From contig JBHLOI010000004.1 in NCBI GenBank assembly GCA_048940645.1, positions 32,001 through 96,000 on the forward strand: a stretch of 64,000 nucleotides of DNA. The letters are read 5' to 3'. The notes under the pieces are model-generated. The model ran no database searches. It worked only from the letters and a program-made list of their open reading frames with translations, and had not been told where the DNA came from. Positions 1 through 64,000 of the stretch are shown piece after piece. Numbering within the stretch: position 1 is the first letter of the stretch; each line of letters opens with the position of its first letter. The translations under genes were made by a program, and so were the position numbers. The stretch comes from Promethearchaeota archaeon. GTDB taxonomy: Archaea > Asgardarchaeota > Lokiarchaeia > Sigyniarchaeales > SOKP01.

Positions 1-218
1 GTGGAGAGATATGTCCTTTTGGATTACCTCAACCTAGCACTAATGGAAAATTTGAAATAACAAACCCAGATCTTTGCACAGAATGTAGCGCTTGTAAAAG
101 AAATTGTCCAACTCAAGCCATTATCATGCAAGAACAAGCGGGATGTGGATGTTTGTGGAATGTTAGGAATAGAGTAAAAAGCTCAAATCAATCGAATCAA
201 TCGTGTAATTGTGGGTAA
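1..218 (+). CDS. 4Fe-4S dicluster ferredoxin, 5'-truncated, Cys-rich tail (HgcB-like)
   Basis: Not in ORF track. Frame 3 reads GEICPFGLP...DLCTECSACKRNCPTQAIIMQEQAGCGCLW...SCNCG*, with a CxxCxxCxxxCP motif. Confidence 0.8.
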   Translation, partial: GEICPFGLPQPSTNGKFEITNPDLCTECSACKRNCPTQAIIMQEQAGCGCLWNVRNRVKSSNQSNQSCNCG

Positions 219-236
219 AATAGTTGGTTAATAATC

Positions 237-509
237 ATGAAACAAAATAATAAATTAGAAGTTGATATTTACGTTCCATTAGATGCATGTGCCTGTGAAT
301 GGGATAAGTTTATGAATCGGGTTTTTATAGTTTTAACACCTTATATAAAATACATTAATTATAATACGAAAAATCTTAATTCGGAGGAAGCAAGAAACCT
401 AGATTTACATGGAAATACAATTGTTGTTGACAATAAGAAAAAGTATACTGCTTCCTATTCATTAAAAAAAGATTTACCCAATTTACTAAGAGAAAAAGGT
501 TTGATTTAA
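237..509 (+). CDS. Small CxC protein, possibly thioredoxin/ArsD-like fold
   Basis: 90 aa ORF with beta-strand then ACAC and a later IVVD strand; fold guess only. Confidence 0.55.
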   Translation: MKQNNKLEVDIYVPLDACACEWDKFMNRVFIVLTPYIKYINYNTKNLNSEEARNLDLHGNTIVVDNKKKYTASYSLKKDLPNLLREKGLI

Positions 510-539
510 GCAAATTTATTAAATTGGGGTGGTCAAAAA

Positions 540-896
540 ATTAAAAAAATAGAATTTGAAATTAGTATTCCAATAAAAGGACTCCAGCAAGGTAAAAAAT
601 ATACACTTAATGTCGAAGATGATACTACCTTCATAGAAACATTAGCATTAGTGGATAAAATCGAGATGATAGAGACCAAGACCAGTATTTTTCCAGTGTA
701 TGAAGGCTATATTCATAGTTATCTTCAGCTTTTTATAAATCTTGAAGAAGCTTCAATATACGATGATGTTGGAGTGTATGCATATGCGCCTGATGACCAT
801 GGAATTATGCGAAAATTTAATCCTATTAGGGAAAATATTGAATTTAATCTATATCCTGATAGTTTGATTCAATTACAACCAGATGTAGGATGTTGA
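540..896 (+). CDS. Ubiquitin-like (MoaD/SAMP-like beta-grasp) protein ending in GC
   Basis: Frame is open upstream of the GTG at 651 (IKKIEFEISIP...YTLNVEDDTTFIETL). C-terminus LYPDSLIQLQPDVGC resembles SAMP/MoaD tails. Proposed ATT start follows SD GGGGTGG. Confidence 0.5.
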   Translation: MKKIEFEISIPIKGLQQGKKYTLNVEDDTTFIETLALVDKIEMIETKTSIFPVYEGYIHSYLQLFINLEEASIYDDVGVYAYAPDDHGIMRKFNPIRENIEFNLYPDSLIQLQPDVGC

Positions 897-1150
897 TGAG
901 AAAAGGTGAAAGAAAGAGTGGATAATGAAACACTCAAAATAAAACTTAGGCAAAAATATGGCAAAAATAATAAATATTTTCTCCATTATTTTCAAATTTA
1001 ATTTTTTGGATGAAATCTTTCAAGAAATAGTAGTGAAAGATTGACAAAGGGATTGCTTCCTATATATTATAAGAATAAAAATTAAAATTATTAATCATCA
1101 TTAAAAAAAAAAGTAAATAATTCTTGAAAATATAAAAGCAACTATTATCA

Positions 1151-1582
1151 ATGGAGAAATCAAAAGTAATTTTTCTTTGCACTGAAAATTCGGTACGTAG
1201 TCAAATGGCAGAAGCATTTCTTAAAAAACAGGCAGGTGAGCATTTTGAAGTATATAGTGCTGGGTTCGATCCTCAACCTATACATCCTTTTACAATAAAA
1301 GTAATGGAAGAATTAGACTATGATTTAAAAGATCAATATTCTAAAGAATTAAAGGAATTCCTAGGAAAAGTACACTTCGAGATTGTTATAACTGTGTGTG
1401 AAAAAGCTGAAAAGACCTGTCCTATTATTCCTGGAGTAAGTACTAGGTTATTTTGGTCATTTGAAGACCCTGCTGCATTTGAAGGAACAAGACAGGAAAA
1501 ACTGGATAAATTTCGACAAGTCAGAGACCAAATTTATGAACAAATTCAAGTTTGGTTAAAAAATAGAGCAATTTTAAAGTAA
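1151..1582 (+). CDS. arsC: Thioredoxin-coupled arsenate reductase (LMW-PTP fold)
   Basis: CTENSVRSQMAE P-loop, VCEKAEKTCP redox Cys pair, FEDP motif. Confidence 0.9.
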   Translation: MEKSKVIFLCTENSVRSQMAEAFLKKQAGEHFEVYSAGFDPQPIHPFTIKVMEELDYDLKDQYSKELKEFLGKVHFEIVITVCEKAEKTCPIIPGVSTRLFWSFEDPAAFEGTRQEKLDKFRQVRDQIYEQIQVWLKNRAILK

Positions 1583-1693
1583 AACATCTTTTATCGATTC
1601 CAAGTAAACTTTTATTTATTTTAATTTATCTACTCCTTTATTTTAAAATCTATAACTTAAAAAATAATTATTTATTTAAACTTTCTACCAGTC

Positions 1694-2641
1694 ATGGATA
1701 TTTTCACTCACTTTATAATCGGAATACTCGCTAGTGTTTATGGCCTTAAATCTTTACCATTTAGCCTTGTAATTTATGCGTCTATAATGTCAGTAATTAG
1801 TGATTTCGATATATTTCTAGCACCATTACGTTTGATTAAAAAGTCAAATTTTTTATCCCATAAAGGATTATCCCATTCATATTTCACTGCTTTGATATTT
1901 TCGTTTTTTACAGCAATATTATTTGCTTTTATTACCAATGAGAATTTCTTGATTGCTTGGCTTATTGGATTTCTTTTTTATAGTCTGCATGTTACACTGG
2001 ATCTAATCACAGCATCAAAAATTCCGATATTCTACCCTTTTTCAAAGAAAAGATATAGATTTTTCATAGATAGAGCTATTAATTTATTTTTAGCTGTAAT
2101 CTCTGGACTTGTTGTTTTATCCTATTTTTTAATGTTTTTTTATTTACCAGAAGTATTCTTTTCAGATTTATATCATTATATTTTTGGATTTTATCTCGTA
2201 TATTTCTCCTATCGATTCATTTCCAAAATCTGGATTCAATTCAAATTACCAGAAAATTCTCTTTATATCCCCGGTATTCTTCCTTTTGTCTACTTTATTT
2301 ATGAAAATATCTCCTTGGAAAAATCTAATTTGTATAAATTTTCAAAAAAAATTCAATTTTTAAACAAAAATTCTCTTATTTTACAATCAGAGATATCTAT
2401 AAACTCCGATGATATGAAGTTCTATGAAAAAGCTATAAAAATCTCGAAAGATTATGTATTTTTTAATAAGTGGGAAGCAGTTATTCCAATTATAGAAAAA
2501 GATTTTGATAAATATACTATACTTTTAATATTAACAGAAAGTTATTTTTCTGGCTCAACCTACTCACTCAAAGTAGTGTTTAATAGAAAAGCAGATACGA
2601 TTGATAATATATCTGACGGCTTTAACTTGTTTAAAGTATAA
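1694..2641 (+). CDS. Membrane-bound metal-dependent hydrolase (YdjM-like)
   Basis: MDIFTH, SDFD, HKGLSHS, HVTLD motifs and multiple TM segments. Confidence 0.8.
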   Translation: MDIFTHFIIGILASVYGLKSLPFSLVIYASIMSVISDFDIFLAPLRLIKKSNFLSHKGLSHSYFTALIFSFFTAILFAFITNENFLIAWLIGFLFYSLHVTLDLITASKIPIFYPFSKKRYRFFIDRAINLFLAVISGLVVLSYFLMFFYLPEVFFSDLYHYIFGFYLVYFSYRFISKIWIQFKLPENSLYIPGILPFVYFIYENISLEKSNLYKFSKKIQFLNKNSLILQSEISINSDDMKFYEKAIKISKDYVFFNKWEAVIPIIEKDFDKYTILLILTESYFSGSTYSLKVVFNRKADTIDNISDGFNLFKV

Positions 2642-2826
2642 AACCTTTTACTGCAGTTAAAAATTACGTAAGTAAATCTAAAGATAAATCAAGTTTAAAT
2701 CTCTTTTTCAATGAAAGATTTTCTATTTATGATAAATATTTAAATATATGTTTATCTGAAACACTAATTGTCAAATCTAATTTGAACAAAAAATTAAACT
2801 CAAAAATATATAGAAGTGATTAAAAT

Positions 2827-4302
2827 ATGGAACGAACAACAAAAAGAATACTTGCAATAGTTCTTGTAATAGCAATCGCAGGTGCTGGAATAGGCATCGG
2901 TGTTTGGTATTTAACCCAAGAGGTTGGAGAAGCAGGATGGGAGACCCCAGGAGTTTCAGGTGTACCAAGCGATAACTGGATTAGATGTGGATATCTTGGT
3001 GGCTTGAGAGGGATACAAGGTGATGGAGGTTGGAAAGGTGCTTGGTTAGCGGCATATGATATAAATACTAAAGATGGTGGTATTCAGGTTGGCAATGAGA
3101 CATATTACATAGCAGTTAAGGCACGAGATACTAATGAACATGATCCTCAAATACCTATCTCTACAGGGTTGGCTGCAGCTGAGCAAATGATATACGTGGA
3201 TGAAGCAAGATACCTCTTTGGTGGATTTAGAACAGAGGTCACAAGAGCGATTGTAGAAGTAGCAATGGATGAAGACTTAATTTATTATGGTTGCGGTGCT
3301 TCTACAGATGAATTTTGTGTTAATGTGTACAACAACTATCCAAGATATAAATCTTACTTCAGGCAAACTCCCATTTCAAGTACTTTCCTCGCATTAGAAA
3401 TAATTAAAGGCTTTTGTCATGTAATAAATGTAATGGAAGCTAACTTGTCAAGAAGAGTAAACAAAATTGCAATCTTTCGAGAACAGCTAGATTGGACTGT
3501 AGGTATGTCAGGTCTTTTAAATGGTCTCGCCGCTGCTGTTAATTACACTGTAGTATACGAAGTAGCTTATGACATTGCTAACCCTGATTTTGAGACATAT
3601 TGGGATCTAGCTGAGGCGGCAGGTGCTCAAATAGTTGTACCCGTTGTTTCGGGAGATACAGGAATAACCATGATGAAACAATATGGAATTACGAGACCTC
3701 ACTGTCTTGTATTTGGTATTGATGTTGAAGGGCAGATGACCACCTATTGGTCGACTACGGGTGGAGCTTGTAATTACCAAATCTTTTTAACAACTCTTAC
3801 TCCTAATTGCCCCGTAACACCTTATTCCACAACATTTTACAATGATTATCTCACGAGGTATGGTATTGGACCTACGATCTACACAGCACCAGGTACTTAC
3901 GACGCGGTTAACACTTTAGCATGGGCAATTAACCAGTCTCAATCATTGGATGAGCTAGACATTATTGCTCAACTAGAAACGTTAAATAGAAGTGCTGGGG
4001 TTTACCTTTCAGGTCCTAGAGCTGTAGCTGCCAGAAGATTGTCCTATACTCAAGTTGGTGGTGGATTCCCTCCAAGCAACCCTACAGCGCATGATGTTGA
4101 AGAGGGCTGGCCATGGGGTTGTACCAGATTTGGTCAGTGGCAAGGTGGGACTATAGTATGTATACCCACTGGAAATGGGACCTTATATACCCGTGGATAT
4201 CCAGCTGGTCCATATGGAGATTTTTCAAATTTAGCTCTTGGAGTATATCCAAATTCATTAGCGACTGGAAATATTTTCCTGCCATATTGGGGTATAAATT
4301 AG
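2827..4302 (+). CDS. Liv/HAAT-type ABC transporter substrate-binding protein with N-terminal membrane anchor
   Basis: N-terminal TM, INxxxGGI, GGFRTE and YDAV motifs; precedes livHMGF. Confidence 0.85.
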   Translation: MERTTKRILAIVLVIAIAGAGIGIGVWYLTQEVGEAGWETPGVSGVPSDNWIRCGYLGGLRGIQGDGGWKGAWLAAYDINTKDGGIQVGNETYYIAVKARDTNEHDPQIPISTGLAAAEQMIYVDEARYLFGGFRTEVTRAIVEVAMDEDLIYYGCGASTDEFCVNVYNNYPRYKSYFRQTPISSTFLALEIIKGFCHVINVMEANLSRRVNKIAIFREQLDWTVGMSGLLNGLAAAVNYTVVYEVAYDIANPDFETYWDLAEAAGAQIVVPVVSGDTGITMMKQYGITRPHCLVFGIDVEGQMTTYWSTTGGACNYQIFLTTLTPNCPVTPYSTTFYNDYLTRYGIGPTIYTAPGTYDAVNTLAWAINQSQSLDELDIIAQLETLNRSAGVYLSGPRAVAARRLSYTQVGGGFPPSNPTAHDVEEGWPWGCTRFGQWQGGTIVCIPTGNGTLYTRGYPAGPYGDFSNLALGVYPNSLATGNIFLPYWGIN

Positions 4303-4339
4303 GAACTGCGAATATTTGAATATTTTAAAATATTAAGTC

Positions 4340-4350
4340 TTTTTTTTTTT
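4340..4350 (+). terminator. Oligo-T terminator after the substrate-binding protein gene
   Basis: T11 run about 40 nt after the stop codon. Confidence 0.5.
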
Positions 4351-4490
4351 AATATTTGTGTATAAGTTTTTAGGAAAAATAGAATTATAGAAAAATTAGT
4401 ACAAATTATAGATTAATTTTAAATATAATGAGGTAGAAATAACATAATAAAAATCAGAACAAAATAACTTTATTTAAAGATTATTGAATA

Positions 4491-5543
4491 TTGAGGGATT
4501 GTTTTATTATGATAGTAGAATTAGAAAAAGATATGAAAGATAATGAAATCGTTAAAAAAACGAAAAAGTTGAGTAAAAGACTACAAATTACCTTAGGAAC
4601 AGCTGGTATAATTGCAATTGTTATCATATTATTATCTTTAAGTTATTATTTTTTCAAGGTACCAGAGGGGTTACCTCAGATAATAATTTTTGGCACAACG
4701 CATGGAGCTATTATTTCCCTACTTGCAATCGGGCTCTCATTAGTGTATGGTGTAGGAGGAGTTATGAACTTAGCTCATGGGGGATTCTATTTAATGTCAG
4801 GATATATTTTTTACTGGACGGTAACGGCTACGAAAGTATTCATGCCATTTGGGGGAATAATATTAGGTATAATTATAGTATTGATAGCTATAACGATTAT
4901 TGGAGCTGCTTCATACCTCTTATTTATTAAACCTTTGATGAATTCTCCTATAGGTGTATTAATGGTTACATTTGCTATTGCTTATTTCTTTCAAGCATTG
5001 ATTCTGCTGATAGTTCAAGTATCCCACCCATTATTAATGGATGAATTAATTCCAGGTAGTATTACAATTTTTGACGTTACATTCGGCGCTCAAAATATCT
5101 TAATCATTATTCTTTCATTATCAATTGTAATCGGTGTTACAATATTTATTAGTAAAACTAAACTTGGGAAATCTATTAGAGCAGTTGCTCAAGATAGAGA
5201 GGCAGCAATGCTTATGGGTATAAATGCTGATAGAATCCTTATGTATGTTGTAATGATCTCTGCTTTTTTAACAGGTGTAGCAGCAATCCTCAATGTACCC
5301 AAAGAATATATATCACCCTATGTGGGTTGGGGCATTTTAGCAGAGTCATTTGCAGTTGTTGTTCTTGGAGGATTGGGAAGTTTACCTGGTAGTGTTGCTG
5401 GATCATTCATCCTTGGCTATGCAACTTCTATCTGTAATTATCTGATCGACCCCTCTTTTGCTGCTTTAATCCCTGGTATTGTGATCGTGGTAACCCTTGT
5501 ACTAAGACCTCAGGGCTTATTTGGAAAAAAAGAAATTGATTAA
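4491..5543 (+). CDS. livH: Branched-chain amino acid-type ABC permease
   Basis: NLAHGGF, TKLGKSIRAVAQDREAA, LGGLGS motifs; true start may be ATG 4533. Confidence 0.9.
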   Translation: MRDCFIMIVELEKDMKDNEIVKKTKKLSKRLQITLGTAGIIAIVIILLSLSYYFFKVPEGLPQIIIFGTTHGAIISLLAIGLSLVYGVGGVMNLAHGGFYLMSGYIFYWTVTATKVFMPFGGIILGIIIVLIAITIIGAASYLLFIKPLMNSPIGVLMVTFAIAYFFQALILLIVQVSHPLLMDELIPGSITIFDVTFGAQNILIIILSLSIVIGVTIFISKTKLGKSIRAVAQDREAAMLMGINADRILMYVVMISAFLTGVAAILNVPKEYISPYVGWGILAESFAVVVLGGLGSLPGSVAGSFILGYATSICNYLIDPSFAALIPGIVIVVTLVLRPQGLFGKKEID

Positions 5544-5585
5544 TTTATTAAAAAGATAGTAATAATTAAAGGTGTTTATATAAAA

Positions 5586-6611
5586 GTGTCAAAATTAAAG
5601 GAAATTATAGGAAATTACATTAGGATTAAAAGTAAACCTTCTCGTCGTCTAATATCTTGGGTAAAAACCTTTAAGGGTAGTTTAACATTACTCTGTTTAC
5701 TTGGACTATTTGCTTTACCATTGCTTACTGATAATCCATATTATTTGGGAATATTTATTAATGCAGCGATTTTTTCAATTTTTGCTGCAAGCTGGAACTT
5801 TTTAGGGGGGTATACCGGACAAGTAAGTTTTGGACATGCAATATTTTTGGGCATGGGTGGTTATATAACTGCATCTTTAGTTCGTTATTTTAATGTCGCA
5901 TGGTCCATTTCACTTATTGTGGGTGGGCTCTTTTCTGTATTAATTGCCTTTTTCATTGGTATTATTTGTTTACGATTAAAAGGCCCCTACTTAGCTTTAG
6001 GAACCATGGCTTTAGGTCTTTTTACAATGGCTTTATTCAATAATGAGTTACTGGGAACAGCTAGTGACTGGCTATTTTTCGGATCACAGGGAATTGATAG
6101 AGTCCCTCGCATCTCTAGAGATGTAGTAGAAATATTTTATGTTTATCTGATTATTATGATAGTTTCAGTTATAATAATGATTCTTATTGGTGATTCTAAA
6201 ATGGGTACAATTTTCAAATCCATTCGAGATGATGATACTGGAGCCGAAGCCTCAGGTATTAATTTAACTAAATATAAAGTTATTGCATTCATGATAAGTG
6301 GCTTTTTTGCAGGAATTGCTGGAGGCCTTCTCGCTATGCAATCTAGGAATGTAGCTCCTGCATTTTTTCAGCCTCTTTATTCATTTTACGCAATAATTAT
6401 GACTGCTATCGGAGGAATAGGTTTAATATCTGGATCAGTCCTTGGAGGCTTTATTTTCTTTGGGTTAGAAGCATTATTAAGTGACGTATGGGATCCAGTA
6501 TTTTTATTTTCTATCATCTTAATTTTAATCATTCGATTTGCTGAAATGGGACTTTTAAGACCTGTCTTAGAACACTTAAGAGATCTCTGGGATTTGGTAT
6601 TAGGAAAATAA
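5586..6611 (+). CDS. livM: Branched-chain amino acid-type ABC permease
   Basis: GYTGQVSFGHA, LRLKGPYLAL, IRDDDTGAEASGI motifs. Confidence 0.9.
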   Translation: MSKLKEIIGNYIRIKSKPSRRLISWVKTFKGSLTLLCLLGLFALPLLTDNPYYLGIFINAAIFSIFAASWNFLGGYTGQVSFGHAIFLGMGGYITASLVRYFNVAWSISLIVGGLFSVLIAFFIGIICLRLKGPYLALGTMALGLFTMALFNNELLGTASDWLFFGSQGIDRVPRISRDVVEIFYVYLIIMIVSVIIMILIGDSKMGTIFKSIRDDDTGAEASGINLTKYKVIAFMISGFFAGIAGGLLAMQSRNVAPAFFQPLYSFYAIIMTAIGGIGLISGSVLGGFIFFGLEALLSDVWDPVFLFSIILILIIRFAEMGLLRPVLEHLRDLWDLVLGK

Positions 6612-6638
6612 AAAAAAATATAATAATAATTAAAAAAT

Positions 6639-7391
6639 GTGAATTATAATATGGGAATAATTTTAGAAGTAAAGAATCTAACAAAAAAATTTGGCGGATT
6701 AACAGCGGTTAATGATTTTAGTTTTGAAATTCATCAAGGAGAATTTCTTGGACTAATTGGTCCAAATGGTGCTGGAAAAACTACTGTTTTTAATTTAATA
6801 TCTGGTTTTGAAAAGCCAAGTGCGGGGACTATTAGATTTGATGGTATTGATATCACAGGTAAAAAACCTCATAAAATTGTAAATTTTGGAATCGCTCGAA
6901 CCTTTCAACTAGTTAGATCGTTTAAATTTCTCAATCTGCTTGATAATGTTACCGTTTCATGTCTTTCTCCTAGAGGAAAAAAAGTTGCAAGACATGTTGG
7001 ATTTGAGGAATATGCTAGTTCAATTCTTGCTTCTGTTGGACTTGTAGATAGAGCTAGAATCCCTCCTGTTATTTTACCGCATGGTGATTTAAGGAAATTG
7101 CAAATTGGTAAAGCTGTTGGTACTAATCCTAAATTACTTCTTCTAGATGAACCATTTAGCGGTCTTACGCATGAAGAACAGGAAGTTATTACAGATTTAA
7201 TTATAAAATTACATGATGATGGGGTAACCGTTTTTCTTACAGGACATGTGCTAAGAGAATTAATGCAGTTAGTCCCAAGAGTAATTGCTATGCATCAAGG
7301 TAAATTTATTGCTGAAGGTTCTCCATTAGAAGTCGCAAATAATAAAATAGTACTTGAAGCATATTTAGGGAGAGGTGAAGAATTTGCTTGA
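6639..7391 (+). CDS. livG: ABC ATPase
   Basis: GPNGAGKTT, GIARTFQ, LLLDEP; likely start ATG 6651. Confidence 0.9.
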   Translation: MNYNMGIILEVKNLTKKFGGLTAVNDFSFEIHQGEFLGLIGPNGAGKTTVFNLISGFEKPSAGTIRFDGIDITGKKPHKIVNFGIARTFQLVRSFKFLNLLDNVTVSCLSPRGKKVARHVGFEEYASSILASVGLVDRARIPPVILPHGDLRKLQIGKAVGTNPKLLLLDEPFSGLTHEEQEVITDLIIKLHDDGVTVFLTGHVLRELMQLVPRVIAMHQGKFIAEGSPLEVANNKIVLEAYLGRGEEFA

Positions 7392-8088
7392 ATTAAAAAA
7401 AATTTATCATTATTATGGAAAAGCTAAATCTCTTGAAGAGATAAATTTAAAAGTGGAACAAAAATCCTTAGATTCCGTTATAGGACCCAATGGTGCTGGA
7501 AAATCAACTCTTCTTAGAGTAATTTCCGGATTAGAAGAGCCTGATAGAGGTAAAATCATCTTCGAAGGAGTGAGAATTGATGAAGAAAAACCTTATAGAA
7601 TTGCGAGAATGGGAATCGCCCATTGTCCAGAACGCCGAAGACTTTTTTATGATATGAGCGTTGAGGAAAATCTTAGCATGGGGGCATATTCACTAAAGGA
7701 TAAATCAAAATTAAAGGGATTATTACAATTTATATTTGAAATTTTTCCTCGTCTTAAGGAAAGAAAGAAACAAAGAGCTGGAACTCTCAGTGGTGGTGAA
7801 CAACAAATGCTTGCTATAGCACGTTCTCTTATGTCAAACCCAAAATTACTCTTAATGGATGAACCTTCGTTAGGACTTGCACCTAAAATTAAAAACAAAA
7901 TATTTGAAGCCATCCAAAAAGTTAAAGAAGAAGGTACTACAACACTTTTAATTGAACAAGATGCTGTCTTAGCTATGGATATAGCAGATTATATTCATGT
8001 ACTAGAAGAAGGAAAAATCGAAATGAGAGGTACAAAACAAGAATTAAATCGAGAACCTAGAATTAAACAAGTATATTTAGGGATTTAG
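7375..8088 (+). CDS. livF: ABC ATPase
   Basis: GPNGAGKST, LSGGEQQMLA, DEPSLGLAP. Confidence 0.92.
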   Translation: MKNLLELKKIYHYYGKAKSLEEINLKVEQKSLDSVIGPNGAGKSTLLRVISGLEEPDRGKIIFEGVRIDEEKPYRIARMGIAHCPERRRLFYDMSVEENLSMGAYSLKDKSKLKGLLQFIFEIFPRLKERKKQRAGTLSGGEQQMLAIARSLMSNPKLLLMDEPSLGLAPKIKNKIFEAIQKVKEEGTTTLLIEQDAVLAMDIADYIHVLEEGKIEMRGTKQELNREPRIKQVYLGI

Positions 8089-8098
8089 GTGGGTTAAA

Positions 8099-9598
8099 AT
8101 GTCAGCAACATTAGAAAAATTATTAAGAGATGCAAGAATAGATTTGGTTTTATCAAGAATCGAGAAAGATTCCTCTGTGTTAAATGAAGTGATTGAATAT
8201 TTAGATAGTGAAATAAGATCAATTAAATTTAATGCTATATTTATATTAGGGGAATTAGGTCAGAAATCTGTAAATGGAATTCCTAAATTAATAAATTGTT
8301 TAGATAGTGAGGATTGGAGCATAATACGTGAAGCCGTCCGATCATTGGGAAAAATAGGACCACTAGCAAACGAATCAATTCCGAAATTAACAGGATTATT
8401 AACCAGCAAGGAAGATACAATTCGGAAAGAAACGGCTATAGCTTTAGGAAATATTCAAAAACTTTCTATTGACGCCATTAAAGGATTAACTAGTGCTTTA
8501 AAAGACAACAATGAAGAGGTTCGAGCTGAAACAGCAAAAGCTCTTGGAAAGATGGGACCTGAAGGTTACGAAATTGTTCCAGAATTGATAAAAAGTCTTA
8601 AGGATATAAGCTGGTTAGTTAGAACCACATCTGCTCAATCGATAAGTCAAATTGGGAAAGTATCTCCAAAAGCAATTCCTACCTTAATTAGTGCCTTGGA
8701 AGATAAGGATTGGAGAGTTCGTTATAGAGTTATAAATACTCTAGCACAAATAGGAGGAGATGAAATAGTTTCTAATCTTTTAAAATATTTAAACCATAAT
8801 AAATCACAAGTTAGAAAGGAAGCAGTTGATGCTTTAGGAGAACTTAAACAATCTGATCCTGTAGTTCTTGAAAGTTTATATCCATTATTAGAAGATGGAA
8901 ATGAAGCTGTTAGAGGTAAAACAGCTGATACACTCCGAAGTATTGGAAAAAAAGCAATCCCACCCTTAATTAAATCCTATGATGATAATTTGAAATTTCC
9001 AATTGATTGGGTTCTTTACTGGGTCTTAATTTTCTTAGCTGTACCTTATTGGCTGCTTTTTGGAGGGATTTATATCTTAATCTTGCCATTACTTATTTCA
9101 TTTATTCTCACGCTCAGAAGGTTAATACTTCATATTATGGCCAATCAAAGAAAAAAAATAATGATTATTTCTAGTCTTGGAGGAATGGGCCCAGATGCTA
9201 TAGAGGCAGTTCCATTTATTATAGATTTATTAAAGACAAAGGTTAATGCAAAAATTCGAGCTGAAATGGCTAGAACATTAGGAAAAATTGGAATTAATTC
9301 TGAGCAAGCGGTTTTAGCATTGGAAGGCACCCTTAATGATCCAAAAAGCATTGTAAGACGTGAGGCAGCACTAGCTTTAGGAAAAATTGGTTCTCTAGCC
9401 ACTAGAGCAGTTCCTACGTTAGTAAAATCATTACAAGATAAGAATGCAGATGTTAGATGGAGAGCTTCTGAAGCATTAGGTTTTATTGGAGTTAATACAA
9501 ACGAAGTCATTTCTAATTTAAATAGCTTAATCCATGACGAATGCGATTATGTCTGTGAATCTGCCATCAATGCTATAGATAGTTTAACAGAAGAGTGA
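8099..9598 (+). CDS. HEAT (PBS-lyase-type) repeat protein with internal hydrophobic membrane segment
   Basis: Repeated L-x-D-x-x-x-x-VR-x-x-AA-x-ALG units interrupted by a ~45 aa hydrophobic stretch. Confidence 0.85.
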   Translation: MSATLEKLLRDARIDLVLSRIEKDSSVLNEVIEYLDSEIRSIKFNAIFILGELGQKSVNGIPKLINCLDSEDWSIIREAVRSLGKIGPLANESIPKLTGLLTSKEDTIRKETAIALGNIQKLSIDAIKGLTSALKDNNEEVRAETAKALGKMGPEGYEIVPELIKSLKDISWLVRTTSAQSISQIGKVSPKAIPTLISALEDKDWRVRYRVINTLAQIGGDEIVSNLLKYLNHNKSQVRKEAVDALGELKQSDPVVLESLYPLLEDGNEAVRGKTADTLRSIGKKAIPPLIKSYDDNLKFPIDWVLYWVLIFLAVPYWLLFGGIYILILPLLISFILTLRRLILHIMANQRKKIMIISSLGGMGPDAIEAVPFIIDLLKTKVNAKIRAEMARTLGKIGINSEQAVLALEGTLNDPKSIVRREAALALGKIGSLATRAVPTLVKSLQDKNADVRWRASEALGFIGVNTNEVISNLNSLIHDECDYVCESAINAIDSLTEE

Positions 9599-9684
9599 TT
9601 TTAAGTTTAATCAAAATATTTTTATTTAATATTAAATCATTTGAATTTATATGAGTTACTAAATATTTGAGGTATTTATGAAAA

Positions 9685-11373
9685 ATGAGTGAAGAAAATC
9701 CATATGCATCAAAACCTTGGTTAAAACATTACGATGAGGGAGTACCTCCTCACATAGATTATCCTGAAATAAATATCTATGAATTTTTAGATAATGCCAC
9801 AAAAGATTTTGGTGGTCGTACAGCAATATGGTTTATGAAAAATAAAATTTCTTATAAGAAATTAAAAGATATAGCCGACAGATTAGCAACTGCTCTTGTT
9901 GACTTAGGAGTTAAGAAGGGTGACGCTGTGGCAATAATGATACCTAATTTTCCGCAATTCATAATGAGTTACTATGGAATATTAAGAGCTGGTGGAGTAG
10001 TTACTTGCTGTAGCGTACTCCATACGGAACATGAACTAGCTTACCAATTAAACGATTCTGGAGCAGAAATAATTATTGCTTGGGATAATCAAGTAGATAA
10101 AATTAATAAGATTCGGGATAGAACGCGTTTAAGGCATGTTATAATTACAAATGTGCTAGATTATTCTCCAATGGCTCCTCGTAATCCTCCTGAAATATCA
10201 GGAACGAAGCAATTCTTAAACTTAATTGACAGTACAAAATCAAATCCCCCTAAGTTTGAAACCAACGCGAAAGAAGATGTTGCCAGTCTTCAATATACCG
10301 GAGGTACAACTGGAGTGCCTAAAGGCGCTATGTTAACCCATTACAATTTAGTTTCAAATTGTCTTGCAACGCTTTCTTGGATTGGTCAAGAATCGAACAG
10401 AGGAAAGGAAACCATCTTGACAAATTTACCACTGTTTCATATTTATGGACAAACTGTTTGTATGAACATACATGTTTATAATGCCTCGACAATAGCTTTA
10501 AATCCAGATCCTCGTGATCAAAAATCTTTATTTGAAATAATAAAAGCAACACAGCCTTCAATGTTTCCAGGAGTTCCAACAATGTATATGCGTTTATTAG
10601 AAAGAGATGATTTAGAAGATTATGCTAAAGATCTTAAATCTATAAGAGTTTGCAATACAGGTGCAGCTCCAATGCCTCCTGAAGTTCTTAAGGAATTTGA
10701 AGAAAGAACTGGTGGAAAAGTGATAGAAGGATACGGAATGACAGAAACTTCGCCAGTAACACATAGTAATCCTATAGCTGGAGAAAGAAAGATCGGCTCT
10801 GTGGGAATGCCTATACCTGATACTGAAGTAAAAATAGTCGATATTGAGGATTATACAAAAATAATTCCTCTTGGAGAAGCAGGAGAAATAATGATAAAAG
10901 GACCACAAGTAATGAAAGGTTATTGGAATAAGCCAGAGGAAACAGCGAATCAATTGAAAGGTGAGTGGGTACTGACAGGAGATATTGGAAAAATGGATGA
11001 GGATGGCTATTTTTACATTGTTGATCGAAAGAAAGATATGATAAATGTAAGTGGTTTTAAAGTTTATCCTCGAGAACTTGAGGATGTTTTGTTTGAATAT
11101 GAAGCAATAGAAAATGTTGCGATTATAGGAATTCCTGACCCAGATCTCCGCGGAAGTGAAAAAGTAAAAGCATATGTTGTATTAAAAGATGGATATAAAG
11201 AAAGTGAAGAAATTAAAAGTGAAATTAAGGAATTCTGTAGGCAAAATGTTGCCCCATATAAAATTCCAAAATTCATCGAATTTAGAAAAGAACTTCCAGA
11301 AACCTTAGTTGGTAAAGTTCAAAGGAAGGAATTAAAAGATATTGAAGCAAAAAGAAGAGGAGAAGAAGTTTAA
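9685..11373 (+). CDS. Long-chain fatty acid--CoA ligase
   Basis: YTGGTTGVPKG, EGYGMTE, TGDIG and DRKKDMI AMP-binding motifs. Confidence 0.92.
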   Translation: MSEENPYASKPWLKHYDEGVPPHIDYPEINIYEFLDNATKDFGGRTAIWFMKNKISYKKLKDIADRLATALVDLGVKKGDAVAIMIPNFPQFIMSYYGILRAGGVVTCCSVLHTEHELAYQLNDSGAEIIIAWDNQVDKINKIRDRTRLRHVIITNVLDYSPMAPRNPPEISGTKQFLNLIDSTKSNPPKFETNAKEDVASLQYTGGTTGVPKGAMLTHYNLVSNCLATLSWIGQESNRGKETILTNLPLFHIYGQTVCMNIHVYNASTIALNPDPRDQKSLFEIIKATQPSMFPGVPTMYMRLLERDDLEDYAKDLKSIRVCNTGAAPMPPEVLKEFEERTGGKVIEGYGMTETSPVTHSNPIAGERKIGSVGMPIPDTEVKIVDIEDYTKIIPLGEAGEIMIKGPQVMKGYWNKPEETANQLKGEWVLTGDIGKMDEDGYFYIVDRKKDMINVSGFKVYPRELEDVLFEYEAIENVAIIGIPDPDLRGSEKVKAYVVLKDGYKESEEIKSEIKEFCRQNVAPYKIPKFIEFRKELPETLVGKVQRKELKDIEAKRRGEEV

Positions 11374-11466
11374 TCCTCTTAAAAAACTAATATTTTTTAT
11401 CGACTCCCTTTTATTCTTTTTTTTTTACAGAAATTATCATTAAAAGTTAAAATTATAAAATAAAGC

Positions 11467-12042
11467 ATGTTGGAAGCAATTCGTAAATTTGCGAGAGAAA
11501 ATTCCGAATCTGATGATATTCATGGATTTCCTCACGTTGAAAGAGTATATAATTTGTGTCTTAAAATAGGAAAAAAATTAGATGCTGATATTAAAATATT
11601 AAATATTGCAGCATTACTTCATGATATCGGAAGAAATAAAGAAGGAGTAAACACCTTTAACAGAAATCATGCTGAAATTTCTGCAGAATTAGCAATTAAC
11701 TTTTTAACTAACGTAGATATTGGACTCCCTAAAGAGAGTTTTGAGAATATTATTCATTGTATAAAAGCTCATTCTTTTTCAAACAAGTTAAAGCCTAAAA
11801 CTCTGGAAGCAAAAATTTTGTCTGATGCAGACAAACTGGATGCATTAGGAGCTATTGGTTTATATCGTACAATAGGATTTACAGTTAAAAGTAGGGGTGG
11901 AGTTGATCAGGTGATTGAACATTTGGAGAACAAAATAATGAAATTGAAAAGTCAGATTTATTTAGACATTTCAAAAGAAATTGCAATAAAACGTGAAAAA
12001 ATAATAGTGAAGTTTTATCATCAAATTATTGATGAAAGATAA
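11467..12042 (+). CDS. HD-domain phosphohydrolase
   Basis: HGFPH, LLHDIG, DADKLDALGAIG. Confidence 0.88.
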   Translation: MLEAIRKFARENSESDDIHGFPHVERVYNLCLKIGKKLDADIKILNIAALLHDIGRNKEGVNTFNRNHAEISAELAINFLTNVDIGLPKESFENIIHCIKAHSFSNKLKPKTLEAKILSDADKLDALGAIGLYRTIGFTVKSRGGVDQVIEHLENKIMKLKSQIYLDISKEIAIKREKIIVKFYHQIIDER

Positions 12043-12280
12043 AGAAAAAGAATTTTCCTTCTGTTCTTAAAGAATTTACCTTGGTATAATCAAGTTTTGG
12101 AGAAGCTTGCGGATCATTTTCACAAATCATTAGATGATGCGAGAAGGTGGATTAAAGATCCTGATGAATTAGAAACTGCACTTAAAGCTTTAAGTAATCG
12201 AGAGAAATCGGTGCTAACTTTAATTTCTAACCTTGATCAAGTAGAAGGTATTATGTAAAACAAATTTTTATTTTTATTTT

Positions 12281-13483
12281 TTAACTAATTCTCAATATTA
12301 TACTTAACAAGATTGGAAATTTTTCTTCAGACCCCCAAATCACATAGATTTTATCATCAATTGGTATAGCAACATGCTTTGCCGCAACAATCCAATCTGT
12401 TCCAATATTATTCGCCGTTTTAGTATCTTCTTTAAATTTTAGATGCATAATTGCTCCAAAATAATCACTTATTGTTGTATGAGTGATTTTAATATCCTTT
12501 AAATCTGGATTTGTGAATTCTTCTTTTATTGGATCTGGCTGTAAATGTCCTTTTAGTTTCTCGTACGACAGTTGTAAAGCTGCTTGAATGATGACTTCTT
12601 CTTTCACAGCTTTATCATATTCAAATATAATAAGCCCACAATCTTTTTCAACTCCAATTATTCCTAAAGCGTTATATTCTTTTGAAACATCAATCCAACC
12701 ATTTTCTGAACTCTCACCCATTATATATCTAAAAGATTTTAGAATCTTTAACTCATCTTCCCTTTCACTAATTATATTATCAATAACTTCATTGAGAGGT
12801 CTAGCAACATAGATCATTGTACCTGTTGGGCGTTCCATGACTTTATCAACCCATCTTTTATTAATTAACCGTTCAATGATCCTATAAATTGTCGTTCTCT
12901 TGATATTCAGTTTTTTATTAAGATTTCCGACCTTTTCTCCTTTTTCACCAATCTGAAGTAGAGTCAAATACACCTTTGCCTCTTCAAGTGTTAATCCAAC
13001 CTTCAATAAACCTAATCTTTGTAAGTTCTGAGTGTCATCTAGCAAAACTTTTGGAGTAGCCCATTTAATCTCTTTAATTTTACCTAAACTTGTATGGGGA
13101 TCTAAATAAGGATCCTTTTTACGTAGTTCTCCTAAAGTCCTTGAAGCATCCATTAAACCTAATAGTATTGTATCTCCAGGCTCTATTCTACAGATAATTC
13201 TCCTCTCATCATCCTTAAATCCAATGATACTACCTCTTTTTTCTAAATTCATAGCAACAAGCCTTTCATATGAAACTTGTATAATTTTGTATTTAATTTT
13301 ATCAATAAGAAGCTCTCCGAGTTCTTGTGAATCCCATAAAGAATTAATTTCTTCTAAATCATCAGTAATATCCCAATTATCAGATGAATAGACTATTTTA
13401 CTATTTCCTTCAATAATGATTGTTGAGATAATTCTAGATTCAGGTGTAAGAAATTTATCTAACCTGTTGATAATTTTTTCCAA
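12281..13483 (-). CDS. Fusion: profilin-like domain + TrmB-family winged HTH + unknown C-terminal domain
   Basis: N-terminus IVYSSDNWDITDDL...IDKIKYKIIQVSYERLVAMNLEKRGSIIG resembles Asgard profilins; GLTLEEAKVYLTLL...KRTTIYRIIERL is a TrmB HTH; TTG start after GGAGG. Confidence 0.75.
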   Translation of the reverse strand: MEKIINRLDKFLTPESRIISTIIIEGNSKIVYSSDNWDITDDLEEINSLWDSQELGELLIDKIKYKIIQVSYERLVAMNLEKRGSIIGFKDDERRIICRIEPGDTILLGLMDASRTLGELRKKDPYLDPHTSLGKIKEIKWATPKVLLDDTQNLQRLGLLKVGLTLEEAKVYLTLLQIGEKGEKVGNLNKKLNIKRTTIYRIIERLINKRWVDKVMERPTGTMIYVARPLNEVIDNIISEREDELKILKSFRYIMGESSENGWIDVSKEYNALGIIGVEKDCGLIIFEYDKAVKEEVIIQAALQLSYEKLKGHLQPDPIKEEFTNPDLKDIKITHTTISDYFGAIMHLKFKEDTKTANNIGTDWIVAAKHVAIPIDDKIYVIWGSEEKFPILLSIILRIS

Positions 13484-13543
13484 TTCTCCTTAACCTCCTT
13501 TTTAAAATGGAATAAAAAAAATTGAAAATATTAAAATATTTCA

Positions 13544-14680
13544 TTAAAAACACCTATGTATTATTTTAGGGCCAAATTCTTTATATTCACGTCGAGTAAT
13601 CCACATCCTATGAAATGTCTTTAATGATCCTAAAATTGAGCCTCCAATCCACACTGAATACATACGTTCTGGTGGACTGATAATTCTTACTTCTACGGAT
13701 TCAGAAATCATTTCCTTTATCTCTTTTGTTAATCTTTCCTTAATACCTGGAAACATAGTAGAACCACCTGACAATACAATATTGCTATAAAGGTCTCTTC
13801 GAAGGTCAACATCACATTCAGATATAGCGCTTACAATAAGATCATCAATTGGGTCTAACTCTTTTCCTATCACTGATGGATTGAAAAAACATTCAGGAGC
13901 TAAGAATCTCTCTATTCCTAAGCTAACAGTTTCTCCATCCGGAAGCATAAATAATTTTTCCATTCCAGCAACTTTCTTAGAAAGTAATAATTCTTTTTCT
14001 GGATCTATTGCAACATAACATAGCTTTTCTTTAATATCTCTTACAATTTCAATTTCAGCAGTTGAGGTGAATGAATAACCTTTTTGTCTTAGCAACCTTT
14101 GTAAATATTTTGTAACGTCTCTTCCTGCTAGATCTATTCTTTGTATAGCATGGCTCAATGCAAATCCTTCATATATCGGAACAATATGAGACACTCCATC
14201 GCCAATATCTATTACAGTTCCTGTTGTTCTTCCTGAAGCATATAAAGATAACACTGCTTGCATTGCAATGTACAATGCAGGTACATTAAATGTCTCAAAC
14301 ATGATTTCTGCCATTTTCTCTCTATTTTGTCGCGGATTCAATGGTGCTTCTGTAAGGAGTATCGGATGTTCTGAAGGATCAATTCTTAGGTCAGTATAAT
14401 ATGTATAATGCCATAATTTTTCCATAGCAGGCCAATCTTCTACAATACCATGTTCGATCGGAAATTTAAGACTTAAAAGACCTCTAAGTTCCATTGCCTC
14501 TTCTCCAATATAATAATCTCTAGAAAAATGTTTTACATCTGGCATCACAGTTCCATATTTTGGAGTACCAATCATGGTAGGAAAAACCGATCGTGGTTGA
14601 TCTTCTCCACCAAAACCGTTTTTGGAAATTCCTGTTCCATTATCTAAAATAATAGCCCTATTAAATTTTAATTCTTCCAT
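13544..14680 (-). CDS. Asgard actin (Lokiactin-like)
   Basis: [63 protein letters not shown] and C-terminal HRCF; collinear with eukaryotic actin. Confidence 0.98.
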
Positions 14681-14851
14681 AATTTATTCCTCCACCAATT
14701 TTTTTTCGAAATTATATGCTAATTTTTCACAATAGAAATTTAAAATAATGGAATATAAAAATAAATTGGTTTATAGTTAAATCCAAGAACTATTTTAGTA
14801 TCTATTGATGAATTACAGCATATAATTATAATATGATAAAATAAATTTAAC

Positions 14852-14892
14852 TATTTAAATGTTGTCACAATATTGTCGCATCATTGCGACAA
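14852..14892 (-). promoter_or_regulatory. Actin promoter: TATA box with adjacent palindromic site
   Basis: Minus-strand TTTAAATA (14852-14859); perfect TTGTCGCA-N4-TGCGACAA (14873-14892); extra half-site TTGTCACA (14862-14869). Confidence 0.55.
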
Positions 14893-14917
14893 ATGAATAT
14901 ATATTCATAAACTAGAT

Positions 14918-15532
14918 TTAGTTATATTTTTTAAGAAATTTTTCAGCTGATTTTCTAGTTTTAAGGCTTTTACATTCCAGTTGAGCTTTTACAAATTCAA
15001 TGACTTCTTCCTTATTTTCTATTTCATTAAAGAATTCATTGAAAGATTCAATAATATATGCTTTTATTAAGTCTTTACGGCTAATTTCGTGATGTGTCTC
15101 ATCTATACTTAATAATACTTTAGTTAGCTTATCTCTTAGGTGCGGTTTTGCTTTAGCAATGGTGCCAAGATTCGCTGCTAGATGCCCAGCTGTCATTACA
15201 CTTTTAGCATCAATTAAATTACAATAAATATCAAAAATATCTTCAAACTTATTTTTAGTATCAATTCTGGCAAGGTTGGCGAGAATTTGAATTCCAATAA
15301 CTTTATGGAAATTGTTTTGACTTTTTAGCAAATCAATAAAAAAATCCCAATGTGGATAAAGGACTTCTGGTTTATTCTGGCTTATAATTAATAAGACTTT
15401 ATGGCTATTATATCGAATAATTTCAGCTTTAGCTATAAGATTATTTATCAATTCAACTAATATTTTAGGATCTTCTATTGCTTTATTAATAAGGCTTTCA
15501 GGTTCAAAATCTTTCTTATTTAGATTATGCAA
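14918..15532 (-). CDS. Alpha-helical (ARM/HEAT-like) hypothetical protein
   Basis: Helical repeat pattern; IRYNSHKVL...PEVLYPHWDFF. Confidence 0.6.
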   Translation of the reverse strand: MHNLNKKDFEPESLINKAIEDPKILVELINNLIAKAEIIRYNSHKVLLIISQNKPEVLYPHWDFFIDLLKSQNNFHKVIGIQILANLARIDTKNKFEDIFDIYCNLIDAKSVMTAGHLAANLGTIAKAKPHLRDKLTKVLLSIDETHHEISRKDLIKAYIIESFNEFFNEIENKEEVIEFVKAQLECKSLKTRKSAEKFLKKYN

Positions 15533-15599
15533 ATTTTATCCCTACATAATTTAATTTTAATAAAAGAAAATTAAAAAAAAGTTAAGAATAGATATACTT

Positions 15600-16730
15600 T
15601 TAGCTTCGCTTTCTTTTATCACGCGCTTTCTTTTTTTCATCAATAAATACCCAGATTATTAATGAACTTGCACCAACAATTCCAATTGTTACCAAAGAGA
15701 TTATTAAAATAGTCTTTTCATCCATAATTATTCTATAAATTGGCTCGGTTTTAAACAAATCAGCAATTGGAATCATCTTACCAATAATTCCACTTTCATT
15801 CCCACTGGGATAGATTCTACCATGTGTAAATCCGAAATATTGAACTCCAGGAGCTCCAGGTACGATTTTGGCTAATTCGTCATCCAAATTCAGTTTAACA
15901 ACTTTGCTAAAATCGTGATGATAATAAATATAAATATCACGACTAACAGGATCAAAAATATTGCTATACCATGTTTGATACATAGCTACAGCATTTAAAA
16001 CCTCCCGACAAATGTCAACGGTGAGGACTTCTTCAGAATTAACATCGTCAAGTATAGAACAGGCGGCATCATAGCGCTCACATGGATACCATCCATTTGA
16101 TGGATTTGCTAAGTTAAAATTAGTTGAAACTAGATAATTTGAATCATTTATACGTGTATATGCGAATTCTCCATCAATTCCCGCACTCACAACTACAGCA
16201 TCACCTGTAGCATCAGCATAGTGCATCTGTGCTGCAACTGCTGTACCAAAATAATAATTTTCAAAAAAATCAATAGCATCCTCAACATTACTTAATTCCC
16301 ATAACCATTGAAACCCAACGTGTATTTCTGGGTAAGTATCATTCCGTTCGGGGTGGTCATTCAGGGGAGCGACTGGTAATCCATTTGCATCATAACACAA
16401 GCCTTGATCATTCATCCCGCCCTGTGGCACTCCATCACCTATAAAATAATTATTGTAAAATCCAAAAAATATCATTCCATGCATAAGTTGCTTTCCTTCA
16501 GGAGTTCCCGGGTCAATTTCTTGACTTGGAATAAGCCATATGTATACTCCTTCCATATCGTAATCTTCACTATTTCCAAAGAAGACTTTATCACCTAACT
16601 TAGCTGTAAATATTGTACAGGATTGAGCAATAGGATGAGGGGGATGGATACTAACAATGTTAATAATTTGGATATTTGTAAAGAGACAAGAAAAAATAAA
16701 AAAATATAATAAAAGTCTTTTAGATTTCAT
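15600..16730 (-). CDS. Secreted, membrane-anchored Ntn hydrolase (linear amide C-N hydrolase/C45-like)
   Basis: Signal peptide, SCTIF nucleophile, GNSED, GGMNDQGL, STNF; C-terminal TM and basic tail. Confidence 0.8.
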   Translation of the reverse strand: MKSKRLLLYFFIFSCLFTNIQIINIVSIHPPHPIAQSCTIFTAKLGDKVFFGNSEDYDMEGVYIWLIPSQEIDPGTPEGKQLMHGMIFFGFYNNYFIGDGVPQGGMNDQGLCYDANGLPVAPLNDHPERNDTYPEIHVGFQWLWELSNVEDAIDFFENYYFGTAVAAQMHYADATGDAVVVSAGIDGEFAYTRINDSNYLVSTNFNLANPSNGWYPCERYDAACSILDDVNSEEVLTVDICREVLNAVAMYQTWYSNIFDPVSRDIYIYYHHDFSKVVKLNLDDELAKIVPGAPGVQYFGFTHGRIYPSGNESGIIGKMIPIADLFKTEPIYRIIMDEKTILIISLVTIGIVGASSLIIWVFIDEKKKARDKRKRS

Positions 16731-16867
16731 GAGATAATCCCAGATTAAGAAAAATTTATGTTATTCTATTATATATTGGATGCTTTTTAAATTATTATCT
16801 CAATACTCGTATCAAAATGAACTTATGTTACACATTGTGAACAGATTTGTACAAAAGGATAAATGAA

Positions 16868-19372
16868 TTAACTCATTTTTAGATAAGCCGCTGTTATAGA
16901 CTCCTTAGATTTTATTATTTCTTCTGGATTACCTTTAGCAATAACTTTTCCACCCTTTGGCCCTCCTTCAGGTCCTAGCTCAATGATATAGTCAGTATAA
17001 GCAAGGATTTGAGGATCATGTTCAATTATAATGACACTATTTCCCTCTTTAACAAGTTGTTCGAGTAATTCCATTAACTTTACAGCATCATAGAATGATA
17101 AACCAACCGTTGGTTCATCTAATATATACAGTGAATCACCTTTGCGTGCTTTTCCTAATTCTTTCGCTAGTTTGATACGCTGAGCCTCACCTCCACTCAA
17201 TGTCGGAGCTGGTTGTCCAAGTGTGACATACCCCATACCGATCCTATCAAGGATTTTTAGTACATTCGAAATATTTACTTGGGATTTAAATAATTCTAAT
17301 GCCTCACTTACTGTCATGTTCAACACTTCTGAAATCGTCTTGTCTTTATATTTAACTTCTAGGATTTCTGGCTTATATCTCATACCTTTACATTCCTTGC
17401 AAGGGATTGTGAAGCTACTAAGAAATGATATTTGTAAATCCTGAACACCATTTCCTTTACATGCTGGACATCTTCCACTATCAGAATTATAAGAGAAATG
17501 TCCTGCTTTATAATTTCTCTTTTTTGCCTCAGGAGTTTTAGCAAAGATATTTCTAATTTTTTCCCAAATCCCGATAAAAGAACAAGGTGTCGAGGTTCTT
17601 ACCCTAGAAATTGGCTTTTGGTTGACAACAATGACTCCATCCAAATTTTCCCATCCTTCTATAATTCCAGAGTACTCTAACAGATCTTTATCATTTTCCT
17701 CGTTTTCATCCTCCTCCTCCTTTTTCATTTGTTTTATTTCAACACCTCTTTTAAAAAATGGTTTTATCAGTGGTACAAGACTATCCAATATTAGAGAACT
17801 TTTCCCAGACCCTGAAACCCCGGCAATACCTACCATCATTCCCAATGGAATTTTAACCGTAATATTTTTTAGGTTATTAGTTTTTACATTCCTAATTGTA
17901 ATGTATTTAGTGTTTTCATTAATAACCTTATTTTCCTCAATGAGTTTTTCAGGCAATTTAATATTACCAGCTAAAAATTGACCAGTATATGAATTTTCTA
18001 CATTTATTATTCCATCAATCGAACCTTGATAAACTATCTCACCACCATTCACGCCCGCTCCTGGACCTATATCTATTATTTCATCAGCAATATCTATAAA
18101 ACGTTTATCGTGCTCAACAATAATTACTGTATTTCCTAAATCTTTTAATTGTTTTAATACTTCAATTAAGGAATCCTTCTCTTTTTCATGTAAACTCATG
18201 CTGGGTTCATCTAATATATAGACAAGAGAATCAAGGCCAGAATCTAAATGGGTCATGAGAGTTAATCGTTGAAGTTCACCACCACTTAATGTAGGTAAAG
18301 AACGATTTAAATGTAAGTATGAAAGACCAACATTAATCATACGTTTTAATCCTTCTAATAAGCTATCTAACATTGATTTACCTTGCGGACTTATTACATG
18401 TTCTTCACTAATGCTTTCTAAAAATACAATCAATTCATCAATAGTCATCATAGCTAACTCACCAATATGTTTTTCAGCGACTTTAACTTCTCTCGCATGT
18501 TCATTTATTCGATAACCATCACATTCTTCACATTTTTTCATTGACATGAAATTTTCATGAATCTTATGCCTTCTATAAGTACTCTTTGACTCTGTGAGAG
18601 CACGCTTCACATGGGGAATAATTCCTTCAAACACTCTTTCTAATATTCCTGTAAATGTCTTAGAGTCCCACTCAAAAGGTAATTTTTTACCACTACCATA
18701 TAAAAATACCTGTCTTATATCATCCGGTAAATCTTTATACGGTGTTTTAATGTCAAAATCGTAAAATCTTGGCAATTGTTCAACAAAACGAATTTGATCA
18801 GCAAAAACAGCTGAACCTGCTTTTGTTATTTGAACTAAGTTTCTATTAGTATCTTGAACGATTAAATCCTCAGTAATGTGCATGGTATATCCTCTACCCT
18901 TGCAAGATAAGCACATACCTGAGGGTTCATTAAATGAAAAATGTTTAATTTGTTTCCTTTCCACGACCATCCCGCACAAATCACATTCTAGATTATTATT
19001 AACTGGTTCCTTGCAAATAGGGCATATCAAAATACCTTCAGTGGCATATAGCATTCTGAGTAATCCATAAATTCCTGTTTTAGTTCCTACTGTAGAGCGA
19101 GGATTAAATATACGTGTAGTTCGTTGTTCCACTGCTACTGTGGGACTTAACCCCTCAATTAAATCAAAAGGCTTCTCATCTTCAAATTTAGGTGGAAAAC
19201 CGATGGATTGAAGGTATCTATTCATCCCCTCATCAAATATAATATCAAATGCCAAGCTCGATTTACCTGAACCTGAAACTCCTGTGATAAGAATTATTTT
19301 TCTTTTTGGAATATTAACATTTATGTTCTTTAAATTATGGATTCTTGCTCCAACAACTTTTATTACATCCAT
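16868..19372 (-). CDS. uvrA: UvrA-like ABC ATPase, class II (no UvrB-binding domain)
   Basis: Two GVSGSGKSS Walker A motifs, LSGGE twice, Zn fingers; CPIC and CDLC only 9 residues apart. Confidence 0.88.
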   Translation of the reverse strand: MDVIKVVGARIHNLKNINVNIPKRKIILITGVSGSGKSSLAFDIIFDEGMNRYLQSIGFPPKFEDEKPFDLIEGLSPTVAVEQRTTRIFNPRSTVGTKTGIYGLLRMLYATEGILICPICKEPVNNNLECDLCGMVVERKQIKHFSFNEPSGMCLSCKGRGYTMHITEDLIVQDTNRNLVQITKAGSAVFADQIRFVEQLPRFYDFDIKTPYKDLPDDIRQVFLYGSGKKLPFEWDSKTFTGILERVFEGIIPHVKRALTESKSTYRRHKIHENFMSMKKCEECDGYRINEHAREVKVAEKHIGELAMMTIDELIVFLESISEEHVISPQGKSMLDSLLEGLKRMINVGLSYLHLNRSLPTLSGGELQRLTLMTHLDSGLDSLVYILDEPSMSLHEKEKDSLIEVLKQLKDLGNTVIIVEHDKRFIDIADEIIDIGPGAGVNGGEIVYQGSIDGIINVENSYTGQFLAGNIKLPEKLIEENKVINENTKYITIRNVKTNNLKNITVKIPLGMMVGIAGVSGSGKSSLILDSLVPLIKPFFKRGVEIKQMKKEEEDENEENDKDLLEYSGIIEGWENLDGVIVVNQKPISRVRTSTPCSFIGIWEKIRNIFAKTPEAKKRNYKAGHFSYNSDSGRCPACKGNGVQDLQISFLSSFTIPCKECKGMRYKPEILEVKYKDKTISEVLNMTVSEALELFKSQVNISNVLKILDRIGMGYVTLGQPAPTLSGGEAQRIKLAKELGKARKGDSLYILDEPTVGLSFYDAVKLMELLEQLVKEGNSVIIIEHDPQILAYTDYIIELGPEGGPKGGKVIAKGNPEEIIKSKESITAAYLKMS

Positions 19373-19397
19373 ATTCTAATTCATCACTTTTTTTAGT

Positions 19398-20063
19398 TTA
19401 TTTTTGAAAAATATAGAATGCACAATCAAATTCTTTAGGATTTTTCTTAACCATGTTGATTTCTTCTTCATAAGGCTTCAAACTTTTAATCTCTTTATAT
19501 TTTTTATATTTAGAACGTAATTCCTTGATCTTTTTTTCCATCGGTAAATAATATTCTTTCCACCAACATTCTTCTGGTAATAAGAACTTATTTAAGAGAT
19601 TAAAACCGTATTCAGGAAAGACTTCTAAGTTCTTGTTAATCCATTTTATTCCTTCTCCCACTACCAAAAACCCATTTGGCTTTAATACTCGGTGACATTC
19701 CACTAAACTTTTCTTGATATTAAGGAGATGTAATACTCCTTCATCCCAAATAAGATTAAAACTCTCCGCTGAGAAGTCTGTATTATATACAGAACGATTT
19801 AATATTCTTATACGAGTTGAAAGACCTTCTTTTACAATTTTTAATTTAAATCTATCTAAAGCAGTTTGATTTATATCAATTCCAGTGATCTCACCATCGC
19901 TAAGCCTTGCTAATTCGATTGTTGGGGCACCAGACCCGCAACCAATATCTAAAATACTTGGATTTTCCATTTTAGGAAGCATATTAAATGTTTTCCTTGT
20001 ATATTTTAAGAAGACCTCGCGCATTTTTTCAACATCTAATTCATTCGAAATATCTAACGACAT
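19398..20063 (-). CDS. Class I SAM-dependent methyltransferase
   Basis: ILDIGCGSG, GID, LKPNG. Confidence 0.88.
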   Translation of the reverse strand: MSLDISNELDVEKMREVFLKYTRKTFNMLPKMENPSILDIGCGSGAPTIELARLSDGEITGIDINQTALDRFKLKIVKEGLSTRIRILNRSVYNTDFSAESFNLIWDEGVLHLLNIKKSLVECHRVLKPNGFLVVGEGIKWINKNLEVFPEYGFNLLNKFLLPEECWWKEYYLPMEKKIKELRSKYKKYKEIKSLKPYEEEINMVKKNPKEFDCAFYIFQK

Positions 20064-20073
20064 TTTCTTTTTT

Positions 20074-21243
20074 TTAAATTGATTTTTTTATTGTTTCCCA
20101 TGCATTAATTTCTAATTCTGCCCATTCTTGAATACCCTTATCTATATGGGGGATACGGTCTCTCCATGCATCTAATTCCTTTTTAGCCCCATTTGTAACT
20201 TCTTCAGTTTCATCATCAAGCTTTTTCAACTGCTTCTGATAATTACTACCTCCTTCTTCCGTAATCTCATTGCTTTTTAGGAATAATCCTCTTAATTTTC
20301 CAATGTTAGGAAGGTCATCCGGCAACATAATAGTTTCTAATTCTCGAATTTTATAAACAATTTCATCAAACATATATGAAGCTTTAAGAAGCCCATTATT
20401 ACTTAATAAATTTCCTGCTTCTTTTAAGAAATCCCGATATAAAATTCGAAACATTGCACCACCAGTCCCCCCCGTCTCCATGTAAATAAACACAGAAACT
20501 ATACCAAACAATAGATTATCATCATTAAAGTTGGTAGCCCACGTCGGAAGCATCTTTCTCCATTTCTCAAAACCAGTCAATCCCATATTACGGATTGGAG
20601 GATTGTACATATAATTCACATTAGCCTTTATAGCAGTGGGAATAATTTCCTTTAAATTCTTAACCTTTTTTGGTAAGATTAATTCAACTAATTTATTCTT
20701 GGCTGGAAAAGGTGCGTGTTTACTCCCCCTTGCTGCCTTTAATTGCTCATAGGACATTATATGGGGATTAGCATATCGATCAGAAATATAAACTTCATTT
20801 TTTTCCTCATCAATTCCATATGTTACAAATGTATGGGCGCCAAAATGACCCGATTGTTCATTAGGGATGGGGGTGCCCTCTGCAAAAAAGAAAGGCAGAT
20901 ACGCAAAATCAACAAATGTTATAGCGGGTTTTCCTTTCTCTAATAATGCAATTAGATTATTATGGGCAGCATTTTCTGATGCTGTCTCTGTAACTTTTAT
21001 ACTTCCTCCTAGAATGCTTAAAACCCTTTCAAAAACCTCGGTTTTCTTCACTGCTAGTCCTAAAACCATTGGAAAGGGCATTCTTTTCATGTAGAAATAG
21101 AAAAAACCTAACCCTGAGCACAATCCAATTATCATTGGTTCGGAAAGTTCAATGCCATAATAAGCGAGGACTTTTCTTAAACTTGAAGTCTGGCAATTTG
21201 CACCTGCCATATGTTTAAAATCATCTATTATTATTCTAACCAT
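20074..21243 (-). CDS. BtrH-like papain-fold cysteine hydrolase (DUF4872-type)
   Basis: NCQTSSL, LSEPM, DFAYLPF, HFGAH, ETGGTGG. Confidence 0.7.
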   Translation of the reverse strand: MVRIIIDDFKHMAGANCQTSSLRKVLAYYGIELSEPMIIGLCSGLGFFYFYMKRMPFPMVLGLAVKKTEVFERVLSILGGSIKVTETASENAAHNNLIALLEKGKPAITFVDFAYLPFFFAEGTPIPNEQSGHFGAHTFVTYGIDEEKNEVYISDRYANPHIMSYEQLKAARGSKHAPFPAKNKLVELILPKKVKNLKEIIPTAIKANVNYMYNPPIRNMGLTGFEKWRKMLPTWATNFNDDNLLFGIVSVFIYMETGGTGGAMFRILYRDFLKEAGNLLSNNGLLKASYMFDEIVYKIRELETIMLPDDLPNIGKLRGLFLKSNEITEEGGSNYQKQLKKLDDETEEVTNGAKKELDAWRDRIPHIDKGIQEWAELEINAWETIKKSI

Positions 21244-21255
21244 TTTTTTCCCCTT

Positions 21256-21693
21256 CTACTTTATATTTGGATTAATTTTATTACCACAATCATAGCATTC
21301 TGCATCGTGAATGCAAATTTCACCCTTACATTTGGGGCATGTATAGAGTTTTTCTTGCTCCTGGAGCCACAATTCAACTCCAATTTCTTCAATTCTTCTT
21401 AAATTATTAATCATATTGACGGAATACCTTTCTTGATAAAGACTATCCATTTTTTGTAGCTTTTGACAAGGGAAGCTATCACATTCATAACAAAATTCTA
21501 ATTCTTTTTTTCTCAATGCCGGACAATCTTTTCTTATAAATGCACAATTTTTATTTCTTATTCGACAACCTTTACAACCTATTTTATACCCTCTTTCTTC
21601 TAATAAATCTTTTTTCCAGAGGAGATACTGCCTGCAAGCACCACAATATATACCGCAGGGTGCTGCTAAATTATTATCAACCATTTTTTCCAC
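21256..21693 (-). CDS. DUF3795-like Cys-rich protein
   Basis: APCGIYCGAC, CKGCR, FCYECDSFPC, C-terminal CPKC/CYDC. Confidence 0.8.
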   Translation of the reverse strand: MEKMVDNNLAAPCGIYCGACRQYLLWKKDLLEERGYKIGCKGCRIRNKNCAFIRKDCPALRKKELEFCYECDSFPCQKLQKMDSLYQERYSVNMINNLRRIEEIGVELWLQEQEKLYTCPKCKGEICIHDAECYDCGNKINPNIK

Positions 21694-21723
21694 TACTCAT
21701 GCTTTTATTTTTATGTATTTATT

Positions 21724-22740
21724 TTAACTATAATATCGTTTTAACACTCTTAAGGCAAATAATGTAATCCATTTACTTTCCTTTCCTTTTTGTTCGATAT
21801 TTGCCTGCATTCGCCCATTAAAAGATTTCTCTAATATCCATCGACCATTCTCATTTTGCTTTGATACAATTAAATCAATGGCTTCTGTCATTCTATCGTC
21901 TTTACAGCCTAATTTTGTTAAGATATCTGAAACTTCTAAAGAATCGATTTTCCAAAATAAAGGAAAACCAAATTCAACCCATTCTTGCTTCGCAACAGCT
22001 TCCAAATTATGACTTTGCTTATAAATATGATGATTAAGCATAAATTCAGTTGCTTTATTTATTGTATCTCTTACATCATTTGATCTTTTATCTGGGGGTA
22101 TCTCCGCCAGTGCCTTTAAATTTTTCACAACCGCCATATGACATGTGTGTGTTCCCCAACAAGCTTCACCTTTCTTAGAGCCTACAGTATAAGGCCATTC
22201 TTCTGGAGGCCTTTTTCCACCATCATCAAAGCGTTGATATTTGGTAATCCAGTCTATCCCTTGTTGGATTCTAGAATCCCCCAAATATCCAAATCTAATC
22301 AAACTCCAGAGCATATTACCGGTTAAACAAGCTAATACTTTATTATGATCACCACCATTTTCTCCACTATAATAAGCAAATGCTCCACTTAACTTATCTT
22401 GAGAATTCTGAAGGATAAATTCACAAGTCTTCATAATCTTTTCATCATTACCATCAGCATGAAGTTCAGATAATACTATGAACTGCCAAATTGTTCCTTT
22501 ATATTTTGTTCTAATGTAAAAATTTTCAGCAATTTCCCAAAATCCATCGGTTTTTTGCTTACTCAAAATTTTAGGAACAACACCAACCGTCATAATTTTT
22601 TCTTGTGTCTTTTTAACCTTATCATCGTTCGGGTTCTTATCTAAAAGATCTGTTAGCGTAAAATAACGAACTGAAGGATTATTTTCTTCTAATAACCATT
22701 CAATTGGATCTGATTTCAAATATGATTTCCAATTTCTCAT
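21724..22740 (-). CDS. Terpene cyclase/prenyltransferase-fold (alpha/alpha barrel) protein
   Basis: WLLEENNPSVRY, QW-like repeats (KQKTDGFW, KQNENGRW), SKWITL. Confidence 0.7.
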   Translation of the reverse strand: MRNWKSYLKSDPIEWLLEENNPSVRYFTLTDLLDKNPNDDKVKKTQEKIMTVGVVPKILSKQKTDGFWEIAENFYIRTKYKGTIWQFIVLSELHADGNDEKIMKTCEFILQNSQDKLSGAFAYYSGENGGDHNKVLACLTGNMLWSLIRFGYLGDSRIQQGIDWITKYQRFDDGGKRPPEEWPYTVGSKKGEACWGTHTCHMAVVKNLKALAEIPPDKRSNDVRDTINKATEFMLNHHIYKQSHNLEAVAKQEWVEFGFPLFWKIDSLEVSDILTKLGCKDDRMTEAIDLIVSKQNENGRWILEKSFNGRMQANIEQKGKESKWITLFALRVLKRYYS

Positions 22741-22759
22741 TCTCTCAAACTCCTATAAA

Positions 22760-23896
22760 TTAAATTTTAATTTTGGATAATTTCTTAAAGAGCTGTTCCT
22801 CTTCTGACAATATTTCTAAAGTAAGATTATGTAGTTCATTTAGATTTACGTGCTTTAAACATTCATTTTTATATTCATCAGCAGCATTTTTTAAAGTCTC
22901 TGCTAAAAGCGTCCATTTTTGAGCAGATGCAGTCAAGTGTGGAAGAGAAGCCTTTAAAATTTCCAATTCATCAATTTTCCATGCTCTTTGACCCTCTTTT
23001 AACTCCGGGTGATCTACAAGCTCTTCGATGAAGGATTTATACAAATTTCGAAAACTTGCTCCACCAGTCCCCCAAGTTTCAATATACCCATGTATTAATT
23101 CAAAGGTTAATCTAGCAGATGATTCTTCTTTTCCATTATAGGGATTAATAATTTGACCCTTTAATGTCTCATTCCAGTTTAATATTGCATTTGCGAAGCG
23201 TTTGAATCCTTGAATTCCAACATTATTCATTGATGGCCTTAACATATGATTTACAACTTTCTGGATTGCTAGCTTTACCCCTGCAGCGAATGGAGGATGT
23301 TTTCCGTCCACACGTCGTTGCATTGAATATTGGGTATTGTTAGGGTGTAAGAATTTTGGACCATGTCTAGAATTTCGTGCTTTTTTCAAATCTTCAATAA
23401 AAATTTCTTGAAAACCTTCAAATTCGGTATCTCCCACATACGCAAATCCTTTATCTTCATTGTATCCAGCAAGAGTTATTGCATGCCCCCCAAAATGGAT
23501 CTCTTCCTCTTCTTCAAAATAAGGCAAGAAACCTAAATCAACTTGAATTAATAATGGAACATCTTGCATGAGAAGCTTTTTAGATTCCTCCCATGCTTTA
23601 TCTGCACTTGTAAATGATTGCTTTCTTAAAGTAATACCTAAAAGCCGACAGGCTAAGGAATTTGGTGTGATTGTATCTTGTTTTCCACCAACAAAAATAG
23701 CCATATCTGAGGGTTCTGATCCAGCTGTTCTAGTGGAGCTATCAAAATATGCAAATCCCATTGTTCCATCAAGTCCAAATGCCATTGGTTCCGACATGGG
23801 AAATCCATAAAATTCAAACATATCTCTCATTGCAGAAGATTCACAATGGGAGCCAATTTTGTGAATAAAGTTATTTACCAAATGATTCTGAGTCAA
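22760..23896 (-). CDS. BtrH-like papain-fold cysteine hydrolase (second paralog)
   Basis: HCESSAM, MSEPMAFGL, DLGFLPY, HFGGH, GTGGASFR. Confidence 0.72.
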   Translation of the reverse strand: MTQNHLVNNFIHKIGSHCESSAMRDMFEFYGFPMSEPMAFGLDGTMGFAYFDSSTRTAGSEPSDMAIFVGGKQDTITPNSLACRLLGITLRKQSFTSADKAWEESKKLLMQDVPLLIQVDLGFLPYFEEEEEIHFGGHAITLAGYNEDKGFAYVGDTEFEGFQEIFIEDLKKARNSRHGPKFLHPNNTQYSMQRRVDGKHPPFAAGVKLAIQKVVNHMLRPSMNNVGIQGFKRFANAILNWNETLKGQIINPYNGKEESSARLTFELIHGYIETWGTGGASFRNLYKSFIEELVDHPELKEGQRAWKIDELEILKASLPHLTASAQKWTLLAETLKNAADEYKNECLKHVNLNELHNLTLEILSEEEQLFKKLSKIKI

Positions 23897-24452
23897 TTTG
23901 GCCTCCTCCTTTCTTAATTTCTTCTAAAACCCATTTCAAAAATTCAATATCAGTTCCTAATATCCTAATAGGATGTTCAAAAAGACCTCTAACATTCAAT
24001 GGCATATGAGAATTCTGCTTTAACATCCACTCTAATCCCTTTTTATGTTTTTTTATTTTGGCTAATGAATGATTAATTGCCTTAATTTGTTCTTCTCTTG
24101 ATAATAAAGGAAGCATTGAAAAGGCAACATAGAAATCCTCATCTTTCTTCCCCATAAATTCAGATAATACATTAATCATCTTTTTCTTTAACGCTTTAAA
24201 TCCAAGATCAGTTATAGTGTAAACCTTTCGAACTCTATTATCTACTTCTTCTTCATAAAACTCTACAAATTCGGCGTCTTCCAATTCACCTATAACCCGG
24301 TAAATTGAAGACTTCCCAATTGCAGTCCAAGCTCTCATACCTCTCTCTTCTATTCTCTGATTTATATTATAAGCATGGCTAGGAAATTCTGCGACTAAAC
24401 CTAGTAAAACAAATTGCTTATGAGTTAATCCATTTTCTGAGTTTTCAGACAT
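23871..24452 (-). CDS. PadR-family transcriptional regulator
   Basis: LLGLV...HAYNI...SSIYRVI...RKVYTITDLG. Confidence 0.88.
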   Translation of the reverse strand: MSENSENGLTHKQFVLLGLVAEFPSHAYNINQRIEERGMRAWTAIGKSSIYRVIGELEDAEFVEFYEEEVDNRVRKVYTITDLGFKALKKKMINVLSEFMGKKDEDFYVAFSMLPLLSREEQIKAINHSLAKIKKHKKGLEWMLKQNSHMPLNVRGLFEHPIRILGTDIEFLKWVLEEIKKGGGQIDSESFGK

Positions 24453-24478
24453 CCTAATCTTAATTTTTTAAAAAATCG

Positions 24479-24514
24479 AATATTCTCATTTGAGAATATT
24501 CTCATATGAGAGTA
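24479..24514. promoter_or_regulatory. Tandem palindromic operator upstream of padR
   Basis: TATTCTCA-TT-TGAGAATA overlapping TATTCTCA-TA-TGAGAGTA (16 bp period), downstream of minus-strand TATA at 24528-24535. Confidence 0.75.
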
Positions 24515-24612
24515 TATGTTAATTTTATATTTAAATCTTTTCATCAAGTTAGAGTAGATAAAATTGAAGACTACAAAAATCTATTATTAAAAATAAAAAA
24601 AAGTTTTATGTA

Positions 24613-25419
24613 TTAACCTTGAAATCTTTTTTCCAGTGTTTTTTGATGTATTGCAAAGGCTAAAAATAGAAAACCAAATCCAAATCCTAATAAAACTAAA
24701 ATGTCAATTATTAATCCAAAAGGTCCGAATGCACTAACTTCTCCTAACCCTACATTTATTATATCAAGAGAATATGTAAGTGGAGATATTATCGCAGTTG
24801 GCAGTGAAGTAATAGGCATAAAAAGCGGGCTAATAAATAGCAATGGAAATTTAATGAAGATTTGTAAAATCATTGTATTTCCAGGATTTTTTGTTGGTGG
24901 AGCAGAGATAATCAAACTAAAACTAGAAAAGACTAGTGCCGAAATAATCATACCAGCAATAATTAGAAAATAATTAATAAGCAATCCACTTGAGAGAAAT
25001 ATTACTCCTAAGACTAAAGGAATTGATGAGAATAACAAGCCATATATAAATGAACCCCAAATACTACCAATTAATATAGTTTTAATTGAAACTGGACAAG
25101 TAGTTAAACGCTCAAAAGTACCACGCATAGTCTCCCATGGAAAGATGATTGGGCCCAGAGAAGTTGAAGTCAAGAAAAGAACCATTGCTATTATTCCAGA
25201 AATAAGATAAACGGGTGATATAGTTCTTCCTATTGTAAAAGCAAGAAATAAAATTATCGGAAAAAATATTCCTTGAATTAATACAGGGGGTTTATTATAA
25301 TAAATTTTCAAATCTTTTTTAGTTATTGTAAAAGATCTTTTTAATTGTGTTTTAAAATTTCTAAACTTGGATTTTTTAGTAATTAAGTACTCCTTATTAA
25401 TTTTTACCACCCCTTTCAA
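24613..25419 (-). CDS. ABC-2 type exporter permease
   Basis: Six TM segments, E..RGTFERL..CP, SPLTY. Confidence 0.88.
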   Translation of the reverse strand: MKGVVKINKEYLITKKSKFRNFKTQLKRSFTITKKDLKIYYNKPPVLIQGIFFPIILFLAFTIGRTISPVYLISGIIAMVLFLTSTSLGPIIFPWETMRGTFERLTTCPVSIKTILIGSIWGSFIYGLLFSSIPLVLGVIFLSSGLLINYFLIIAGMIISALVFSSFSLIISAPPTKNPGNTMILQIFIKFPLLFISPLFMPITSLPTAIISPLTYSLDIINVGLGEVSAFGPFGLIIDILVLLGFGFGFLFLAFAIHQKTLEKRFQG

Positions 25420-26386
25420 TGATTTTTAAAAATGCATCCTCTAATTTTGGTTGATGTGTATTTAATTGTTTTATAATTAGATGATTCTGCTTTATGAAAT
25501 CTATTATTTCGCATATACTTTCATGAACGTCTTCTACAATTATGTGAAAACCTTCTCTTACCTCTTGAACTTCTCTCACTGTGCTTAATTCTTCAATTTG
25601 GTTTTTATTTACTCCATTGGCAAAATAAAAATCGATTGCTTTATATTCCTGAGTTAAATTTTTCAAGTTTTTAGGAGTATCCAAACTTATGATTTTACCA
25701 TGATGAATAATTGCAATCCTATGGCATAATTCGTTTGCTACCTCCATATCATGAGTCGTAAGGAAGATTGTCACACCTTTTTCATTATATTCTCTAATCA
25801 ATTGCTTAATAATGCGAGCAGATTGTACATCCAATCCACTTGTCGGTTCATCCAGAAATAAAATTTCTGGATCACTCATTAATGCCATACATAGCAATAA
25901 TCTTTGTTTCATTCCCTTCGAATATTTCATTGATTTCATATTACGCTTTTCATATAATTCGAATTTCTTAAGTAGAGCCTCTGCTCGTTTTAAGCGGACT
26001 TTTTTAGAAACACCATATATTTCTCCAATAAACATTAAATTTTGTAAACCTGACATTTCAAAATATACGTTTGCCTCCTCAGGAACATTTCCAGTAATCT
26101 GTTTGACGAGAATTTGATTCTTCCATACATCCAGTCCAAATATAGATACATTTCCTTTAGTAGGGTTTAATACTCCTGTCATCATACGAATCGTGGTTGT
26201 TTTTCCAGCACCATTAGGACCTAGAAATCCAAAGATTTCCCCCTTTTTCACCTCAAAGTTAATATTATCAACTGCTCGAATTATACCCTGCGTTCTTTGC
26301 GGACTATTTGGTCCCCTTTTCCCATTTTTCCCTTTTTTTGGGGATTTAAAATGTTTGGTTAGATTATTTACAATTATTGCGCTCAT
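25397..26386 (-). CDS. ABC exporter ATPase (DrrA/CcmA-like)
   Basis: GPNGAGKTT, YSKGMKQR, DEPTSGLD; start moved to MSAIIV, which follows an SD. Confidence 0.9.
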   Translation of the reverse strand: MSAIIVNNLTKHFKSPKKGKNGKRGPNSPQRTQGIIRAVDNINFEVKKGEIFGFLGPNGAGKTTTIRMMTGVLNPTKGNVSIFGLDVWKNQILVKQITGNVPEEANVYFEMSGLQNLMFIGEIYGVSKKVRLKRAEALLKKFELYEKRNMKSMKYSKGMKQRLLLCMALMSDPEILFLDEPTSGLDVQSARIIKQLIREYNEKGVTIFLTTHDMEVANELCHRIAIIHHGKIISLDTPKNLKNLTQEYKAIDFYFANGVNKNQIEELSTVREVQEVREGFHIIVEDVHESICEIIDFIKQNHLIIKQLNTHQPKLEDAFLKIIERGGKN

Positions 26387-26396
26387 TTTAATACCT

Positions 26397-26555
26397 CTAC
26401 TTCTCTTCTTCATCTAATTGAATGTGCTTTAAAAGCTCATTGATAGGTTGATCACCATGACATTTGATAATTTGATTTAGAGAACACCCGTGTGGATGCT
26501 TATCTTTTATTTCAGGCTTATCGCAAGCACATTCTTCTGTTTCCTTTATTTTCAT
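26397..26555 (-). CDS. 52-aa Cys/His-rich microprotein
   Basis: Not in ORF track: MKIKETEECACDKPEIKDKHPHGCSLNQIIKCHGDQPINELLKHIQLDEEEK; directly precedes the ATPase gene. Confidence 0.7.
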   Translation of the reverse strand: MKIKETEECACDKPEIKDKHPHGCSLNQIIKCHGDQPINELLKHIQLDEEEK

Positions 26556-26735
26556 TTTGTAATTACCTTCAATTCTTTATTTTTGGTTTTTCTTAATACT
26601 TGGAACAAGTACAACTATCACAATAGAGTTTTATAAAAATTTTTTAATTAGTTAAATGATAGATTGAACTAATCAAACCATATATTTAAATATTCCTAAA
26701 ATTTCTATATTATAGGATTTTGAAGGTTTAAGGAT

Positions 26736-27083
26736 ATGACAAAAGAAATAGATCTTGAAAATATGGGTGATTATATAAAAGCACTGCATTGTGAAATTCG
26801 TTGGGTTTTAATAGACATTTTACGAGATGGTCCAAAATCTTCTGATGAGATTTTTAACCATCTTAAAAGTGTTAGTGGAAAAATTAACGATAATATAAAA
26901 TGCCATGGTATGTGTGGTAAAGGAGATTTTAAGGATTTAAAGAAACCATCTTTATATTATCATCTTAGGGAATTAGAAAACGTAGGTATTATTAAAGCAG
27001 ATTACAAGCCAAGCGAAAGTAAAAGAGCCCCTGAAAAAGTATGGAAATTGAATTTGGAAAAACTAACAATAAATTTAAAATAA
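26736..27083 (+). CDS. ArsR/SmtB-family regulator
   Basis: KALHCEIRW..L..GPKS, LYYHLRELENVGII; CHGMC insertion. Confidence 0.82.
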   Translation: MTKEIDLENMGDYIKALHCEIRWVLIDILRDGPKSSDEIFNHLKSVSGKINDNIKCHGMCGKGDFKDLKKPSLYYHLRELENVGIIKADYKPSESKRAPEKVWKLNLEKLTINLK

Positions 27084-27169
27084 ATTTAATCATATCCTTT
27101 CTCAACTCTAAATATAACATTAACCTTTCGAGCAACATTAACAAACTGGATTAAAAAAAAAAAGAATTT

Positions 27170-27973
27170 TTAAGTGTATTTTTCATGTAAGCTTTTTATA
27201 AAATCATCAAGTTCCTTCATAGACTTTTTTTCTGTATCATATGCAACTATCCCGCACTCATCTTCTAAATCAAAAAATGATTTAATATATCTTTTATTCA
27301 TGATGGCTAACATTGATTTTATAAAGAATAAAAATTCTGTCTGGTATTTTGTTAATTGCTTCACAAAAGTAAGAGTTTCTTCTTCAAGTTTATCCGGTGG
27401 AAACACCCGTGTTGGAAAATTAATATTTTGCAATTCTTGTATCCCTACTTTATCAGTAGTAAAAAGAAGATTTTTTGCGTAAGTTAATCCAAATGCTATT
27501 AAAGGCAGGAATGTAGCTCCAGTCTGCGGAAAAGCGGATATAGCTATTTCCGGAAGCCTTAAATACAACTCATCCTTAGGTCTATTCGCAAACACTCGTA
27601 AGTCTGACGCCAAGGTTATTAATACTCCAAAACCAACGGCAATACCTTGGACTTGGACTATCACAGGCTTCTTTAGTAGAACAATACTCTCATTAACGTT
27701 TCTTCCCCATTCTTGGATCATTTTTGCCTTTTCAGGAGATCCTTGAATCTCTTTTAGGTCATATCCCGCAGAAAAGAACCTATCCCCTGTACTCTTAATT
27801 AAGATACATTTAACTTTCTCATTTTTATCAGCGTCAATTAAACTCTCGTGAATCTTTTTCAACATTGCAACATTACAAGAGTTAGCCTTATCGGGTCTAT
27901 TAATTGTAATAATAGCAATTCGTCCTTTTATTTCGTATAAAATCAAATCTTGGCTACTCATAAGAATTGACAC
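27170..27973 (-). CDS. Enoyl-CoA hydratase/isomerase family protein
   Basis: INRPDKANS, FSAGYDL, KPVIVQVQG, LPE. Confidence 0.88.
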   Translation of the reverse strand: MSILMSSQDLILYEIKGRIAIITINRPDKANSCNVAMLKKIHESLIDADKNEKVKCILIKSTGDRFFSAGYDLKEIQGSPEKAKMIQEWGRNVNESIVLLKKPVIVQVQGIAVGFGVLITLASDLRVFANRPKDELYLRLPEIAISAFPQTGATFLPLIAFGLTYAKNLLFTTDKVGIQELQNINFPTRVFPPDKLEEETLTFVKQLTKYQTEFLFFIKSMLAIMNKRYIKSFFDLEDECGIVAYDTEKKSMKELDDFIKSLHEKYT

Positions 27974-28114
27974 TTAAAATTTAATTAAAGATGTAAATGG
28001 AATGATTTTTAGATTACTAATGAACTATCAATCTATTATATAATAAATATTTTAACTATTAAGGTTTATATAGACTATTATCTGAGATAAAAACATTCAA
28101 ACAATAATCGATAG

Positions 28115-28591
28115 GTGATAAATATAGAAAATATAATTATGATTAAAGAAGAATTTAATTGTGACGTACCTACAGCTTTTAAAATGTTTACAGAAAATAA
28201 TTTAATCGAATCTTGGTTAACCGAGAAGGCTGATGTAGAAGCAAAAATTAGAGGTAAGTATGAGCTTTTCTGGGACCCTAACAATCCCAAAGATAATAGT
28301 ACTATTGGGTGTAAAGTTACTGGAGTTGAGCCTAACAAATTTATTTCATTTGATTGGAAGGGACCTGTACAATTTAAATCCTTTATGAATTCTGCTGATC
28401 CGTTAACTCACATTATTGTATTTTTTTCTGTTAATGATCATCTGAACCAGAATAACACTAATATTTACCTTTTCCATACTGGGTGGAGAAAAACCCAAGA
28501 ATGGCAAGATGCTCGTAATTTCTTTGAAAAAGCCTGGAAAAAAGCTTTCAAGGAATTAAAAGAAAGAATTAGTGAAGGAATAAATATTTGA
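28115..28591 (+). CDS. SRPBCC/AHSA1-like domain protein
   Basis: FT....IESWL...ADVEAKIRGKYELFW, HTGW, terminal W..A...L helix. Confidence 0.82.
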   Translation: MINIENIIMIKEEFNCDVPTAFKMFTENNLIESWLTEKADVEAKIRGKYELFWDPNNPKDNSTIGCKVTGVEPNKFISFDWKGPVQFKSFMNSADPLTHIIVFFSVNDHLNQNNTNIYLFHTGWRKTQEWQDARNFFEKAWKKAFKELKERISEGINI

Positions 28592-28607
28592 TGAGATTAA
28601 CCCTTTT

Positions 28608-29603
28608 TCACTTATTCGTAGTAAGTACACTTTTAGGGATATGGATTGCGAATTTACATTCCAGGGCACCATTTAAAGCAGTCTGCACAGGTTCAACTTT
28701 AATGGATTGCTCGAAAAGTTGATCCCAATAAAGCTTATACCAACCCGCACTACAATGACAGAAATCTTCTGTAATTTCTTTTTCAGTACCATTTTTTATT
28801 GCTCCTCTAATCCAAGGACAATAACAAATAAAAAATTTCTTCATTCGATCATCTTTAGCATCTAAAAACTTCCTCATTTGGTAAGGAAGTTTTGATACAT
28901 ATATGATATTTTTATCTCTAATCCCTTCAGCAATCATCTGATTATTTTTTACATATTGTATTATCTCATCATCTATTTTCTGTGCAAATTCTAAAGTACC
29001 TTCATCTCTATGTTTCTCAAGTCTTGCTATTAGATCTTGATGTTTCTTCACTAAAAAACGATCTATCCCTACTTCCTTTAGGAGTTTTTTATCACCCTCA
29101 ATATCATCTGGAGGTCGTCCATGAAGGCATGGTGAAAGTAGATCAACAACTTTTTCCTTCCCAATTTTTTTTTCCAGTCTTTTTAAAATAACCTTTGTAA
29201 ATTCGGGTTTCTTTTCAGGATGAATACCAAGCGGGGGAATAATTAAATCTTGGAAGATTTCATCCCTTAAAGGTTCGCTATAAAATTCTGCTACTCTCGA
29301 GTACAAGTTATCCATTGCGTTATAAGATTCACTAATATCTATTACTTTAGTAATAAATTCATATCTCTTAGTAAAATTAGCATAGTACATTATTGCTCTT
29401 AGGAAATCTAAAACAAATTCTCCATCCAGCGAGACGAGATATTCAGAATATTCCATAATCTTTTCAGGTAAACTTATTTCAAGGGTTAGGTTATCGTTAG
29501 AGAGAAATTTTTCATAATTCTTAATTTGTTCAATTAATTTTGTAATGATTTGACTCTCAACTTTTCTTTCTTTCAAATACTTTTTAAATTTAGCTTCATT
29601 CAT
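28608..29603 (-). CDS. Hypothetical protein with C-terminal Cys motif domain (DUF6144/V4R-like)
   Basis: CYCPW, FCHCSAGW, CKFAI. Confidence 0.6.
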   Translation of the reverse strand: MNEAKFKKYLKERKVESQIITKLIEQIKNYEKFLSNDNLTLEISLPEKIMEYSEYLVSLDGEFVLDFLRAIMYYANFTKRYEFITKVIDISESYNAMDNLYSRVAEFYSEPLRDEIFQDLIIPPLGIHPEKKPEFTKVILKRLEKKIGKEKVVDLLSPCLHGRPPDDIEGDKKLLKEVGIDRFLVKKHQDLIARLEKHRDEGTLEFAQKIDDEIIQYVKNNQMIAEGIRDKNIIYVSKLPYQMRKFLDAKDDRMKKFFICYCPWIRGAIKNGTEKEITEDFCHCSAGWYKLYWDQLFEQSIKVEPVQTALNGALECKFAIHIPKSVLTTNK

Positions 29604-29863
29604 GACTATTCTATTAATGAGTTATTTTGGGAAAAATATATATATTTTCAATTTCAACCTAAAAACCCTTAAATGTTATTTATATTGAAAGTGACCCACA
29701 TGAGATATTTTAGGATAATCTATTCATAAATAAAAAAAAATAGGAATTACTCCAAGTAGATTTTTCAGATTCATTTGTCGAATACTTTTTCGGAAAAATT
29801 TAGATACCAATGACAATAATTTAGCATTAATAGAATAGACAGCAAAATCAGAATGTAAAAAAA

Positions 29864-31357
29864 ATGAAGGAATATAGTATTACTGAAATTCAAGCCTTAA
29901 TGAAAAAAGGTGAACTTTCTGCTAGAAAACTAACTGAAATGTATCTAACTCGCATTCATGAAATCGATAAATTGGGTCCCAAAATAAATGCTGTAATTGA
30001 AATTAATCCAGAAGCATTAAAAGTTGCAGAAAATTTAGATGAGGAATGGAAAAACAACAAAGTTCGTGGACCTTTACATGGTATTCCGGTTATTATTAAA
30101 GATAACATTAACACTGCGGATAAGATGCAAACAACTGCGGGATCTTTAGCCCTTGAAGGGAACATTGCTTCGGAAGATGCCTTTATTGTTAAAAAGTTAC
30201 GAGATGCAGGAGCAATAATTCTCGGAAAAGCAAATTTAAGTGAATGGGCAAATTTTCGTTCAACTCGTTCTACTAGTGGTTGGAGCAGTCGAGGAGGACA
30301 AACTCTTAACCCATATTCATTAGATAGAAGTCCATGTGGCTCTAGCTCTGGATCCGCTGTTGCTGTAGCAGCTAATTTATGTTCAGTTGTCATAGGAACT
30401 GAAACCGATGGTTCGATAATATGTCCTTCACATGTTAGTTCAATTGTAGGAATTAAACCAACAATTGGATTAGTTAGCCGAACTGGAATTATACCAATTT
30501 CACATAATCAAGATACTGCTGGACCTATGGCAAGAACCGTTCGAGATGCAACGATTCTACTGGGTATAATAGCAGGGGTTGATCCTGATGATACAAGCAC
30601 TATAAAGCATAACAATGAAATTCCTTCAGATTATACGAAATTGTTAGATTCTAATGGTTTGAATGGAGCAAGAATTGGTGTTGCTCGAAACTATTTTGGT
30701 AAAAATGATCATATAGATAAAATTATAGAGGGAGCCATTAAAAAAATGAAAGCACTAGGAGCAGAAATAATAGATCCTGTTGAAATTAAAGCTATTGATG
30801 ATTTAGAGGACCCTGAATTTGAAGTCCTTTTATTTGATTTTAAACATGATTTGAATGAGTATTTAGCCAAATATGGACCTGTTAATTCTATGAAGAATAT
30901 AGATGATATTATCCAGTTTAACAAAGAACATCAAGAGAAAGTTATGCCTTATTTTGGACAAGAAATATTCATTATGGCAAGTGAAAAAGGCCCCCTAACG
31001 AGTGATGAGTATGAAGAAGCGTTAAAAAAATGTCATCGCTTAGCTCGAGATGAAGGAATTGATGCAGTTTTGGAAGAGCATCAATTAGATGCTATTATAG
31101 CTCCAAGTGGAGGAGCTGCTTGGCCAATAGATTATGTCAATGGAGATCATTTCACTGGGGGAAGTTCTTCTGCTGCAGCAATTGCAGGATATCCCAATAT
31201 AACAGTTCCAGTAGGTTATGTGTTTGGTTTACCAGTTGGTATTTCATTTTTTGGTGGTGCTTTTCAGGAGCCAAAATTACTAAAAATTGCGTATTCTTTT
31301 GAGCAATCAACCCAAATACGCAAATCACCTAAATTTTTACCAAAATTAGATTTATAG
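29864..31357 (+). CDS. Amidase signature family enzyme
   Basis: IKDNI, GSSSGS, GTETDGSI, GIKPT. Confidence 0.93.
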   Translation: MKEYSITEIQALMKKGELSARKLTEMYLTRIHEIDKLGPKINAVIEINPEALKVAENLDEEWKNNKVRGPLHGIPVIIKDNINTADKMQTTAGSLALEGNIASEDAFIVKKLRDAGAIILGKANLSEWANFRSTRSTSGWSSRGGQTLNPYSLDRSPCGSSSGSAVAVAANLCSVVIGTETDGSIICPSHVSSIVGIKPTIGLVSRTGIIPISHNQDTAGPMARTVRDATILLGIIAGVDPDDTSTIKHNNEIPSDYTKLLDSNGLNGARIGVARNYFGKNDHIDKIIEGAIKKMKALGAEIIDPVEIKAIDDLEDPEFEVLLFDFKHDLNEYLAKYGPVNSMKNIDDIIQFNKEHQEKVMPYFGQEIFIMASEKGPLTSDEYEEALKKCHRLARDEGIDAVLEEHQLDAIIAPSGGAAWPIDYVNGDHFTGGSSSAAAIAGYPNITVPVGYVFGLPVGISFFGGAFQEPKLLKIAYSFEQSTQIRKSPKFLPKLDL

Positions 31358-31498
31358 TAAAGAAAGATAGAGATAAAAAATTTAGTTCATAGAAATTTGT
31401 TTGAAAGTTAATATACCAATTGAATCTATATAGATTAACTTTTTTTAAAATAGAGATAATAATTACTATATTACTAATTATATTAAAATGAAAAAATT

Positions 31499-32275
31499 AT
31501 GATAACTTGGATTTTAGGTGTAATACTAATTATTTGGATAATAATAATGCGTTTTAGTAAAGAGGGAAAAATTGAGGGAGAACCGTTATCTTTACCACGT
31601 GGTACAATAAGAGCATTAATTACTTTATTAATTGTATCTTTTCCATTGAATAATTTAATTCAAGGTAAAGAAATTCCACCTATAATTATTAATGCTGTTT
31701 TTATATTAGTTGCTTTTTACTTTGAAGCCAGAAAAGGTATTAAAGAAGAATTAAAAAAGATTATCAAGCATATCAAAAGTCCTGAAAAATTGGAATTAGA
31801 AACAAAAACACAAAAATATCCTTTATATTTACCAAAATACTCAGTGAGAATTACATTAATAATTATTTTAGCATTCACATTAGTTTATAATCTACTAGGA
31901 CCTATGGTCCCTTTTGTAACAACGAACACTCTTCAAGATATTTTGATTATTATTGTATTATTCATAATTGGAGCTATATTTAGAGCAATTGGAATTGCAC
32001 TTAAAAAGGGAAAGCTAAAAGAAGAAATTGAAAATATTAATGGTTATAAATCCTTATCAACTGAAGATATTATTGAGAAATTATCTCAAAAAGAAGCAAG
32101 AAAGTGGAAAACAATAGGAAAGAGCTTGATATCAATCATTTTGTTAGTTGCGATATTGATTGCATTAATGTTATATACTCTAGATATTATTATCTTAGTT
32201 ATTCCTTTCATTAATATCTCTCTAAGAGACTCATTATTACTTTTAATTAATGTCTATTATGGATTTAGAGATTAA
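31499..32275 (+). CDS. Membrane protein with internal duplication
   Basis: PLSLPRGTIRALITLLI / PLYLPKYSVRITLIIIL repeats and several TM segments. Confidence 0.7.
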   Translation: MITWILGVILIIWIIIMRFSKEGKIEGEPLSLPRGTIRALITLLIVSFPLNNLIQGKEIPPIIINAVFILVAFYFEARKGIKEELKKIIKHIKSPEKLELETKTQKYPLYLPKYSVRITLIIILAFTLVYNLLGPMVPFVTTNTLQDILIIIVLFIIGAIFRAIGIALKKGKLKEEIENINGYKSLSTEDIIEKLSQKEARKWKTIGKSLISIILLVAILIALMLYTLDIIILVIPFINISLRDSLLLLINVYYGFRD

Positions 32276-32414
32276 TATTTCTCTTCATCTTCAAAATCTA
32301 CCTATTTTTTTATTTCATTAATTCTATGTATCTACAAAACCATTGGAAAGTAAATTATATATTATTAAATATGCCAATATTAAGAAAGAATTAAATATTT
32401 CAGGAAAAAATTAA

Positions 32415-32543
32415 GAAATTTTGCAGCAATATGGTCTTTCTCGAAGAATTTATGTGAATGGTAAAATAATGGAAATAGGTCCAGAAATAGAAAAAAATAT
32501 ACTAAGAAAGGCGATTGAAGCTGCCTTGTTAAAATTAAATTAG
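32415..32543 (+). pseudogene. Orphan 3' gene fragment (thioredoxin-like C-terminus)
   Basis: EILQQYGLSRRIYVNGKIMEIGPEIEKNILRKAIEAALLKLN* begins right after an in-frame stop. Confidence 0.35.
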
Positions 32544-32557
32544 ATTTTTTTTAAATC

Positions 32558-33157
32558 TTATAGTTTTTTAGCAAATATCCAATATTGAAATTCGCTACCT
32601 CTAACAAGAACACCTTCAAATAATATTGAAAATCCAACTGATTTAACTATTTCCAATGTCTTTTTAGGATCATAATTGCTCCAAAACATAGGTTCCCCAA
32701 AAAATTGGCTTACTCCTTCAGATTCAGAAGTTCCTGTATTAATTAGCAAAATTCCATTAGGTTTTAGGATTTTAAAAAATTCTTTGAAAATATTTGGATG
32801 ATTATTTTTTGGAACATGAAATAAGGCATAAACAGAAATAATTCCATCGAATGAATTTTTATGAAAATCAAGCTTGTTCATATCTTTATTAATAAAATCG
32901 GCTTCTGGTACATTTTTCTTAGCCATCTCAAGCATTGTGTCTGAAATATCTATACCAGTCACTTTTAAGCCTCTACCTACTAAATATTTTGCTGTGGGAA
33001 TTCCAGCGCCGCATCCAACATCTAAAACATGCCCATTCTTAGGTAAAAGATCAATAAATTTATCTAATTCACCATTAAACTTTTCTAAGTCTCTATGTGA
33101 ATAATAAGAAGCAGCAATTTTATTATAGCTCCTTTTTACCATTTCTGATTCAAACAT
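32558..33157 (-). CDS. Class I SAM-dependent methyltransferase
   Basis: VLDVGCGAG, GIDIS, LKPNG. Confidence 0.9.
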   Translation of the reverse strand: MFESEMVKRSYNKIAASYYSHRDLEKFNGELDKFIDLLPKNGHVLDVGCGAGIPTAKYLVGRGLKVTGIDISDTMLEMAKKNVPEADFINKDMNKLDFHKNSFDGIISVYALFHVPKNNHPNIFKEFFKILKPNGILLINTGTSESEGVSQFFGEPMFWSNYDPKKTLEIVKSVGFSILFEGVLVRGSEFQYWIFAKKL

Positions 33158-33325
33158 AACTTATCACTCTAAAAAATAAATTAAATAATTAAAATAAGAT
33201 CGTTTAATTACACCTACAAAATAGCAATAATAAAAGTGAGTTTAATAACTCATAACAATCAAATGTATTTCAGTAGTTTTTTAAAAGCTGATTAGATATT
33301 TCTTTGATAAATAAAAAGTATGTAA

Positions 33326-33913
33326 TTAATCATCCTGTGTGTCTAATTCTCTTTTGGATTCGAATTCTTCTAAAGAGGAATACCCCAATTTTTTAATAAG
33401 ATGATCAAATCTTACTTTAGCTAAATTTATCCCACTGTTTTTTGCTAATTCAATATCATTTACATATAATTCAATTGATCTATCAGAATAAGTTTCTAAC
33501 TCACACGAGAGATATCTACTAAAGTATTCTGGTTTATGATTAATACTTAATGGATATCGATTGAATAACTCATTCATCCAATTTAATTCTATAGAAACAA
33601 TTTTTTGGATTAGTGGATTAACTTTAAGTGGGGGTATAATATTATTCATACGGGCATATTTTTCAGTCATTAAGTTCCTCCCCTTTGACTTTGCAGCTTT
33701 TAAATCTTCAAGATATGATTTAAGTACATTATAAGATAATGCACTATGATTCATTTCCCTCATTAACTTAAATGTCACAGAATTTTCTTGACATAATGAG
33801 GGTTGACTAGTTCTTACATTTTCAAACATCTCAAGCTCGATTTTTAGTATCTTTTTTAAAATATTTTTCTTATTTTTAGGCATGAAGACCAATTTATTTA
33901 AATTTTTAGTCAA
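33326..33913 (-). CDS. DUF4125-like protein
   Basis: ELEMF..V, CQE...F, GRNLMTEKYARM, CELETYS. Confidence 0.75.
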   Translation of the reverse strand: MTKNLNKLVFMPKNKKNILKKILKIELEMFENVRTSQPSLCQENSVTFKLMREMNHSALSYNVLKSYLEDLKAAKSKGRNLMTEKYARMNNIIPPLKVNPLIQKIVSIELNWMNELFNRYPLSINHKPEYFSRYLSCELETYSDRSIELYVNDIELAKNSGINLAKVRFDHLIKKLGYSSLEEFESKRELDTQDD

Positions 33914-33920
33914 AATCGGT

Positions 33921-34733
33921 TTAATGAACGGAAATAAGCTCTCGTTTAATAAAAGGTTTCAGATCTTTTCCCTTCTTCCAGTACCATTCAAATAATTCTA
34001 TTGTCCAATTTATGAAAGAATCGTTAGAATCGATTAAACATTGGCTATAATCAATTTGACCATCTTTATTCAAAAAAAGTATGGCTCCTTTATCAGATAC
34101 TATTAAAGAGAAATTAATTTGATCTAATAAACGAATATTTTGGTAAATATTTAATTTCTTGAAAAATTCCTGAGCATTTTTAAATAATCTTAACCATTCA
34201 TTAGGAATTTTATAAGATTTAGCAAGAGCAGGATTTATTAAAGCTCTTACATCTATAGACTGATCTTTAATTTTTTTTTCAACAATAGGTAAAAGAGAAT
34301 TTTGTAGTTGGTCTGAAATTGCAAAAATGAATCTTTGGGAATCAGTTACTAAGTTAGACCAAAGCTCAATGTTTTGTAATGTTTTTTTATTAATTTCTAT
34401 TGTTTTTAGTTTACCTAATTGAAGTATAAGGTGAACTGGAATTGAAGTTAAATGATGTGTATTGAAAAACTCTTTCAAACTGATAGAAACCTCAAAAATA
34501 TCCATTATCCTATAAAAAATTCTCCCAATATTAGAAATAGTATATTTGTTATCAATTGTCTTTATTATTAAATCCTTTTCTAACAATCTTTTTAGGTGTC
34601 GAGAAATTTCCGATCCTGGGATATTTAACTCTTTTTCTAATTCACTATGTCTTTTTTCTTTATCATATAAGTTTTTAAAGACAATTAACCTCTTATCATT
34701 CGAGAACTCGATAAAAATCTCATTCAAATTCAA
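33921..34733 (-). CDS. Archaeal winged-HTH regulator with PLD-like sensor domain
   Basis: SNDKRL...EISRHLKRL HTH; C-terminal FINWTIELFEWYW. Confidence 0.8.
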   Translation of the reverse strand: MNLNEIFIEFSNDKRLIVFKNLYDKEKRHSELEKELNIPGSEISRHLKRLLEKDLIIKTIDNKYTISNIGRIFYRIMDIFEVSISLKEFFNTHHLTSIPVHLILQLGKLKTIEINKKTLQNIELWSNLVTDSQRFIFAISDQLQNSLLPIVEKKIKDQSIDVRALINPALAKSYKIPNEWLRLFKNAQEFFKKLNIYQNIRLLDQINFSLIVSDKGAILFLNKDGQIDYSQCLIDSNDSFINWTIELFEWYWKKGKDLKPFIKRELISVH

Positions 34734-34850
34734 GAAATGCTCACTTTGAAATTATTAAAATCCAACTAAAATTATTAGTATTCTTCTAAATATTTTAATT
34801 TTATTCAAAATATTTTTATCATCTTAATTTTAGATTAAAAGAATTAAGAC

Positions 34851-34875
34851 TCCATTTAGGATTTTCTTAAATGGA
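34851..34875. promoter_or_regulatory. Inverted repeat between divergent regulator and lipid operon
   Basis: TCCATTTA-N9-TAAATGGA just upstream of TTATATA. Confidence 0.5.
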
Positions 34876-34952
34876 TTCAAGCAATTATATAGTGCAATCT
34901 AAAATATTTAAGAATTTTGAATTTAAAATAAACTGTTAAAAAGGTGTGAGAT

Positions 34953-35252
34953 TTGTACGAAGAATTAGAATTAAGAGCGCTTAGATTATTAGCTAAGCAA
35001 TTTGAATATAATCAAGCGCTTCATATGGAAGCAGTTGATATGGCAAAATTATTAGACGTGAAAAGAAAAGATATACAGGCTGTTTTGAAAACACTAGCTG
35101 ACTCTAAACTAATCAATATTTATGAAGAGCGGGATAAAATTAAGTTAGCGAAGATTTCCTGGCAAGGCTTAAATGAGATTGGTGATGTTAATTTAAAATT
35201 TGGGATGGGAAGAGAAGCATATGAGAATTATAAAAAAGAGGGATTAGAATAA
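34953..35252 (+). CDS. Small winged-HTH protein
   Basis: DMAKLLDV..KDIQAVLKTLADSKLI; TTG start after AGGTG. Confidence 0.65.
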   Translation: MYEELELRALRLLAKQFEYNQALHMEAVDMAKLLDVKRKDIQAVLKTLADSKLINIYEERDKIKLAKISWQGLNEIGDVNLKFGMGREAYENYKKEGLE

Positions 35253-35253
35253 A

Positions 35254-36501
35254 ATGACATTTGATTATATGCCATGGTGGAGTGATAGAACAAAAAAATT
35301 CGCAGATGAAGTTGAGAATTTTATGGATACGGAACTCCAACCCCGAGCAATTAAACTTCTTGAGCAGAATAAAGATCCAATGGCAATTCAATGGGAAGCT
35401 TCAAAACTTTGTATTGATAAAGGATTCCATCCTTTAATGGTTTTAGCTGAAGAAGAATATGGTGGAGTTGATCAAGGATATGCTGGTTATACAATCTTAA
35501 ATGAAGAAGTAGGAAGGGCAATGATAAATATAAACCCATTATTAACAAGTGTATTTGGAGCTGGCCCGATACATTTGTTCGGGACTGAACAACAAAAACA
35601 AAAATTTATGGTTCCATTAGTAAAAGGTGAGAAATGGGCTTCTATTACTGTCACTGAGCCAGATGTGGGTAATGATGCTGCTGGAATTCAATTAAATGCT
35701 GAAAAAGATGGAGATGAGTGGATTCTGAACGGTTGGAAGCGTTATATTACTTTAGGAGCAATAAGTGATTATCATATGCTTTATGCTAACTCAGATCCAG
35801 ACATGAGGAGAGTTTATAGACATTTAACAGCATTTTTTGTTCCTACTGATCTTCCCGGAATCTCAATTGAAAAAATTAATTCATTAATAGGGGATGTTGA
35901 AATGGCTAATTCAGTAATTAGATATAATGATGTTCGAGTACCAGAAGAAAATATGATACTGGATCCTGGAGATGGTTGGACTGTTATGACTAGCGCTTTA
36001 AATATTGAGCGCTTAGGAATAGCTGGAGTTGTAGGCTCATCCAGAAATCTATTAGAAACAGCAAGAGCTTATGGAAGGAGAAGAGTTCAATTTGGAATGC
36101 CTATTTCGAGATATAATGGTGTTCAATTAAGAATGGCAAATATTTCAATGAAAATGAATCTAACTAGAGTCTTCTTGTACTATTTAGCTGATCTATTGGA
36201 TAAAGGTGAAGCTGATATGTTCAGCTTTGGAGTGAAATCTTCAATTTCTAAAGTATTCGGAACGCAATCATTAACTGAGATGGCTTTGGATGCTCTTTTC
36301 ATCTGTGGGGGAGATGGCTATCTTCAAGAAATAGGTGTAGGAGGAATTCTCAAAAATGCTGCGTTAATGCAAATAGCAGGAGGTTCTAATGACATTTTAA
36401 AATTATTCATTGGCAGAAATGAATTTATGCAAGATGTTGATACTCGCATGTTAACTCCATCTGTGAGAGGTCCAACTGAAGAAGATGTTAAAGATTTATA
36501 A
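35254..36501 (+). CDS. Acyl-CoA dehydrogenase
   Basis: TEPDVGND, LNGWKRYIT, RVQFG, GGDGY. Confidence 0.92.
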   Translation: MTFDYMPWWSDRTKKFADEVENFMDTELQPRAIKLLEQNKDPMAIQWEASKLCIDKGFHPLMVLAEEEYGGVDQGYAGYTILNEEVGRAMININPLLTSVFGAGPIHLFGTEQQKQKFMVPLVKGEKWASITVTEPDVGNDAAGIQLNAEKDGDEWILNGWKRYITLGAISDYHMLYANSDPDMRRVYRHLTAFFVPTDLPGISIEKINSLIGDVEMANSVIRYNDVRVPEENMILDPGDGWTVMTSALNIERLGIAGVVGSSRNLLETARAYGRRRVQFGMPISRYNGVQLRMANISMKMNLTRVFLYYLADLLDKGEADMFSFGVKSSISKVFGTQSLTEMALDALFICGGDGYLQEIGVGGILKNAALMQIAGGSNDILKLFIGRNEFMQDVDTRMLTPSVRGPTEEDVKDL

Positions 36502-36519
36502 GAAAGGAGGTTAGAAAAG

Positions 36520-37320
36520 ATGACAAAATATGAAGAAATTAAGTTTGAAGTGGAAGATGGTATTGGGTGGATTACTATTGATCGTCCTGAAAGAAGAAAT
36601 GCACTATCTAGAGATGTATGGGCAAGTATTGGCCAAGTTTTATCGGATAGTTGGGATGATATTAATGTAAGAGTAATTGTATTAACGGGAAATGATGAGG
36701 AATATAAAGGTGGTCGGGCTTTTTCAGCAGGACTTGACATAAAGGAAATGTCAACAACAGGGTTTAAGAATCTTGGTGATTTTCTAGGAATCCTGCTTGA
36801 TCCATGTGAATTAATGGCACGTTATCCCAAACCCTTGATCGCAATGATTAATGGTTATGCATACGCCGGAGGTTTAGAGCTTACTTTATGGTGTGACTGT
36901 GCTCTTGCTGCGGATGATGCTCTAATGGGCTTTTGGGAAAATCGAAGAGGGTTAGCAAGTGGTGTTGCATTTCTATTGCTTCCTGAACTAATAGGAATGC
37001 GCCATACAAAAGAGCTTTTACTAACTGGGAAAATTATTTCTGCAGATGAAGCTTATAGAATGGGTTTGGTTAACAAAGTAGTAGCCCATGATCAATTAAG
37101 GGAAGCTACCAAGGAAATGGCTGAAGAAATGAAAAAAGTAGCTCCTATAAGCCATAAGTGGACTAAAAAGTGGTTTCAACAAGGATATCATTATACTAGA
37201 ACTAGAGCAATTGGTAGTCTTTGGGAGCCATTCCAGGAGCTCTTCCACTCTGAGGATGTTATTGAGGGTTTTACTGCTTTTATGGAAGATAATCGAGAAC
37301 CAAAATGGAAAGGAAAATAA
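36520..37320 (+). CDS. Enoyl-CoA hydratase/isomerase family protein
   Basis: FSAGLD, GGLEL, FWE (both Glu present). Confidence 0.9.
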   Translation: MTKYEEIKFEVEDGIGWITIDRPERRNALSRDVWASIGQVLSDSWDDINVRVIVLTGNDEEYKGGRAFSAGLDIKEMSTTGFKNLGDFLGILLDPCELMARYPKPLIAMINGYAYAGGLELTLWCDCALAADDALMGFWENRRGLASGVAFLLLPELIGMRHTKELLLTGKIISADEAYRMGLVNKVVAHDQLREATKEMAEEMKKVAPISHKWTKKWFQQGYHYTRTRAIGSLWEPFQELFHSEDVIEGFTAFMEDNREPKWKGK

Positions 37321-37366
37321 ATTTTTTTTAAATTATATTAAAATTAAAATTATAGGAGGAAAAATT

Positions 37367-37696
37367 ATGTCAGATGAAGAATTAATCGAAGGAATTAAGA
37401 AAATGGTTAGTAAACTGGATGATCCTGCTTACCAAGAACGATTTAAGGGATTTGATAGGATATTACAATTTAATTTTAAAGATACTAATAATTACTATTT
37501 AGTTTTTAAAGATGCTAAATGTGAAATAAAAGATGGTGATGTTGACGATCCAAATATCACTATTACGACAACTAGTGATGTAATCATTGATATAATGGAT
37601 GGCGAATTAAGTCCTACTAAAGCATTCATGGGAGGAAAGTTAAAGGCAAAGGGTCCTATGAAAGATATGCTTAAAATGCAAATGCTTATGAAATAA
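37367..37696 (+). CDS. SCP2 sterol/lipid carrier domain protein
   Basis: GELSPTKAFMGGKLKAKG; ATG 37367 follows GGAGG. Confidence 0.88.
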   Translation: MSDEELIEGIKKMVSKLDDPAYQERFKGFDRILQFNFKDTNNYYLVFKDAKCEIKDGDVDDPNITITTTSDVIIDIMDGELSPTKAFMGGKLKAKGPMKDMLKMQMLMK

Positions 37697-37771
37697 GCAA
37701 ATGCTTATGAAATTTTTTATAGATTAATTTTTTTTATTTTATATTTAATGATGATAAAGAGGGTTAAAAGA

Positions 37772-38590
37772 ATGGATTTCAAATATCTATTATTTGAAGT
37801 AAAAGATAATGTGGCTGTTATAACACTTAACCGAGAGAATAAATTGAATGCTATAAATGGTAAAATGTTTGATGAGATTTATGAAGCTTTAGATGAGATA
37901 GCAAATAACAAGGAAATTAGAGCTGCAATTATCACAGGTAAAGGTCGTGCTTTTTCCACTGGTGGAGATTTTAATCAAGCTAGCCAAGGAATGGCAGGAG
38001 ATATAGATAGTGTAGAAGATGGAGGAAAAATGCAATCTGGAGAAATAGAAATAGATGTTTCTCAAAAAAGATTAGTGCTAAAATTGCAGAGGACTCCTAA
38101 ACCCATTATAGCTGCGATTAATGGGCTTGCTCTAGGAGGAGGGTTAAATATTGCTTTAAATTGCGACTTGATTTATGCTGCTCAAAATGCTGAGCTCGGT
38201 ACTTTTTTCATGAAAAGGGCCATTATCCCAGAAATGTCTTCGACATATATATTGCCAAGAATAGTTGGTATACATAAGGCAAAAGAACTCATCTTTTTTG
38301 GCGATAGATTTAGTGCTCAAGAAGCTTTAAAAATGGGATTAATTAATGGTGTCTTTCCTGTCGAGGAATTCATGAATAAGGTCATGGAAGTCGCTGAAAA
38401 ATTAGCAAAAGGACCTACATTTTCAATTGGATTGGTGAAATTAATCATAAATAAAGTATTAGAGGAAAAAACAATTCAAGCACTTGAAAATGAAGCGGAA
38501 GCTTTATTTAAAGCATTTGATTCAGAGGATTTTACTGAGGGCTTGTTGGCATTTTTCGAAAAAAGAGATCCTGAATTTTTAGGAAGATGA
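37772..38590 (+). CDS. Crotonase-family protein lacking the canonical hydratase Glu pair (PaaG-like)
   Basis: FSTGGD, GGGLNIAL, FMKRAIIPE. Confidence 0.85.
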   Translation: MDFKYLLFEVKDNVAVITLNRENKLNAINGKMFDEIYEALDEIANNKEIRAAIITGKGRAFSTGGDFNQASQGMAGDIDSVEDGGKMQSGEIEIDVSQKRLVLKLQRTPKPIIAAINGLALGGGLNIALNCDLIYAAQNAELGTFFMKRAIIPEMSSTYILPRIVGIHKAKELIFFGDRFSAQEALKMGLINGVFPVEEFMNKVMEVAEKLAKGPTFSIGLVKLIINKVLEEKTIQALENEAEALFKAFDSEDFTEGLLAFFEKRDPEFLGR

Positions 38591-38612
38591 AAAAAGTGAA
38601 AGCGAGAAAAAA

Positions 38613-39047
38613 ATGAAAGAAGAGAAAGCAAATAAGATATTGAAAATTTTATCAATGATTGGAGGTATTTATGAAATAATATTTGGAATTTTGATGATAT
38701 TTTTCATAGTACCTTTATTAAATTTAATGGGTCTAAATATTTTGCAAATAGAATATCCTATATTTACTCATACTGCTGGATTATTGGCTGTAATCCTAGG
38801 TTTAATATTACTTTTCTCAGCATTTAATATAAAAAAATTCTTAAACAATATAATTTTCATAATACTTCTACGTTTTATTATTCAAATTGTTATCATTGTA
38901 AATATTTTTATAATTCCGACGATTTGTATCGGTTTGGTTTTATTCGGCTTAATTGATTTAATTTTTGCCATCCTTACTATACATTTCATCAAAATCTCAG
39001 GGTTATCATTTAACATTATTAAAAATATAAAAGATGGGGGGAGTTAA
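38613..39047 (+). CDS. Small 4-TM membrane protein
   Basis: Four hydrophobic segments; lies within the operon. Confidence 0.65.
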   Translation: MKEEKANKILKILSMIGGIYEIIFGILMIFFIVPLLNLMGLNILQIEYPIFTHTAGLLAVILGLILLFSAFNIKKFLNNIIFIILLRFIIQIVIIVNIFIIPTICIGLVLFGLIDLIFAILTIHFIKISGLSFNIIKNIKDGGS

Positions 39048-39762
39048 GATCACTAAACAAGATACAATAATTAAAGATGTCCTTAATCAAAATAGAACAT
39101 TCCTAATGGAACATGAAAGTAAGGATTTAATTGCTAAATATGACATTCCGGTAGGAGAATATAAAGTTGTTAAAAATGAGTATGAAGCAGTAAAATTTGC
39201 TAATAAAATAGGCTATCCTGTGGTTGCAAAATTAATGAGCCCAGACATAATCCATAAAACTGAAGCCAGAGTGATTAAGTTAAATTTGAATTCTGATGAA
39301 GAGGTTAGAAAAGCTTATAAAGAAGTTATTCATAATGGCAAAAACTATAATTCTGAGGCTCAAATAGAAGGGGTAAATATACAGAAAATGATGGAAGAAG
39401 GTCTCGTTGAAATCATAATAGGAAGCATCAGAGATATTAATTTTGGGCCAGTTCTTATGTTTGGATTAGGTGGTATTTTTGTTGAAATATTTAAAGACGT
39501 GTCATATCGAGTATGTCCAATTTCTCAAGGTGAAGCTAGTAAGATGATTAGAAACATCAAAGCTTTTCCATTGTTGGATGGATATCGAGGACAACCGAAA
39601 GCGGATAATGAAAAAATAATAGAAGTTTTATTAAAATGTTGTCACCTTTTAATTGAAAATCCGGAAATTGAAGAATTAGATTTAAATCCCGTAATTGTGT
39701 TTGAAAAAGGTAAAGGGTTAATGGTTCTGGATGCGAGAATTATTTTAAGGGAGGATTTATAA
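39034..39762 (+). CDS. ADP-forming acyl-CoA synthetase beta subunit (ATP-grasp)
   Basis: GYPVVAK, IHKTE, FGPVLMFGLGG, LDLNP. Confidence 0.9.
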   Translation: MGGVKITKQDTIIKDVLNQNRTFLMEHESKDLIAKYDIPVGEYKVVKNEYEAVKFANKIGYPVVAKLMSPDIIHKTEARVIKLNLNSDEEVRKAYKEVIHNGKNYNSEAQIEGVNIQKMMEEGLVEIIIGSIRDINFGPVLMFGLGGIFVEIFKDVSYRVCPISQGEASKMIRNIKAFPLLDGYRGQPKADNEKIIEVLLKCCHLLIENPEIEELDLNPVIVFEKGKGLMVLDARIILREDL

Positions 39763-41225
39763 TGGCTAAACTTGAAGAATTTAATGGATTTTTTAATCCT
39801 AAAACTGTTGCTTTCTATGGTGCTTCTAATGTAATGCAAAAGTTTGGAAGTTTACATCTTACAAACTTATTAGCTGCAGGGTTTCAAGGAAAAGTAATAC
39901 CAATTCATCCAAAAGGAGAGAAAATCTTAGGCTTTAAAGCATATAAAAATATAAAGGATGTGCCTGAAGATATTGATCTAGTTGTAATAGCTACTCGTCC
40001 TGATATAATTAATAATATTTTAGAAGATTGCGGTCAAAAAGGGGTAAAACATGCTATTATTGTATCAGGAGGTTTTTCAGAAATCGGAAATGAAGAAGAA
40101 CAAAAACGAATGAAGGAGATAGCTAAGAGATATGGAATTAAAATTATGGGTCCTAATTGTTCAGGAGAAGTAGTAGCTCCAAATATTAACATTACTCATG
40201 TTCCTTGGCCACCAAGAAAAGGGGGGGTTTCAATTATTTCACAATCGGGAACTTATGCGGTCCAACCTTTAATTGCGATAAGTACAAAGATAGGCGTAGG
40301 AATTTCTAAAATAATTTCAGTTGGAAATGAAGTTAATACAGACTTAGTTGATTATCTAGAAGTGCTAGAAGAAGATCAAGATACTACTTGTATTGGTTTA
40401 TATTTTGAAGCAGTTAGGCGAGGGAAAGAATTTATAGAATTAATTGAAAGAATAAATAATAAAAAACCAATTGTAATAATTCCAATAGGGCAAACTGAGG
40501 CAGGCACAAGATCCGCCAAATCTCATACTGCTGCTATTACATCTCCAGGCTATATTATTGATTCAATTTGCGAGCAAACAGGAGCAGTTAAGGTAAAAAA
40601 TAGTATAGAGATGCTAAACTTGTTAAATGCGTTTGATTCACTTCCTCTTCTAAAAGGAAATCGTGTAGCGATACTTACTATGGGGGGAGGACCTGGTACA
40701 TTAATGTCTGATTTATTTGAAAGTCATGGAATGAAAGTGCCTGTTTTAAGTGACGCATTACAAGAAAAAATTAAACCATGGCTCCCACCAACTGCGTCAA
40801 CAGTGAATCCTATTGACCTTACCTACAGTGATGATATGCAAAATTACCTGAATGTTGTACCAGAAATTCTTTTAAAAAGTGATGAGATCGATTCTTTAAT
40901 ATTTTATGGGCTGATGGGAAATCAATATTTTACTAATATACTTAAAGTTCCAGATTATATGAAGGATCTGGAAAGTGTAATTGCTTTGGAAAACTTTGGA
41001 GATATGATGGATGATTTTTTTATGGCTCTTTTCGATGAGCTTGTAGAATTTAAAGAAAAATATAATAAACCCATAATATTAACATGTTATAATACAAGAG
41101 AGGAAAAATTTGTAGCTTATTTACAAGATAATGGAATTCCAGTATATTATCCAGAAGAAGGAGTATGGGTTTTAATACTTATGTGGCAGTATTCAAATTT
41201 TATGCTTACTAAAATCAATACATAA
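39762..41225 (+). CDS. ADP-forming acyl-CoA synthetase alpha subunit
   Basis: GPNC, SQSG, SVGN, SHT phospho-His, NPIDL. Confidence 0.9.
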   Translation: MAKLEEFNGFFNPKTVAFYGASNVMQKFGSLHLTNLLAAGFQGKVIPIHPKGEKILGFKAYKNIKDVPEDIDLVVIATRPDIINNILEDCGQKGVKHAIIVSGGFSEIGNEEEQKRMKEIAKRYGIKIMGPNCSGEVVAPNINITHVPWPPRKGGVSIISQSGTYAVQPLIAISTKIGVGISKIISVGNEVNTDLVDYLEVLEEDQDTTCIGLYFEAVRRGKEFIELIERINNKKPIVIIPIGQTEAGTRSAKSHTAAITSPGYIIDSICEQTGAVKVKNSIEMLNLLNAFDSLPLLKGNRVAILTMGGGPGTLMSDLFESHGMKVPVLSDALQEKIKPWLPPTASTVNPIDLTYSDDMQNYLNVVPEILLKSDEIDSLIFYGLMGNQYFTNILKVPDYMKDLESVIALENFGDMMDDFFMALFDELVEFKEKYNKPIILTCYNTREEKFVAYLQDNGIPVYYPEEGVWVLILMWQYSNFMLTKINT

Positions 41226-41232
41226 TTTCTTT

Positions 41233-41451
41233 TTATGAGAAAAAATCCTTTAATAAACTAGATATTATATTATAGCTCTCATTTATTTTGCCATTTTTAT
41301 TATTTTCTAATTTTAATAAGAGAGTTTGATTTCCAGAACTTAATTTAATTGTTAATTTTTTTGTTTCATTAGATCTATTACCCCACATTTCTTCTAGTCT
41401 ATCGCAAAATTGGTCTTTTTTCTTTTCTTTTATTAAAGCTTCTTCTTTCAT
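41233..41451 (-). CDS. Small hypothetical protein
   Basis: 72 aa ORF filling an intergenic space; no motif. Confidence 0.45.
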   Translation of the reverse strand: MKEEALIKEKKKDQFCDRLEEMWGNRSNETKKLTIKLSSGNQTLLLKLENNKNGKINESYNIISSLLKDFFS

Positions 41452-41501
41452 AGTTTTCCTTTTGTCTATAGTATCTTTAATTCTAATACAAACTTTTTAA
41501 A

Positions 41502-42635
41502 GTGAACAAAAAATTACAATTAAAATATACAATATATTACTTGCCTATTGCAATTCAAATGCTATCTAATCTACCTACTAGTAATAAAAAAATATATACA
41601 AAAATTAATGAGAATATTATTTTAATTCATCAGGATTCAATGGCAACTATGAATTTTAATTCATGTAATTGTTATTTAATTCATATTAATGATAAAGAAT
41701 ATGCTATAATAGATCCTGGGTGTTCGAAAAGAAAATTAAATACAACTTTGAAACAAAATGAAATAAATTTCTCAGAAATTAAATATTTTTATATCACTCA
41801 TGGACATAGTGATCACATTGGATTAATTGATTATCTTCAAAAAAAGAATAGAAAAATTCAAGGATATATTCATAAGTTAGATAAACGATCCATTGAAAGT
41901 TCAATAGAATACTATAATATGCTCTTTGATATTTCTCTATTAAAAAAAAATAAAAGATACAAAGATTTCATTGATGCAATAAAATATTATACTACTCCTA
42001 ATTCTACGATTCCAATTAAACAGAGTTTTAAAATGATTTTTGATATTTGGAATGTTAAAAGTAGGAAAATTATCAATACATTTAGAGATGGTGAAATTTT
42101 ACCCGGAAATTTGAAAGTGATTCATGCTCCAGGGCATACTCCTGGAATGTGTATGCTATATAAAGAAGAAGATTATTTGCTTTTTTCTTCTGATATCCAT
42201 TTGAGTAGTATTGGACCAAGTTTCTCAGGTAATTATAGTAATATATCTGATTTTAAATTATCTATTAATAAGATTATAAACTTAGTAGAAACTGGATTAG
42301 TAAAAGTGATATTATCTGGACATGGTAAAAATCCCATAACTGAGAAATTAACGGAACGATTATTAAAATTCTATGAAGACATCACAGCTAAAGAAAATCA
42401 ATTATTGTTGATATTACAAGAAAAAGGAAACTTGACACTTGAACAAATTACAAAGAAAACATTTAAAGAATATATAAAAAGATTTGAAAAGTTTCTTCAT
42501 AGACCTGAATTACTCGAAACAATAGTTATTGCTGAAGCATCAGAAATGATGTCAAACTTAAATATATTAAAAGAGTTAGAAAGACTAGGAAAAGTATCAA
42601 AACTGATAAAACAAAATGAAGTCTATTGGAGTTAA
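41502..42635 (+). CDS. Metallo-beta-lactamase-fold hydrolase
   Basis: IDPG, THGHSDH, PGHTPG, SGHG. Confidence 0.88.
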   Translation: MNKKLQLKYTIYYLPIAIQMLSNLPTSNKKIYTKINENIILIHQDSMATMNFNSCNCYLIHINDKEYAIIDPGCSKRKLNTTLKQNEINFSEIKYFYITHGHSDHIGLIDYLQKKNRKIQGYIHKLDKRSIESSIEYYNMLFDISLLKKNKRYKDFIDAIKYYTTPNSTIPIKQSFKMIFDIWNVKSRKIINTFRDGEILPGNLKVIHAPGHTPGMCMLYKEEDYLLFSSDIHLSSIGPSFSGNYSNISDFKLSINKIINLVETGLVKVILSGHGKNPITEKLTERLLKFYEDITAKENQLLLILQEKGNLTLEQITKKTFKEYIKRFEKFLHRPELLETIVIAEASEMMSNLNILKELERLGKVSKLIKQNEVYWS

Positions 42636-42744
42636 ATTAACACTCTTTTGAGATTTTTGTCGCTCAGAACTCATATTCCGTTCTATCATCACGAAAAACA
42701 TTCTTTTAAATAAACTTTAACAATATACAATCAGAGATCTTATT

Positions 42745-42870
42745 AAGAAACGGAAGGATTCCATTAACTCGAGCTAAACATTGGATTTCGCCCTCTATTA
42801 AGCAGAAATGCTTAATTATTTCTAAACCTTATAATTTTTGCTCGAACTATGGATCCTTACGCTTTTTTTT
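42745..42870 (+). ncRNA. Candidate structured hairpin RNA of about 125 nt
   Basis: Nested stems 42754-64/42849-58, 42769-74/42840-45, 42797-804/42809-16 closing a GAAA loop; T8 tail; TATA at 42705-12. Confidence 0.45.
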
Positions 42871-42970
42871 ATAAAATTTAAGATTTATACAAATATAATT
42901 CCAAAAAAATTAAAAAATGCTAGATATTAGATATCCTAGAGTTAATTTAAAAATAAGATTCATTTTATTT

Positions 42971-43099
42971 ATGAAAAAGAAATGCAATAAGTGCGGAATG
43001 ATTAGATCTACTAAAGATTTAGTTAAATTTGAGGGCGGAGATTATATCTGCTTTTCATGTTGGAATAAATATCTTAGAGAGAAAAAACTAATTAACTGA
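42971..43099 (+). CDS. 42-aa zinc-finger microprotein
   Basis: CNKC...CFSC. Confidence 0.65.
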   Translation: MKKKCNKCGMIRSTKDLVKFEGGDYICFSCWNKYLREKKLIN

Positions 43100-43145
43100 T
43101 TTAACTCAAAATTTCTTGTTAATAAGGTTGGGTTCTAAATGCATA

Positions 43146-43361
43146 TTAATCATAAGAAACTAGGTAAGTGTATTTAGTTAAATCAAATTTCTTAATTTTT
43201 ATATCTTTTTTAGAATTTTTTCTTGGAATTAAAGGCATTTTAACTACAATCTTATAATCATCTAAATAGATATTATTGTAAAAGCAATTTTCAAACTTGT
43301 CCCAATCAATAAATTTACTTAGCATTAACTCATCCTTTTTTGTAGTTGGAAATAAAGACAT
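43146..43361 (-). CDS. Small hypothetical protein
   Basis: 71 aa ORF preceded by SD GGAGGT. Confidence 0.6.
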   Translation of the reverse strand: MSLFPTTKKDELMLSKFIDWDKFENCFYNNIYLDDYKIVVKMPLIPRKNSKKDIKIKKFDLTKYTYLVSYD

Positions 43362-43644
43362 TTCATACCTCCAAAATATTTTTGAAAATATGATTTAGTT
43401 TTATCAATTTTTTGCCTTTGATCGATTTCTCCGAAAATTACCCTTAAACCATTAAATCCTAATAAACTAATGGTATTAACTAAAAATCTCTGATAAATCT
43501 CTAAACGATTATAATATAAAAAACGACATATTTATAAGTTTCGACCGTTTGATTAAAAGAGTTGTTGAACAAAAGCTTTACTTTTAATTTAAGATAATAG
43601 AAAAGGAATTATAAAAAGAAGTTTTTAAAACAAGTATGTAAAAG

Positions 43645-44742
43645 TTAGAAATCTTGGTAAAATTCCCTAAAATCTTCGATTTCTTTTTTTATTTCCTCAA
43701 TATTTTTAATATCTTCTACTTCAGGATAAGGTATCTCTTTAAATAGATCGACTACAGGAAGATTAAGCCTCCTTCGTGCTTTTTTTTCTAATTTAGCAAA
43801 TGGAATTTTAGTTTTGAAGAATTTATATAACTTAAATTTAATTTTACTCAATTTGCCCTCCCATTCTTTAGCAAACTCACCACTTTCAATGTTTTCAAGT
43901 ACTTCTTTTTGAAGCTCTTTTATATTTTTAGATACTTTTCGAAATTTAATCGCACGACTTATTGATCCATATTGGGATGTTTGAGAATGGTAATTCATTT
44001 GATTAATCAAACCAACTTCTGTCATTTTCTCATAGGTGTAACTCATTTCTCCAGAGTAAACTAACTCTACAAATACTGCTTCTGGGGGATATCCTTTTCC
44101 TACTAGCGTATTAATAGAATTCATTAAAATTTGACCAAAACCAGGACCATATGCTTGTTCTGTAAAAAGATCGAGAACCGCTTCTTGTTTGAAACTAGTT
44201 TCAATTCCTGCTTTACTAAGAGCACCAACTCCCTTTGCTAAAGCTAATAAAATTTCTTTAGCCATACCCGAAGCATCTTGATGCACTCCTATAAAGCTAA
44301 AATATCCTTTTTTATTTAAAAATCGTTCTCTAACCCCGATCCCTATCATTCTTGGAGCAATTAATAAAATATCTATGTTTTTTGGAGGCTTTATCAAGTC
44401 AAAAGCAATATTATAACCACTTGCAAAGATTATTGCTTGCTTTTCTTTAAGGTTTGGCAGAATTTCATTTTTATAGACATCTTTCATAATTTCATCAGGA
44501 ATTAGAAAAAATAAGTAATCTGCAAGTTTTACAGTTTCTGCGATTGAATAAGCATCAAATCGATCATTTTCTGCTCTTTTCTTATAATCGTCATCTATGT
44601 TACCAACAATTACTTTCAATCCAGCATCTCTCATGTTCAATGCTTGTGATCTTCCTTGATTTCCATATCCAATCATTCCTATAACTTTTCCGTCTAAGAA
44701 TGATAAATTTCCATCATTTTCATAATAGATTTCTTGTGACAT
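43645..44742 (-). CDS. ilvC: Ketol-acid reductoisomerase-like protein (divergent)
   Basis: IGYGNQGRSQALNMRD, LIPDE, APR, DLFTEQ, SQYG. Confidence 0.82.
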   Translation of the reverse strand: MSQEIYYENDGNLSFLDGKVIGMIGYGNQGRSQALNMRDAGLKVIVGNIDDDYKKRAENDRFDAYSIAETVKLADYLFFLIPDEIMKDVYKNEILPNLKEKQAIIFASGYNIAFDLIKPPKNIDILLIAPRMIGIGVRERFLNKKGYFSFIGVHQDASGMAKEILLALAKGVGALSKAGIETSFKQEAVLDLFTEQAYGPGFGQILMNSINTLVGKGYPPEAVFVELVYSGEMSYTYEKMTEVGLINQMNYHSQTSQYGSISRAIKFRKVSKNIKELQKEVLENIESGEFAKEWEGKLSKIKFKLYKFFKTKIPFAKLEKKARRRLNLPVVDLFKEIPYPEVEDIKNIEEIKKEIEDFREFYQDF

Positions 44743-45066
44743 AAAAATTACATCATATAATATTTAATTCATTTAATATTAATTCAATCTTAAAATGTAA
44801 GATTTTTAAGAACAAATAAAAATCTCTAATTTTATCTAAAATTAAGTTTTGGACAATTAAATAAAAATAAAGCTTTATATAAATTAAAATCTAAATTTAA
44901 ATCAAGAAAAGTCAAATTTGGTAAGTGAGTTTCAAAATTAAGCGTCAATTTCATAAAAATTTTTAATTATATAATCATTTAAAATTTTGAAATATTTAAA
45001 ACAATATTTTTTAATTTTAAATTATAAATCTAAATAAAATTCAAAAATAAAAGATATACGTTATTT

Positions 45067-47031
45067 ATGTCTTACGGATTTTTTGGTAAAATATTATGGA
45101 TAAATTTATCTAATGGTAAATTTGAAGAAGAAAGTTTACCAGATAAATTGTATCATCAGTATTTGGGAGGCTATGGTTTAGGTTGTAAAATATTATATGA
45201 TAATATAGAACCTCGAATTGATCCTCTAAGCTCTGAATCAATTCTTGGATTTTTCCCAGGAATACTTACAAGTACAGCCGCTCCTTTATCTGGAAGATAT
45301 ATGATTGTAGGTAAATCCCCTTTAACCGGAACCTGGGGTGATGCTAATAGTGGTGGAATATTCGGACCTGAGATAAAGAAGTGTGGCTATGATGCGATCT
45401 TGGTAAAGGGAATTGCTCAAAATCCAGTATATATATCAATTTTTAATGGCAGTAAAGAAATTTTAGATGCTTCGGATTTGTGGGGATTAGATTTTGTCAA
45501 GACGGAACAATTTCTAAAAGAAAGATATGGTAAATTTGCTAAAGTAGCAGGAATAGGACAAGCAGGTGAAAAATTATCTAAAATATCTGGAATTGCAAAT
45601 GATAAGGGCCGAATTGCAGCTAGATCAGGTTTAGGGGCGATAATGGGATCGAAAAATCTCAAAGCACTTGTTTTAAAAGGAAATCATAGCTTGAATATCT
45701 ATGATAAAGAGCAGTTCATGAATTTAATTAAAAATTATAATAGAATGGGAGTCAAAAAGGAACCAGGAAAGCTGATTAAAGCTATTTTAAATAAAGTTCC
45801 TAATTTCGCTAAATTAATACGGAGATTTAGAATAAAATTTTCAGGTCCAGCAGGAATGATTAGACATATCTATCGAAAATTTGGAACTAGTATTGGAAAT
45901 ACTCTTGCTGCAGAAACAGGTGATTCTCCTGTTAAAAATTGGTCTGGAATTGGCATGTATGATTTCCCATTCTCAAAATCAAAAAACATTTCTACGCTTA
46001 TTATCCATGATTATAAAATTGGAGATTATGGGTGTTTTAGTTGTCCCATTCAGTGTGGAGCAATTTTAAAAGTCCCAGAACTAAATTTAGAAGAAACACT
46101 TCTACCCGAGTATGAGACTTGCTGCTCATTTGGAACGCTTCTGGTAAATGATGATTTAATGTCAATATTGGAGATTAATGATTTGTGCAACCGTGCAGCA
46201 ATTGACACTATTTCAACAGGGGCCACTATTGCTTTTGCTATTGAATGCTTTGAAAATGGAATTTTAAGTTTAGAAGATACTAATGGTTTAGAATTAAAAT
46301 GGGGAAATTCAAAAGCTATAGTTGAGTTAGTAAAAAAAATTATTAATCGGGAAGGAATAGGAGATCTTTTAGCTGATGGTTGTAATATTGCAGCAAAAAA
46401 AATAGGGAAAGAGAGCCAAAAATATGCTATGACTTCCCTTGGTTCTGAAGTTGCTATGCATAATCCGAGAACATTTCGTTCCTTAGCTTTTACATACAAT
46501 TTTGACCCAACTCCTGGTAGGCATACAGCAGCAAGTGTAGATTTTATTGATATTGGCCCGATTGATAAATTCCAAAAGGGATTTAAATTACCAAGAGGTT
46601 GGAGCAAAAGTGATAAGATTAAGCAAAAGGCTCAGAGATTAACAACGTGTTTTCATCAAACTTTATGTAGTGCAGGTCTATGTATATTTTCAACTCTATT
46701 TGGATCATATCCCTTCATGGATCTTATCAATTCCTTAACAGGTTGGAATCTAAATATAGATAATATTATTGAAATTGGACAGAGAATTCAAACTTTAAGG
46801 CAGACTTTTACATTACGAGAGGGTATAGAAATCAGTAGAAATGAATTGCCCGGTAGAATTACTGGACATCCCCCTGATCAAAAAGGGCCTGCTAAAGGTC
46901 TATCTGTTGAGTATAAAGAGTTCTATAAAGGATATTGTACTGAAATGGGATGGAATCCAGAAAATGGGTATCCATTGGAAAAAACTCTAAAAGATCTTGA
47001 TTTGAATTTTGTTATCAAGGATTTATATTAA
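45067..47031 (+). CDS. aor: Tungsten aldehyde:ferredoxin oxidoreductase family protein
   Basis: KSPLTG, GSKNLKA, CFSCPIQC, PEYET, DTISTG. Confidence 0.9.
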   Translation: MSYGFFGKILWINLSNGKFEEESLPDKLYHQYLGGYGLGCKILYDNIEPRIDPLSSESILGFFPGILTSTAAPLSGRYMIVGKSPLTGTWGDANSGGIFGPEIKKCGYDAILVKGIAQNPVYISIFNGSKEILDASDLWGLDFVKTEQFLKERYGKFAKVAGIGQAGEKLSKISGIANDKGRIAARSGLGAIMGSKNLKALVLKGNHSLNIYDKEQFMNLIKNYNRMGVKKEPGKLIKAILNKVPNFAKLIRRFRIKFSGPAGMIRHIYRKFGTSIGNTLAAETGDSPVKNWSGIGMYDFPFSKSKNISTLIIHDYKIGDYGCFSCPIQCGAILKVPELNLEETLLPEYETCCSFGTLLVNDDLMSILEINDLCNRAAIDTISTGATIAFAIECFENGILSLEDTNGLELKWGNSKAIVELVKKIINREGIGDLLADGCNIAAKKIGKESQKYAMTSLGSEVAMHNPRTFRSLAFTYNFDPTPGRHTAASVDFIDIGPIDKFQKGFKLPRGWSKSDKIKQKAQRLTTCFHQTLCSAGLCIFSTLFGSYPFMDLINSLTGWNLNIDNIIEIGQRIQTLRQTFTLREGIEISRNELPGRITGHPPDQKGPAKGLSVEYKEFYKGYCTEMGWNPENGYPLEKTLKDLDLNFVIKDLY

Positions 47032-47089
47032 ATCTTAATTTTTCTATTATTAATCTTCATTAAAAAAATACCTATAGAGTTAGATTAAT

Positions 47090-47572
47090 TTGAAAGATGA
47101 ATCATCATCTAATATTGAATTTTTAGAATCATTTCTTAAAACTGAAATAATTAAAAAAGCTAAAGAATTAAAAGCTAGATATCCTTCTATTTCGGAAATA
47201 GCAGATGGAAAGCCAAAAATTCTAAAAATTAAAAATTTTTATGAAATGAAAGATGAATTTAAAAACTATTATCTTATTAAAGTCAAGAATTATAACAGCG
47301 ATCCAAAATTTAGACATTTTTTAGCAATAATTTTAGCGTCTCAAAGCTCTGACTTCTTAGCGTCAATAGCAAAAGAGGCTATAAAAGAGATTGGTAATAT
47401 AAAATTAATTCAATTCTCAATTTACCCAAAAAACTTTAGAATAAGTTTATTATCATTAAAAGAAATTCGAAACAAAGATGATTTTTTGAAATCAGTTAAA
47501 CTCTTGAAAGATTTAAGAATAAATTTTAAAAAAAAATTAGATAAGATAAAAAATCTAATAGAAAATAAATAA
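47090..47572 (+). CDS. Hypothetical protein
   Basis: 160 aa ORF between aor and pyk; no motif. Confidence 0.6.
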   Translation: MKDESSSNIEFLESFLKTEIIKKAKELKARYPSISEIADGKPKILKIKNFYEMKDEFKNYYLIKVKNYNSDPKFRHFLAIILASQSSDFLASIAKEAIKEIGNIKLIQFSIYPKNFRISLLSLKEIRNKDDFLKSVKLLKDLRINFKKKLDKIKNLIENK

Positions 47573-47610
47573 TTTTTAAAGAGAAAAGAAATAATATTAA
47601 ATTGATTTAG

Positions 47611-49077
47611 ATGTCTTTTCGTGAAAATACTATTAAGATAATAGCTACTCTAGGTCCAGCTTCAAATTCCAAGAATATGATTAAGAGTTTAATAGATGCC
47701 GGGGTAGATATCTTCAGATTAAATTTTTCTCATGGAACGCATGATGAGAAAAGAGAAATAGTTGAAAAAATTAGGGGAATTGATAATTATGTAGGAATTT
47801 TAGCGGATATTCAAGGACCAAAAATAAGGGTTGGCAAATTCAAAAATGATGAGGCATATAATTTAAATGTAGGTCAAGAGGTAAAAATTTACGAGACCGA
47901 AATAGATGGTGGAGGAGACCAAACTAGATTTTCCGTGCCCTTAGTTGGATTTCTAAAATCTATGAAGAAAGGAGACTTTTTTTACGTTAATGATGGGATT
48001 ATTAAGATCAAAGTAAAAAGTAAAGAAAAGGATCATTTCGTAGGTGAAATAATTGCAGGTGGCTTAATAAGCAACAATAAAGGAGTAAATATACCCCGTG
48101 GTGAATTAGAAACGAGAGTTCCCACCGAAAAGGATATAAAGGATCTTGAATTTATCTCTCAACTAAATCCAGAATTTGTGGCAATTTCTTTTGTTTCTGG
48201 AGGAGATGATGTACTAACTGTAAAGAAACTTCTTGAAAATTATGGTAATAATGAAATAAAATTAATTTCAAAAATAGAACGACCAGTTGCATTAGATAAT
48301 TTTGATCAAATATTAGAAGTTTCTGATGGAATAATGGTAGCTAGAGGAGATCTAGGCGTAGAAATATCTCCAGATCAAGTTCCTATTAAACAAAAAGAGC
48401 TTATTTATAAATGTAATAAAGAGGGAAAGCCTGTTATTGTAGCTACCCAAATGTTAGAATCAATGATAAACACTCCTGTTCCAACTCGTGCTGAGGCTAA
48501 TGACATTTATAATGCTGTAATAGATGGAACTGATGCGGTAATGCTCTCTGCTGAAACTGCTGTTGGTAAGTTTCCTATAAACTCTGTTGAATATATGAAT
48601 AAAATCGCTACTACAGCTAGCCAACACACTCCTTTAAGATCACCCGATGATTATGACTCTGATCGATTGACACATACTCAAACTCTTGGCCATGCAATCC
48701 ATGCATTAGCTAAAGAAATGGAAGAATTAAATTTTCGAGGAAAAATCTTAGTAATAACTCGACGAGGTTATGGTGCACGAATGATTTCAAAATTCCGTCC
48801 ACCATTACCGATAATTGCGATGACACCATTTAAAAAAACTGCGAGAGAATTACGCTTAGTTTGGGGTGTCCAACCAATCCATATTGAAAACATAGATTTT
48901 TTCAATTTAGATGTAGAAAGCTTAATAGAACAATCTGTTAAGTATGGAGTTGAAATTGGAAACTTAGATGAAAATGAACATGTAATTATCTTATTAGTTT
49001 CAAGAAAATTTCAAAATAGAGGAAATTTAGTAGGTCTTTATTATATAGGAGAAATTCTCGAACCTAACTCAGATTAA
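47611..49077 (+). CDS. pyk: Pyruvate kinase
   Basis: ATLGPAS, RLNFSHG, SKIE, MVARGDLGVE, ATQMLESM. Confidence 0.96.
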   Translation: MSFRENTIKIIATLGPASNSKNMIKSLIDAGVDIFRLNFSHGTHDEKREIVEKIRGIDNYVGILADIQGPKIRVGKFKNDEAYNLNVGQEVKIYETEIDGGGDQTRFSVPLVGFLKSMKKGDFFYVNDGIIKIKVKSKEKDHFVGEIIAGGLISNNKGVNIPRGELETRVPTEKDIKDLEFISQLNPEFVAISFVSGGDDVLTVKKLLENYGNNEIKLISKIERPVALDNFDQILEVSDGIMVARGDLGVEISPDQVPIKQKELIYKCNKEGKPVIVATQMLESMINTPVPTRAEANDIYNAVIDGTDAVMLSAETAVGKFPINSVEYMNKIATTASQHTPLRSPDDYDSDRLTHTQTLGHAIHALAKEMEELNFRGKILVITRRGYGARMISKFRPPLPIIAMTPFKKTARELRLVWGVQPIHIENIDFFNLDVESLIEQSVKYGVEIGNLDENEHVIILLVSRKFQNRGNLVGLYYIGEILEPNSD

Positions 49078-49232
49078 AGATATTAATAAATTTTTTTTAT
49101 TTGGCTTCATAAAAATATTATATTTTTTCTCATTAACAAATTAAGACTTTAAGTATAAGTGAAAACTTAAAATATAAAAAACCTAAATATTATTTAAAAT
49201 CAATTTAAAATAGAAAATGAAGGATTGAGGTA

Positions 49233-49688
49233 ATGAATGATATGGGAGAATCAACTGGTTGGAAACATGAATCACTTGCCTCTGGTATGGGTAAATGGGC
49301 TTGGATTGTTGTACTTATAAACGGAATATTAGAAATTATCTGGTGGCTATGGAGTTTAATTCCTATTATACAGTGGAACATCGCATTTCCAAGTTATCGT
49401 ATATCAATGTTTAGGCAAGTTTGGTGGATAATCTGGGGAGTATTATTAATTATTTTGGCAGTAGCAATTATTAAACCAAAGTTTTCAGATAAATGTGCTG
49501 CAAAGGATTGGGATGCTTTATATGAATGGATACTACCTCTTGGGAAACTTAGAGTGCCGTGGATGCTAATATGGGGAATCATCGTTGAGATCTTTGGTTT
49601 TTGGGGATGGGCAGGTATACTAATTATTGTTCCAGCATGTTTGCTATTATTTGCTGGTCCAAAGAAGTTTAATTGGAAAACAGAATAG
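49233..49688 (+). CDS. Trp-rich membrane protein
   Basis: 3-4 TM segments. Confidence 0.7.
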   Translation: MNDMGESTGWKHESLASGMGKWAWIVVLINGILEIIWWLWSLIPIIQWNIAFPSYRISMFRQVWWIIWGVLLIILAVAIIKPKFSDKCAAKDWDALYEWILPLGKLRVPWMLIWGIIVEIFGFWGWAGILIIVPACLLLFAGPKKFNWKTE

Positions 49689-49780
49689 TAAATTTTTTTA
49701 AACCTTTTTTTTTATTTCTAATCACTATAATTGTTCTGAATAAAGAAAGGCTTATATTTATGTGAATTTAATTTTATTTC

Positions 49781-50614
49781 ATGAATTTTGAACATTTAAT
49801 TTATGAAGAAAAAGAACAAGTAGCATATATAACTCTAAATCGACCTAAAGTTTTGAATGCCTTAAGTATCAAACTTTCTGACGAAATTGTAAATATAATT
49901 GAACTAGTGCGTCAATCTACCAAAATAAAATTTTTAGTAATTAAAGGAGCTGGAAACAATTTTTGTGTAGGTGATGACATTACTGAAATGATGAAATGGG
50001 GTGATGCAAATGATATTACTAGAAGAGCTAGGTATTATCAAAATATGGCGAATCAACTTGAGGAATTAGATAAAATTACAATTTGCGCTGTAGATGGATA
50101 TGCTGTTGGTGGTGGTTTAGAAATAACTATGGCTTGTGATTTTGTTATTGCCACAGAGCGAGCTAAATGGGGAATGCCTGAGGTAGATGTAGGAATCACT
50201 CCAGGTTGGGGTGGAACTACTAGACTTGCACGTTTAATCGGAAGACGTAGGGCAAAAGAAATAAACCTTATTGGAGCTTTACATACTGCAAAACGTGCTG
50301 TCGAGTGGAATCTCTGGAATCGAGTAGTTCCAAATGATAAACTTGATGCTGAAGTAGATAAATTACTAGATGTGCTTAAATCTAAAAATCAACAGGGATT
50401 AAGGCAATTAAAGTTTATAATAAACCGAGGAGTTGAGTGTGACCTTTATACTGCTCAAGGATTTGAAGCTTTATCAGCCGCCCTTACTGGTGCTGTAAGC
50501 GGTATGTGGAAAATAAAAGATGCAGACCAAGGTTTGGGGATTTTGGCTTTCTCTAAAAAAAATGAATTATGGGAAAAAAGAAGAAGTTTAGCGAGACATT
50601 TTTGGGTTGACTAA
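49781..50614 (+). CDS. Enoyl-CoA hydratase/isomerase family protein
   Basis: FCVGDD, GGGLE, GMPE, PGWGGT. Confidence 0.9.
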   Translation: MNFEHLIYEEKEQVAYITLNRPKVLNALSIKLSDEIVNIIELVRQSTKIKFLVIKGAGNNFCVGDDITEMMKWGDANDITRRARYYQNMANQLEELDKITICAVDGYAVGGGLEITMACDFVIATERAKWGMPEVDVGITPGWGGTTRLARLIGRRRAKEINLIGALHTAKRAVEWNLWNRVVPNDKLDAEVDKLLDVLKSKNQQGLRQLKFIINRGVECDLYTAQGFEALSAALTGAVSGMWKIKDADQGLGILAFSKKNELWEKRRSLARHFWVD

Positions 50615-50840
50615 ACAAAAAGATTATAATTTCACCAATTATTAATAATAATTTTTATTTTCTATAGAAGTGATTGTTATACATTAGGATAACTTCTATC
50701 CACCAATTAGTAAAAATTAAGAAATAAGTGTTTTTTTAAAATTTGCAGGAAAAAAAAACAATGACCCGAAATTGACAAAAAAAATTCTATAAAAATATAA
50801 ATTAGAAGTAAATTATCATCATATTCATAATTTTATTGAT

Positions 50841-51011
50841 TTACTCTTTAATTACCCCTTGATGCTTCTCATAATCTTCTTTAGTGATATCCCTAAGACT
50901 ATCTTTTTTACCGCAGTTTTCACAATATACTCTTTCCATATTAGAAAACTCTCCGCAATTAGTACAAATATATGGATATGATTTCTTAAATGTTTTCCAT
51001 TTAACCTTCAT
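50841..51011 (-). CDS. 56-aa zinc-ribbon microprotein
   Basis: Not in ORF track: MKVKWKTFKKSYPYICTNCGEFSNMERVYCENCGKKDSLRDITKEDYEKHQGVIKE. Confidence 0.7.
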   Translation of the reverse strand: MKVKWKTFKKSYPYICTNCGEFSNMERVYCENCGKKDSLRDITKEDYEKHQGVIKE

Positions 51012-51334
51012 TTTTCTTCTCTTCTTTCCTAATCATTATCTTATATTATTTAACTATATTATTAAATCTATAAAAATTGTAAAAACTTAAAAGTTCTATT
51101 ATATTTCTATAATATTTTAATTATAGAACCATAATTCCAAAATAATAATCAAAAAGAGGAATCAAACTAATTCTGTTTTGTTACTGTTTAATTGAAAACA
51201 CTAATCGATTAAAAGTTTATTAATTTTAAATTAAAAAATATATTTTAAAATTCTAAATACAATTTTTTAAGATATATCTATATAAGTATTAATTTTAATC
51301 AAAAAGTAACTTTATGCGCATTATTATTTAAAAT

Positions 51335-51407
51335 CGAAACCTTTAAATACTTATTTCAACATATAGTAATTGACAATCATTAGTTGACAATAAAAATTAA
51401 TTGACAA
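51335..51407 (+). promoter_or_regulatory. grpE-dnaK promoter (BRE/TATA) followed by three TTGACAA direct repeats
   Basis: CGAAAC-C-TTTAAATA; TTGACAA at 51370, 51384 and 51401. Confidence 0.5.
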
Positions 51408-51423
51408 AAATAAATTGAAAAAA

Positions 51424-52098
51424 ATGGTATTTGAAGATTTTTATGATGGATTTTTCAATGCTCGGAGGTCATTAGAGGACCCTTATAGCAAGATTACAAT
51501 ATCTAAAGCCGAATATAGGCAATTGAGAGAAATTGCTGAAAAATATGAGACTTTAGTTGAGAAATTTAAAGATATCGAAGCTAAAAAATCAGAATTACAC
51601 AAACAACTTGAGGAAATGAGAGATGATGGTAGAAAGCTTAAAGATTTAGAGGAGAAGACAGAAAAATATTTAAATTCACTCGTAAGAGTGCAAGCTGATT
51701 TCGAAAATTATAAGAAATCAAATCATCGTGAAAATGAAAGGTACAAGATGAGAATAAAGGAAGAAATACTAAAAAAATTGATTATACATTATGAAGATTT
51801 ACAACGGGCATTAAAAATCTTAGAGACTTTAGAAAACATTGAGCATGTAAAAAAAGGGTTTAAGATGATTATAAAGAACTTTGAAAAATTTCTCGAAGAA
51901 GAGGGAGTAAGAGAGATGAAATGTGAAGGCCAGAAATTTGATCCTTATAAACATGAAGCTCTTATGGTTGAAGAGAACGATAATCTCCCTGAAAATACTA
52001 TTATTGAAGAATTAGATAAAGGTTATTATTTTAATAACACTATATTGAAACCCGCAGGGGTTAAAGTATCAAAATTAAAATTTAATACAAAAAATTAA
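51424..52098 (+). CDS. grpE: Nucleotide exchange factor GrpE
   Basis: RVQADFENYKK, FDPYKHEAL, KGY...LKPAGVKV. Confidence 0.93.
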   Translation: MVFEDFYDGFFNARRSLEDPYSKITISKAEYRQLREIAEKYETLVEKFKDIEAKKSELHKQLEEMRDDGRKLKDLEEKTEKYLNSLVRVQADFENYKKSNHRENERYKMRIKEEILKKLIIHYEDLQRALKILETLENIEHVKKGFKMIIKNFEKFLEEEGVREMKCEGQKFDPYKHEALMVEENDNLPENTIIEELDKGYYFNNTILKPAGVKVSKLKFNTKN

Positions 52099-52125
52099 AA
52101 AAAAAAAAGAAAAAAGTGAAGAAAT

Positions 52126-54012
52126 ATGGGAAAAATAATTGGTATCGATTTAGGAACTTCAAATTCTGCTGCTGCCGTATTGATTGGTGGTAAACCAACC
52201 ATTATTCCTAGTGCAGAAGGTAATACATTAGGGGGTAAAGCATTCCCCTCAGTCGTAGCATTTACGAAAGATGGACAGAGATTAGTCGGTGAGCCAGCAC
52301 GAAGACAAGCTATTTCAAATCCAGATCGAACTATAACAGCTATTAAACGTAAAATGGGCACTTCTTACAAGGTGACAATTGATAAAAAGGATTATACCCC
52401 ACAGGAAATTTCAGCAATGATTTTAAGAAAGATCAAAGAAGATGCTAGCGCTTATTTAGGTGAAGAAGTGACTGAGGCAATAATTACTGTTCCAGCTTAC
52501 TTTAATGATAATCAAAGACAAGCTACGAAAGATGCGGGAAGGATCGCGGGATTGAACGTTAAGCGTTTAATCAACGAACCCACTGCCGCTGCCGTCGCTT
52601 ATGGATTAGATAAGAAAGACGCTAGATTAAAAATTGCTGTTTTAGATCTTGGTGGAGGTACTTTTGATGTCACTATAATGGAAATGGATAATCATGTATT
52701 CGAAGTTATTTCCACAGCTGGAGATACTCAACTTGGTGGTACAGATATGGATAGAATTCTTGTTGATTACATAATTGATGAGTTTAAAGCCAAAGAAGGT
52801 GTTGAATTGAGAAAAGATTCAATGGCAATGCAAAGAATAAGAGAAGCTGCAGAACAAGCTAAAATTGAGTTATCAACCTCAATTACAACTGATATAAATC
52901 TACCGTACATTACAGCTACAGATTCAGGCCCTAAACATCTTAATTTGTCAATTACAAGAGCAAAGTTAGAACAATTGATAGAACCTGTTTTGAAAAGATT
53001 AGAAGCTCCAATTATCAAAGCTCTGAACGATGCAAATCTCAAGAAAGGTGAAGTTGATAAAGTAATATTAGTAGGTGGACCCACAAGAATGCCAAGTATT
53101 CAAGAGAAGTTTGAGAAATTCTTAGGTAGAACACCAGAAAGAAGTATTGATCCTATGGAATGTGTTGCTATTGGTGCTTCAATTCAAGGTGGAGTTTTAA
53201 CTGGTGAAGTCAAAGATTTGCTACTTTTAGATGTGACTCCATTATCTTTAGGAGTTGAAACATTAGGTGGTGTTTTTACCAAATTAATTGAAAGAAATAC
53301 TACGATTCCAACTAAAAAAACTGAAATTTTTAGTACAGCTGCTGATAATCAACCTGCAGTGGAAATTCATGTTTTACAAGGAGAGAGACCTAGAGCTGCA
53401 GATAACATAACATTAGGTAAGTTTCATTTGACCGGAATTCCTCCAGCACCAAGGGGTATGCCTCAAATCGAAGTTACTTTTGATATAGATCAAAATGGTA
53501 TCTTAAATGTATCTGCAAAAGATAAAGGAACGGGAAAAAGTCAAAGTATAACTATTACTGCTTCAACAAAAATGTCTGAAGATGATATCGAACAAAAAAT
53601 AAGAGAAGCGGAGCGAAATGCTGAAGAGGATAGGAAGTTCAAAGAACTAACTGAAGCTAAAAATCAAGCAGAAGCTCTGATATATCAAACAGAGAAACTT
53701 ATTAAAGAAAACGAGGCTGGAATCGGAGATTTGAAATCAATGATTCTCGAAAAAATTTCAGATTTACGAAGTGCTATGGAATCAGATGATCTCCCCAGAA
53801 TTAAAAGCGCAACAGAAGCTTTGCAAAGTTCATTACATGAGGTTTCAGCTCGTATTTATGGGCAACAACAAGCTGCATATCAAGGAGCCCCACCTGGAGG
53901 TATGGGTGGAGCAAATCCAGGATCTCAGGGAAAAACTCAAGACGAAATCGAAGAAGAGCAATTTAGACGTGCTACTGGGCAAGATAATGTTGTAGATGCA
54001 GAATATGAATAA
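52126..54012 (+). CDS. dnaK: Chaperone DnaK (Hsp70)
   Basis: [26 protein letters not shown]; lacks the diderm N-terminal insertion. Confidence 0.98.
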
Positions 54013-54091
54013 TTCCATTTTTTTTAATTTTATTTTTTATTTTATATTAATTCACGATTATTATGATAATTATTAAATAAAGGGGTTAAAA

Positions 54092-55105
54092 ATGGCTAAA
54101 GATTATTATAAAATTTTAGGTATCCCAAAAAAGGCTACAAAAGAAGAAATAAAAAGAGCATTTCGAAAAATGGCTCGGAAGTATCACCCAGATGTAAATC
54201 CAGATGAGCCAAAATCAGGTGAAACTTTCAAAGAAATAAACGAGGCTTATAGTATTTTAAGTGATGACAAAAAGAGGGAAATGTATGATAAGTTTGGTGT
54301 AGTAGATGGAGATCCTTCAACATTCCAACAATGGGGACAGGGATTTCCTGGAGGAGGAAGAACATATAGAAGTCCAGATGGAAGCACAACTTATTACTAT
54401 TCAAACTCGGGTAACCCTGGAGGATTTGATTTTAGTGAAATCTTTGGAAATAATAAATCTTCAAATGGGAGATTTGGAGGATTTGATTTTTTCAATGATT
54501 TAGGAGATATTTTTGATGTATTTACGAAAAGAGGTACTGGTAGTACGAGAGCTCGTGCCCCATCATATAATTATCCAAGAGAAGGAGATGATCTACGATA
54601 TGATATGGAGATTGAGTTTATGGATGCTTTTTATGGAGGGAAAAAGAAGATTCAATATAAAGATCCAAAAGCTGGCCAAATGAAGACCTTAACAGTCAAT
54701 ATACCTAAAGGTATTAGGGATGACCAAAAATTAAGATTAAAGGGAAAAGGAATGCCTGGAGAAAATGGAGGTTCTCCTGGAGATTTGTATATTGCAGTTC
54801 ACATAAAGGAACATCCTCTTTTTGAAAGAAAAGGTGATGATCTTTATATAGAACGTGAGATCCCTTTCTCAGTTGCAAGTTTGGGAGGAAAAACTCAAGT
54901 TCCTGGTATTGAAAAAACATTAAATGTAACAATACCTCCTGGAACAAGCGATTCATCTACACTAAGATTGAAAAATCAAGGATTTTTCAAAATTAATTCA
55001 AATGAAAGAGGAAATTTATTAATTAGAATAAAAATTAAGATTCCTGAAAAATTGAGTAAAACCCAAAAACAATTAATTGAACAATTAAGAGCAGCCGGAT
55101 TATAA
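54092..55105 (+). CDS. dnaJ: Class B J-domain protein (no Zn finger; DnaJ/CbpA-like)
   Basis: HPD motif, G/F-rich region, C-terminal domains; no CxxCxGxG repeats. Confidence 0.9.
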
Positions 55106-55124
55106 AGAGGTGGGAAAAAAAGTG

Positions 55125-57740
55125 ATGAAATTCGATAAATTTACGATAAAAGTTCAAGAGGCTCTTATGGCTGCAAGATCATTAGCTCAAACTAATGATA
55201 ATCAGCAAATTGAACCAATTCATTTACTAATCTCTTTAATAGAGCAACAAGATGGTGTTACTACTCCATTACTACAGAAATTAGGGATAAATATCTCAAA
55301 TTTATTACACAATTTGAATGAAGATTTAGAAAAATTACCGAAGGTGACTGGATCAGGAGCAACTGATGTAGTTTTATCGCGAAATTCTGGAAAATTATTT
55401 GATAATGCGTGGAAAGAAGCTGAATCTATGAAAGATCAATTCCTAAGTACAGAACATTTAATTTTAGCTATGTCTAAAGACCAAGCTTTACCTATTTATT
55501 CTATTTTAAAAAAATTTGGAATAACTAGCGATAGAATTTTACAAGCATTAACTTCCATACGAGGAAGCCAAACTATTACGGATCAAGATCCAGAGGGGAA
55601 ATATCAAGCAATTGAAAAATACAGTCGCAATCTTACGGATTTAGCGAGAAGGGGGAAAATTGATCCCGTTATTGGAAGAGATGATGAAATAAGAAGAGTA
55701 ATGCATATCCTCTCAAGAAGAACCAAAAACAATCCCGTTTTAATAGGAGAAGCTGGTGTCGGAAAAACTGCAATTGTTGAAGGATTAGCGCAACGTATTG
55801 CTAATGATGATGTTCCAGAATCTTTAAAGAATAAAGATATAATTGCAATGGATTTAGCTGCAATGGTTGCGGGTGCTAAGTATCGCGGGGAATTTGAAGA
55901 TCGTTTAAAAGCATTTCTTAAAGAAGTAGAAAAGGGAGCAGGAAAATATGTATTATTTATTGATGAATTACATACTTTAGTCGGGGCAGGTGCGGCTCAA
56001 GGGGCTATTGATGCGTCAAATATGTTAAAGCCCGCATTAGCAAGAGGAGAATTACGGGCGATTGGAGCAACTACCATAGATGAATATAGGAAGTATATAG
56101 AAAAAGATGCTGCATTAACACGAAGATTTCAGACTGTATTTGTAGAAGAACCTAATGTAGAAGATTCAATAGCCATTTTGAGGGGATTAAAAGAGAAGTA
56201 TGAAATCCATCATGGAGTAAGAATAACTGATTCAGCAATTATAGCAGCTGTTATGTTATCACATAGGTATATTGCTGATCGTTTTTTACCAGATAAGGCT
56301 ATTGACCTAATGGATGAGGCTGCATCAAGATTGCGAATTGAGATAGATAGTATGCCAACGGAAATAGATGAAATAGAACGAAAGATTATTCAATTAGAAA
56401 TTCAAAAAGAGGCTTTAAAAAAAGAGAATGCTAAATCGATAAAAGAAAAAATGGAGAAATTGGATGAGGAACTGCATAATCTTCGAGAAGAAAGCGATAA
56501 GTTAAAAATTCAATGGAATAACGAAAAAAATTTCATATCAAAAATCAATGAAATTAAAAAGAAAATGGAAGAAACTAAAATTGAAGCTGAAAGAGCTGAA
56601 AAACGAGGAGATCTTGAAAAAGCTGCGGAATTAACTTATGGAGTTTTAAACCAACTAAAAAAAGATTTAGTACAATATAATTCTGAGTTAAATGAGATTC
56701 AAGAAAATAAAACAATGTTAAAGCAAGAGGTTGATGAAGAAGATATCGCAAAAATTGTTTCACAATGGACAGGAATTCCTGTTTCAAGAATGTTAGAAGG
56801 TGAGCGTGATAAATTATTAAAAATGGAGGATCGTTTGGGGAAGAGAGTAATTGGTCAAGATGAAGCATTGAATATAATTTCAAATGCTATTAGAAGGGCT
56901 AGAGCTGGAATTCAAGACCCAAATAGACCAATTGGGACATTTATTTTTATGGGGCCTACTGGAGTAGGGAAAACCGAGACTGCAAAAGCATTAGCCGAAT
57001 TTCTATTTGATGATGAAAATGCCATGGTAAGAATTGATATGTCAGAATTTATGGAAAAACATAGTGTAGCTAGATTAATAGGAGCTCCTCCTGGTTATGT
57101 GGGATTTGAAGAAGGAGGATATTTAACAGAAGCAGTAAGAAGGAGACCTTACTCAGTAATTTTATTTGATGAAATTGAAAAAGCACATCTAGAAGTTTTT
57201 AACATTCTTCTACAAATTATGGATGATGGAAGATTGACAGATGGTCATGGAAGGACTGTTGATTTTAAGAATACTATAATTATTATGACTAGTAATATCG
57301 GTAGTCAATACATCCTCGAATCAAGAAAGGAAGATAAAGAAAAGAATAGAGAATTAATATTGAATACTCTAAAAAATTACTTCAGACCAGAATTCTTAAA
57401 TAGAGTTGATGAAATAGTCATGTTTAACTTTTTAGAAGAAGAACAAATTAAGTTAATTGTAGATATACAAATCAGGAATCTAAATAAAGTTCTCTCGGAG
57501 CATAAGATTCAAATAGAATTATCAGATGCAGCAAAAGGAGTGCTCGCTAAAAAGGGATTTGATCCTGATTATGGAGCAAGACCTCTAAAAAGAGCAATTC
57601 AAAATTTAATTCAGAATCCATTATCACTCAAGATTTTAGAAGGAGACATAATTGATGAAGATCTTATTAAAGTTGATTTAAATAAAAATGAAAATTTTGT
57701 TTTTAAAAAAGTAGGTAAAATTTCGAGGGATTTATCATAA
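55125..57740 (+). CDS. clpB: Disaggregase ClpB
   Basis: Two AAA+ modules ([16 protein letters not shown]), M-domain coiled coil, KYRG and GYVG pore loops. Confidence 0.96.
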
Positions 57741-57804
57741 TAAATGTAATTTTTTTTGTTATTTTTTATAATTTTTTTTATAAAATAATTAAGGTGATGT
57801 TTTA

Positions 57805-58692
57805 ATGAATGTTGTTTATAATTTGAATAAAACTATCAATTTATGCCCTGAATGTGGGGGTAATATTATTTCACTCCAGGAAACTGGAGATGTTGTTTGT
57901 AATCAATGTGGATTAGTTATGCAAGAAAAAAATGTTGATTTTTCTCATAGTGGAAGAAGAGCTTATAGTAATGAAGAAAAATCTAAAAGGGAAAGAACTG
58001 GTTCGCCAATCTCAAGCCTTGTCCCAGATATTGGATTAACCACTACTATAGATAAAAAAAAAATAGAAAATCCTGATTTAAAAAGAGCAGCGAAATGGGA
58101 TACAAGAATACCTTGGAAAAAGCGGAATATACTAATTGCCACCACAGAACTTAAAAGAATTAGTACGAATTTGAATTTACCAAATCATGTAAAGGAAGAA
58201 GCAATGCGCCTTTATAGGGAGGTATTCAAGCAAAATTTACTTCGGGGTAGATCAATAAACTCAATGATTGCTGCTTGTTTATATTATGCAATTAGAAAAT
58301 ATAGATTATCTAGAACCCTGCATGAAATCTTAGAGGAAACTGCTGAAAAAGATAAAGATGTTAGACGATGTTATAGAGTGTTAATTAGAGAATTAAATTT
58401 GAAAGCGCCAAATACTAAACCAAGTGCTCTTATTCCAAGATATATTGCTGAATTAGGGTTATCTTCAGAAATTGAAAATTTAGCCACAAAAATAGTAAAA
58501 ACTTTTATTTCCAATTTTTCTAGCAGTGGAAAAGATCCGAAGGGGATAGTTGGTGGAGCTATTTATCTAGCATGTAAAATAAAGAATAAGGGTTATACCC
58601 AGAAACAAATCGCTGATTCAATTGGGGTGACTGAGGTAACCCTTCGTTCAAGATATAAAGAATTAAGGCAAAAACTTAAAATTTCTATATAA
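57805..58692 (+). CDS. tfb: Transcription initiation factor B paralog
   Basis: CPECGG...CNQCG Zn ribbon, LRGRS, GKDPKG, GVTEVTLR. Confidence 0.93.
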   Translation: MNVVYNLNKTINLCPECGGNIISLQETGDVVCNQCGLVMQEKNVDFSHSGRRAYSNEEKSKRERTGSPISSLVPDIGLTTTIDKKKIENPDLKRAAKWDTRIPWKKRNILIATTELKRISTNLNLPNHVKEEAMRLYREVFKQNLLRGRSINSMIAACLYYAIRKYRLSRTLHEILEETAEKDKDVRRCYRVLIRELNLKAPNTKPSALIPRYIAELGLSSEIENLATKIVKTFISNFSSSGKDPKGIVGGAIYLACKIKNKGYTQKQIADSIGVTEVTLRSRYKELRQKLKISI

Positions 58693-58752
58693 AAATATCA
58701 ATTTTCTTTTTTTAATTATTATATTGTTTCAATATCATTTTTAAAATATATT

Positions 58753-59682
58753 CTATAGATAAGATTTAAACCTAGGGAAAAGTAATAAGGCATTTTCTTG
58801 TTCAATAGCTAAACGTGTCTCTTCGTTAAATTCTTTATAGTTTTTAATTCCTTGAATCATTTCTTTTATCTTTATTTCATGCACAAAAGGAAAATCACTC
58901 CCAAAAAGAATATGTGAAGGATTCACCAATTCAATGATGGATCGAAAAACATTCCTTGTTGCTGTTAATGCTGTACCATAATAGAGTTCCTTGAATTGTT
59001 TCATTAATCTTTTATTTCCAAAAGTGATTCGCCATGCGATATAGGGCGCTGTTCCTCCTGCATGGGCAAAAACAAATTTAATGTTAGGATACTTTTTGAA
59101 AATGCCTTGATGCATAAGATTTGAAATTGCTCGTGTTGTATCAAAAACAAATTCTAAAACAGATGATGGTAATTTAAGATTAGGTAATTTTTCTTCAGGA
59201 GGAATATCTGGATGAATGAACACTACTGTATTTCGCCGATTCAGCTCTAAAAAGAGATCATCAAATTCAGGATCCCCAATATATTTACCATTGAAATTTG
59301 TGAGCATTACAACCCCATCCAATTTTAATGTATCTAAAGCATACTTCAACTCTCGTAGCGAAGCCTGAAAATCAGGAATAGGTAAGGTGGCAAAACCTCC
59401 AAAACGCTCAGGATACTTTTTTATTAAGCTGGCTGAATATTCATTACAAAGGCGCGCAAGATTTCTTGTAAATTCGAGATCTCCAAAATATATTCCTGGA
59501 GAAGATATGGAGGTTATTGCAATTGCAATACCTTGACGATCCATTAACTCAAGGCTATGCTTTGGATCCCATTTAGGGAAAGGTAAATTAGTGACAGTAG
59601 AAATCCCAATATTAGCTAAGGATTTTAAATATTCCGGAGGGAGAATATGATGATGAATATCAATTCGATGTGATTTTATCAT
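58753..59682 (-). CDS. Amidohydrolase-2 family protein (ACMSD/aromatic decarboxylase-like)
   Basis: IDIHHH, FIHP, AHAGG, FGSDFPF. Confidence 0.88.
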   Translation of the reverse strand: MIKSHRIDIHHHILPPEYLKSLANIGISTVTNLPFPKWDPKHSLELMDRQGIAIAITSISSPGIYFGDLEFTRNLARLCNEYSASLIKKYPERFGGFATLPIPDFQASLRELKYALDTLKLDGVVMLTNFNGKYIGDPEFDDLFLELNRRNTVVFIHPDIPPEEKLPNLKLPSSVLEFVFDTTRAISNLMHQGIFKKYPNIKFVFAHAGGTAPYIAWRITFGNKRLMKQFKELYYGTALTATRNVFRSIIELVNPSHILFGSDFPFVHEIKIKEMIQGIKNYKEFNEETRLAIEQENALLLFPRFKSYL

Positions 59683-59774
59683 AATTACAAAATTATTTTT
59701 AATCTAAACTTAACTCTTCAATTTTTAAGTTTTTTTATACTGATATTATATAATTAGTTTTAACAATTTAAAAA

Positions 59775-60767
59775 GTGATAATCATGCTTTCGTTTGAAGA
59801 ATTAGGGCTTTCAAATACAAATAAAATGTTTAAAGTAGCCTTGGAAAGGAAATTCGCTATACCTGGATATAATGCAAGCAATCTTGAGCAATTACAAGGA
59901 ATTATTATTGGTTGTGGAGATTCAAATTCACCGGTCATCATTCAGATTACCCAAACTTCTTTAAAGTATGCAAATAAATCAATGATTCGATATATGGGAG
60001 AGGGTTGTGTTGAAATGTCAAAGAATTTAGGGTATGAGATTCCTATTGCTTTACATTTAGATCATGGGAGTTCCTTTGAATCGTGTAAAGCATGTATAGA
60101 TATCGGTTTTTCTAGTGTGATGTTTGATGGAAGTCATTTAGAATATGAGAAGAATATTATGATAACAAAAAAGGTGGTAGATTATGCTCATCAAAGAGAT
60201 GTTAGCGTAGAAGCAGAATTAGGGATTGTAGGTAGAGAAGATAAAGGAAAAGAAGTAGAAATTCAACAATACACCGATCCCAAACAAGTGGAAGATTTTG
60301 TAAATAGAACAGGATGCGATTCCTTAGCAATTGCCATAGGAACATCTCACGGAGCTTATAAATTTAAGGTAGAAAGAGCAGAAGATATACCAGAACTAAG
60401 ATTTGATATTCTCCAAGAAATAAGAAATAGATTAGGAAAATTTCCAATAGTACTTCATGGAGCATCCTCAGTCCCAAAAAAATATGTTGACATAGTTAAT
60501 AATTATGGAGGGTCCTTAAAAAAGAGTTTTGGAGTGCCAGAAGTACAATTAAGAAAAGCGACTCGATATGGTGTATGTAAAATTAATGTAGCTACAGATA
60601 GCCGTATACTATTTACAGCTATGATCAGAAAATATTTTCAAGAACACGTAGATCATTTTGATCCAAGACAATATCTTGGAGCTGCGCGTCAAGAATTAAT
60701 TGAAATGATAAAAAGAAAGAATAATGAAGTGTTAGGCTCTTCAGGGCAAGCAAAATATATAAACTGA
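59775..60767 (+). CDS. fba: Class II fructose-bisphosphate aldolase
   Basis: LHLDHG, GTSHGAYK, VLHGAS, KINV; likely start ATG 59784. Confidence 0.93.
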   Translation: MIIMLSFEELGLSNTNKMFKVALERKFAIPGYNASNLEQLQGIIIGCGDSNSPVIIQITQTSLKYANKSMIRYMGEGCVEMSKNLGYEIPIALHLDHGSSFESCKACIDIGFSSVMFDGSHLEYEKNIMITKKVVDYAHQRDVSVEAELGIVGREDKGKEVEIQQYTDPKQVEDFVNRTGCDSLAIAIGTSHGAYKFKVERAEDIPELRFDILQEIRNRLGKFPIVLHGASSVPKKYVDIVNNYGGSLKKSFGVPEVQLRKATRYGVCKINVATDSRILFTAMIRKYFQEHVDHFDPRQYLGAARQELIEMIKRKNNEVLGSSGQAKYIN

Positions 60768-60871
60768 TTAACTTATATAAAAAAATTAATTTAAATTAAT
60801 TATAATCTTATTTATTTGTTTATATTGAGATAGCTTTTTACAAAAATAAAAAATAGAGTTAAAAAAGTAAA

Positions 60872-61141
60872 TTAACCTTTCTCATAAATCACTCCTGTCC
60901 CACCAGCCGGATACTGGAAGCTTATAGCACTAGCATCGCAGACTTGATAACACGCAGCACATTCTAAACATTTCTCTTTATAATCCTCAGAAATATATAC
61001 CTTGTTATCTTTTCTACGCCATAGATTTACTAAACAAACAAGAATACATTTGCCACAATTATTACATTTATTAATATCGATTGAAATGAACTCACCAGTT
61101 CCCTGGATATGTTTCGTTAATCTATTAATTTCAATCTTCAT
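60872..61141 (-). CDS. FixX-like ferredoxin
   Basis: CNNCGKC, CLECAAC..VC, FQYPAGGTGV. Confidence 0.85.
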   Translation of the reverse strand: MKIEINRLTKHIQGTGEFISIDINKCNNCGKCILVCLVNLWRRKDNKVYISEDYKEKCLECAACYQVCDASAISFQYPAGGTGVIYEKG

Positions 61142-62544
61142 TTCTTTTCACTCCTCTGCTTTATCTTTTTAGGGATTAAATCCATAATTTTTGGAATCGC
61201 AGACATTAACTTCTGAGGGTCCATTATTCTATCAAGATCATTCTCAAATATTTTTGCTACTAGAGGAAATACATACTTCATAATGAATGGTAAAGCTTTT
61301 GGCATGTATGACTTTATATGAGCAGCAATTTGGCGTACTCGCTTCGCATGTGGCTGTGACCAATCAAAAATCCCTCCTATAACTTCCATGAACATTGGTA
61401 CAAACCAACTCATTGTCTCTTTAGGACTAAAGGGTAATGCTCTCCAGATATTATATAATTCTTCTCCTGCTTCAAATTCTTCCCCAACACTTGTTTTTTT
61501 CCACAGTTCATCAAATTTGGAAAGTCTGCTTTTTGAAATATCTTCAGATGTAATTGCTTCAACAGCAACTTCTGCTGCAATTTTTCCTGTCACCATTGCA
61601 GGATAAATTCCTTCAGCTTCAAGAGGGCAAGGGAACCCGCCAGCATCTCCAATTAAAATTACTCCATCGGTGTGTGTATTGTATGGATATTTTAACCAAG
61701 GAAGAAGATGTGATTGGAGTTCTCTTGGTTTAGCATCTAGAATTTTTAATAATCTTTGATAATATTTCAGACTAATAACACGATTTAGATAAAATAACGG
61801 ATTTTTATCCCATTTATTTAACCAATTTCCTAAACCTTGATGAAAACCATCATGAAAGAAAACTTGATACGATGAGGGGAATGTTGCAGACCACCAAATT
61901 CCTAGTGCTTCATCTCCCATAACATCATCAATTTTATTAGAGGGTGCAAAAAAGTCATATTGAGGAACAATTGTAATTTGATCCTGAGCCCATTTTGTCC
62001 GTAAACCACTTTGTTTCGCAACCATAGAAACTGCACCATCAGCTCCAATTACAATAGGTGCTTTATATTTTTCTCCGTGTTCATCAACTACTCCACAAAT
62101 TTTTCCATCTTCTTTTAAGAGATCCACAATAAGAGTTGAGTTTTTTAACTCAGCACCTGCATCAGTAGCAAATTCAGCAATCCAAGGGTCAAATTCGCTT
62201 CTATAACAATTCATTGTAATCCAACTTTTAGCAGGTTCATAAGATACCGATTCAGTTGGACGCGCCATAATATAACCAGCTACTATTCCTTCTTTGTTAA
62301 TAAAATAATTTCTGGACGCTCTCCCTGCTCTTAAAGAAGGACATTTTTCTGGAGTTAAATTTTTCATCATTGATGGGAAATCTTTCCACATACGTGGTCC
62401 TAATCCACAACCAGAAGAATTTTTTTCACCAGGTTTTCGACCTCTTTCAAAAAATATTGTTTTAAGCCCATTTTCAGCAGCAGTTTTAGCTGCCATAGAG
62501 CCACCAGGCCCAGCACCAACAATAATTATCTCATAAGTTTTCAA
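61138..62544 (-). CDS. FixC/geranylgeranyl reductase-family flavoprotein
   Basis: VGAGPGG, ERG..PGEKN, GADG, IGDAGG...EGI. Confidence 0.85.
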   Translation of the reverse strand: MKTYEIIIVGAGPGGSMAAKTAAENGLKTIFFERGRKPGEKNSSGCGLGPRMWKDFPSMMKNLTPEKCPSLRAGRASRNYFINKEGIVAGYIMARPTESVSYEPAKSWITMNCYRSEFDPWIAEFATDAGAELKNSTLIVDLLKEDGKICGVVDEHGEKYKAPIVIGADGAVSMVAKQSGLRTKWAQDQITIVPQYDFFAPSNKIDDVMGDEALGIWWSATFPSSYQVFFHDGFHQGLGNWLNKWDKNPLFYLNRVISLKYYQRLLKILDAKPRELQSHLLPWLKYPYNTHTDGVILIGDAGGFPCPLEAEGIYPAMVTGKIAAEVAVEAITSEDISKSRLSKFDELWKKTSVGEEFEAGEELYNIWRALPFSPKETMSWFVPMFMEVIGGIFDWSQPHAKRVRQIAAHIKSYMPKALPFIMKYVFPLVAKIFENDLDRIMDPQKLMSAIPKIMDLIPKKIKQRSEKK

Positions 62545-62681
62545 TTATTTTCCACCCAAATTTTTTAAGTATAAAAAAAATTAGATTTAATCTGTATATA
62601 AAATTCACTTAATTATAGTAATCAAAACATCTTTATTAATTAAAAAATTGTTGTTAGTTATTGCATTTTAAAGAGGATATT

Positions 62682-64000
62682 ATGAAGATCAGCGAGAATA
62701 TTTTATCTCAACAATTAGTGAAAATTTGTGGTTCTAAAAATATCACAAATAATCCAGAAATTTTAAAGGAATATTCTACAGACATGAGTTTTTTTGATGG
62801 AATAATGCCAAAATATGTTGTTTGGCCATCTAAAACGCAAGAAGTATTAAAAATTTTAAAATTAGCGAATCAAATGAATTTTTATATTATTCCTGTAAGC
62901 TCAAGCTCTAAACTTAGACGCCATGGAGATACAATACCTAGAAAAGATAATTGTGTTATTATCGATTTATCTAAGATGAAAAAAATAATCTCTATTGATA
63001 AGAAAAATCGTGTTGTTATGGTTGAACCAGGTGTTACTTTTAAAGATTTAATCCCTAAGCTTAAGCAAAAAGGTTTAAGATTATTATTACCGCTCCATCC
63101 TACTGGGACAAAGTCAGTACTTACCAGTGCACTTGAAAGAGAGCCTATTATTATCCCTCGTTATCATTGGGATAGCTCAGATCCATTGTTGTGTACAGAA
63201 GTCGTTTTTGGTACAGCAGATTTATTTAGAACTGGAACAGCTGCAGGACCAGGAACAATCTCTCAGCAGCAAAAAATTGGTCAAGCTCAATTGAATCCAA
63301 TGGGACCCACACAATTTAGCCCTTTTAGAGTGATACAAGGAGCACAAGGTAGTTTAGGGGTTGTTACATGGGCTACTTTGAAATTAGAATTAATTCCTAC
63401 AATCCAAAAAGTATTCCATTTTCATTCGAATAAGATTGAAGAATTATTAAACTTTCAACAACAACTTGTAAAGTATAGATTATGTGATGAAACTTTTATT
63501 TTAAATAATTTAAATTTGGCTAGTTTAATTAGAAAAGGAGGTATAGAAATAGGAAAATTAACCAAATCTCTCTTAAAATGGAATTTGATTTTTATAATAT
63601 CTGGGAGAGGAGATTTAGCCATAGATAAATTGGATTATCTTGAAGGAGATATTAATGATCTTGTAAGAGATTCTAATTTTGTACATTTAGAGAAATCTGA
63701 TCTAATTAATTCTGAAACAATTTTAAAGTGTGTAAATGAATCTACTTCAGAACCATGGAGAATGAGATACAAAGGCTATTATCAAGATATTTTCTTTCTT
63801 AGTAATTTTGAGAATATCTCTAATTATATTTTGATGGTAGAATCTAAATATTCCGAAAATTTGGGTATTTATATTCAACCTATTAATCAAGGGACTTCAT
63901 ACCACTGTGAATTCGATTTTTTTTACGATCCAAATGATGAGGTTAAAATAAATGAAATAAAAAAGAAATCCGCAGAATTAAATATTGATTTAATGGATTC
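62682..64000 (+). CDS. FAD-linked oxidoreductase (GlcD/PCMH-type), 3'-truncated
   Basis: Not in ORF track: MKISENIL...PKYVVWP...IDLSKMKKI...VEPGVTF...GAQGSLGVVTW; runs off the window. Confidence 0.85.
   Translation, partial: MKISENILSQQLVKICGSKNITNNPEILKEYSTDMSFFDGIMPKYVVWPSKTQEVLKILKLANQMNFYIIPVSSSSKLRRHGDTIPRKDNCVIIDLSKMKKIISIDKKNRVVMVEPGVTFKDLIPKLKQKGLRLLLPLHPTGTKSVLTSALEREPIIIPRYHWDSSDPLLCTEVVFGTADLFRTGTAAGPGTISQQQKIGQAQLNPMGPTQFSPFRVIQGAQGSLGVVTWATLKLELIPTIQKVFHFHSNKIEELLNFQQQLVKYRLCDETFILNNLNLASLIRKGGIEIGKLTKSLLKWNLIFIISGRGDLAIDKLDYLEGDINDLVRDSNFVHLEKSDLINSETILKCVNESTSEPWRMRYKGYYQDIFFLSNFENISNYILMVESKYSENLGIYIQPINQGTSYHCEFDFFYDPNDEVKINEIKKKSAELNIDLMD

Follow-up and report, generated by a model that had tools for sequence, protein, structure and literature searches.

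Does an Asgard archaeon control an actin gene with a protein that itself binds actin? In the locus described here an actin gene is followed, on the same strand, by a reading frame that joins a profilin domain to a DNA-binding domain. Positions are given within the window, the whole 64,000-nt stretch of Promethearchaeota archaeon DNA that was analysed (GCA_048940645.1, contig JBHLOI010000004.1, 32,001-96,000). Both reading frames, separated by 60 nt, lie where an earlier sequence-only reading of this DNA had placed them, and the layout is as follows.

13544..14680, minus strand: accessory (cassette) actin gene, 378 aa (Pfam Actin PF00022, E 3.8e-130)
13514..13521, minus strand: run of eight T, a possible partial terminator, within the 60-nt actin-to-regulator spacer
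13494-13498, minus strand: GGAGG Shine-Dalgarno sequence, preceding the TTG start of the regulator
12281..13483, minus strand: regulator reading frame, 400 aa, with a TTG start 60 nt past the actin stop

Alignment places the initial methionine of the regulator's homologues at the same position as this TTG start, and the full 400-aa length is conserved in more than 150 of them. Actin and regulator look like one transcription unit. T runs, 6-14 long, separate the two genes in most loci; they possibly act as partial terminators, and the run before the regulator suggests that it may be expressed at a level much below that of actin.

The sequence-only reading had named linkage of the homologues to actin genes beforehand as a test of its proposal. 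Among 44 related loci, an actin gene lies directly upstream of the regulator, on the same strand, in 42; the remaining two are a locus at a contig end and one from a distant relative whose protein has no profilin domain. Linkage at this frequency far exceeds the chance expectation and rules out chance adjacency. Synteny across Asgard genomes, which that reading had listed as a check, stood as regards linkage but not as regards breadth, since actin and regulator occur together in about 45 of the 135 genomes, roughly a third, of one GTDB family (Loki-type) and in no other sampled family. The wide distribution implied by NCBI MAG names (Thor, Odin, Hermod, Hod) was rejected, all full-length matches falling in that one GTDB family. 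The cassette's place on the chromosome is conserved: it lies between uvrA and an HD-domain gene that is kept in most of the 44 loci. A mobile-element origin is ruled out by this conserved neighbour and by the flanks of a cassette-less genome of the same genus, in which those flanking genes lie 385 nt apart. An Rfam search of the window found no RNA family.

The actin beside the regulator is not the core Lokiactin but a faster-evolving accessory paralogue. It shares 83-84% identity with the core Lokiactin encoded elsewhere in the same genome, a copy that lacks the candidate operator described below, and it falls outside the tight core-actin clade (SH-aLRT support 100). The differences between the two actins cluster at residues 36-75, the D-loop region, which is a filament contact. 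Two actin isoforms are kept in these archaea, one nearly frozen in sequence, the other accessory and fast-evolving.

The regulator itself comprises three domains and a linker.

13097..13483, minus strand: regulator aa 1-129, profilin domain, from sequence and fold matches
13037..13096, minus strand: regulator aa 130-149, within a linker of high conservation whose alignment columns are nearly invariant (modelled with low confidence, pLDDT 33-40)
12719..13036, minus strand: regulator aa 150-255, TrmB-type winged helix-turn-helix and long dimerisation helix (PF01978; TrmBL2 alignment)
12284..12700, minus strand: regulator aa 262-400, conserved C-terminal alpha/beta domain (modelled alone, pLDDT 84)

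Is the N-terminal domain a profilin, as had been proposed, or a generic roadblock, longin or GAF module? Both sequence and fold show residues 1-129 to be a true profilin homologue and none of these other modules. A phmmer search of all PDB sequences with residues 1-140 matched Asgard profilins only (best 5zza_P, E 3.7e-7), and the family profile found 5yed, 5zzb, 5zza and 7pbh with E-values of 5.1e-15, 4.2e-14, 1.9e-11 and 5.2e-9. Modelled residues 11-129 superpose on Odin profilin with Z 13.9 and an rmsd of 2.4 Å over 106 residues; Z is 11.9-13.9 for Asgard profilins as a group and 10.4-13.4 for eukaryotic profilins (yeast 13.4, Acanthamoeba 12.9). Foldseek also matched the modelled domain to a profilin (E 3e-7). 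Pfam Profilin (PF00235) is absent among the matches to the 400-aa protein at E up to 1; a 202-aa profilin paralogue scores 21.9 bits against the same model, below the cut-off of 25. The strand residues Q69, T/S71, E/D73 and R/K74 are kept.

This domain forms the first 129 residues of a three-domain, 400-aa protein rather than a small stand-alone one. The same genome does encode stand-alone profilins, L048 (134 aa) and L046 (202 aa), and the latter, a 'long profilin', is the nearest relative of the regulator's profilin domain within that genome and has the linker motif in common with it (P125 Y126 ... L133 G134 K135 ... K140 W141 T143 P144). Profilin domains of this type are also fused to an LCM methyltransferase and to Ras GTPases in these archaea. 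They serve as modules on several effector proteins, which fits a targeting or sensing role.

For the middle of the protein, assignment to the TrmB family was borne out: PF01978 matches residues 160-228 (E 1.8e-11, 44.1 bits against a cut-off of 25.6). The winged helix and the helix that follows superpose on residues 1-102 of TrmBL2 (5bpd_D) with Z 12.7 and an rmsd of 2.2 Å, and in the model the predicted helix at 230-255 aligns with the amphipathic dimerisation helix of TrmBL2.

The sequence-only reading made no mention of a third conserved domain, at residues 262-400. Even the best structural matches to it are weak, with a Foldseek E of 4e-3 and a VIA Z of 7.3, and are of the PsbP/Mog1/DcrB/Apa type. 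Foldseek gave nothing at E 1e-3 or better, the profile gave nothing below E 0.06 against PDB sequences, Pfam gave no match, and an atlas search returned the domain's own family alone. These sequence and structure searches, in which all matches were weak, likewise gave no match to profilin or to the TrmB sugar domain. A 296-aa relative, L044, consists of the winged helix and this domain, with no profilin domain, and does not adjoin an actin gene. Because this combination occurs without profilin, the C-terminal domain is the older effector module and the older partner of the winged helix, and it could be the real sensor.

The sequence-only reading had also suggested modelling the regulator together with the adjacent actin. 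In the resulting model the profilin domain is placed in the barbed-end cleft of actin with an ipSAE of 0.77, the best control scoring 0.00. Of 80 solved complexes 58 reach the mark set for this score, as do 2 of 110 mismatched pairs. Three runs have at least 90% of contacts in common, with a partner pLDDT of at least 81. The predicted interface pairs actin residues 170-177, 290-293 and 355-378 with profilin strands 66-80 and the C-terminal helix, and we take it to be the canonical profilin site; regulator residues 125-129, where the linker motif begins, also touch actin in the model. The high score may reflect likeness to solved profilin-actin complexes (5yee, 5zza, 5zzb) rather than binding by this copy. 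The predicted contact residues show no higher conservation than the remainder of the domain (mean entropy 1.79 versus 1.54, with 9191 of 10000 random sets as low) in a comparison that took in buried core residues and is hence non-discriminating. No covariation pattern was seen between the variable actin residues 170, 369 and 372 and the regulator's contact residues across 32 paired loci. From the homology and the predicted contact, we consider it likely that the regulator's profilin domain binds actin.

Where on the DNA would such a protein act? The region upstream of the cassette actin contains the following elements.

14874..14891, no strand assigned: perfect palindrome TGTCGCA-ATGA-TGCGACA, candidate operator, core TGTCRC-N6-GYGACA
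14863..14869, minus strand: TGTGACA, a third half-site; the proximal arm is 11 bp upstream of it and the TATA box 3 nt away
14852..14859, minus strand: TATA box (TTTAAATA) of the actin promoter, which follows the palindrome

The position of the TATA box implies a 5' UTR of about 150 nt for actin. All 31 loci with the exact core have a TTTAAATA-type box after the palindrome (TTTATATA in two of them), and every locus has a half-site, GTGACA or GCGACA, whose end is 2-4 nt ahead of the TATA box; the third half-site is shared by the window's clade and a small number of other loci. The arms of the palindrome covary (GC/GC versus AC/GT), and the spacers drift. Its core has a single exact match in the 3.83-Mb assembly (reversed control, 0); of the 135 family genomes 37 have it (control, 2), none of them more than once. 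Upstream of a cassette actin it was found in 31 of 41 loci, and 33 of the 37 genomic occurrences are so placed. The palindrome is present in 33 of the 45 regulator-bearing genomes versus 4 of the 90 that lack the regulator, counts that overstate the statistics since related genomes are not independent, and in all 33 of those regulator-bearing genomes its distance upstream of the cassette actin is 80-245 nt. Twelve regulator-bearing genomes have no exact palindrome, and variants with 1-3 mismatches occur in related loci. The promoters of core actins (n = 23) contain no palindrome even when up to two mismatches are allowed, and no second palindrome stands ahead of the regulator gene in any locus examined.

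The palindrome resembles the TrmBL1/Tgr site, TATCAC-N5-GTGATA (PMC4158304). Like the sites of TrmB targets it is palindromic and lies near the BRE and TATA box; it is unique in each genome and co-occurs with the regulator. At position 210 of the winged helix, and at no other, the GC-type clade (R or C) differs from the AC-type clade, a possible link to operator type that, with one clade and one rule-breaking member, is anecdotal. From the uniqueness and placement of the site we conclude that the regulator very probably binds the palindrome and regulates the cassette.

How might the parts work together? We propose that operator, accessory actin and profilin-TrmB regulator form a three-part module, a single-target autoregulator, and we hold the full chain, actin sensing included, with moderate confidence. 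The module is found in about a third of one family's genomes. Its domain identities, its synteny, and the uniqueness of the site and its co-occurrence with the regulator are observed; its functional steps, namely DNA binding, actin binding, their allosteric coupling and the sign of regulation, are all ones that we infer. The regulator would dimerise through its TrmB-type helix, and the dimer would bind the single palindrome abutting the TATA box of the accessory-actin promoter, controlling the actin-regulator transcription unit and hence its own synthesis too. The N-terminal profilin domain would bind monomeric actin at the barbed-end cleft. At the modelled interface 23 of 26 actin residues are identical between core and cassette actins, and with the profilin-site surface so nearly the same in both, occupancy would report the free-actin pool. 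Occupancy would in turn change DNA binding by allosteric coupling, making the regulator probably responsive to actin monomers. Homeostatic negative feedback is the most likely outcome, with less accessory actin made when free actin is high. An operator that overlaps the BRE, upstream of the TATA box, leaves the sign of regulation unfixed by its position (PMC4158304). Because the site overlaps the BRE, we favour repression over activation, by a narrow preference.

Need the regulator sense actin at all? It may instead be a dedicated autoregulator of the accessory actin whose profilin-derived domain now serves oligomerisation or binds another ligand, while the C-terminal domain reads the signal. 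The winged helix and C-terminal domain do occur without profilin in L044, and such a re-use would accord with the lack of a Pfam Profilin match, of preferential conservation at the predicted actin-contact surface and of interface covariation. Yet the N-terminal domain is clearly homologous to profilins with experimentally known actin binding, and it has kept their key strand residues; the profilin-bearing form adjoins an actin gene in 42 of 44 loci, whereas the profilin-less relative does not, and the complex model passes where controls score 0.00. We regard an autoregulator that does not sense actin as rather unlikely. Still less probable is that the regulator is mainly a profilin, buffering or delivering accessory-actin monomers, with DNA binding serving only to park or titrate it. 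Profilin homology, the predicted canonical interface and encoding with actin in an apparent single transcription unit would all suit such a role, but the genome already has two free profilins, the T run suggests far lower expression than that of actin, and a parking role would hardly account for a palindrome that is unique and lies within a promoter. This we think highly improbable.

A different alternative gives the actin filaments the work of moving or anchoring the locus, as in plasmid partition. The parC-parM-parR order is that of a cis-site, an actin-fold ATPase and a DNA-binding adaptor, and ParR peptides on ParM occupy the same cleft as profilin on actin. By analogy, the palindrome would be centromere-like, the two profilin domains of the dimer would hold filament barbed ends, and autoregulation would be a side function, as with ParR at parC. 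The matching gene order, the one palindrome per genome, the predicted profilin contact in the corresponding cleft, and an accessory cassette whose actin evolves faster than the core copy and differs from it mainly around the D-loop are all consistent with this. Profilin, however, binds monomers much better than filament ends; the site is a single palindrome rather than a repeat array, its fixed 2-4 nt spacing from the TATA box is an operator requirement, and the cassette sits at a conserved chromosomal site next to uvrA, not on a plasmid or mobile element. We consider such DNA positioning improbable. The broader idea that goes with it is that of an actin-driven DNA-positioning machine built of eukaryote-type parts, which would correspond in Asgard archaea to parC-ParR-ParM and might have foreshadowed the coupling of cytoskeleton to chromosome; it is slightly less probable again.

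If the actin-sensing autoregulator is correct, these archaea have a DNA-binding regulator with an actin-monomer-binding domain and exactly one target, an actin gene. A full-text literature search of incomplete coverage turned up neither a prokaryotic regulator of this kind nor any description of a profilin-TrmB fusion. Feedback from cytoskeleton to gene expression, which in eukaryotes runs through MRTF-SRF, would then have existed in Asgard archaea in a simple, one-protein form. The proposal is testable with three purified parts: regulator, Lokiactin and the 18-bp DNA site.

Of the known systems, the stand-alone Asgard profilins (Loki profilin-1 and -2, Odin and Thor; 5yed/5yee, 5zzb, 5zza, 7pbh) are homologous to the N-terminal domain in sequence and fold, and they use the same barbed-end face of actin as is modelled here. 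They are, however, proteins of about 120-145 aa, whereas the 400-aa regulator joins its profilin to a DNA-binding and a third domain. TrmB, TrmBL1/Tgr and TrmBL2 share several features with the regulator: a PF01978 winged helix with a dimerisation helix behind it, a palindrome located at the BRE and TATA box, and likely autoregulation. In these proteins the winged helix is N-terminal, whereas here it lies mid-protein, behind the profilin domain; they normally carry a sugar-binding effector domain, and none was recognised in the regulator, whose C-terminal domain has weak PsbP/Mog1-like matches; and the regulon here is apparently a single promoter.

MRTF-SRF would share the proposed logic, in which actin monomers are bound by a transcription regulator and the output of actin genes tracks the monomer pool. 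The two systems are not homologous: MRTF is a cofactor with RPEL motifs that is controlled by nuclear transport, whereas the archaeal protein carries a profilin domain in direct fusion with its DNA-binding domain. The type II plasmid partition system ParMRC has the same order as the palindrome at 14874-14891, actin and regulator, all read on the minus strand here; in both the site overlaps the promoter, and the cassette adaptor, too, is predicted to bind the cleft between actin subdomains 1 and 3. The components differ, ParM being actin-fold whereas the cassette actin is eukaryote-like, the adaptor being ribbon-helix-helix in one and winged-helix in the other, and a repeat array on a plasmid contrasting with one palindrome and one half-site on a chromosome.

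The sequence-only reading had described an actin gene followed by a 400-aa ORF with a profilin-like N-terminus and a TrmB-family winged helix-turn-helix; both genes were found where it had placed them, and both domain assignments hold. The window's features are as follows.

13544-14680, minus strand: cassette actin, 378 aa (Pfam Actin, E 3.8e-130)
12281-13483, minus strand: regulator ORF, 400 aa, with a TTG start at 13483 and its end at 12281
13019-13111, minus strand: regulator linker, residues 125-155, near-invariant and modelled as disordered (pLDDT 33-55)
14874-14891, no strand: perfect palindrome TGTCGCA-ATGA-TGCGACA, the candidate operator, beginning 211 nt upstream of the actin start codon
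14894-14907, strand not given: second perfect palindrome, TGAATATATATTCA, 2 nt upstream of the candidate operator

The catalytic Gln and His of the cassette actin are invariant among its relatives. More than 150 full-length regulator homologues (400-475 aa, 45-100% identity) share the same start position, and every part of the protein is conserved. The 60-nt gap between the genes contains a T8 run and GGAGG; a run of 6-14 T occupies this place in most loci and, judged from sequence, may be a partial terminator holding down the level of the regulator. A conserved ∼65-aa ORF with the motif GIPCIVLDEGI separates actin and regulator in 19 of 44 loci. It matches no Pfam family, is absent from the window and was not found in the window's own genome; a possible role is that of a third cassette component.

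L018:7753-7950; L043:7466-7669 and 7676-7870, strand not given: ∼65-aa ORF in two related loci, a tandem pair in L043

Residues 1-129 of the regulator were identified as profilin by PDB sequence search and by fold. Against all PDB sequences the domain matches Asgard profilins only (best E 3.7e-7), and with a family profile the E values improve to 5.1e-15 and 4.2e-14 against Loki profilin-1 and profilin-2, respectively, to 1.9e-11 against Odin profilin and to 5.2e-9 against Thor profilin; a Pfam search of the protein gave no match to the Profilin model. The AlphaFold model (pLDDT 70.5 overall, 80-88 across most of the profilin domain) superimposes residues 11-129 on Odin profilin with Z 13.9 and an rmsd of 2.4 Å over 106 residues, and on yeast, Acanthamoeba and plant profilins with Z 11-13.4. 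The winged helix matches PF01978 (44.1 bits), and residues 150-255, comprising the TrmB winged helix and a long helix, align with TrmBL2 residues 1-102 (Z 12.7). The C-terminal domain, residues 262-400, has a confident fold when modelled alone (pLDDT 84), and its structural matches are all weak, of PsbP/Mog1/DcrB-like type, so that no assignment is made. A 296-aa relative in locus L044 has the winged helix and C-terminal domain without the profilin domain and does not adjoin an actin gene, from which it follows that the profilin domain was added to a regulator that is older.

Near-invariant linker residues are P125, Y126, L133, G134, K135, K140, W141, T143, P144, L147, N153 and Q155. Residues 125-129 contact actin in the complex model, and the linker may couple actin binding to DNA binding. 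Its motif recurs in a 'long profilin' paralogue, carried by most family genomes, and in profilin domains that form fusions with a leucine carboxyl methyltransferase domain (PF04072, E 1e-31 to 2e-33), which could be actin-directed methyltransferases.

L046:1459-2067, own genome, plus strand: 202-aa 'long profilin', a free profilin whose C-terminal extension carries the linker motif SSK..Y.D....LGK
L048:1483-1887, own genome, plus strand: 134-aa free profilin, canonical Loki-type
L091:2947-4212 and L092:2653-3960, minus strand: profilin-methyltransferase fusions, one from another family of the same class

Among further matches to the profilin-type domain (P0140, P0167, P0188, P0170, P0162), three proteins join a Ras-family GTPase to a C-terminal profilin domain, one joins a zinc ribbon to it, and one of 2229 aa has 13 short stretches matching the profilin type.

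The partner of the regulator is not the core Lokiactin, which in this genome is split across two contig ends.

Own genome G000, C50:8873-9850 (L051/L085) and C10:1-213 (L054), strand not given: core Lokiactin

This protein is 83-86% identical to the window's actin and near-identical to core actins from dozens of family genomes; throughout the window's GTDB family (135 genomes) core actin is near-identical. In a quick tree the core actins form a single clade with tiny branches (SH-aLRT 100), and the cassette actins lie outside it on longer branches. Linkage to actin is nearly general: of 44 related loci, drawn from species-representative genomes, 42 have a same-strand actin gene directly upstream of the regulator. 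The regulator occurs in 45 of the 135 family genomes (44 full length, one truncated by a contig end), and no full-length copy was found among ∼265 sampled genomes of the phylum outside the family. At least two close actins are present in 37 of 45 genomes with the regulator versus 3 of 90 without, and the distance from the HD-domain gene to uvrA, 4.8 kb in the window, is 385 nt in a cassette-less genome of the same genus. From distribution, actin copy number and cassette-less flanks, we conclude that the cassette is a chromosomal accessory module subject to frequent loss; C-terminal-domain fragments with stops in two regulator-less genomes hint at its decay.

The 4.8-kb insertion, as measured against a cassette-less relative, holds two more genes at 14918-16730: one for a 204-aa protein, found again in locus L035 and otherwise only among the closest relatives of the window, and one for a membrane-anchored protein of 376 aa. 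Genome G241 carries two cassettes (C47 and C16) together with core actin, and in the regulator-less G226 the core actin is accompanied by a tandem second actin of 80% identity (C48:2647-3762 and 5381-6490, L082). The cassette actin of L042 (1652-2719) reads with stops, through frameshift or bad assembly. The MAGs of L003, L004, L005, L011, L022, L031 and L039 bear the NCBI names Hod-, Hermod- or Odinarchaeota; these look unreliable: the actins of these MAGs reach 98% identity with that of the window, and full-length matches all fall in one GTDB family.

An exact match to the candidate operator's core, TGTCRC-N6-GYGACA, precedes the cassette actin in 31 of 41 loci, and a version with 1-3 mismatches does so in most others. 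Downstream of the palindrome come a third half-site and then TTTAAATA; the core always ends 2-4 nt short of a box of the TTTAAATA type, or an extra half-site takes that place. Spacers vary freely while the arms covary, GC/GC in the window's clade and AC/GT elsewhere. The core has one match in the 3.83-Mb assembly (reversed control, 0) and occurs in 37 of 135 family genomes, never twice in one (control, 2). It is present in 33 of 45 genomes with the regulator versus 4 of 90 without, counts that overstate independence as the genomes are related, and each of the 33 copies is placed 80-245 nt ahead of the cassette actin gene. No palindrome precedes the regulator gene or the core Lokiactin of this genome, and nothing similar occurs in 23 core-actin promoters. 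The TGAATATATATTCA palindrome, conserved as TGAATA-N2-TATTCA in the window's clade only (L001, L002, L003, L006, L027), could be a site for another factor.

The complex model of cassette actin with regulator residues 1-130 gave an ipSAE of 0.77 (best control, 0.00), a mark that 58 of 80 solved complexes attained, as did 2 of 110 mismatched pairs; because solved profilin-actin complexes exist, this implies likeness rather than proof of binding by this regulator's copy. Runs shared at least 90% of contacts, with partner pLDDT of at least 81. Profilin strands 66-80 and the C-terminal helix meet actin residues 170-177, 290-293 and 355-378 in the barbed-end cleft, the canonical profilin site. Predicted contact residues were no more conserved than the rest of the domain (mean entropy 1.79 against 1.54; 9191 of 10000 random sets were as low), a comparison that does not discriminate because buried core residues are part of it, and variable actin residues (170, 369, 372) set against the regulator's contact residues in 32 paired loci gave no pattern of covariation. 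Since 23 of 26 actin contact residues are the same in core and cassette actins, the modelled domain could recognise the pool of either one. The two actins differ at 58 positions, concentrated in residues 36-75, the D-loop region.

We see an even chance that the regulator is a single-target autoregulator of the accessory actin whose profilin domain makes it responsive to monomeric actin. The same autoregulation without actin sensing is distinctly less probable. A ParMRC-like tether, with actin filaments held to one chromosomal site, we think improbable; that the protein is mainly a profilin for which DNA is a parking place seems very improbable indeed. Full-text literature searching, incomplete in coverage, found no description of a profilin-TrmB fusion; two recent Asgard papers, of which one is a review, speak of free profilins only, and public records annotate the homologues as helix-turn-helix or TrmB-domain proteins.

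As an autoregulator, the protein could act in either direction, since its candidate operator overlaps the BRE and the position does not fix the sign of regulation. The operator resembles the TrmBL1/Tgr motif TATCAC-N5-GTGATA, and in that family sites upstream of BRE/TATA activate, whereas those on or past it repress (PMC4158304).
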